A stretch of 64,000 bases of DNA from Styela clava (lineage: Eukaryota): contig NC_135250.1 in NCBI RefSeq assembly GCF_964204865.1, positions 7,564,001 through 7,628,000 on the forward strand. Direction: 5' to 3'. Numbering within the stretch: the stretch's first letter is position 1; each line of letters starts with the position of its first letter. Position numbers and translations under genes: made by a program. The notes under the pieces are model-generated. The model did not search any database, was not told where the DNA came from, and saw only the letters and a list, made by a program, of their open reading frames with translations. Shown here one piece after another: positions 1-64,000 of the stretch.

Positions 1-2
1 CT

Positions 3-1556
3 GATCAGGAAACAAAGGAGTCCAGGCGATTAAGTGCACCACCGTCTGTAACTCTCGCCGTTAACTTGGACAAAGAAATTTATTCCAACAACATTAGTGA
101 TCATGATTTAACAGCAACTAGTTTCATGAGCGACAAAGTGTACTTGAATGGAAATGATTTATCCCAACCTTCTCTTAATTCTGTGGCAAGTGAACCATTG
201 GAATCGTATCCAGATTGTCCGTTTCAAACGTCACAGCCTGAAGTTCCACCTAAAGTTCCAGAGCCATATGTTTTACCTGATAATATTTTACTTGTACGGT
301 TGAAGCCTGATAATCACGGAAGATTTGGTTTTAATATAAAGGGTGGAAGTGATCAGAACATGCCTATCACAGTGTCAAAAATTGCTCCTAATTCTCCTGC
401 GGACATCTGTGATCCACGTCTCAACATCGGAGATGAAATTTTACAAATAAATGGCAGAGACGCAAATACACTCACTCATGATCAGGTCGTTAATTTTATA
501 CGTGCTACTAGAGAACAATTTGCTGGAGAGTTGGTGCTATTAACTAGACCTTTTGTTGTTACTACCTACGAAGATGAGGACGATGAAATGGAGGTTCCAA
601 AAATTGAAAACGGGCCTTTACTCGCAGAAGACGAAATTAGTGTAAATAGTCTTGAATACTCTATGTCGGTGCTCAATAATCAATTGGAAAACGGCCGTGA
701 CATGGCTGCTTTCGACAGATTATATCGGAAAAAGCCGGGTCTGTTGATGAAAGATGCAAAACTACCCCACAATGTACCTAAGAATCGGTATAGAGACATT
801 TCACCTTATGATGATACTAGAGTGATACTTAGCAATTGGGAAACGGACTATATTAATGGCAATCATATATTAATGGAAATCCCAAACGCGGGTATTGCAA
901 ATCATTATATTGCTTGTCAAGGTCCCCTTCAAAACACTAGTGGTGATTTTTGGGCCATGGTTTGGGAACAGAAGGCAACATTAATTGTAATGGTAACTAC
1001 TACAATTGAAAGAGGCATGATTAAATGTTTTCAATACTGGCCTAATCCTGACTGTACTATACAGTTTGCAAACATTGCCGTAACATCAAAATCGGAAACA
1101 GCTTCATCTTGTTTCATTTTCCGAGAGTTCGAAATCGGGGCAATAAACTCTGACGGAGATATTGTTGATAAAAGGGATGTATCTCACATTCAATATGTTG
1201 CTTGGCCTGATCACGGTGTCCCCGATGATTCTAGCGACTTTCTTGAGTTCATTCTTTGTGTTAGGCAGAAACGAGTGGCCATGACCGTTCCAACGATAGT
1301 TCACTGTAGTGCGGGCATAGGAAGAACGGGGGTCATGATTGCTGTCGAAACAGCGATGTGTTTAATTGAGGCTAATCAGCCTGTATTTCCTTTACAAATC
1401 ACGCAAAATATGCGAGACCAGCGAGCTATGATGATTCAAACTGCTCTTCAGTTTAGGTTTGTGTGTGAGGCTATTTTACGTGTCTACAGAGAAGGAATTG
1501 CTCAGCCTATGGTTGGTGATACTGATAACGGCAATGAAGCAGAAGAATTGACGTAA
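3..1556 (+). CDS. PTPN4: Non-receptor tyrosine phosphatase PTPN3/PTPN4 family (3' part: PDZ + PTP domain), 5'-truncated by the window edge; no intron in the visible 1.55 kb
   Basis: Frame is open from position 3 (the ORF-track start at 66 is a TTG). PDZ RFGFNIKGG; PTP motifs KNRYRDISPYD, DYING, IACQGP, AWPDHGVP, VHCSAGIGRTG and MIQT..QF. KNRYRDISPYD resembles PTPN4; likely PTPN3/4 co-orthologue. Confidence 0.93.
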   Translation, partial: DQETKESRRLSAPPSVTLAVNLDKEIYSNNISDHDLTATSFMSDKVYLNGNDLSQPSLNSVASEPLESYPDCPFQTSQPEVPPKVPEPYVLPDNILLVRLKPDNHGRFGFNIKGGSDQNMPITVSKIAPNSPADICDPRLNIGDEILQINGRDANTLTHDQVVNFIRATREQFAGELVLLTRPFVVTTYEDEDDEMEVPKIENGPLLAEDEISVNSLEYSMSVLNNQLENGRDMAAFDRLYRKKPGLLMKDAKLPHNVPKNRYRDISPYDDTRVILSNWETDYINGNHILMEIPNAGIANHYIACQGPLQNTSGDFWAMVWEQKATLIVMVTTTIERGMIKCFQYWPNPDCTIQFANIAVTSKSETASSCFIFREFEIGAINSDGDIVDKRDVSHIQYVAWPDHGVPDDSSDFLEFILCVRQKRVAMTVPTIVHCSAGIGRTGVMIAVETAMCLIEANQPVFPLQITQNMRDQRAMMIQTALQFRFVCEAILRVYREGIAQPMVGDTDNGNEAEELT

Positions 1557-4500
1557 AACTTAATGTGGGAGTTACCACTGAGTCAAAAACTTAATAATCA
1601 TAATCATTCAGAAAATTCGCAATGCGTCACATTGTTTCTTATTAGGAAATTGTACTTTATCATTGACGGGTATGTTGTCGGTTCATGTTGTAAGCACTTA
1701 TATCACTTCTATTTAGTAAAAACTTTGTGTCTCTATTCTCATATTATGGTAAACGTAGCACTGTCAATCACAATCTGGTTTTTAAAGCAAAAATAGGTGT
1801 CAACTTAGGAGAAAAATATCATGGAGAAGTCTCGTTATATTTGTACATCTTTTTTGTGAATATTTCCCAAATCTAGAAATGGCCAAATTTAAAAAAACTT
1901 GTGGTGTTCAAAACTTACTGGTCCTTCCTAACTTCTAAAATTGAGCAAATCATAATGTATGCCAAATTTTGCTTTGTAAAACATGATATCGTGATTTGCT
2001 GCATAAAATAAAAAAGTGATTTTTTTTGAGAACCAAATTTGACGTTCTTCTCCATTTTTTTTTTGGTTTTACTGCTCCATGACATGGTGCAATTTTATTG
2101 TAAAACAATTTCGCTTGGTGAATTCAATCATCCAATTCCATTTTGTCAATATTTGTAATTCAATAAATCTCAATGTGTATTTATCATCAATTAACATGAT
2201 CAGCTCCTCTCTGGCCTATATTATCTCTCTAAAAAATTAATTTGGGGCCCTACACGCCCTGGTTAAAAGCTGTTAATTGATACCCAGTTCTCAATATTGG
2301 CCCTTTCAATTTTGGTGTTCCCGTTTTCACAAGCTTTCCTGTTAAAACTGTTTTTGGGAACACTGATATACTAGAAAATATGCTGGAGTTTATAAGCATA
2401 TTTGCGATTTGATCTCTTGAACTTTCATAGCAGTTTATATTAGATTCCGGAATTCTGGTCAAAGTGATATTAATATTGTACAATTAGAATCGAACCTGAT
2501 ATCATGTTTTTCAATGGGCATGTTACATATTATCCTGATGTATCGCATCGAGAATTAGCAACAGAATTTCGCTTGGAATTGATTCAATTGACCAAAATCA
2601 ATTTTGAGACTTCAGAAATTAAAAAACTTTTTTATTTTTCATTTGTTGTTTATGCATTGGATGAAAATTGATAGGCCTATCAAATTCATGTAATAATATT
2701 CACTGATGATTCAGCTAAAATATAAATTGATTCAGAATATTCGAAATCAAAACTCATACCGAGACTTAGTTCCATTCAAAAGAACTGAAACAAAAGCAAA
2801 TTCACGAACTTATTCTGACCAGAAGTTTTTTTCAAATAAATTTTTTTTTCTGTATTGTTCTTCCTTTGCCTCATTTTGTCTGTAATTGTAACACTGAATT
2901 AACGATTTTCGTATCCTAATATTCAATTGCACAAATTTCGCAATATTTTCAGATTGGAATTACCAGTATGATTGTAACATTTATATCTACCAAATCTAGT
3001 TCTGGAAGATGAAATAGGACGGCACCAATAATGAAACTAGTTTTTATTTCATTTATACAAATTTACATTTAATCATGACGATAATGGACAAACATATTAG
3101 TAGGCAAATATATTCCTAGCCATGAAAGTTCCTTATTGGTATGTCCCAGAGTTGAACTAGGCTTTTTGACAGTCTGCGCCTACAATGAAAAATACCCCTT
3201 TTTTCAATTGTTTTCAATTTTTTACAAATGTTGGACTTTTTTCTTTGTTATATTTCTAATAAAAACTTGTATTATCCATGGCAATCTTAATTAATATGAA
3301 TTAATTAATACCTTAATCATGTGTTGTATTAATATTATTTTTGTGTTGCGTTTTTTATTGTTGACATGAATAGTGAGCTATACATGCATGCAGTCAAATT
3401 TTACTTAGGGTAGAATTACTAGAAATTTTATCTTATTTTACAGATTATTGGCGCTACTATGTGTATATGTGTTTTTCGTATAATGTATGTACCATTCTTA
3501 TTTCAACCACATCCCTTGGTTACTGAAAATCTAATTTCTCTATGGAGACCCTTGGATTGAAATAGATTGCATTTCTGAAACTATAACTCTTGCTTGGATA
3601 TGAATTGTGTTTTGAATATTCTGAAGGATTTTCAATGAAATCTTTATCTATGCTGAATGTTATTATGTTAAATTTGGTACAGAATCACTAATTCTCTGCA
3701 TAGGCGATCCTAAATTTTTTGGTTATCGTTTAAATTTTATGGGTGGGATTCCATGTATTGGTTTCACTGTTCAATCTTCTATGCCAAGTTCGTCACAAAT
3801 ATTCCACCAATATTTATTAAGATCTGATGACTATTGTGCTCATTAGATGTACTATAAAAACTCTCTGCATATCCTATAACAGTAGATTGATTATAATGAC
3901 AGTAGGTTTTCTCATTGTAGGTCATTTTCGTCTGTATTGTTCAATTCAAAGAAAGTTCCAGCTTTTCTCATTTCTCATGGATATCAGGAATATCCAACCC
4001 AAATGGAATAATAAAAATTTTCGAAATTGATATACAAAGCTTATTCTTAATTTTATGGATTTCTTAAAATCCTCATCAGATGAATTGTCATTTTGGTTCA
4101 CCAATAATTATTACAGCAATATTTCATTTGTAGTCATCTTTGCTCGGATTGCATATACATTACCGGTATACATTTTTTTGATCTTTTAAAAATTGGATAT
4201 TTATTTTCATTTTGTTGCTTGTATATCCAAAAAATTATGGTTTATATAACTTGTTACATGCAGCGTGTATCAAAAATGGTGACCATCTTAATATAGTATA
4301 GAACCTAGTATTTATTACAATACAATGAATCAAAAGATTGGCTGATGCTTATGAGTATTATCTCTTTATGATAGCGTTACTCAATTTCCTGAATGTATTG
4401 CCAAGGCAAATTGAAGTATTTGAATGTTGCGTAATAAAATAACATATGAAAATGCTCATCTTAGGATGGTATTTAATCACTGATAAATTTTCAAGTTGTG

Positions 4501-6427
4501 CTATATGAAATATTAGTTGTAAGATTCCCTGGGAACAAAATTACTGTTTTTTCCAGTGTAAATTTGACAATACGCTACAAAATGATGATAAATTGTTCAA
4601 TTTTATATTGCATATTTGTTGAAACTGCTGCATATAGTGTGCACACAATATATATATTGAAATTTGGGTAGGATAAGAATGTAAAACTACAAATCAATTT
4701 ATGGTGTTCAAATTCAGTCCTCATTTTTTAGGTCATTTTGAGAAATATGAACTTGTATTCATGAACTTGCGAATCAAATATTCAATTATATCAAAAATTT
4801 ATTATATTTTAAGTGGTGAGCTCTAGGAATTATTTGGAATATTTTCACTTTGTTTACGGAAACCAGACCTCTTTTTTAGAAAGAAATGCAAGTCACATCA
4901 TAAATAAGTTTGATCGTTCGTTTACTACCTAGTGTGATATTAATATTAAATTCTGTTATGTTGTCTTTTGTGCAGTAAATGATTGTATAATTTATCATTC
5001 TTATAAATATATTTCTGTATTTTCTTTTAAAACGTCAATATTATTGTTTAATCATTTGTCTGATGTATATATCTATATATATATTTATCACATCCGTTGG
5101 TATTCATAATAAGGACACATTCATATGAGCAAAATCTTTTTTCAATCAACCTTTTGTTACAAGGCTTATTTTCAAGCCTTTTTTAATTAATTGTGGCATA
5201 CATTGATATTGTGCGTTAAGTATGTCGGGAAAATTCTGTGTATTTACAAATTCATTAGAGTTGTTACTTGTTAGTGTATTGGGAAACTGGTTTAGTGGTA
5301 TTGAAATGAAAACAACTCAAGTAGATATCCATTGCCAGACATAGCCCTTTTTTATAAAGCAGATTTTTTTTAATTCTGATTTGTCATTGGTTACTTGCAA
5401 CCTGCTTATTATATTATTAATTCAGTAACCAACAATTTTTTTATTTCTCAAAAATTGGAAGCCCTTCTGGTAAAGCTGGATTGTTTTGTCATTAGTAGGG
5501 TTGTCCATGTAATTTGGTTTAAACATCATTTTGTATCAATACCTTTTGGTAGAGAAGCTTAGGAATTTAGACAATATTACTTGCTGGTGTATCTGTTTTT
5601 CACAGTAAAATTTCGCATACATTATGATTTATAATACCCAGAATGTTGAGTCCAGAGTCCAGAAAAAGTCATTCATTGAGATATGGACATCTCTAGTTAT
5701 TGCCCCCTTTGAAAATTGATTATTTGTCTTCATTCACTTTCAAAACCATTTGTCTGAGCATTGAGATGCTTAACTATTATTGACATTTTTCCATTATAAT
5801 ATATTTATACCTATATGTAACAGATGCAGCAAATGAGATGCAAATACTCCCAATTTCCTGTATTGTAATATTTGTATTATCTTTGTACCGGTAATTAACA
5901 AGTAACCACGATTGGATTTAAAATTGCATTGAATACATACTCTGAAATATGAACGCTAATTCATGTTATTGATAGTGTTTTGGAATTTGAAAAGATTTGT
6001 TGAATATAGAAAGTTTTTTTAGAAAGAATATTTTCACCTGAACGTAAAATGAAATTGTATCTTCAAATTGTGCCCTCGTTACCGGTCATGACATCAGTAT
6101 CAGTAGCTCGTTCTTATTCAGTTTTGTTAAAATGCTGTTCATATTTTTTAGTTGTTTTTAATCATTATCATATTGATTCATTTATCGCACTGCTTTATCA
6201 AATGTTTGCCACAGATGAAAAAGATTGTAATTTTTTGTTTCATTGTTTATTATTTTATTTTCAAGAGTGTAGTTAAATGATGCTTATGTATTGGTCGCTT
6301 TGTTGTCATTTGACTTGCACACACACACACACACACTATAAAATACTCTTTTTTATGTGTTTGTTGAATATTTCAATGCAGGTGATTGTGTTTTTAGGTA
6401 AATTACTTAAATATTTTAAAATAGTAG

Positions 6428-8326
<1,899 letters not shown>

Positions 8327-10135
8327 CATAAGATAATTTTTTGCATGAAAATGACTGAGAATTAATGTTTTAAATTGTTGCAACTCTTATTAATTCAGCT
8401 TATTGATAACTAAACAAGCATAAGAGTATTTCAATTAGATAATTCACACCTTCACAAGGGCTTCTAGCAAGCAAGTTTTTTTACAGAAAGAGCTATGTTT
8501 TGCTTTGCTATGTCCTTCAAGATGTTTTTGGAAGGACCACAAATTTTTATGGTTCAGTATAGCCAACCCAGCTTGGATGAGCTGGTGGGCAGGGTATTTA
8601 AACCAGAGATCTCTCAATCATAGTTAGCCCTTATGTGCCTACCTTAGTGGTATTTGTACAAGGATTTCAAGCTTTTGGGTTATTGTGAGGCGCGAGAATG
8701 TGCTCCATTTAATACGGATTTCATGTGAAATTAAGAGCTCTTTTCTTACAATGCGCTACTTATTGCCATCAATAATACATTTATTTGTATTATTGATAAG
8801 TCATACAACTGGTTTTTGTTCTATTCCTTCATCGTGTGAACTGCCTGCCTGATATATGTTGTTACATTCTATTGCCCAAATGTCTTTGTGCTCTTGTGTT
8901 TATGAGATTTGTATATTTCCCATTGAATTAAGTTCTTGTACCACAGTATAATGACTCATGAGCATTATTACCACTGAAATTCGATAGAAATTTAAAACTG
9001 GTCCAAGTTCAGCTTTTCAGTATGATTTGATAATGTAGCATCAAAATTTTATGTCTTATTTGATCTGAACAGGCGTCAAATTTTTCTCACTAAAGTCATT
9101 TTTGGCATTGATTGAAAGTGTCGATTTCGTCTGCATTGCCTTTTGTCATTGATTCGCTTCAATTGCTGCACTACTTGACTTAACTTCACCAGTAAATTCG
9201 GTTGATACAAAGCAGGTAACACGCTGATAAAAAGATGGCACTGGGCTGGAAAGAAATGCCTGTAAATAGATTTGGTGATTTTATATATTTACTTGGCATT
9301 GATTGAGTTATTGAATATTGTTTGATAGATTGAGACCCATACTTCAACCCTGTCATATACACCATCATAAGCTGATTGGCAATCATCACGCGTCCGCGCT
9401 ATATTATTTGCAAATGGTTTTTCGAATTGAATTTGAGATACGGTTTTTATCTTGATCAAATTTCAACAATGGACCATATTAATGACATTTTAAAACAATT
9501 TAAACTTGAACACAGTTCTCTGTCTCATCGACAAACGCTAGGTCAACCTTTAGTTCAACAGCGATAATACTTTACATACTTGAATGATCTATCCCTCACT
9601 CAAGTAGACTTTATCAAGTTCCTTTTAAACCTAAAGCTTTGAATTTCTGGAAAATAATGTCTGAACCATTAGAAGACAGCAGAAGTCCTGATTGAATTTT
9701 TTAACTCTTAGTTTTAATTCATTTTATTTGTAAAATTTTACCACCCAACTAGTAAATATTTCCTAACTTTTCAATCTAAAGAGTAAATATTTTTGTATGC
9801 TCCAAAATCATTCAACTTTATGTTCATGGTCTTGCGTCATTATACTATGACTAATCTTATGTTATGACTATGAGTTACCTTCATAAGTATTAACTCATAA
9901 TTTGTTATTGTCTTATAAAACTATCAGATAATTGAACTACTCCACTTCACACTTATATTACTAAATTGTACGTGAATTTGAAATTGATTTGGATATAAAT
10001 CCATTATGTCTATGTATGTTGGATAATTATTTAGGTGATCATACATTTTCCCATAAATTTTATATATGTTAACATATATTGTGTGTTTTTTGTTTTTTAA
10101 TACAGATCAAAATTTATGTCAATACTAAATAATAA

Positions 10136-11539
10136 ATGAAGGAAAGACCTTCACGTTCACCAGGTGAAGAAAACATATCTGAAGACGGAAGTACTGAAAA
10201 CTATCTTAACTCAAAAATAGTGGAAATAAAGGAAATTGAATCTCAAAATGGCGATGGTATTGATGACATAATTGATTCTGGCAAAAGAGCATCAGCAATA
10301 CTTTTCCCGCAGGAACAAGAATACGCAGCAATTCTAAATATGAATTCAGCTGACATTGAAACAAATGGAAAAATTGTGTCAGGTAAAAGTAAAAGCCCTA
10401 AAATGAAACAACGCAAGTCACCCGTGAAACGTCTTCGAAAAAGAGTAGAGCACAGAAAACGTTTACTTGAAAGCGATGATTCCAGTTCATCTGAAGATGA
10501 TTCGATACCATTGAAAAAAGTGAATAAAAAAAACAAATTGGTTTCATCCAATGACAAGCTTAAGGGTAGCAACAGAAAAAAGGCTGCTTCCCGTCCTCCA
10601 AACAAAAGAAAGGCGGGAAACACATCAAAGGGAAAAAAACAGAATAACACGAAAGGTAGTAAGAATAATGAATCCGCTGAAAGTCATCAATGTGTTTTTT
10701 GTGACAAATATTTTACCACACTCCGAAGACTTAACAAACACATGCATATTCATAAAGACGGCCTAGAATATAAGTGTAAAAATTGCAAAGAAGTCTTTAC
10801 ATCTAACGAAGAACTTACTTCGCATTTATGTGCTCCTGAAGCATTTGAGTGTGATCTTTGTGATAAAGCATTCTCAAAGATTGACTTATTGAGAGCTCAT
10901 TCAAAAACACATGTGTCTGAAGCTTTGATAGAATGTACTGAATGTGATAAAGTGTTTCATGTGCAAAGTAGCTTAAATGCTCACATGAAAACACATGGTG
11001 ATATTAAACCTTTTAAATGTCACCTATGCAGCAAAGAATTTCGTTGCCAAAGAAATCTGTCAATGCATCTGCGAGTTCATACAAATGAAAAACCGTTTTC
11101 GTGTCCAACATGCGGCAAGAATTTTACACAACAGAGCAATTTGAATTCACATGCTCGTTCTCATACAGAAGAACGTCCATTTATATGTGGAACTTGCGGA
11201 AAATCTTTCTCGCTGAAGAAAACAATGATTGCACATACAAGAACACACACAAATGAAAAGCCTTTTAAGTGTAAAATATGTGGCAAAGCTTTTGCCCAGA
11301 GAGGTACTGTTAAAAATCACATGCGCATCCACACAAAAGAAATGCCATATGTATGTGTCTATTGCGGTAACAAATTTGCACATCAGCAAAGTTGGGGCTA
11401 TCATATGGCTCTTCATGATAAAAATGGTGACACAGTGGTACAATTTGACAATGGGGAAGAAACGAATATTGAAAATAAATCGGAAGGTGTTCTTGTAAAA
11501 TTGGACTTAATCGGCCAGGAAACAAATGGTTGTATATAG
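10136..11539 (+). CDS. C2H2 zinc-finger protein (about 9 fingers, basic/acidic low-complexity N-terminus), single-exon CDS, 467 aa
   Basis: Nine Cx2Cx12Hx3H/C units with HTNEKPF/HTEERPF linkers. In-frame TAA immediately before the ATG; splice acceptor ttttttaatacag ends at 10105. Confidence 0.9.
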   Translation: MKERPSRSPGEENISEDGSTENYLNSKIVEIKEIESQNGDGIDDIIDSGKRASAILFPQEQEYAAILNMNSADIETNGKIVSGKSKSPKMKQRKSPVKRLRKRVEHRKRLLESDDSSSSEDDSIPLKKVNKKNKLVSSNDKLKGSNRKKAASRPPNKRKAGNTSKGKKQNNTKGSKNNESAESHQCVFCDKYFTTLRRLNKHMHIHKDGLEYKCKNCKEVFTSNEELTSHLCAPEAFECDLCDKAFSKIDLLRAHSKTHVSEALIECTECDKVFHVQSSLNAHMKTHGDIKPFKCHLCSKEFRCQRNLSMHLRVHTNEKPFSCPTCGKNFTQQSNLNSHARSHTEERPFICGTCGKSFSLKKTMIAHTRTHTNEKPFKCKICGKAFAQRGTVKNHMRIHTKEMPYVCVYCGNKFAHQQSWGYHMALHDKNGDTVVQFDNGEETNIENKSEGVLVKLDLIGQETNGCI

Positions 11540-12718
11540 TCAATCCTGTTTATGGTACAGTAAAGATCTTTTATCGTTGAAGAAAGTTGATTCCTATGTA
11601 TGGTGCAATAAGGCATTTCTGTTATTGAATAAACTTGTATAGGAAGTGAAGCCTTCTTTACTTCTTGTCTCACTGTGTCAGAAATAGGGCTGGGCATTTC
11701 AAGTTTATTAATAAATTCTAATCGGTTCAAACGAAAATTTCAGATTGCCACCATCTTGTTTTTTATTGTTCATCAAAGGAAGCCATATTTTGAAAATACA
11801 ATTCTGACATATGAAACGCCATGCACAGTTACATGTATTCAAGATTTGATTCGATTCTGAAACCATCAGGTGTTCGAAAATGCTCAGCCCTAGTCAGGGA
11901 TTGTGTGGTTCATGGTATTTCACTCTCCACTGGCCATTTTTTTTGATTGTTTTTTTTGTATACATGACCTAACTGCCATCTTTTTTCTTATATTTTTTCA
12001 GTCGAATGAGTTTTATTGAATAGTACTTATTGTCCTAACAAAAGTTGCATGCTTAAATAACAATGGTTATCACTTGTAATTATTGAGAAGTACTAAATTT
12101 ATTTGCTCATTATTTGTGCCTTCACTTCAAGTTTAATATTGCTGCTACTGAAATATTGCGCAAGCATAAATGATTATTTCCAGTTTTGCACAGCCTCAAA
12201 TTTGAAAAATAATTTAATCAATAAATTCGAAATTGTTGACAACAAAATGAAGAATCCGCTTTTATTTCTGCCAAGTAAATCATTCACTCTGGCTGCTCGA
12301 ATCTTAGCGAATTATTTTTGTTATTAAATTCTGATTCTGAAGTTTGTTATGAAATCTTCTGTTGAAATATCCGTGGATTTTTTTTTTTCATCACTTTATT
12401 GTAACAGTGGATATATTCGGACTCAGTGTATTATTTTTACTTTTTTGTTAATACTGTACTTTGAAAAGCAAGTTTGACCACAGTCATTCGAGAATATGGA
12501 ATTTTCGTGAAATTGGCCAGACATTACGGTACCCTGTTTGAGGTAGAGTGCGATCAACGCGCAGGTCTCCGGAAAATACTGTGTACCGGTGTAGTATCCC
12601 TCAATTCTAGAAAATATGTCAGGCGCTGATGACGCCTCTGTGCCACCTATGAATGTACAGTCGACCAGTGCTAGTGTTGGAGACGTCAAAATTTCAACTT
12701 GTATTTTAGGCTACACGG

Positions 12719-14274
12719 CAGGGGTCGGCAACCTTCTGTAGCTCGCGGCCAAAATTAAAGCCTGCAAGTCATTGGTGGGCCGCACATAGTTTTAGAAAGT
12801 TAAAAATCGAATGGATGACCGATGAATCACATTTTATAACACAGATCAGAAGTTAAATTTTAAGCAGCGTACGAAGACTGACCATTTGAATATTTTTTGC
12901 GCCATTAAACCATTTGCACCTATCATCAACTCTCCTGCGTTTTGTTGCCATTTTTCTAAAATTATAGGCTCAATAAACGAGTAATTGTGAATTAAATACT
13001 TGTTACGTTATAATATAATTTAGTCTACACGTAAATTCTTTTGCGTAAAGCAAGGCTGCCCAACCCGAGGGCCGCATGTGGCCCGTCGGACTGTTTTTTG
13101 CGGCCCGCCCTATGAGTTTCTAAGCAGACTTTTTAAGTTTTTCCCATATTACATTTCAATATATAGGCTCAAGTATGTTTCGTGATTTTGGTGTGATTAT
13201 TCCTGCCATCTATCTACATTAAAATGCCGGAACTTATTATTACGTTTGTGTCAAGTCTTGCACCCTGGGGGACATCGACGTCAGTTTTTTTTTTATTTCT
13301 CGCAGAACTGAGAGTTTTGTTCGACGAACTCGAAAGATATTATGCGATTATGAAGGACAAACGCTGAGCGCAATTATAGGAATGAATTTGGAGCCTAAAT
13401 TTGCAAATTAATTTCATTCTGATTGTTTTCTTATGTGTGTTCTTTGATCGTTTTTATTGCCAACGTAAAATAAAAAGTCAACGATATCTTTGGTACTGGT
13501 CCTGGGACTTGTTGTCCTTTTATGTTAGTATTTTTTATCTAATGTTTGGGTTAAATAAGATTTCGGAAATGTCGTCACTGCGTATCCGTCAATAATTTTG
13601 ATGAAATTATTGCATTGCTGCATATTGGTCACAAATCAGTATATATCGGCTATTCGTCCAGGAATCTTTGTAATGTTACTTCATTGAATACTGGTGTTTC
13701 AAATTTTACGAAACGGCCCACATAACTTGATATTCCCGCGACATTGGCGCACATTATGCTCATTTAAACATTGAGGCAGTACCATAGCTACTGAAAATAA
13801 ATGAATGGAAACACTATAACGCAAATATACCCCTCAATCTCGACGTGATGTGTATGTTCTCGCGTGGCCGTCAGAAAACGCAAGTGTCATGTCCACGCCA
13901 CGTGTTACCAGATATTTGATAGTTAACTGCTATTCTACTATTCGACTTGATATTCGAATAATTTGCCAGCCCTACTCAGTAACCCGAAAGCAATTAATAA
14001 ATTGATTGATTTTATCATAATAAACTTGCCTTTCATGTATTATGTAAATTACCTACACCGAAATCAGGACTTAGCTGGTATCAATGTTTGGTACAAACGT
14101 TTGCGGCCCGCAACGAATTTCTTCACATGAAAGTGGCCCGCGAGACGAAAAAGATTGGGCAGGCCTGGCGTAAAGAATATAATCGACAAAACAGCTATAA
14201 TTTGTCACTATAATTCAGTAAAGCGTCGCGGGCCGGATTATATCGCTACGCGGGCCGTAGGTTGCCGACCCCTG
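12719..14274. mobile_element. Non-autonomous hAT (Charlie-like) element, outer member of a nested pair
   Basis: TIRs CAGGGGTCGGCAACC / GGTTGCCGACCCCTG; GCGGGCCG-type subterminal motifs; degenerate 8-bp flanks CTACACGG / CTCTACGG. Confidence 0.85.
13051..14167. mobile_element. Non-autonomous hAT element inserted inside the previous one
   Basis: TIRs CAAGGCTGCCCAA / TTGGGCAGGCCTG; perfect 8-bp TSD GCGTAAAG at 13043-13050 and 14168-14175; multiple GGCCCG subterminal motifs. Confidence 0.9.
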
Positions 14275-14654
14275 CTCTACGGTAAGCCCTAGAATTATGT
14301 ACAACATCGCATGACTTATTTTAACGTAGGTTAGAATCCCGGGGATAATTACGCGCAAGTACATTTTTACGCCATTGCTGTCGTATAATCGTTGGTAGTT
14401 CCTTTGTAACCCTCGAGTCAGTTCCCAGAATTTATCTTGATGTATCGTTTGGTTGGCGAAATAGACTTCTCACAAGCAGTTTAAACTTTTTGAAAAGAGC
14501 ATGGGGATGAAAATGCTCTTCATGGCTACGGTTTCGACCACTATTCAATTCAATCCCCTCGGAACAATGAATTGGTAGGTCTACTGTTCCCATATTCGAC
14601 TTGAGAACGAAGGAGGAGCCGTGGTTCGCCATCGGATAAATATGGGAAATTCTG

Positions 14655-14739
14655 GGTACTCCTGAAGTATGCGCACCAAGATGTCGCATAACCTGGTACA
14701 CAACCTGAGTTCGGGTTGTGCGCATACTTCAATAGGTCC
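14655..14739. mobile_element. 85-bp MITE with GG...CC ends (Merlin-like family, shortest copy)
   Basis: Inverted arms GAAGTATGCGCAC / GTGCGCATACTTC; perfect 8-bp TSD AAATTCTG (14647-14654, 14740-14747); shares AACCTGGTACAC with the copies at 42734, 54222 and 63757. Confidence 0.8.
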
Positions 14740-14955
14740 AAATTCTGTCCTATTTGTTGCACGGGGTATTTGATATAGCTATATGTGTTCATCACCAGAG
14801 ATAAGATAAATAGGGGACACAGAAGGGAGGTAGCATGTATCAATTAAATGATTAGGAATTATTATTAACTGTTAACCCACTTCTGGGCCAAACTCGAATG
14901 GTAAGGTCGCTTTTACTGACGCTGACCAATTCGATTGCCAAAATGAATGACTTAA

Positions 14956-15630
14956 CCCTTTCCGTGCGGTGGGCACGTATACGTACCCACGACAAAACTC
15001 GCTAGTTTGCGGCGGGTACGTTGATGTACTCCACTGTTTTATTTAGCAATCGGTCGCAAACTGTGGGTCTAGTTTTTCTGGGTTTTAGTTTATTGATAAG
15101 AAGTCTTCTTCGAGATTAACATAAGCGACGGTAAATCTCGCTTTCGTTTACCATGGGAATTTTATTTGCGGCGGAACGAGGGAGTGTTTTTGAAATTTAT
15201 GCAAATTTCGGTGTTTTTTGGGTGGTAATAGAAGACATATTATCCCTTCCATCTACCAAAGTATTTTGAGTTAGACAACGAAATTGCTACAGCAATATTA
15301 TGCTATTGTTTGCCAACCAAGAAGCGGTAACAGTAAAGGATTTAGCGAATATTTCTATTTTTTATCACGGTTTGAAGTTTCAACACCCAAGAAAAAAAAA
15401 TGCCTTTTTTCTTTCCGGTTTGTGACTCAGACCACCCCTTTTGAAAAAAAAAACAATTTTCAATCGCCAATTGCAAGCTCTTTAAATAAGCTTTCCAACG
15501 AGCCGTCAGTGGGCAGCAGAGGATCATTACTTTTTCGTTAGTCGATCGATTAGTTGTGGGGGTACAAATGCATAAAGTCGGCGTAGCAAATACGATTATT
15601 TAATAAAAAATAAAAATCGCATGGAAAGGG
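14956..15630. mobile_element. piggyBac-like MITE (~675 bp)
   Basis: TTAA|CCCTTTCCGTGCG ... CGCATGGAAAGGG|ATAA: 13-bp TIR with CCC/GGG ends and a TTAA-type target site (right copy has one mismatch). Confidence 0.8.
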
Positions 15631-15669
15631 ATAACTGAGGCAAGGGTGAAGTGTACAAAATGTCTGTAT

Positions 15670-15996
15670 CGGGCCCTATATAAGTAAAGACAACGCACAA
15701 ATACAATGGATAACCCGTGTAATGTACAATTTAATGCGTGATATATTTTGTCTATGTTACATAACCATAGGGACCGGTAAATACTGATAGCTAAAGGAGG
15801 TTTCGCCAGAGCATCGACTATCATGTTTATTTGGAACTGTCGTTTGTAATGACTTCTCTTGCAAATGTGTCACCGACCTCTGACCCCATACATTCTTCCT
15901 CAAATTCGTGCTGTTTATTGCCATTCGTGTTGCTGTTTTTGAGTAAGGACAGACTGACAGAAGGAAGTTCCTAGCAGCTACGTCCAGGGCACAAAG
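15670..15996 (+). promoter_or_regulatory. Probable promoter and non-coding first exon of Rab34/36
   Basis: CpG-rich segment with CTATATAAG near 15676; strong donor AAAG|GTAAGG after 15996; next acceptor ttttacag at 16343 precedes the ATG. Confidence 0.5.
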
Positions 15997-16399
15997 GTAA
16001 GGATATACTGGTATACTATTATTGCGTCGCGTATAACAGGAGAAATATGTAAATCCTATTGTTGATAGTCTGAGTCTAACCTTATGTTTTGCTGTCTATA
16101 AATTATAAAATACTTTCTCAATGTTCCTCCTTTTATTGTTTTAAATCTGATTTTGTAGTTACTGAATTTGGAATGTGTCTTTTTGAAATGCTGATGTTAA
16201 GGATAAGGTTATCATTTTATATCTCTACTCTACCTTTTGACCCCGTAATGGTATACAGATATACCCATTCTGCCATGTGACTCTATTACATTAATCAGCT
16301 TTTCAAGTATCTGAATACAGTCAATATATCATTTCGTTTTACAGTTTACTGGTTGAGAAAGAAAATTCTGTAGTTGCTGAATTAGCAATTAATATTATT

Positions 16400-19300
16400 A
16401 TGAATAATTCATACCAGGCTAGACCTGGCACAGTCCACAAAGATCGAATTATTTCAAATTTTCCGAAATGTTTCCACAATGATGCCGTGATTGATAATAA
16501 GCAGGATTATGATCCCAGGACATTGGAAATATGCAGGTCACGCCAACCTGTGAGTATTGGGTAAGTTATATTTTAATGACTTCTGTATGTCAAAAAAAAA
16601 CAAGACACAGTACTGTCTGACCATATCAGTATGGCTGTATGGTGCTAGAGTAAAATTTAACCATCAATATATCTATAGCATGTATGAATGTCACTAGTAG
16701 TTAATGATAAGTGATAAGTAATGAAAATCTTTTTTCTGACTCACTGCTATCAAATTCTCTTTGCACTATGAAATTTGTTATGCATTGTTTTCACACCACT
16801 ATACCCCGATTAATATTCGGTATAAGCATCCTTTAATATTTAAGGATCTACAATATATTGGCAAGACCAGAATTTTTCAGTCTTGACATTGTCTGCCTAA
16901 TTTATCTACCTTCCCTAATAGTTTATTTCATGTAATTGTAAAATATAGAGTAATTGGAAAGACTCAAAAATGTGATTGAAGTCTCACTAGCAGTTAGTTG
17001 GTAATGAGTCTCGAATCTTTCGAGTTAAATGACTCTGGGGGTCTAGTCATTGATCAATAGTGACTCGTGTCCAAATCAAGTCAATGATTCAATCCTTCCC
17101 AATGCTGACTGATTGTAAAAATATTCTCAAATAAATTCCTTTGAACCTAATCTCAAGTTTAAGTCGGGCCTTTGTTTTAGACCAGTTAGAACAAAATTGA
17201 TTGGTGTTCACTGGTCAGAATATAAACTTGCGTTCAAATCACAAGTAAAATATATATTACCTAAGCATTTTTTATTTCTGTTTCAGGCTGAAGATTTGCA
17301 AAATGATTGTGATAGGAGATGTTGGTGTCGGTAAAACTTCATTGGTGACAAGATTTTGCAAAGCTGCTTTTGATAAAGACTACAAAGCAACAATTGGTGT
17401 TGATTTTGAAGTAGAACGATTCGAAATTCTAGGATGTCCGTTCACATTACAAATGTATTATTTTATAAAATTTAGTAGACCTCAAAGAGGATTGTACCTC
17501 CAAGTTAAATTAGTTATTTGAAAAAAATATGTTTACTCAGTTATACATCTGGCAATGTAAGTTCGTTTACAGGATTATTAAGGTATAAAAATTGTGGTGT
17601 TGTTATTGCTCTGTTTATCATTCATTGGGTTTGGCACATACTTCTTCCTGTGTGACGATTTTTCATAAGTTGGTTTAATTTCCATGTTCAATACTTGTTG
17701 AACATGATAACAGATAGGTGTTACTCCCTAAACATGTCTACATGTACCAAAATTATATATGTCTGATTGTCTGCATAGTTCTATATACAGTGGTCTAAAT
17801 TTTTTTGGAATTTCGAGCAATCCATTTCACAGTCAAATTGTCATGAATGTGCTTTTATATAATGTACTAATTTTATATAGTGAGATAAATCATTTACCTT
17901 GCATGATATATGCATAAATGGGTGAGAACATCTCACCATCATGACATAATGGAAACAATCACTTTTAGTTATGGAGTTTTATTATCCATTCAATAAAAAC
18001 ATCAAAAATATACTTCCATTGCCAGGTGGGATACTGCTGGTCAAGAGAGATTTCAATGTATAGCAGCTGCATATTATCGTGGAGCTCATGGTATGCCTAT
18101 TATATTCTTTTGTTCATGCTTTACATTCTGATATTTGGTTGTTTCAAACTATTTTTATATATGAAAACATCTAAATTCATCTATTTTGCTGCAGAATTAT
18201 GATGTTCTCGTTCTATACTATGTCAATTATAATTGTTTTGCCCAACTGACTCGACTTGACATACCAAGAGTCAAATAAAATAAAAATAATATTCTATTTT
18301 TGTTATTTTACAGTTGTATCAATCGTATTTGATCTATCAGATATACAAAGTTTGAAAAATGCAAAGTAAGATCTTTTATTTTAATTTTTTTTGTAGATTA
18401 CCTGGTCCAGGTGCTTTTAACATTGATTCCTTTTCATAAGTTTTATTTCGTGTTTTTTTTTTTGTGCGATTTTGTCATCCATCTATATAACTCTCTTAGC
18501 GTCTCAGTGGTTACATGAAAGATTCACTGAATGCCAAAGTTCATTGCTTTAAATCAGTGTTGTCTTTATTTTTTATTGTCATATTTAGTTTAATTCTCAT
18601 TTACTGTATATTACATAGCCTACAGCAGGGGTCCTAGTCTTCGTCCTCTTGTTTACCCATTAGTAGTGAGTAGTTTGACATACATTGCCTCAAAATCCAT
18701 CGCAAAATACATATTTTTCTATGAAAAGTTCCCAATTGAATCATGTATTTAAATGGTAAATTAACGAAATAGTAAATCTTGGTTTATTGTCACCCTAATG
18801 GATTGAACACTGAAATCAATTCATATACAGGCTGTCCGAAAAATTTATTTAAACTTACAATTGTTATTACCGTACATCGGGCGAAATTTTACTTGTTATT
18901 ACTACAATACCGGGCAAAATTTTTTGGACAGCCTGTGAATGGATTGATTTCAGTGTTCAATCCATCAATGTGACGATAGACCAGATTTACTAATTTGTAA
19001 TTTTACATTTATCATTCAATTTCTAAATACATTCAAAAATTAAAAGAACATGGAAGCTATTAATAGACATTATATCATATTATATTCCAGGATATACATT
19101 ATGAACCCATAACAGATTGATTTTTCTCATACAATATAAATAAATATTTTACCAGCCTCGCCTTTCTCATACAATTATTGTTGTTTACTTTTCTTCCCAT
19201 ATCATAAATATAATGATTTTCATAAGATTATCATTTGTTGATTTAAACCTTTAGCTACGAAGCAGTGTTTGACCTCACTGGTTCAAGATATAAAGACATA

Positions 19301-21053
19301 TTTCTAAAATTTCTTCAATTGAACAAAAAGTGATTCAGTCAAAATCCACAGTTTGCTTACTTTTGCACAACTATTCATTAGATGGGCCTTTAGGAGCTAC
19401 ATTATGAGGGGTTTTACATCTTTATAACCTGGACTGTTTTCCGTGACTGTTCACATGTGAAAATGCTTTTTTGTCCATTATACCCCAGTCCAAACGTTAT
19501 ACAATTATGTGCATGTACGAGACAGAAAATTGACTTGACTTCCTCTGAAACTAAAATGAACGTCCCGACAATAACCCATTCTAAATTTTTACGCATTCTA
19601 ATTCAATTTTTTTTTTCAACATGCTTTACAATTCACTATGTTCAATTTCTCATTCTAAGCCACTTACACTACACACACATGAATTAATTTGGTATTTCAA
19701 TAGTCCTAATGTAAGTTATGTAGATGGGAAAAGTACTTCATTTGGAAATGCCCTTATCTATGTAGAATATTTTTCATTGGTCATACTTGGCTTTAAGGAT
19801 ACATGCAAAAAGCATCTTCTATTTGAAAAAAATATTTCAAGATAGAAGAAATATTGGTCAACATTGATAAGAGGATGAAACTTTTAGTTTTTTCATATGC
19901 AAATATGCCATGTCAAATTTTGAACTTTTACAGAGTATGGTTGCAATCTGCAATGAAAGAAAATCAAGGACAAACTGACATCAAAGTTTTTCTTGTCGGA
20001 ACTAAAAGAGATCTTGTGGTTAGTATTAAAGATATTATGTTGAACCAAATTAATATTTTAGAATAATGCGGTGCATCGTGCTAAGCGATAAGATAACGCT
20101 AGCCACCGCACCTCTGATTACCATGCGTTGGTTTGCAGATTGGGATCCCCAGAGGAAAAATTATGTGCAAGAGTATGGATGGACTCCTCGCTGTCGAAGG
20201 GTAGTTCGCGTAATCGCTGGTCGGTTACGGCTTCCTCCACCATCAAGTCCGTGCATCTGAAACAAATAACTGGCTAATCCCATAATTCCATACCCGAGTG
20301 GTGGAGGACGAGAGGCCGATTTATTCTAATGTCATGAAATTTACATTTATCAGTCAGACAGCGCATACAAAGCTATTGAACTAGAAGCAGTACAGATGGC
20401 AAAACAATTGGGAGCGGAATTTTGGTCTACTTCAGCACTTACTGGTGAGCATGATATAGTTGTAACCAATTTATAGCAGAATGATTTTCATGCAAGAAAA
20501 TTTATAAATGTGCTTGTATCATATTTATTATATAAAAATCAATGCATATATCTATCTGCTGGGTTGTTTTTGCATATAGGTAATAATGTGAAGAAATTTT
20601 TCTTCCGAGTTGCTGCACTTGCTTTTGAAAACAGTGTTTTAAAAGAATCTGAACATCGTAAAAATGCTTCAAAACTGGGAGATGGCGATCTAGTGCGTAA
20701 GTATTTTGACTTCATTTCCAGATTTGGGGCTTAGATAAAATAAACTTCATTTATCATGGATGCAGGATGTTTATAATGTTTGATGCTCTCATGTTGTTTG
20801 ATTCCTTCAATAGAGGAAATTCAATTCATCATTACATTGTCCTTACAATAATAATGGCAGTAATGGTTTTATAAGTTAGAGATCTTAGATTATATACCCA
20901 CTGCCAAAAAGAGTGACTCCCCTGTTCAGAGCAAAAGTTTAAAACTTTTTTACTTTGGTAGCATTTTGTTCATGTCAAACTTTCCTATTAACAGGTGTCA
21001 AGCAAGAAGATACCAAAACACCTTCTAAATCAACAAATTGTTGTAAAACTTGA
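16400..21053 (+). CDS. RAB34: Rab34/Rab36 small GTPase, 8 coding exons (16400-16560, 17287-17454, 18026-18090, 18314-18365, 19934-20018, 20354-20444, 20580-20696, 20995-21053), 265 aa
   Basis: Spliced translation gives the Rab34-type N-extension (KDRIISNFPKCF), GDVGVGKT, YKATIGVDFEVERF, WDTAGQERF, LVGTKRD, FFFRVAALAFE and the C-terminal prenylation motif CCKT. All junctions GT-AG; total 798 nt. Confidence 0.93.
18798..18965. mobile_element. 168-bp foldback/MITE in a Rab34 intron
   Basis: Perfect 23-bp outer inverted repeat ATGGATTGAACACTGAAATCAAT / ATTGATTTCAGTGTTCAATCCAT, plus an inner Tc1/mariner-like TIR ACAGGCTGTCC / GGACAGCCTGT. Confidence 0.75.
20066..20318 (+). mobile_element. Probable tRNA-derived SINE in a Rab34 intron
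   Basis: GC-rich 250-bp island in an AT-rich intron; degenerate A/B-box-like 5' part; CGGCTTCCTCCACCA core reminiscent of V/Meta-type SINE central domains. Confidence 0.45.
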
Positions 21054-22502
21054 AATTGATATTTTTTTTCACAAAACTATAATACAACTAATTTTAATAT
21101 GGTACACATGTTCTGTCACTCGTTCTGTATTCGATACTGTGTGTTGTCTTAGTGGCCAAATATTTCAATTTCATTATCAAAGAATTATAATATTTTCCAG
21201 CCATTTTTCTCTAAGAATTATGAACTAACAGAACTATGGGTTTTAGTCGAGATGTTCCACTTACTTTTGGATAGACTAAAGAATTCCTGAAAAGTTTGAA
21301 AATCAGTTTTACTCTGGGTTTTTGAGCCAAATTGTGATATACCAATACACAGTCATATTTTCTGATGTGAATTTGACATTAAACATAACTCCACTTTGAA
21401 ATGAGCCTGTAGTGTTTATTTATAATGCATATATGAAGCAAGCATGCAAATTATACAAGTTATTATATAATTTCGATTATTTCATATATGATTCGGATTA
21501 AATGCAGTCCCTCTATCAAGAAATGTGCCTACACCTTTACATATAATATATGAATAATTGTCGTCCTTGTCTATCCTTGCCGAATCAATAACTTTGGTAC
21601 AATTCAGATTTCATATGATATATATTTAGTTTTGATGATATTTTTATCAGCACGCATGCAATACTGTACTGTATAGCACATTCATATTGTCACTCTTCTT
21701 TTTAATTGACAGATTTTTGTTTCATAATTTCGGTGCGTTTTTTATTAGTTTCATTTTCTATCTACCAATTTTGGTGGCTTTTTGATTTCTTTTATGCTTA
21801 TCGCTTGTTGCTGTTTAGTTAGGCAAGACCAGTCAAGTATTCTTAAAAAATTGTTTGTTAGCTGCTTTGCGGATGTACCTATCCATAACCTATATTTAGG
21901 TTATGAAAAGTGATTTTTTTTCTTCAATGCCTAGTTAGTACTAAACTTTAGCCTATTTTGCACAATAACTAGCAATACAGCCATTTTATTAGTACTGGAA
22001 TTTTTCCTGAATATGCTTTATCTGCAACTTTAAAAATATAAAAACTAATTTATTTAGGTATTTCAGACTACATCTACATTAACCCACAATCTTCTGTAGT
22101 CATTTCATGGCACTGATGTATGCTATTCTTCTCGCTTCTGTAATAGTAACATCTACTAAGCATTGTGAACACATTTTTTTTTTCCCACTGTTCGTTTTTA
22201 ACTCTTTCTCTCTTAAATAGTACTGACTCTGAGCATATTACTTTTTCAAACGATTAATACTTTTCTTTGATTAAACTATAAAAGCTACTACAGTTCCAGT
22301 TATTATGATATGGTGTTGTCTATTCGCTTTTTTCATATTTATGTTAATAATTATTATGTTACTGGGGTTTTGTGTTGTTCTTTCGAGTTGGATTTGGTGC
22401 TGATGAAGGTCAGACTGAACGAGTTAAGTACATTAGTGCGACAAGTGGTGTGATGCTTGATGAACGACGTTGCCCCGCCTCCCGAATAACTATTATACTC
22501 TG

Positions 22503-22787
22503 ACATGGGCTAACTACGGCCGCCGGGTCAAATCCGGTCCGTTGTGTACTTCAATCTGGCCCGCCTGATGCTGTCACAAGCAAACTAAACCAAATTTTGA
22601 TGTTATAGCTAAAAAATAGCTCAAGGAGTTTGTAGAGAATGCGATTAAATTTAGTTTTCGCACGAGGCTTTTTGCTTTTGTACCACTCTAAATATTGTTC
22701 ATAAAATGTAACTTTTACGTCACACTTACATAGCCCACCAGTGGTCAGTATTTTTGGCCCCTGGTTCAAAAACCTTGGCCACCCCTG
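22503..22787. mobile_element. hAT-type MITE (~285 bp), same family as 56385-56688
   Basis: Right TIR CCTTGGCCACCCCTG; internal sequence aligns with the 56.4-kb copy (TTCAATCTGGCCC..CTGATGCTG..CAAACTAAA..TTGTTCATAAAATGTAACTTTT..TTTGGCCCCTGG). Left end degenerate. Confidence 0.75.
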
Positions 22788-24186
22788 CTCTATCTTCACA
22801 ATTGCATACACTCTACACTTGCCGAAATTACTGAAGAAAAGGGAAGTTCATATATTTTTTCCAAAGGAAGATACGGTAAGTCTTGAACCACTGACGTTCT
22901 ACGACTATATATGGCGATTGATATACTCCACTTTGTCCGGTGCATATGCCTTTGTAGGCGAGGCTAGCCGGGAGATTCAGATAATTTATTTTCGTCGTGC
23001 AAGAAACATTATGAACAACACAAGCATAGTAAATCAAGGCAAAAGAAAACAACAGACACATAATGTTTCGACTGCAATTAACGAGGAGCCGCGAAAAACT
23101 ATCAAGTCATCGTGTCAGCGACACCATTAAAGCTGAATGACGTCAAAAAAACGTCAAATGATTAAGGTTGAGTTATATATGATCAGGGCAAAAATTTGGA
23201 AAACGTAAATCGAATCGAGAGAGTAAGCCAAATGAGAAAAAACCTTGTCAAGGCGAACTGTTGAGCAATCTTCGTACATGATAGTTCCGGAAAAGTAATC
23301 GCCTATAACAGCAATGATTCACCCACCAGGCAGTAACAAAAACCTTGAATTTGCTCAGTTTTCGATGCTCCGAGGTGTTGAACAAGTTCGTTTCAATACA
23401 TCGAATCCCTGATTAGCTAAAAACGACGATCGTGAGGAAAACTGCGTTTTCCGCGTGTGCATTTCTCAGTTTTTCATAGAATCAAATATCCATGAGTACA
23501 AACTCTATACTGGTTCTAAAATCTATAGATGCAAAAGTATGTAGGTTCTGGTTCGACTGCTCTTAGTGTAATTTGCGGAAGCGAATGTGCGTGGACGCAA
23601 CTATATTATGCGGGAGAACAGACAAAACTCGGGTTGCTGTAGCAGTTTTGCTGGTACTTCAATACTTCTACTGGCCCAGCCTAAACTACGTTGTGCTATC
23701 GACGTTATGATTGCATATTAGTTGACTACACACATCACTTGGTTTATGATTAAGCTATAATGATGGCTTTCATATTTTTACCGTCGATTCACGAGGATGG
23801 TCGTCAGGGAGTTCCAAAATCAGGTTACAACGCATATTCACGATTTTCTATCCGAACAAGAAACCACTAACAATTTTACAATGTGTAAAGAACTACTCTT
23901 GTAAGATGAACCGGAAAGGAAACGTATATATATATATATATATATATATTATGTATTGCAATTGTATAAATCGAAAGGGCCCCCCGAAAATACATTTTGA
24001 ATCCCAATGCCTCATTTATTTTCGAGTATCGAAAGAAGTACTCTTAACTATTTTTGTTTATAAGTTTAAAAAAATGCCATAGTGTCGACTTAACTGTTGA
24101 ATTTGAAATATTCACCATTGTTGGAAAACCATACTCAGTGTAGTAAAGCTTCAAATCATAACTAAGTCTAGAAATTCAGGCCCGTT

Positions 24187-27041
24187 CTAAATTTCTTCTG
24201 GATTATCACACTCTCGGCGATGTCGATCAGGTGTTACAATTTCACACGCTGAACCGGATGCATAATCAGGACATTCGCATTTAAAATGCCTCTCTCTCAT
24301 TTTATCCAAAAGGGCCTCATTTCGATGAATAGCATATTTTCTTATTTTTGGTAAGATGTCATCAACAAAGGTGGCTTTGATTGGGTCAAGAGGGAATCTT
24401 CCGTTTTGGGTTGGACTTAAGTGAATAACCCATTCCGAATCGACTCGTGTGATCGAATATCCAATCAACTTAGAAATCTTCTCAATCGTGTTTCTTATCA
24501 TCTCTCTTGTGAATAGTTGTCTCAGGGGCGTAAAGCGACACTTTCCACCGTGTTCGCATATACAAATTGCTTTTTTCAAATCAATGATGAATTTTTGAAA
24601 TTCCAAATCCAAAAATTTGTCGATGTACCCTGAATAATAAAAGTAAAATATTGAGTGGTTAGCAAGTATTCACACGTGACACATAATATATAAGTGAATA
24701 GCTTAATTAGTGTGATTGAAAAAAAGACTGCGAAGGTAGGCCCTAATAGAGAGCTTCGGTGAAAAGTCAGTCTTATATATCACTGTCGCTACTGTCAGTA
24801 CGAAATCCATGATATCAAGGTTGAAGTGAATGCTAGCTAGTTCAACAATTATTGCCGAGCGGGTACAGTAGGAGTCGATAAATGTAAGTTTCATAACTCG
24901 GTTATACATAAAAAAAAAACGTTTACATGAAAATAATTGATAACAAATGAGTGCAACAAACACGAGTGTGGGCCTTATTTAAAGTGATTCTTGACAATAA
25001 AACAAATTGTGAAAGTTAACCAACCTGGATAATGGTCTTTGATCACGACAATGGATTTATTTAGCAAACTAGACCCTTGTTGAACCAGCATGTCCCAAGT
25101 ATCGATCTCTTCGTGGTTATTAAAAGCTGGGGAAGAAAGGGCGAAATTTGTAACATAAGCAATTCTCGCATTCATTCTTCTTCTTTTTCTGGAGCATTTC
25201 TCTCTCCAATGCAGATTTTCTTCTTTTAGAGAATGCAATTTACCATGAAGGTTTTTAAGTTTATTTTTATCGACTTTCGATGATTCGATATGATAAAGAA
25301 TTTCCTCTCCTAGTTTCTCTATCGTATTTTCTTGATCTTCGATTGTTCCGTGACTTAAAAATAAACTTTCGTTGCATGTTTTTAGACGCTGCATTGTTGT
25401 GTTTAACTTTTGAGTCAGTCCTGTGTTTTTGCCATCACTCTCCGCTAATTTCCTCTCACAAGTGAAGATAGTACTATTCATTTCAGCGATCTTCAATTCC
25501 AAAATAGCATTGCATCTTATATTGCAAAAAGTTTCCACTATTTCTGTTATTTCGGTGTGGTTTCGTGAACCATTTAGTTCATCCTTCAGAATTTCTTTTA
25601 GTTTTTCCGTTAGATTAGCGAGCTTTTCTTCAACTTTCAAAAGAGCATCCGTGAGGTTTCCGTTACTGGATTCAAGAGTAGCGATGCCAGATTGGCAGTT
25701 TGTGTAATTGGTAAACAACTCATTATAACTATTAAATAAAGTGTTTATCGAATTTTGTAGGCTATTCACTACATTTCTTTGATAGATAAATTCGTCAAGC
25801 ACTTTTATGTGATCTTCATTGCATACTTTTAATTTGCGAGAAGAACGCAATGCCTTTTCTCTAAGGTTTCGCATTTCTCGATTTAGATCCGCTAATGTGT
25901 CATTTGTTGACACCACGATTCCATTCAATTCTTCATTTATCTGGATACATTCTTGGAGTTCAGTTTCTGTCTTGATTCGACCGTTATCGAAGCTTTCGAT
26001 TTCGAATGTGTGATTTGTTTTTAGTTGTTCCACCGTTTCGGTCAAACTTTCGATATCTCCCCTGAGAGCTTCAATTGTAATATTTGCATCTAAGATTTCT
26101 AACACTAAATCAGCATTCAGTGAACCAAGCTCGTTTGATGCATTGTTACATGTTATTAATACTGATGAAATATTCTTGTTTTGTTCTTTCAAACTTTTAA
26201 TATCGTCATTCAAATTTTCTTTCTCCCTGTATAATAAATTTATATGCTTTCCCATCGATTCCCTTTTCTCGTTACAATGTACTGCATCTGATGTTGCGTT
26301 CTCTTTTAATGTCATCTCATCGTGTAAATTCTGGATCGTAGAAGTGAGATTTTCAGCGCATACTTTGTTTTTCTGCATCAGTTCTGCTACTTTTGTCTCT
26401 GCTATTACATTTTCTATGATTTTCTCCTCCAATTCGCCGACGAGGCCATCAATTTCTATCCTTCCTGTTTCAGACTCATTTCTCAGTTTTGTATTTTCCT
26501 TCTTTAAACGTGCGATAATATCGAGAAGAAGTTGATTATCTGTTGTTAAATTTTTTATTTTTTCTGTTGCTATATTCTGCAATTCTAATGAGTTTTGTTG
26601 AATGACTTCAAGAGTTTGGTAAGCATGCCTCACAGCAGTAATGAAAGACTCAGTCAGTGTGGCTTGAGATTCGAGGCACAATCTGACTGTCTTATTCATT
26701 TCTTGAATTCCAGTTTCAGATACTCTTAGTTTTAAAGCTAATTCAGAATTTAATCTTCCTGTACCTTGTAGATTCGTTTCGCAATTATTCAATTCTCGTA
26801 CTTTTGTCTGTAACATTTCTTTTGACGAAGTTAAATTTGCTTCAAGTGTCGCGCTTCTCAACTCTTCTTGTTTGAGTAAGAGTATAGCATCTTCTGAACA
26901 ACCTTCGAACCGTTTTCCGTTGGCATTACCCTGGGGATTTGGATCTGCTGGTCCTTCTCCTGGATTAGGATTAGCGGCATTAGAATTCTGGGACGCAACT
27001 GAACAAACTAGTACGAACAAAACCAATGTGTGCAAAATCAT
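24187..27041 (-). CDS. Uncharacterised secreted coiled-coil glycoprotein with C-terminal split EGF-like domain, 2 coding exons (27041-25025, 24629-24187), 819 aa
   Basis: Signal peptide MILHTLVLFVLVCSVAS; ~570-aa heptad-rich region; ~20 N-x-S/T sequons. Donor CCAG|GTTGGT and acceptor ttattattcag|GG join the 688-aa and 141-aa ORFs in frame (HYP-G-YIDKFLDLEF). Acceptor ttagtttgtcag lies just upstream of the ATG. Confidence 0.85.
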
Positions 27042-42200: not shown

Positions 42201-45200
42201 ATGAGTCAAAACATGAATGGCCTGGTGCAGACAAATTATTTACAACTATCACAATCTCGCCTAGCGCCGATATATAATATATATAAGATTTTCCATTCCA
42301 AACAACGCCTAGAATGAGTACCCACTGAGGTGCGAGAGAGCTACCATTTTTGAAGGTCAGTAATCTTTCCGGTTATTCTATTGTCTACCTAATTTATTGC
42401 ATTCCGGATAAGGTAGGTACTAATTCGCAATAAAATGTAACAATGTCAAAAATTATAGTAGCCTACATATCAGTTGTCGAGTTTATAAAGTTGAGTCTTC
42501 CTATATGATGTCTGCCTATAGGCGATGCTATCGGAATCCAGAACTATAAACAACAGCTGACAAAGATAAATGTTTATAATTAGCATATTATATAATTCTG
42601 CGGATAATGGCTTTCTCGGGTGTGCTTGGTTCGCAAAAATGATGTTCGAGAGTTTAATCCAATGAAACACGAGGATATAACCAACATTGCATTTTTGTTG
42701 TTATGACGATACTTCCATCGTTATTTCTAAAATGGTACTCCCGTAGTATGTGTACCAGGTTAGACCGTAATTTAATTCCGATTTTCCTTATTTTAGTTCT
42801 ATTACGAGATGGGAACTGTCTTTGTTAACCAAGTGAAAGCCCATAGGATTCGGTCCTATTACACAACTTGCTGTAAAGTAGGCGAACGAAATTATTTACC
42901 TCCATATTGGTGCACACACTTCCGAAGCGCCTCTAAAATATACCTAAAGTTGAATGCCGGGATAGTGCTTGAACACCATTAGTAATTTAACAATTACATT
43001 TTGTTTTCAGGAGTTACCAATTGACTGATCAGATTTCCACTGGTTCGTACTCCGTCAGAATGAAAGCATTTGCAGACAGTTCACTCACAAATTCACTGAG
43101 CTCTGATAATCGCCTCGTCACTGTTCCAGATTTCTTTTACATTAAAATGGTTATCAAGAAGGCTGGTGTCGGATTGATATTACAAGTATATATTACATTG
43201 ACTTAACAAACTAGTTTTACTCTTCTGTAGTATTGTATTTGTATTTCACACCAAACACGGCTCAAATAATCAAATAAGAGTATGCAGAAATCTAATATAT
43301 ATTCCGATAAAAAAAAATATGACGTTTCAGATCATGTGACCAAACGAAATACCTCATCTGGTAACCCTAAATCAGTTGATTTTTCCAGATACGTGAACTT
43401 TGTTGGCGGCGAACGCCTCCTAAACAGACCCGACCATCTCTCTTATATTCGTCAGACGGTAGACAAACATCCTCATTTAAATGATAAATTAAATCTATTT
43501 AGAATAATAGGATCTTTTCTAGATAGTCCCCGCCAAAAAAACACCCTCGCCACCGCTCAAAATAAAATTTAGTAATTATCCAGTTAGGGTATTAAGGAAT
43601 ACAGATAGCGCTGGAAATGCAAATTTTTAAATCCTTCCTAACCTGGACCAAACTAGATAATTACTGATTAAAACGTAGGGTGGGTGTTTTACTCAAATCC
43701 CCCATTTTTACATTAGTACATCTACATTTTACAAAAGATTCAAATAATCATATAACGTTGGGATGTAAACCCTAGTTTCAATTTTTTAATTTAGGCCGAA
43801 TATTGCTGGGCCACGCCTACGTCAGACTCAACGAATAGTGAAAGGATCGATTTAATTGTTGGCGGGTAAGGTTTATATTTCAATTATTCCCGGTCCAATG
43901 TAGGCCTGCAGTAACCACAGGTCGAATTGACAATTCAGTAAATCTCACGGAAAGGTAAAATAACAACTCAATTAAATGAACGGTGACGAAGACGAAGAGT
44001 GGCGCGTGTGGTTGACGAGCTAATCTAAATCTCTTTTGCATGAAACTCACTCACCCTTTGTTGGACCTATAGAAGTAGCCTAACAGATCCCTATAAGCAC
44101 AAAACCGAACGATCCGGGAGGAATACTGTCAAAAAATATTTTTGGGATAAAATTCATGACTTTTTGGCAAAATTAAAGCTCCATCTTAGGCAAAATCGTT
44201 GTTTACAAATTTATGATATAGTTTGTAAATGTTATATTTTCAGATGTCCTGAAGCAACATTATACGCAGATTCCGGAGTAACCGTGACTGAAAACTATGC
44301 CTCTGATACAGTTGTGTTCGGAGTCCGTTCGTTCTTGTGGACTGGGTTCTCTGTGTCCGGACAGGAAATCTATGTTCACTGCAGTCTAGCGTTCTGTGAT
44401 TCAACTGCACAGACGGGATGTACGACACAAGTAAGTTAGATATTGCAGGAGATGTGCCTGAAAATCGTCTGTCATTACCCACAATGCTATTGCACTGACC
44501 ACGCATCCTGTTCTAGTCAGTCAAGATATGAGTTTAGGTAGAATTACCAAGCTTATAGTTCCAGCAGCATTGATGTATTACCTCTGCTTCCTCAACTATA
44601 ATAGCTAAATTATATATGATGATAATTGTAATTTTTTATATATAGAGTTGTTCCGCAAGAAAAAAGCGCAGTATCTTTTCCACGGGACTACGACACGGGA
44701 CAGAACAACAGCAGAGAAGAACAAATTATACTTCATCTGCAATATCTCCAATATCAATTGCGATAAAGGACTCTATCTGTTTGGTAATGTTACCGGTAGT
44801 CATCTAGTTCTGACTTATTCTATCAAAGTAAAAACTTCTGTGAAAAATTGAAAAGCTTGATGTTCATGGGCATTATAACTAAAATGAATAAAAATTGAGT
44901 CATGTTGCTTTTAATACTTAAATTAAATATACTTGTTCTATATCTTTCAATGATACATATGTTAATATTCAACAATAAAACTCCAGAAGGAACCGGTTGA
45001 ATGCGAGCAGATATGCACTGTCATTAACGGTTCGCGAGCTTGTAGATGCTACTCAGACTATCATTTGCAAAACGATGACCAGACGTGCCTGAGAAAAGAC
45101 CTTGACGAGATGCCGACTTCAACAGGTATATTCTAACGCAGACTGTATAAAACTTAACATAAACGATAGGTTTCAGTAGATTATTTTCATTTGGAGGCAC

Positions 45201-46033
45201 TCGAAATAAAAAATATATTAATAGTGCTTTTGGAATTATAAAATTTCCTATTAAAAGATTCTTCGAGTTATTCTAAATTTTTTGAGTCTATTATATTCTA
45301 ACAATCTAACTATTTTAATCCCCTCACCCAAATTGTATTGTAATACTAATGATGTCATATTTGAATAGTAGTATTTTCTGGTACCGGTGTTTTTATTTTG
45401 TTGATAGGTATCTGTCTGTCTGTGTGTATGTCTGTTAGATGCACGCGATATCTCACGAAAGCGAGATTGAATCTGCTCCAGATTTTGCATGTGCATTCAT
45501 CATATCTCGGACCAAAAGCCTATTTGAGATTTTGGGCGAATTATGTCGTATAATTAGCGAGTTATTAATTAATTAGTGATGGGACACAAAGTGTCACTAT
45601 GGAGTAAGAGCGCTGTTTTGGGGGATCCTCCAACTTTCAATCGATGAGTCCTCGGTCTCTGACCGATATTCTTGTTTTTATATTGTACCGTTGCCGCGTT
45701 ACTACTCTCTTCGCTTAAGTATGTGTTTAGTTTTGCCCTGCTGCTTTTTAAAAAAAACTGTCGTAATAAATTTGTAATCTATCTGCTTTTGTTCCAGAAG
45801 TTCCACACAGAACTATTCCTTCCATTTTGCGAAAATGGAAATTAGTAATCGAAAACGCAGAGAACATCGACGTCGAAGGTCTAAAGATGTCCGCCATTGT
45901 TGTCTGCATGTTTGCCGTATTTGTTGTGCTCTTATACGCCACCTGCCGGTACTGCAGAACCGTGAGAGCGAGTAATCTGGAAAACCTTGGAAATTTGCCA
46001 CAAGAAAAGATACCTCTATGTGAAAATGCTTAA
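39224..46033 (+). CDS. Zona pellucida (ZP)-domain type-I membrane protein with juxtamembrane EGF-like domain, 10 exons (39224-39278, 39507-39618, 39832-40009, 41147-41316, 43011-43185, 43795-43865, 44244-44430, 44646-44783, 44987-45125, 45798-46033), 486 aa
   Basis: Signal peptide; ZP-N (..FNWNECNP, SITCSY); ZP-C hallmarks YCWATP, LIVGGCP and IYVHCSLAFCD; consensus furin site RKKRS; six-Cys EGF C-x6-CEQIC-x8-CRC-x12-C; TM MSAIVVCMFAVFVVLLYA. Total 1461 nt in frame. Confidence 0.88.
40195..40562. mobile_element. Tc1/mariner-pogo (Tigger-like) MITE in a ZP-gene intron
   Basis: TA|CCGTGTTCCCCAAAAATAA ... TTATTTTCGAGGAAACATGG imperfect TIRs; repeated GTCTTAT subterminal motifs. Confidence 0.7.
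41597..41656. repeat. (AT)n microsatellite
   Basis: Imperfect TA run of ~60 bp. Shorter (AT)n at 23924-23948 and (CA)n at 6318-6335. Confidence 0.9.
42734..42931 (+). mobile_element. 198-bp Merlin-like MITE (GG...CC ends)
   Basis: Ends GGTACTCCCGTAGTATGTGTACC / GGTGCACACACTTCCGAAGCGCC; perfect 8-bp TSD TCTAAAAT (42726-42733, 42932-42939). Confidence 0.85.
45340..45679 (+). mobile_element. DINE-1/HINE-like non-autonomous Helentron-type repeat
   Basis: (TCTG)n/TGTATG microsatellite followed by GCACGCGATATCTC..., and a 3' stem-loop TCGGTC-TCT-GACCGA ending in a T-run. 5' boundary uncertain. Confidence 0.55.
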
Positions 46034-49000
46034 TCTGTTTATTTCCAATATAATACATAAAATATACTCAGATATTATGTTATAGAATTTCTTTACATCT
46101 ACAAAACAAAACATATGAAAATACGTGAATTTACTATTACAATACGCCCTTTATATTTGACCATATTTGGCCACCACAAAGGTATGTGTTATTGTGGATT
46201 TTTGAATACCTTCGTTTCCATGACAACCCGGTTGCAAGTTGAGAAACTTGCCGAGATAATTGGCAATGATATGTTTCCAAACGTATCCGCAAATTGGGAT
46301 TCAACAAAACAATGCCAGACTCGTTTTGTCGTCATTTTACGAACACATGGAAATTATTATTTGAAATAAAATCGTATCATGACGTCATCAGTCGAAGTGC
46401 TAAAGTTTGTCTATTGATACTAGGGTCATTTCGGTTGTAAATGCTCGATAAATATGTGGGTTTGTGGAAATATCTGTATTTTCTCAAAGTGGAATGATAC
46501 CACGTAAAAATGTCATTTTCGCCAGTGCTCCTTTTCATAAATATATACCAACTTAATTGCATAATTGTAATGTTATTTTCTTGTATAGCGAGGTTGCTGT
46601 TACCCATATAGGTACTTAGTTATTTGATTCATTCCTTTATATTCAGTTTGCAAGTCCGACTGGAATTGCACCCCGATGCACAAGTATAAGTTTATTTTGA
46701 CTCCATAATCAGCATGTAAGGCGAGGAATAATGAATTAAAATAAAAAATAAATTAAAAATGAATTACAGAATCAGTATAGCTGAGAAACCCCAAAGTAAG
46801 GTTAAAGTATACAAAATTTATCCAAAAGAAGCGGTGTGTATTCGCTATTCTCAGTACTCATAAATTTGAACCAGGAGGAAAGACTGTTTTAATTGCCCCC
46901 TTTGGGTTTCGTAACACAATAAACATGTTGCGTAAACGCCAGAAGTGTGGTTTAACGATACATACGACGGATTATGATTTATTTGAGCACACTACATAAA
47001 ATTGAAAAATAAAATTTACGTGATTAGAGGTATTGACCATAATTTTCGTCCGACGTGGTGACTGCTCTTCCACGCTCATTCGCTCCAAAACAAGATTTAG
47101 GTTATGGCAACATTGATACTCGTTATTAACATAAATTGTTTCAAATTTAAATTTAGCGTTCGCGAATTTTATAATGCGTTGCTTACAACCATTACAGAAA
47201 TATTAATAGTAGTCAAAGCAAAAGTACCCACCTTTAAGAAGAAATGTTTGAACGAGTTATATGCAATTATAAAAGTGTTACATCTTCCCTATCCAAATCA
47301 ATCTCTGCCACAAAACTGATCAATAAGATGCCAGGTGATTGATGTTGTTTGTGAAAATAAAAACACATTCCGGATTAGCAATACATAATTATAACTGGCA
47401 ACGTCAGTATTGATTTTAATCTTTCATAAATTTATTGAATAAACAAGTACGTGGTATCGGAGGCACATCCAATCGTCCAGACTTGTTTTTCGGATTTGAT
47501 TGAAGCACAGTGAACAGCTAATAAATGAAATAGCATTTGTTAGTTCCCATGTTAGTGTTAGTTCCCATTCAACTAATAGAGAATAAGAATGTAGTCTAGT
47601 AGATTTGAGTTTACATATGATACATATATTGTCTGCAGATAGAATGTCATCTTTAGCCAGTTGTAGTGAAGTGTTTGCATTTTAAATTAAGTATATGCCA
47701 CGATTTTGATATAAATACTCCATGAAAGAAAAAGGATAATGAGTATGTATACCAGACTGCAAAGATATGTTCCAAAATGCCACGATTTTGCTATCGCAAT
47801 TCCATGGAATACGAAATGTATTTCTAGTTGTCATGTCTCCAACTCATTACGATGTCGTTATTCAAACTAAAACAAATTCTGTGGTCGATAAACCAAATCC
47901 TATACGCCATTTGCAACTTTGTGCCGTGCCGGATGAAAATGATCGTCCACTGTGGCAAATCTATCTATTTCGCAATTTGAGTTCGCAAATAAAAGCCATG
48001 TTTGGGTCATGCATTGAGCGTGTATTTCCTTACGTGCTCGTCATAAACAAGGGACGTCAATAAAACGGGTGTTGGTGCCTAGTCAACACAAAATACGACG
48101 CAAACAGTTTCGCAATACGGGTGTTATGAGTAATTGCACAAGCGCCGTCATATTGCCGACGAATCATTTATTTTCCTGTTACTTAAACTTTGATGACTTG
48201 AGCTGCACAGATGGAAATGTGCCGACAAAGTTGTGTCTTTGTTCATGGAGATAAGCAAGAAATTCGTTGTAGTAAAAGCTTGGCCTTTTATTCCCATACC
48301 TTCCGTACCTGTTTGAGTCGTATTTAATTAAAAGGGGAGGTGGAAATGGACGACAAGCGGTTGGTCGACTGCAGATTGTGTAAATAAAATATATGCAAGC
48401 GTTGCATTCACACTGTGTGAAATACCTGAACAAACAACAGTGAACAATGCGAATGATAAATTTTATTAATATTTCATATACAACCTACCAGTGACTGCTT
48501 GGTCAGTTTTCATCTAAGTCAGAATCAGTCAGCGAAATTGATGTGCATTGGTGTGTTCTGTGTTGGTCACCACTACGAAGTAAAGTTTGTGTTGCCACAT
48601 CTGTTCTTTCTCTTTCCGATTAGCGCACATTATATTTCCGCTTGCTACCGCAGTACAACTGTTGGAGAATTGTTCTTTATGGTCAACTGTTGTTTCCCAT
48701 CGTTTGCAGAGCAAGTTTCGAGCCTTTAAACAAGTTGAAGTGAGTAAAAACGAGACGAGAAAAGCTAGTTACCCGGAAAGGGGTTACATGTTATAATAAA
48801 AGCAGGCGCGAAAATATCGTTGGTGGATCGTGTGCTTGAAACAAAAACTTCGAATTACTGTTTTTTATGCATATTCATGTTCTACTTACGACTAAAAATT
48901 ATTGTTGATAAAATTTGAGAAAAATATTTGTATGTTTTTGTTTTCGTGTTGTTTTTTAAGTTGTAATTAGATTCATATATAAGATTGAAAAACTATTTCC

Positions 49001-50543
49001 AGACTGAACAAATTTGCCTTTCAGAATCATATTTCCAAAACTCAAAATTCTTAAAAAGCGGAAGACAATAAATAATGTCATAACGTAATATATTATGTTA
49101 ATCTGGTAAATTAATTTTTCACTGAGTGGGCGTTACATCGAGGAACATATGGAACCAGGAGACCATTAAATAATTCACGATTTCGAAAGTTATCGAGAGA
49201 AAATAATGTAAAACATAGTAGAATTTTAGTATCATTCAATCGTCGGAATAAAAATAAAACAGTAATTCCCGGAGAAAATGTAAAATCACAGCGTATTGCA
49301 AGCAAGTTCAGACATTATTTTTGATAGTTTTCTGCATAGTAGAAAGTAAGTAAATTTTACATTCCTAATGTTGAACAATAAGGTATTATATGAATAATAC
49401 CTTCTACATGTGGCTCGACACATTACGAAATAATAAGGGTATTTACATTTAGCTACTTGAGCAAAGTAAGATGACAGGTCATCACGAGGCAGCAGTCGGC
49501 AGGGTATGATATGAGTATATTGGTCTACATTAATAGCTGATTTGCAAAGTACTTCAGTGCAAATATATTTTGTTTACTGCGGTAGCCCCATTTGGTTGAA
49601 GTGTAGTTGCCTTCTGACTGAACGTGATGGAGGTCGTGGATCGTGGCCGTATTTTATGGACGCTCTTCGAATTGAAAATTTAGTTTTACGGTTATAATAA
49701 TGCGACATAGGAATATTTTATTACTTGGTTACTAGTGTATTATTTTGAAGCTCAATTAACAAACCTTTGACACTCGTGTCAAATCTGACAAACTGTGTTT
49801 TACTGTGACAAGGGTATTTCACATTGTGAAAAGGAAAGGAAACAGTTTAAATACCAAGTAAATTATTACGATTATTCGTATCTTTATTTCAACTATATTG
49901 AAAATTGGTCCTAAATATTGTTGCATCTGCGTAAAAGCACTCATGCAAGAGTTCAAAGCCAGACAAAGAAATTGTAGTCTGAAATAAACAACGAGTCACA
50001 CACGCCGTTACGATTTAGTGTCCGAAAGCTGTAAACAACGCAGCAGACAAGAGACATCAACGCAGCGAATGAAGTCTGTGGCAAATGTGGCGTCAATTGA
50101 GAACAAATGGTCACTGGTTTATTCTGCGGAAGTACGGTGGCAATTAAAAAATTTGAAGAGAAAACTTTTATGAGAAATTGGGATGCTGCATGACACAAAA
50201 CGCGCAAGAGTGGCTTTGTTACATGCATGTTATTGTAGCCTAGTTTGGCAGAAATTTCATAGTCTAAGAATTGAATACCGGTACGTTTTCATTAGTAATA
50301 TCATATGTGATGTCGATTGCGTGTTTTCTGTTTTCGTGGGTGACTTTCTAGAACATTTTCAGTTGATTCATGTGTATCAAGTACGCCTCAAAGTTCAGCT
50401 ATTATTTAAATGTTATCTACAGTTAAGTAGACGGAATAATTTGGTGACAAAGTATGATATTGCATTCACGATGTTTCTATTTTTGATAGTAATTTTTTGT
50501 TTATAATTTTGTTATTTCTAGAGAATATATATTCTTATTTACT

Positions 50544-53500
50544 ATGGCGCCTACATTAGCTCAAGCTAAGCACAGAAAATGGTGGATAGCTATAACAGCG
50601 GTTATAGAAAACTTGACGTTTGCGGCTGTATTACTAGGATGGAGTTCGTTACTGTTAATGTTGAAAAAAGAAGGGTTTTATTCAAACCTTTGTATTGAAG
50701 GTAAGTATTGGCTTTTTACCCTCTATAATTAAGGGTAGAATATTGACAAAACTGCAGAATGAATATCTTTAAAAGTAATGAGAAATCCTCGTCCCGTGTC
50801 ACCAGGATACCACCTCAATAATAGTATTGATCTTCGCCGTTCAGCCGTTGGGGAGGCCGATTAAGAATCGGGAAAGTTACCGACATTATTCCTGTGCTGA
50901 TATCGGGTCGGGATGCGACAAGACTCAATGGGGATCTAAATCGTAGCCACAAAAATCCAATTTACTTTTCGGGTTAACATATCCCGTTTCTACTAAACTG
51001 TTAATTTCGTTGGACGAAATCTTGTTGATATTCATTGCGCAAGATAGGCAGCATATTCCGAATCGACTGATTGTTTTGCGCTTAGTACATGTATGTATTT
51101 ATATATTTGCTTTTTTAGAAAATGAAAACGGAACATTATATAACACTACCTCACCAAATGCGACGTCACCAGCGCCAGTCATGTTTACCTCGACCGTAAG
51201 TAGATTTTTATTGCTTCCCTATTTCGGTTTTTGTTAGTTTTTTTATAATTTGGAATTTTCATTTCTGAGTACACATTTTTCAGAGAATTTGTACAGGTGT
51301 TATCCCTGAGAAACATATAGAAATTACTACAGAAAAGTGCAAATAAATTTACGTAATCCTAGTTCCGCATTGTGCAACCGCTAAACTGTTTGTTATTAGC
51401 GAATCAAATACATAAAATGTCACCTTTCGAAAATCGTTTTATTTTTATAACACATCAAGCATGGGCCGATGGAAATGACCCCAATTGCCCTGCAATTCAA
51501 AATTGTGATATGGCTATCTTAGATTTGCCTTCATTTTCGGAGGCACGAATTCAAACGAGCTCGTTGCATACTCGAAAAATTATCGGATAAATTATAGGAA
51601 AGCGTGATTAACTATGATCATATGATCAGTAAGAGAGTTAATTTTGCTTTTCAAATTATTCTAGTACTGTATTTGAAAAATACCTTTAAATGAAGTACAT
51701 CCATCCTAAAATTTCACTGGTAAAATTATATGGATCATAATCCGGGAGATTTATTGAACCATTATTTCATACTACTGTAAATTGAATGGGAAATATCCCA
51801 ACAGAAAGATTCATAATAATTCTTCACCAGTGATAAAATTTAATTCAGAAAGACTCAACATCTGAAATACATATACTGGCAAAACTTCAAAAGCGAAGTG
51901 ATTGATTGCTCGGCGGTTGTCGAATTTAAAACTTAAATATTCGAATCGCTGTTTGAATAAAAAAAAATAAAAATTCTAAGGCTTTCCAATATTATATACA
52001 TGTATGTTAGTATGTATATATGCATAGAAAAAATAATGAAAATTAGTTAACATGTTTACTCGCACCAGCGGATGGAAAATACGATAGTTTGTGCTATATA
52101 GTGCGTATTAAATGTATTTTATTGTCTCCGTGCGACAATTTCGCTGAGTAATAATATTGATTTTGAAACGGACGATAGGTCGTTCAATTACAAACACTCA
52201 AAACGTGATTTCACAACATTTTACTGCGACGTTTATTACGTCACACTAGTTTAATATTGACGAATTTGCTTAACGTGGCCGAAAAATCGTACCCGGCCAA
52301 GTATGGGACACTGTTGAGCCGAGACTTCCAGCTAATCAGAATTCAAACATGAACTTCGACGAACTCGCGTAATAAAATAGTGAGAAATTTGGAAGCTATA
52401 CCTAGATCATGCGCGTAGAATAGTTTATTATTCAAGAGTTCGTACCCGGCCAAGTATGGGACGCTGTTGAGCCGAGACTTCAAGCTACCCGGAATTCAAA
52501 CATGAACTTCGACGAACTCGCGTAATAAAATAGTGAGAAAATTGGAAGCTATACCAAGATCATGCGCGTAGAATAGTTTATTGTAGAAGAGTTATGATAT
52601 TGTCTTATCGTTATTGAAGGATGAATGCGAAATTTATAGCAGGCACCATAATAAAGACTAATCGTGAAGTCTGGTTTTGATAATAATATAATATCAATAG
52701 ATACGGCCTTGAGTTTTATGTTGGGCGGGCGTTGTCTCAAAGTGTGACATAACGCTATTGCACTAAATGGGTTATTTCACTTTTCTTCAAAGGCCGGAAA
52801 ATGGGTTTGCGTTCAGAGGGCATCACGCTACTGAATTCTTCTGCTTCTATATCTCTATTTCTAACCACCCCATACCGGCGAATTTCACCTTTGGTTTCAT
52901 CTGGCGATGGCAACCCTTCATTTCACTGCGGCGTTTATTGCGTCACACTGGATGATGAATATGATTCCTTAAAATGTTTTTATTTTTATTTTCTGGCCAC
53001 CTCGTTCTTGTCTATCCCTGTTATTATATAACTTTTCAAATCTTTTGTATGACAGAGCTCGTGAAAGTCCACTTAGCTGTAAAGATTGTCTTTTATTTTC
53101 AAAGTAATCGCGAATCGTGTATCAAAACTGTGTAATGTTATTTTTCGAACAGAACTCAACTCCCACAGAATCTGAATTCCAGCATCCAACATGTGCAGCA
53201 CAAGACGAAATCTTGAACCGGTATTTTTCTATTGGATCTAGTCTTCTCAGTGCAGTAACTGTTGTTCTCGGTATAATCATGGACAAGTATGGATCACGAG
53301 TTATGAGAATGGTTGGATGGTAAGTATGTGAATGAATTTAGATCTCGACTTTATTCGTGATCGAATTATATTTCATACATATGCACGTCAGCTACTCCTA
53401 TGGGGTGAACCCATGTGAAAATATTATTTTTCTCGAAAGTTAAAAGCAAAACTTCTTGGTAATCAATAATTATAATATATCGACAGGGCGTTTATATATT

Positions 53501-56500
53501 TTTTAACGTAATCGCGGGAAAGTATAATCAAAAACAACCGTTTTCGCCTGTTAGGTAGGACGAACTTGCAAAGATTTCCGCTAGTTAAATACAGTGCACG
53601 ATTTAACGCGAACTTCTAATGTAATCCACGTCCATATTACTTTGTGTGAATACTTGAATAGTCAGCCCGTGTTTTCTTGAATACCGTGGTGTTACAATCT
53701 GACAGATTTGACGATAGCAAGCCGTAAAATATTATTTTAAGGCTGAAACAAAATAACCAAAGGTTATTCGCGTTCATTTGTTGAAGAAAACAAAAGGTTA
53801 CTCGAGTTCATACATTATTCAAGAGTCTAAAGGTCGTTTCTCGTTGTTATTGTTTAAATTCACACCAGCTTCGTTTGGATATGCTTGAGTTGATATTTGG
53901 AACATTATTCTAATGAATTTCATTTGATTTTCGGCAAACGACAACAACACAGTTCGAAAACAAGGTTAACCTATTAGAATAGTTTCTTAACATAGGGAAC
54001 CATTGTGTCTTCAACGAAATAGACGTTTATATTAAGTAATTTGTCACTTCCGTTTTCTATAGATATATGATATTGGGCGGCAATACTACAAACAAATTTT
54101 TTAGGGCTTTTTCACACCACCCCGAATCTACCCTAATATCAGCAAACAATGACTCGCAAAGAGTTCCTATCTTTCGACAGAAATCTCTCCGACTCCGCAC
54201 TGACATTTTTGCTCCAAAATAGGTACTTCCGTAGTGTGTGTACCAGGTTAGGGTTAGGCCATCATTTTATTTCGATTTTTCTTATTTTAGTTCTATTATG
54301 AGTTCGGGGACTGTCTGTGTTAGACAAGTGAATATACCCCCTGCCCATAGGTTTCAGTCCCTTTACATAACTTGATGTAAAATCTAACCACGAAACCATT
54401 TTACGCGTGTTTTATCGCAAGACACAGCGTCCAATATCAACCATTCTTTTTATCTTTTACTTTTGGCAGTATGACAAAGATATTTTATTTTCTAACAGCT
54501 GGACATTTATGCTGTCCTGTGCATGTTTTGCAATTGGATCTCTCGACACCGACAGTAAGTAATGAAAAATTGTAATAGCGTTGAAATATTGTACGGCAGA
54601 GGTGTCCAAACTTTTAATACATTCCTTCTCTGAGACTCTTCATTCTTGCTTATATATGCCGAGAATTTGAATGCCATCTTCCAAAAACATTGAACATTAT
54701 ACACTTATTTCATCGGATTAAGGTACGGTTTGTGGCAAAAATTTTATACCGGTACGCGACGTTTGTAACTATATATTTGAGGATCTTTCCCTTCTGGGAC
54801 ACGAAATGTATATATAGATCGTTTTGTTATTATTTTGTTGTTCCTCTTGTTGGACGTCTTTCTTTTCGTATTCTTGTTGGTATGTGAAAGTCGCATTTCT
54901 TTTTAATTACTGCACCAATTGCTATAAAATTTATTTGCCGGGGTTAAAAATTGTATTTGTCGACATAAGGCTATTGCTTTTATTCATTCCAATTTCTGTG
55001 GGCTCTGTGGGATTTCGTTTTTTGTGTGTGTCAAAATTGAATATTGCGCACTTCGTGGCGGTTCCGCGTTTGCATTCGTTGAAATCTGGTGGTCAAGCGA
55101 GTCGTGAAGCGAGTCGCGGTACCGGTATTCTACTGTGAAAGATTGCATACCCGCGCGTACTACTTCGTTTTGGTCTCTGTGTGCATTTATTTGAGCATCG
55201 CTCTCCTGTTATTTATAATAGTTAAATGTAAAACTTACACCAAGAGTTAGAGCGGGGCCTATGGAAAATTGGAGCCCACTGCGGCCTCACGTATTGCAAT
55301 CGCGTAACTCCTGTCCTGTATTTAAGCATTGCTATATATATTGTTTTACAGGATACAGTTTTCTTATGGCACCAGCCGTTTGTCTTAATGGTATGGGAGG
55401 AATTGTGTACGTGTTTACAAGCTTCCAAATACCAAATTTATTCGAAAATATTCGTTCTACTATGATCGCGTTAATGATCGGATCATATTCTGCGTCTGCA
55501 GTGATTTATATGTTATTCAAAGTGAGTATGTGGTTCGGGTTCAAGACAAGTCCTTTTAATCGGGTAATTCCAGATTGTAACTTTTTTTTTCATTTTTATT
55601 CAGGCTGCTTATGATACCGGTATACCATTTGCATGGTTGATGATGTTTCATGCAATTTTAGGATTTTTTACATTTATCAATTGTTATATGAATATACCTC
55701 AAGAACCTTTACCGGGACCCGATGACATTACCTATGCGTGAGTTACAATTTAGATTATTTTGAATTCCAGATGCCATGTTTCCCCGTATGATTTTTGAAG
55801 TTTTTTTTATCCACTTCCATGTGTTATCTTTGTCACAAGTGCTGGTCCCACATGGTAGGTGCCACACATTACAGTCTTTTTGTTTCTTTTGCAGAATCAA
55901 ATTCAATTTTGGAGATCTGAAGTTTGATCATAAAATATCAGGAAAACAATTTTTACATCATACATCAAGTGTTGGAAGACGAATGAGTAGCATTGATATT
56001 GATCCACTTGAGTCGCTGTAAGTTTTCTATCGTTTTCCCTTCTTCGTTTATGATCTCCCTTTTCTCTCACTTTTAAAAATTCTACTTTTTCATAGGATGG
56101 ACATCAGTAAAAACAAAAATAGCTCCCAAATCGACCCGTTTATCCGAGTTATAGTAACCCCATGTGTATTGTGGAGTTTTTTGACAATTAGTTTAACTCA
56201 ACTCCGCCTAATCGCATACATGGGATGGATGGAAATGTATTTCAAGGCAGCTGCTGACCTTAATGAATTAGATCAAGAAACTAAAGATGAGACTGGTAAG
56301 AATATGTAAGACACAATGATACTAGAATAATGTCTTGTAACCTTTCAGTTGTTGGTAAACTGGAGAAGGGAAGAGTCTACCCCTGACATTGGCAAACACC
56401 GTCCGCGGGCCAAATCCGGCCCGCTGGGTGATTCAATCTGGCCCATCTGATGCTGCCGCAACCAAACTAAAACCAAGTTTTGATGTTTTAGCTAAAAAAA

Positions 56501-58976
56501 AGCTCACTGAATTTGTTGAGATTGCGATTAAATTTAGTTTTGGCACGAGTCTTATTGTTTTCCACTTTTGCTTTTGTAACATATTGTTCATAAAATGTAA
56601 CTTTTCACGTCACGCTTACATGGCCCGCCAGTCTAGGTGGGCGAAATGTTTGGCCCCTGGTCCAAAAACCTTGCCCCCCCCCCCCCCCATAGGGTCAGAC
56701 TCGACCCGTTCCATATAGTTTAAGATAAAAAAAAAACGCTGACGCGGCTGGCATTGTTTTTTTGGTGAAAGTAGCATTGATAATGACAAAATCTAAATTA
56801 TTTAATAAATGCGTAGCAAACTGTAAAATTTAACTTTCATTTTGTGGAATTTAATTGTGCAAAACTTGTACTTGTAGAATGAGCTGTGAATGTAACAAAA
56901 CCCATTTTTTCACATTTTAGTTGAAAAATACACTTTCATATTTGGGCTTCTGCAAGTCAATTGCTTTTTCATGGCTCCTATAATTGGCACCATTATGGAT
57001 TGGAAGTTAAAACTATTCAAAAATGAGGATGTCAGACAGTAAGTTGTACTAGTTGTTTTGTAGAGATCTCAAAAGTCTTTAGTAGCTTGAAATCATTCAA
57101 ATTTGAGAAAATAGATACCGGTAATCAAAATTTTTTCATTTTCAATACAAAAAATTCGTAACTTAATTGCATGAAATATCGTATATATACATACTTTTCT
57201 AGATTCTTATCCAAGCGTGAAATGTATTTGAAATATATATAGCCTATTGAAAACGCTTCATTTTCGCATCACATAAGATAGTAAAATGATTTCAATTGTA
57301 TATATATACCATATTGTTAAGTTTTTATTGAAAAATGTTGGTTTTTGTTTATCATTTCAGTAACGGAAAAGATAGAAAAGGTCAGATCATATGGAACTTG
57401 ATGATGGCTTTTGGACTGACCAATCTTCTGATGGTCACTTTCGGAATCATAATTATGTTTGAAAAATGCCTTCCTTTACAAGTAAGTGTGGCGCAATATA
57501 TATATATATATTTTTTTTGATAAAAAGGACAGACTTACAGTTTTATTTATTGTTGCAGGTTGTTGCTTTTGTAATGCACACTGCCATTCGAACTTTTCTG
57601 CATTCATCTCTTGGGGGATTATACGCTTGCATGTAAGTAATATGTATTGTTGGAGAAACCAGCCATGAGTCGTAATTGACATCAACGAGGTGTATTCTAC
57701 CTAATATGAGAAGACCATCTCCAAAAATGTGTATTAATAATGCCCATATTTTATATGAATTTTGAGTTTACACTGTCACTAGTCTTAGAGCACGAGAAAA
57801 TCATCAGCCAACAAATTGACAATACTAAAAAAATTAGGATTCATTCATACGCCTTCAAATTACTATTTTTTTTTAATTTTGCAGGTATCATTTTTCGCAT
57901 TTTGGAAAGTTAACTGGACTTTCATCTTTTCTTTCTGCACTGTTTATTTTAATTCAAGATCCTCTATTTGTAGTAATCAACAATTCCCTCGGAGGAGATC
58001 CTTTTTGGGTAAGTGGATAATTGAAATGTGCATATGACAACAAATTGCAACTTTGAATCCCGCGGGAGATGATGATATATGTAACTGCTTATTGCCTACA
58101 GTTTCTCACTTCAATCTAGTCTAGTTCGTGTATCTAAAACTCAAACTACGGTGCGTGTTAGCTAATCTCGCATGTCCTGCTAGGAATGGCGGCGCTCCAG
58201 AAGTGTATGTGCCAATATCGAGGTATCTAATTTTGAAACCTCAGTTCAACCGGAAAGTTTAAGGAAAATCGGAATAAAATTTGGGCCTAACCGTAACCTC
58301 GTACATATACTGCGAGAGTACCGGAATGGCAGCCATAAGGTGTTGACCAAATAATCTATTTGATTTCATCTACTCAAAAATATCCTAATTATCTATTCTT
58401 AGATTTTCTATGTTTATTTTTATTCATAAGTACCATAGAAAAGCTTCATTACCGAACACAGCTTGCCTTAAAACTTAAAGAAAAATAACACCATCGACTT
58501 CCGCATGCACACATACCTTATATTTATGTGCATAGCAGAAAATTGGTGTCTCCATGCTGGGATTTCATGCATCATCCTAGTGTTTGCCAAAAGACAAAAG
58601 CTGGCTATGTTCTATGTACTATTATAACTTATAGTCACGGAATCATGGAAGCTGTGTGGCTTCGAATCAGCAGTCATCGCTTATATTTTTTCAGATCAAC
58701 CTCGGACTTCTTATACTAAGCATATCAGGCTTTGGTCTTCCAATTTACTTATTCATCTACGGGCGAAAATACACGAGACAGTTAAATTTGACCGATGCAA
58801 TGAAAAAGAAAGCAGAAAAGTTGGATGCTATTGCCGAAGAAGAAGACGACGACGATGAGCCCGCCAAAATGAACGGTAACGGATATCACGTTTCGGATAA
58901 AAACCTCAACAAAGAGCCAAAAGACTTGGAAGAAGAACAAGCGCTACATTTGAGTATATCTGCCATTACTTTCTAA
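50544..58976 (+). CDS. SLC43A2: SLC43A1/A2 (LAT3/LAT4) neutral amino-acid transporter, 13 coding exons (50544-50700, 51119-51195, 53153-53319, 54499-54554, 55352-55521, 55604-55737, 55895-56017, 56096-56295, 56921-57038, 57361-57481, 57559-57632, 57885-58008, 58695-58976), 600 aa
   Basis: [50 protein letters not shown] matches the SLC43A2 N-terminus. Also [42 protein letters not shown] and GDPFWIN. GT-AG junctions total 1803 nt. Confidence 0.93.
52288..52582 (+). repeat. Near-identical tandem duplication (~142-bp unit, 153-bp period) in SLC43 intron 2
   Basis: CGTACCCGGCCAAGTATGGGAC...GCGCGTAGAATAGTTTATT at 52288 and again at 52441 with few substitutions. Confidence 0.9.
54222..54383 (+). 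mobile_element. 3'-truncated copy of the Merlin-like MITE
   Basis: GGTACTTCCGTAGTGTGTGTACCAGGTTAGGGTTAGGCC... aligns with the 42734 and 63757 copies up to CTTGATGTAAAAT. Confidence 0.8.
56385..56688. mobile_element. hAT-type MITE, same family as 22503-22787
   Basis: Colinear similarity to the 22.5-kb copy; right end ...AAAAACCTTGCCC expanded into a poly-C run. Confidence 0.75.
58191..58322 (-). mobile_element. 132-bp internally deleted Merlin-like MITE, reverse orientation
   Basis: GGCGCTCCAGAAGTG ... ATACTGCGAGAGTACC; perfect 8-bp TSD GGAATGGC (58183-58190, 58323-58330). Confidence 0.85.
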
Positions 58977-59037
58977 ACTTTAAAACAACGTCATAACTTT
59001 GAACTATATTTTTGAATCCTGCGTGGTACAACTAGAT

Positions 59038-59396
59038 CAGGAGTGGGCAATTACTTTCCTAAGTGGGCCACTCACAGATAATAGACTTGGTTACTGGGCC
59101 GGAGGTTTATAACTCAAAATGAAACTGTGAATGAAAACAGTTTATTTGGCTGGCATCGATAATAATCCATCAAACCAAATAACTGCCTGTCGGATCGTTT
59201 CACTGATATAAAGCAATAGGTATTCGCTGCAGGAGATGCTGTCGATAAAATTGGAAGATTAGCAAGTGACGTGAATATAGACAGAAGAATTGAAGTACTG
59301 AAATTGATGTACCGGAAATTCATATCCATAAAAACTAGTTGTAATTTCAGCAGGTAAAAGTGGGCCGAATGGAAAACTTCAATTTACCCACCCCTG
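59038..59396. mobile_element. hAT MITE 61 bp downstream of the SLC43 stop codon
   Basis: TIRs CAGGAGTGGGCAA / TTACCCACCCCTG; perfect 8-bp TSD AACTAGAT. Confidence 0.88.
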
Positions 59397-60549
59397 AACT
59401 AGATTGGATTCAAAGAGAGACGCCCATGCGTTTTTTTTATTATGCTCACAACAGTGGTTAGGCAAATATTTGTAAACTAGGTTTATAATCTAGACGAGTA
59501 CGTTTGCAACGAAAATACGTGCTCATTTTTGGTCTCGCGTTTCCAGTGTCTTCGATTAAAATGAGTTAACAATACCCATGGGAAATTATTGCCGACATTA
59601 CGCCATGAATTGACAATCAGAAAAAATACGACAAGGTCTTTTAATTCGAGAAACTATTTTACATTAATAGCGTTTATTACGGAAACTTATGTCCGTATAG
59701 TGCGGGAAAATACAATAACTTTCATTCCTTTTCTGTTTTTCATGCTAGTTATTTTCATTTATATGTCGCATCTGACTGACAATAAACTGTGAACTGATTC
59801 AGTTATTAACGAATTAAAAACATGAAATTCTTGATTAATGTCTGTCATTTTGTCCATTTACCGGATACAATGTAAGGGCAGAGTTTTTTAAATCATAATT
59901 CTGTGTGGGTGGTATGTCGCCATAGAAAACCCGTAGTACATAGCCACGCATGTTTTTGTTGGAATGCGCATAAGAGAAAATAAAGTTTTGCGCGAATAGA
60001 TTTCAGTGAGAACGAATAATCGCCATGATGAATTCTTGCGAAAATGGAACATTTGAGCATTGTGGTTTTTGGGCAAACGACTTTTGAGGCAATTGTTTTG
60101 CGAGGGTACTTTTCGTGGAATGGGCTTGTTGGAGAAACAACTTTTGTGATATTGCTATCAGAGTAGGATCTATGTACCAGTATCACTTCAACTATTCTTA
60201 ATTTACAAATATCGCATACACTCATTATTTACTAATACTATAATTTTTGTAGATAGAAATCAAATTCAAATGAAAAGTCCGTTTCAAATCGGAATATTCT
60301 AAATCTATAACTTGTAACTGCAAGATATGCATCAATATTGTGAAGTTTCTACACTGTATTTTCTTCCCAAGTACAAAAAAGCAGTACAAGTTTTCGGGCT
60401 TGTTTCGTTTGCCGTATACAAATTTTGGTCTAAGGCACTGCACTCTAGGTTGATATAATTTGGTACACTTGACAATTACGACTCCTGCAGTTCGACGCTG
60501 GCATAAATGCAAAAAAGTTTGCTTCCAAGTACACAACCCCGCCGCACAC

Positions 60550-62346
60550 TAGAGATGTACCGATACCACTTTTGTCGCCGATACCGATACGCCGATACTA
60601 CAAAAACGCCGATATTACCGATATTCCGATACCGATACTATGTGAATATTACTTAATTAGGTGTGCTGTGTAAGGCAGACGGGTTAAAACAATGGTCTTT
60701 GAGCGTTGTTCGTAGTACACATTATTTCAGATCGAAAAAAAAGATATATCACAGAATATGAAATTAATGTTTGGTGTTTGCTCTAACTCAGGGGTCAGGA
60801 ACCTTTTTGGTCAAGAGAGCCATAAAAGGTACAATTGGATTTTCGCGCGAGCCATATAGAATTTCTTCAGCTAATCAGGCCTGAAATATTTACTCAAAAG
60901 TCAACACATACAATGTCAATATCTGTTTATATGACTTCTGATGCTGCATGTTGTTGCTACAGGATATTAATAACGGCTGCTCATATACAGCACAAGATTA
61001 AATCTACGACACTCATGTCAACAGTCATCACCCTTCTTTTGTTTAGGCATTTCCGTAGTATTTGAAAACTAGCTTTGCTAGTCAGATCTAAATATGAAAA
61101 AATACGACTTCATCAATTTGTGATGTCACAATATATGTTACAGAATTCCCTAGTTGCGGCTAGTTATGTCACAATGCCTGTCTGGTAATTCTCTTACATG
61201 CGCTTGGCTCGCGTTTTCAAAACGTTTTGACAAATTTCCTGCCATATTTGGCTATAAAAGAGTTATCGTAATAATAGTAAGCTTAGCCTCAGAAAGTTAG
61301 ATTTTTCTGGGAGCCATATGCAGTCACCAAAAGAGCCATATATGGCTCGCGAGCCATGGGTTCCCGACCCCTGCTCTAACTGATTAAGATACATTGTACA
61401 GTAACGCTAGTAATCTCGGTGTTCAATTAGAAAACTCATAAGCCGGGATGTCCAATTTGAATTTAATGTTAATATCGCGATCCTCGAATATCGTTATTCG
61501 TGTTTAAAAGAATATCGCCCACACATTCTAGCGCCTACGTTCAAATTAAAAGCATTTTACAAGTTTTTTATTTCGTGGCTAATCGTAATCGTCGAAGCAA
61601 TAAGTCAAAGCCAACATGAAAGACTATCAATCAGCACCGACAAAAAGGAGGATTACCCATAACCGTCGAGAATGTTTGTTTACTTTACTATTTTATAATA
61701 TTTTACAATTGCTATCATATATTTTGAGACAGTCTATAGGGCTAGGCGGCCATGCTAATATATCTATAAAGTAATTGTGTAGTTAAACAAAATTAAAATT
61801 ATTACCTGCGTAGAGGGATAATTGTGTCGGAATTAAGTTTATCGATGTCGACGGACTAAATGACACTCGTACTTGATGACAAAAGTTAGAAATTATACCC
61901 GTGCCAAAAGTCTATGTGGCGTTAATAGGGACCCCAATTCCACTGTATGATTTAAAACTGGGTGCCTAGTTGCTTTTTGTTTTGTGCTGTGTTGATATAT
62001 TTCTTCATAATTACTATGTAATATTAAAAATGTCGTCGTATAAATATTTAACAGCGAAAATAGCCAAATTAGTTGAGCGGTTTGGCTGATAAATAGCTAA
62101 AAACACGTGAATCCTATTCTATCGCGGGGGTGGGACATGTATAGATCATAGCTCACGATCTCTTCAAACAAAAAATAAATTAAAAAGTACTATTCCAACT
62201 TATCTTTCAAAATATTCTGGACCATATCAAAATGGTAAATATATCGGAAATATCGGCCTTAATCTAACCGATACCGATACATGGCCGATACCGAAAAAAT
62301 GGCCGATATTGCCGATACCCGATACCGATACATCGGTACATCTCTA
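60550..62346. mobile_element. Non-autonomous hAT (Ac/Tip100-like) element with CCGATA subterminal arrays
   Basis: Perfect 15-bp TIR TAGAGATGTACCGAT / ATCGGTACATCTCTA; perfect 8-bp TSD CCGCACAC; clusters of CCGATA at both ends. Confidence 0.92.
60789..61373. mobile_element. Charlie-like hAT MITE nested in the previous element
   Basis: TIRs CAGGGGTCAGGAACC / GGTTCCCGACCCCTG; perfect 8-bp TSD CTCTAACT; GAGCCA subterminal repeats. Confidence 0.92.
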
Positions 62347-63756
62347 CCGCACACCCGAACGTCGCCTCCAGACGTTCCTCACAAACAAACCGAAATAAAA
62401 GTCATTATCTCTATTGGAATATACATAATAAAACGATCATCAGTTATATATTAATACATAATCATCGATCAGTACAGCGTTACAGCGACGACTAACAATA
62501 TATATATGTGTTAGTCACCATAGAGTCAAACCTGGACAATACATGGAAAAGCAGCGTTCAGGCGCCTTCCATTTATGGCCCACACTTGACAATTATTTAC
62601 AAAATGGTAACAATCAAGGTTAATATTAGTGCAAAAAGGGCAAAGTGCACTTCTATTATAATACGTGGCACTGTAATATAACGTCATAATCATGACGTCA
62701 CTATGTACATAAGCTTAAGTGCTTTTTGATTAGAACATGATTCCAGAATATTACTTCAATATTGAATCATAATAAAAAACATGATTTTCTTTAGCAAAAA
62801 TTTATGTTTTTGCATATTTTGGAATAATTACCTAGAATGTACAATTTAGTACAAATAAATGAAAAGTAAAAAATGTGCTTTATGGGTTGAAAGTCAGAAA
62901 GAATTTACCGCCATTTTTGATCGTTCTTAAAGATTGCGAGAAACAAAGATGGGAAAATATGAAAAGAATACAAATTATTTTCATCAGCAATATTTAGACT
63001 ACCGGTGTCAAAGTTCATATCGGCGGAAATTGATAAAACACTTTGCAGAATGATACTAATCAATTATTACAACATAAAAATCATCAAGTTTACAGTTCGG
63101 AAGCGAAACGAATCCAAATTGTTCAACATTTCAGTAACTTAACAAAAACATGCTAAGACTGTATTGACCAGAAAAAAACAAAGTAGAGTACAAGTTCATA
63201 AACTATGGAGGCTGAATAAATTGGTCTACATTAGTACAGGTGGGTATGTAAGATACAGTATGATAACATAAGTTGGTCATAGTCACAAATGAGTTGATTT
63301 TTAAATTAAGGCAGTGTGAAAAAAGTTCTATAATTGCAAAAAGTTTGTGGATACGAAAAAACTCATGGTAAAGACCGTAATATATGACACTTAATAATTG
63401 ACAATATTGGAAGTGAATGTTTAGCTAATTATCGAATACCCTAAATAAACTGCACCATGAACTGCTTTTCAGCTAGTCATGGAGTGTTTATTACATTTAC
63501 GCATACAGTAATATTTCAAATACGAATAACTCATATTTCATTCAATAACTCATAGATAAAATGTTCTTGAGAATTTCAATTAATTGCCACTAATTTGATA
63601 AGTGTACACAAGAAAATGGAATAGGAACAAACTGTCATAAAATATATTTAGGCATGAACAATACCGCAATGATAATAATAATATGGAAGATGTTACCAAC
63701 CACAATATCAGTTATAACTATTTATGTCAAAGAGTAAATTCATAATGAATGTCCAA

Positions 63757-63962
63757 ACCGCTCTAAGGTGTGTACCAGGTTAGGGTTAGGCCATAATTTT
63801 ATTCAAATTTTTATTATTTTAGTTTTATTACGAGTTCAGGGACTGTCTGTGTTATCCAAGTAAAATTCCTCCTTGCCATAGGCATTCAGTATCACAACTT
63901 GATGTAAAATAGGCGAATAAAATTAGTTACTTCCATATTGGTACATATACTTCTAGAGCGCC
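63757..63962 (+). mobile_element. Merlin-like MITE copy with degenerate left end
   Basis: GTGTGTACCAGGTTAGGGTTAGGCC ... CCATATTGGTACATATACTTCTAGAGCGCC, colinear with 42734-42931. No clean TSD. Confidence 0.8.
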
Positions 63963-64000
63963 CAAAGTTTTTTCTATAATTAAAGAGCTTACAGCTATAT

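What the first reader, a model, noticed from the sequence alone, without database searches (positions are those of the whole stretch)
24187..27041. Orphan secreted polyprotein: peptide + giant disulfide-stitched coiled coil + split-EGF head
Seen: joining the two ORFs gives an 819-aa protein with a signal peptide, a short Pro/Asn/Gly segment ending in GKR, ~570 aa of coiled coil with ~20 N-glycosylation sequons, a polybasic site SRKRRR (aa 617-622), and a ~200-aa globular C-terminus with EGF-type cysteines. There is no TM segment. I recognise no family with this architecture. Inference: a convertase-processed precursor releasing up to three products, e.g. a tunic/extracellular-matrix rod, adhesive or signalling ligand. 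This is the best candidate in the window for an undescribed system.
Basis: partly seen in the sequence, partly recalled or inferred. Interest (0 to 1): 0.75.

Follow-up and report, generated by a model that had tools for sequence, protein, structure and literature searches.

The report
Secreted coiled-coil rod, split-EGF head

Summary
The two minus-strand ORFs (27041-25025 and 24629-24187) are joined by a 395-nt GT..AG phase-1 intron. Contigs from 3 of 4 laid runs carry exactly this junction. The product equals the 819-aa RefSeq model 'uncharacterized protein LOC120341211 [Styela clava]', so the gene is annotated but unstudied.

Also confirmed:
- a signal peptide and no TM segment;
- about 570 aa of heptad repeats;
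- 19 sequons in the rod, against 8.9±2.6 in shuffles;
- RKRRR at aa 618-622;
- an EGF module split between Cys3 and Cys4 by 86 aa.

'Orphan' is only half right. The rod has no relative anywhere I searched. The split-EGF head is a family: two fragments from unnamed assemblies, plus at least seven paralogous terminal exons in this genome. These include a four-copy cluster on C19 and the 310-aa secreted protein LOC120340828. Where checked (4 paralogs), they share the phase-1 intron position.

The GKR 'peptide' is no more than chance, so 'three products' is not supported.

New here: the two public versions differ at 38 of 110 residues (aa 339-448), against 13 of 709 elsewhere.

Best reading: a disulfide-linked, glycosylated parallel coiled-coil rod carrying split-EGF heads, possibly released by a convertase. 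The scan noted this only on this same window.

The parts
27042..27082 (-). 5' UTR, at least 41 nt
   Evidence: The contig of run X3 (record 16) reaches 27082. No contig lies between 27083 and 27340.
26991..27041 (-). Signal peptide, aa 1-17 (MILHTLVLFVLVCSVAS)
   Evidence: It holds the highest Kyte-Doolittle 19-mer of the protein (1.74) and the only hydrophobic segment. Translation checked. The cleavage site after Ser17 is inferred from the -3/-1 rule, which I recall; it was not computed.
26910..26990 (-). Pro/Asn/Gly-rich N-terminal segment, aa 18-44, ending in GKR
   Evidence: Translation. G[KR][KR] is found in 8,196 of 20,000 shuffles, so the processing site is not above chance.
25194..26909 (-). 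Heptad-repeat (coiled-coil) rod, aa 45-616, with 19 sequons and 14 Cys
   Evidence: The AF2 secondary structure gives helices 50-186, 191-343, 357-489, 496-534, 541-560, 568-586 and 592-636, but that model has low confidence.
25698..26027 (-). Hypervariable patch of the rod, aa 339-448
   Evidence: 38 of the 51 differences between P0004 and P0001 lie here.
25176..25190 (-). Polybasic hinge RKRRR, aa 618-622, a candidate proprotein-convertase site
   Evidence: The other allele reads RKRKR.
25025..25175 (-). First 50 residues of the head (aa 623-672) plus the first base of the split Gly673 codon
24630..25024 (-). Intron, 395 nt, GT..AG, phase 1
   Evidence: It is skipped in contigs from 3 of 4 runs.
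24538..24564 (-). N-terminal half of the EGF module (CICEHGGKC, Cys695/697/703)
24280..24537 (-). 86-aa insertion between Cys3 and Cys4 of the EGF module (aa 704-789)
   Evidence: AF2 gives mixed helix and strand at pLDDT 59-81 (10-residue block means).
24241..24279 (-). C-terminal half of the EGF module (CECPDYASGSACE, Cys790/792/801)
24214..24225 (-). Second R-X-R-R motif (RHRR, aa 808-811), 8 residues before the C-terminus and ahead of the extra Cys813
   Evidence: It is present in both alleles.
24187..24189 (-). Stop codon
23959..24186 (-). 3' UTR, about 228 nt
   Evidence: The contig of run X1 (record 1) runs to 23959, next to the (TA)n at 23925-23949.

Best explanation
This is a real, expressed, two-exon gene of Styela clava (RefSeq LOC120341211, 'uncharacterized'). 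It encodes an 819-aa secreted glycoprotein.

Proposed mechanism:
- The signal peptide takes the protein into the secretory pathway.
- Residues ~45-616 form a long parallel, probably two-stranded, coiled-coil rod. Glycans sit on its outward heptad positions and 14 Cys sit at or beside the core, so they could cross-link the chains.
- A polybasic hinge (RKRRR) joins the rod to a ~197-aa head.
- The core of the head is an EGF module with an 86-aa domain nested between Cys3 and Cys4. The same module forms the terminal exon of a small family of short secreted Styela proteins.
- The rod would therefore multimerise and space out a binding head that otherwise exists as a small soluble protein.
- A proprotein convertase may cut at the hinge and free the head, as in angiopoietin-like 3/4.

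Shown here: the gene model, its transcription and splicing, the sequence features and the head family.

Inferred: secretion, oligomer state, disulfide stitching, cleavage and a binding role.
For: Transcript and junction: (3 of 4 runs), and identity to the RefSeq model.

Secretion: an N-terminal hydrophobic segment only. Sequons are enriched about twofold (19 against 8.9 +/- 2.6), and 19 of 20 sequon Asn lie off the a/d positions in my crude register. 22 of 22 Cys are kept between two alleles that differ at 51 residues.

Coiled coil: lag-7 z of 4.8. 442 residues fit a heptad frame. Position a holds I15, L13 and N9 of 64; position d holds L31 of 61. By established coiled-coil rules, which I recall, this pattern favours parallel dimers.

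Head family:
- Exhaustive phmmer finds P0002 and P0003 (E 1e-11 and 1e-10).
- Own-genome profile hits.
- hhalign probability 95.7%, E 8.5e-9.
- BLASTP of P0004 against P0007, E 3e-4.
- Pfam EGF is over its gathering score as two separate stretches in paralogs L010 and L012.
- The phase-1 intron lies 22-24 residues before the first Cys in the window gene and in 4 paralogs.
- Signal-peptide-like first exons lie upstream of 3 paralogs.

Hinge: a run of 5 or more K/R occurs in only 498 of 20,000 shuffles, and it sits exactly at the boundary between rod and head.
Against: No tool here predicts signal peptides, coiled-coil oligomer state or convertase cleavage. My heptad register is a home-made score.

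The AF2 models are poor: pLDDT 59.7 for exon 2 and 40.5 for the whole protein. No fold match stands above noise.

Three long helices of similar length (137, 153 and 133 aa) could equally fold back into an intramolecular bundle.

The other public allele reads RKRKR, which lacks R-X-[KR]-R at the hinge.

Homology between the head and the paralogs is shown only for exon 2. The 50 residues before the intron do not align.

The link between the window clade and the C19 clade is weak by plain search (E 0.023).

Tissue, stage and partners are unknown.
Confidence: 0.55

Rival explanations
1. It is a purely structural extracellular fibre or coat component, for example of tunic, egg coat or feeding mucus. 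The rod is the working part, the polybasic stretch binds glycans or matrix and is not a cleavage site, and the head merely caps or cross-links the rod.
For: The rod is long, glycosylated and Cys-rich. The mature protein has an odd number of Cys (21), which fits intermolecular bonds. The canonical furin motif is not kept in the other allele. Some runs of the same species hold next to none of the transcript's words (X13 and X14), which is compatible with tissue-restricted expression.
Against: The head is the only part with relatives, and in them it stands alone as a small secreted protein, which suggests it has a function of its own. There is no evidence for fibre assembly. The gene is single-copy and fast-evolving: 16 non-synonymous against 10 synonymous among 26 listed transcript variants.
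Confidence: 0.22
2. It is a polymorphic recognition molecule for self/non-self or gamete recognition. Its specificity would lie in the hypervariable surface patch of the rod (aa 339-448), with the head acting as anchor or effector.
For: 38 of 110 residues differ in the patch, against 13 of 709 elsewhere (hypergeometric P 1.7e-25). 33 of the 38 changes are at the surface heptad positions b, c, e, f or g, and the 5 core changes are conservative. All Cys are kept. The ratio of non-synonymous to synonymous variants in transcripts is high. Seven residues typical of P0001 outside or inside the patch segregate in the RNA runs, so the variation is allelic.
Against: Only two alleles were compared. The divergent patch of P0001 was not seen in any of the 4 runs laid, apart from V424A. 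It could be an assembly or annotation artefact of the older genome, or introgression. No donor copy exists in this assembly. No link to fertilisation or fusion is known for this gene, and 5 paper searches found nothing on it.
Confidence: 0.12
3. It is a peptide-hormone or polyprotein precursor. It would release an amidated N-terminal peptide (cut at GKR), the rod and the head.
For: G-K-R follows a 24-residue Pro/Asn/Gly-rich stretch directly behind the signal peptide. This segment is identical in both alleles.
Against: G[KR][KR] occurs in 8,196 of 20,000 shuffles. No relative has this segment, so conservation cannot be judged. The first 95 residues are identical between the alleles anyway. No neuropeptide family matched.
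Confidence: 0.07
4. It is an intracellular coiled-coil protein, as the older RefSeq name 'CAP-Gly domain-containing linker protein 1-like' and the precomputed CCDC39 hit would suggest.
For: There are generic coiled-coil matches: SMC at 33.7 bits against a cut-off of 567, and GAS, ATG16 and Fez1 at E 0.02-0.6. PF24161 (CCDC39) is listed for P0001.
Against: There is no CAP-Gly or CCDC39 hit at E up to 10. The true CCDC39 gene is on C17. The protein has a signal peptide, sequon enrichment, 22 conserved Cys and an EGF-type module. RefSeq has itself renamed it 'uncharacterized'.
Confidence: 0.03

Closest known systems
Styela clava LOC120340828 (P0007, 310 aa, uncharacterized) and the unannotated C19 cluster (G000:C19:11516300-11524100)
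   Same: They share the split EGF module (C..C..GG.C, an insertion, then C.C....[ST]G..CE). It lies in a terminal or near-terminal exon behind a phase-1 intron 22-24 residues before the first Cys. They have signal peptides.
   Different: They are short (about 230-310 aa) with no coiled-coil rod and no polybasic hinge. Their insertions are 110-130 aa, not 86. Identity to the window's exon 2 is only 21-30%.
Angiopoietin-like proteins 3 and 4 (recalled, not from a call)
   Same: The layout matches: a signal peptide, an N-terminal oligomerising coiled coil, a proprotein-convertase site in the linker, and a C-terminal globular head that acts on its own after cleavage.
   Different: The head here is not a fibrinogen-related domain: no Pfam hit at E up to 10. 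The rod is several times longer, Cys-studded and heavily glycosylated. There is no sequence similarity.
EGF-like domains (Pfam PF00008), and laminin LE modules that carry a nested L4 domain (the latter recalled)
   Same: Both halves carry EGF signatures and align to the matching halves of Notch EGF repeats. In two paralogs Pfam EGF passes its gathering score as two stretches. A domain nested inside an EGF-type module has a precedent in laminin, as I recall.
   Different: The window protein itself scores only 10.6-10.8 bits against a cut-off of 21.5. Cys1 and Cys2 are one residue apart. The insertion matches no Pfam family, neither Laminin_B nor SEA.
Clusterin (recalled)
   Same: It is a secreted, N-glycosylated, helical coiled-coil protein that is cut at an internal basic site, with the chains held together by disulfides.
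   Different: There is no sequence match. Clusterin is about half the size, its Cys are clustered, and it has no EGF module.
Ciona v-Themis, a polymorphic fibrinogen-like self-sterility ligand (recalled)
   Same: It is a secreted ascidian protein with a localised hypervariable region.
   Different: The domain make-up differs, and there is no evidence that this gene acts in fertilisation.

Membership tests
EGF-like domain (PF00008) | A contiguous ~30-40-aa module that reaches Pfam's gathering score (21.5 bits) | tested here: not met
   The window's exon 2 scores 10.6-10.8 bits, E 0.66-0.73. The module is interrupted by 86 aa.
EGF-like domain (PF00008) | Six-Cys signature: C-x-x-G-G-x-C (Cys2-Cys3) and C-x-C-x(4,5)-G-x-x-C (Cys4-Cys6) | tested here: met
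   CICEHGGKC and CECPDYASGSACE. Both halves align to Notch EGF halves, though not significantly (E 1.9). Paralogs L010 (25.0 bits) and L012 (23.6 bits) pass the gathering score with two stretches.
EGF-like domain (PF00008) | Disulfide pattern 1-3, 2-4, 5-6 and the two-hairpin fold | tested here: inconclusive
   In the AF2 model both Cys clusters fall in regions of pLDDT below 50 (residues 24-39 and 123-146 of exon 2).
Styela split-EGF small secreted proteins (family defined here) | Split-EGF Cys pattern with conserved P, W, (L/F)-(D/N)-P and L-N motifs in the insertion | tested here: met
   Alignments A1, A3 and A4. hhalign gives 95.7%, E 8.5e-9. BLASTP against P0007 gives E 3e-4.
Styela split-EGF small secreted proteins (family defined here) | Phase-1 intron 22-24 residues upstream of the first Cys | tested here: met
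   Acceptor sites were read in the window gene and in L010, L012, L017 and L019.
Styela split-EGF small secreted proteins (family defined here) | Short protein: a signal peptide followed directly by the head | tested here: not met
   The window gene carries about 600 extra residues (propeptide-like segment, rod and hinge) between the signal peptide and the head.
Angiopoietin-like / fibrinogen-related proteins | C-terminal fibrinogen-related domain | tested here: not met
   No such Pfam hit at E up to 10 for P0001 or exon 2. No PDB sequence hit.
Proprotein-convertase substrate | R-X-[K/R]-R motif at a domain boundary | tested here: met
   R618-K-R-R621(-R622) in the window allele. The other allele reads RKRKR. 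A second motif, RHRR, lies at 808-811 in both alleles.
Proprotein-convertase substrate | Actual cleavage in vivo | not testable with these tools
   This needs protein chemistry.
CLIP1 / CAP-Gly linker proteins (older RefSeq name) | CAP-Gly domain | tested here: not met
   No hit at E up to 10.
CCDC39 (PF24161, precomputed for P0001) | A match to the family profile over its 27-bit cut-off | tested here: not met
   Not among the hits at E up to 10. The genome's CCDC39 gene is at C17:3809298-3811925 (433.9 bits).
SEA domain (considered for the insertion from its predicted helix/strand order) | A match to PF01390 | tested here: not met
   No SEA hit at E up to 10 in any of the 9 family members scanned. 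A profile-profile test could not be built, because only 1 partial SEA exon was found in the genome.
Amidated neuropeptide precursor | A conserved peptide followed by G-[KR]-[KR] | tested here: inconclusive
   The motif is present once and is expected by chance in 41% of shuffles. No relatives exist to test conservation.

The most novel reading that the evidence does not exclude
The gene could be a recognition locus of a new type. A secreted, disulfide-stitched coiled-coil rod would carry its specificity on a 110-residue hypervariable surface patch, where heptad core and Cys are kept and the surface is rewritten between alleles. The rod would present a lineage-specific split-EGF head. Styela would use it for self/non-self or sperm-egg discrimination.
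Probability: 0.1. Interest if true: 0.8.

Novelty: new variant of a known kind. Interest (0 to 1): 0.4.

Why it matters
The finding defines a small, so far unnamed family of secreted sea-squirt proteins built on an EGF module with a domain nested between Cys3 and Cys4. It also shows one member that has acquired a ~570-residue glycosylated, Cys-studded coiled coil and a polybasic hinge.

This gives a clean natural example of a soluble binding module being turned into a multivalent or rod-mounted one. It also gives a concrete candidate for studies of ascidian extracellular matrices, coats or recognition.

The localised allelic hypervariability, if confirmed in populations, would make this a testable candidate recognition gene in a solitary ascidian.

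It is not a new kind of system. Every building block is known: signal peptide, coiled coil, convertase site and EGF.

Tried and rejected
Pfam on both exons and on P0001 gave only sub-threshold coiled-coil and EGF hits. NCBIfam gave only generic SMC/Rad50 coiled-coil matches far under their cut-offs.

The ESM Atlas gave no usable lead for exon 1 (best 0.86, recognition 1505) or exon 2. PDB sequence searches found 0 hits for exon 2 and for P0004. Profiles A3 and A4 hit only EGF halves at E of 0.15 or more.

Structure: AF2 of exon 2 with 2 homologues gave pLDDT 59.7. AF2 of P0004 with 3 rows gave pLDDT 40.5. VIA-align against 48,161 chains gave a best Z of 7.0 (CHAD, ClyA), below the level the tool quotes as noise for helical models. 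Foldseek against the PDB gave 0 matches at E up to 0.001.

Searches for more relatives:
- exon 1 found 1 of 8,000 scored candidates;
- A1 found 2 of 299;
- A4 found 3 of 2,084;
- JGI metagenomes gave 170 pattern matches and 0 relatives;
- viral contigs gave 102 pattern matches and 0 relatives.

A viral-glycoprotein origin is rejected for lack of any relative. A thyroglobulin-like precursor of S. clava (PMC12992692; I read the outline and abstract only) is a Tg1-domain protein and unrelated.

Five paper searches found nothing on this gene or on a split EGF of this kind: LOC/XP ids, species plus the old name, species plus features, split or inserted EGF and Hemps/Herdmania.

The 44-aa cluster mates P0005 and P0006 are unrelated to this protein. 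Internal repeats beyond the heptad were not found: the best lags are all multiples of 7. Rows C1:4525556 and C13:2294323 (E about 0.025) were not inspected.
Full report
**What is there.** On the minus strand the window holds a 688-aa ORF (27041-24975) and a 141-aa ORF (24612-24187). The sequence has GT at 25024-25023 and a pyrimidine-rich tract ending in AG at 24631-24630. Splicing 25025 to 24629 keeps the frame (phase 1; 2017 + 443 nt) and gives 819 codons. Exon 1 (672 aa), a split Gly codon and exon 2 (146 aa) equal the public protein P0004 residue for residue. P0004 is XP_039265622.2, 'uncharacterized protein LOC120341211 [Styela clava]'. The older version of the same record is P0001, XP_039265622.1. 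It was auto-named 'CAP-Gly domain-containing linker protein 1-like' and is 93% identical.

**Transcription.** One search found 14 runs, and I laid contigs from four of them (X1-X4, from two studies) on 23500-28500. Contigs from 3 of the 4 runs skip exactly 395 bases between 24628 and 25024, with GT..AG ends on the minus strand. X4 has no contig across the junction. One 2,514-nt contig covers the whole CDS up to 27082, and another runs 3' to 23959. No contig lies between 27083 and 27340. The gene is therefore a two-exon unit with a 5' UTR of at least 41 nt and a 3' UTR of about 228 nt. The tool only guesses that these runs are RNA, but the missing intron shows spliced transcripts. Two other runs of the same species hold next to none of its words, which fits restricted expression but does not prove it.

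**Features of the protein.**
- The only hydrophobic 19-mer is at the N-terminus (KD 1.74). No other window exceeds about 1.2 in exon 1 or 0.86 in exon 2, so there is a signal-peptide-like start and no TM segment.
- There are 20 N-X-S/T sequons. 19 lie in aa 46-616, against 8.9 +/- 2.6 (maximum 18) in 2,000 shuffles.
- The BLOSUM autocorrelation peaks at lags 7, 14, 21 and 28 (z 4.8, 4.2, 4.2 and 4.1).
- With a simple register score, 442 residues (aa 88-581) fit a heptad frame, against 44-215 in 20 shuffles.
- Position a holds I15, L13 and N9 of 64 residues. Position d holds L31 of 61. By the usual coiled-coil rules, which I recall, this pattern favours parallel two-stranded coils.
- In that register, 19 of 20 sequon Asn are off the core. 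The rod's Cys fall at d, g or a positions, apart from Cys506, which falls at c.
- From 359 to 490 the frame is unbroken, and Cys365, 407 and 449 sit at d, six heptads apart.
- AF2 draws helices 50-186, 191-343, 357-489 and shorter ones up to 636, but at pLDDT 40.5.
- The mature chain has 21 Cys, an odd number.

It does not exclude an intramolecular fold-back of the three long helices, which have similar lengths.

**The basic sites.** RKRRR (aa 618-622) lies exactly between the last heptad segment and the head. A run of five or more K/R appears in 498 of 20,000 shuffles of the mature sequence. R-X-[KR]-R appears anywhere in 5,099 of 20,000. In the other allele the site reads RKRKR, which is still polybasic but lacks R-X-[KR]-R. 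A second motif, RHRR (808-811), precedes the last eight residues, which include the extra Cys813, and it is present in both alleles. Cleavage at the hinge is therefore a reasonable inference. The N-terminal 'peptide' is not.

**The head is not an orphan.** An exhaustive phmmer search with exon 2 over 1.84 billion representatives gave three proteins at E up to 0.001. One is the gene itself. The other two are fragments from unnamed assemblies: P0002 (147 aa, 33% identity, E 1e-11) and P0003 (128 aa, 28% identity, E 1e-10). They keep all six EGF-type Cys and a set of residues in the insertion.

A profile of these three found a weak hit in the own genome on C19 (E 0.023). Its open frame has a canonical EGF start (C-x4-P-C-L-Y-G-G-K-C), then about 115 residues, then a canonical EGF end (C-T-C-x2-G-F-T-G-x-R-C-E). 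hhalign of A1 against it gives 95.7% probability and E 8.5e-9 over 103 columns.

With that row added (A3), the own genome gives 19 rows at E up to 10 and 9 at E up to 1e-3. Two of the nine are in the model by construction. The other seven rows mark six loci:
- three more copies on C19 (11518712 +, 11520770 -, 11523563 -), so that four copies lie within about 7.5 kb;
- C6:7725001;
- C6:13165054;
- C3:15276772/15276984.

C1:11666066 (E 0.009) is the annotated 310-aa secreted protein LOC120340828 (P0007). It aligns to P0004 aa 675-755 at E 3e-4 in a plain pairwise BLASTP.

Of the open frames I translated, four keep all six Cys (L010, L012, L017, L019) and L016 lacks one. L011 has a degenerate first half. 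The C6:13165054/13164794 locus is degenerate, and its second half (C6:13164794) has stops. The C3 locus has a TAA between its two halves.

In L010 and L012 Pfam EGF passes its gathering score (25.0 and 23.6 bits against 21.5) as two separate stretches. The first stretch covers profile positions 1-16 or 1-20. The second half is also picked up by EGF_laminin positions 17-35. So the module is an EGF split between Cys3 and Cys4, as both first-stage notes on this window said.

The acceptor site of the terminal exon is in phase 1 and lies 22-24 residues before the first Cys in the window gene and in L010, L012, L017 and L019. Signal-peptide-like first exons lie 640-880 nt upstream in three paralogs. 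These are small secreted proteins of about 230-310 aa.

**How the window gene relates to the family.** It looks like a family member with about 600 extra residues between the signal peptide and the head. Only exon 2 is demonstrably homologous. The 50 residues between the hinge and the intron do not align significantly to P0007. Their length is similar to my by-eye model of C19 copy 1, but that is not evidence of homology.

**What the rod and the insertion resemble.** The answer is nothing specific.
- The rod is single-copy (11 candidates scored, only itself at E up to 0.01).
- It has no relative among 8,000 scored candidates.
- It matches only generic coiled-coil profiles far below their cut-offs.
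- The precomputed PF24161 is CCDC39. It does not reappear at E up to 10, and the real CCDC39 gene is on C17.
- The insertion matches no Pfam family in any of 9 members scanned and no PDB sequence.
- Its AF2 model (pLDDT 59.7, with 59-81 (10-residue block means) in the insertion) has no fold match above noise.
- Its predicted order of helices and strands made me consider a SEA-like fold. There is no sequence support, and I could not build a SEA profile from this genome.
- No relative was found in viral or JGI metagenome contigs.

**Polymorphism.** P0004 and P0001 differ at 51 of 819 residues. 38 of these lie in aa 339-448 (35% of 110 residues). The other 13 are spread over the remaining 709 (1.8%). 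The hypergeometric P is 1.7e-25. In the register set by Cys365, 407 and 449, 33 of the 38 are at b, c, e, f or g. The five core changes are conservative (L/M, V/M, M/I, H/Y, V/L). All 22 Cys and 18 of 20 sequons are kept.

Among the 26 transcript variants that the tool listed (28 more were not shown), 16 change the amino acid and 10 do not. Seven of them reproduce residues of P0001 (807, 641, 581, 579, 576, 538, 424). The variation is therefore allelic and the gene evolves fast. However, the divergent patch itself was not seen in the four runs. It rests on one older public model and needs population data.

**Comparison with known systems.** In working principle the closest case I know is angiopoietin-like 3/4 (recalled): a signal peptide, an oligomerising coiled coil, a convertase site and an autonomous globular head. 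Membership fails, because there is no fibrinogen-related domain. Clusterin and laminin LE/L4 (both recalled) share single traits. By descent, the only relatives are the Styela split-EGF proteins described above, none of which has a name or a paper.

**Verdict.** This is a real, expressed, already annotated but unstudied gene. Its head belongs to a small lineage-restricted split-EGF family, and its rod is unique. Every building block is of a known kind, so I rate it a new variant of a known kind, with moderate interest. The hypervariable patch is the feature most worth following up.

Noticed in passing
G000:C19:11516300-11524100 (loci L008, L010, L012, L016, L017): Four split-EGF terminal exons lie within about 7.5 kb, two on each strand. 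None was returned by the protein search that included their own translations, so they may be unannotated. A stray copy of the last 11 residues (…TGPRCEKCAV) lies about 2 kb upstream at L008:6178-6312.
   Followed up: partly
G000:C3:15276772-15277250 and G000:C6:13164794-13165263: Two decayed copies of the split-EGF exon. The C3 copy has a TAA between its two halves. In the C6 copy, the second-half match has three stops and the first-half open frame has lost its Cys.
   Followed up: partly
window 27341-27841 and 28343-28500: These stretches are covered by many contigs at 20-40 times the depth of the gene, with many loose ends and inconsistent joints in all four runs. This is probably a dispersed transcribed repeat just upstream of the gene.
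   Followed up: no
window 66-1556, 6431-8326, 10136-11539: Three long same-strand ORFs: a PDZ plus tyrosine-phosphatase protein, a MYST (MOZ/SAS) acetyltransferase, and a C2H2 zinc-finger protein.
   Followed up: partly
window 35117-36109 (+): A 330-aa ORF with no Pfam family at E up to 0.001.
   Followed up: no
window 24214-24225 (aa 808-811): A second canonical R-X-R-R motif lies eight residues before the C-terminus, ahead of an extra seventh Cys (Cys813). P0002 and P0003 lack this Cys because they end earlier.
   Followed up: partly
protein cluster of P0001: The 90% cluster of this protein also holds two 44-aa proteins, P0005 and P0006, which are unrelated in sequence. This looks like a clustering artefact of the collection.
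   Followed up: yes
window 27081-27100: The longest transcript contig ends at 27082, right behind a T-rich tract plus AG that looks like an acceptor site. The transcript may have an upstream or trans-spliced leader that the contigs do not show.
   Followed up: no
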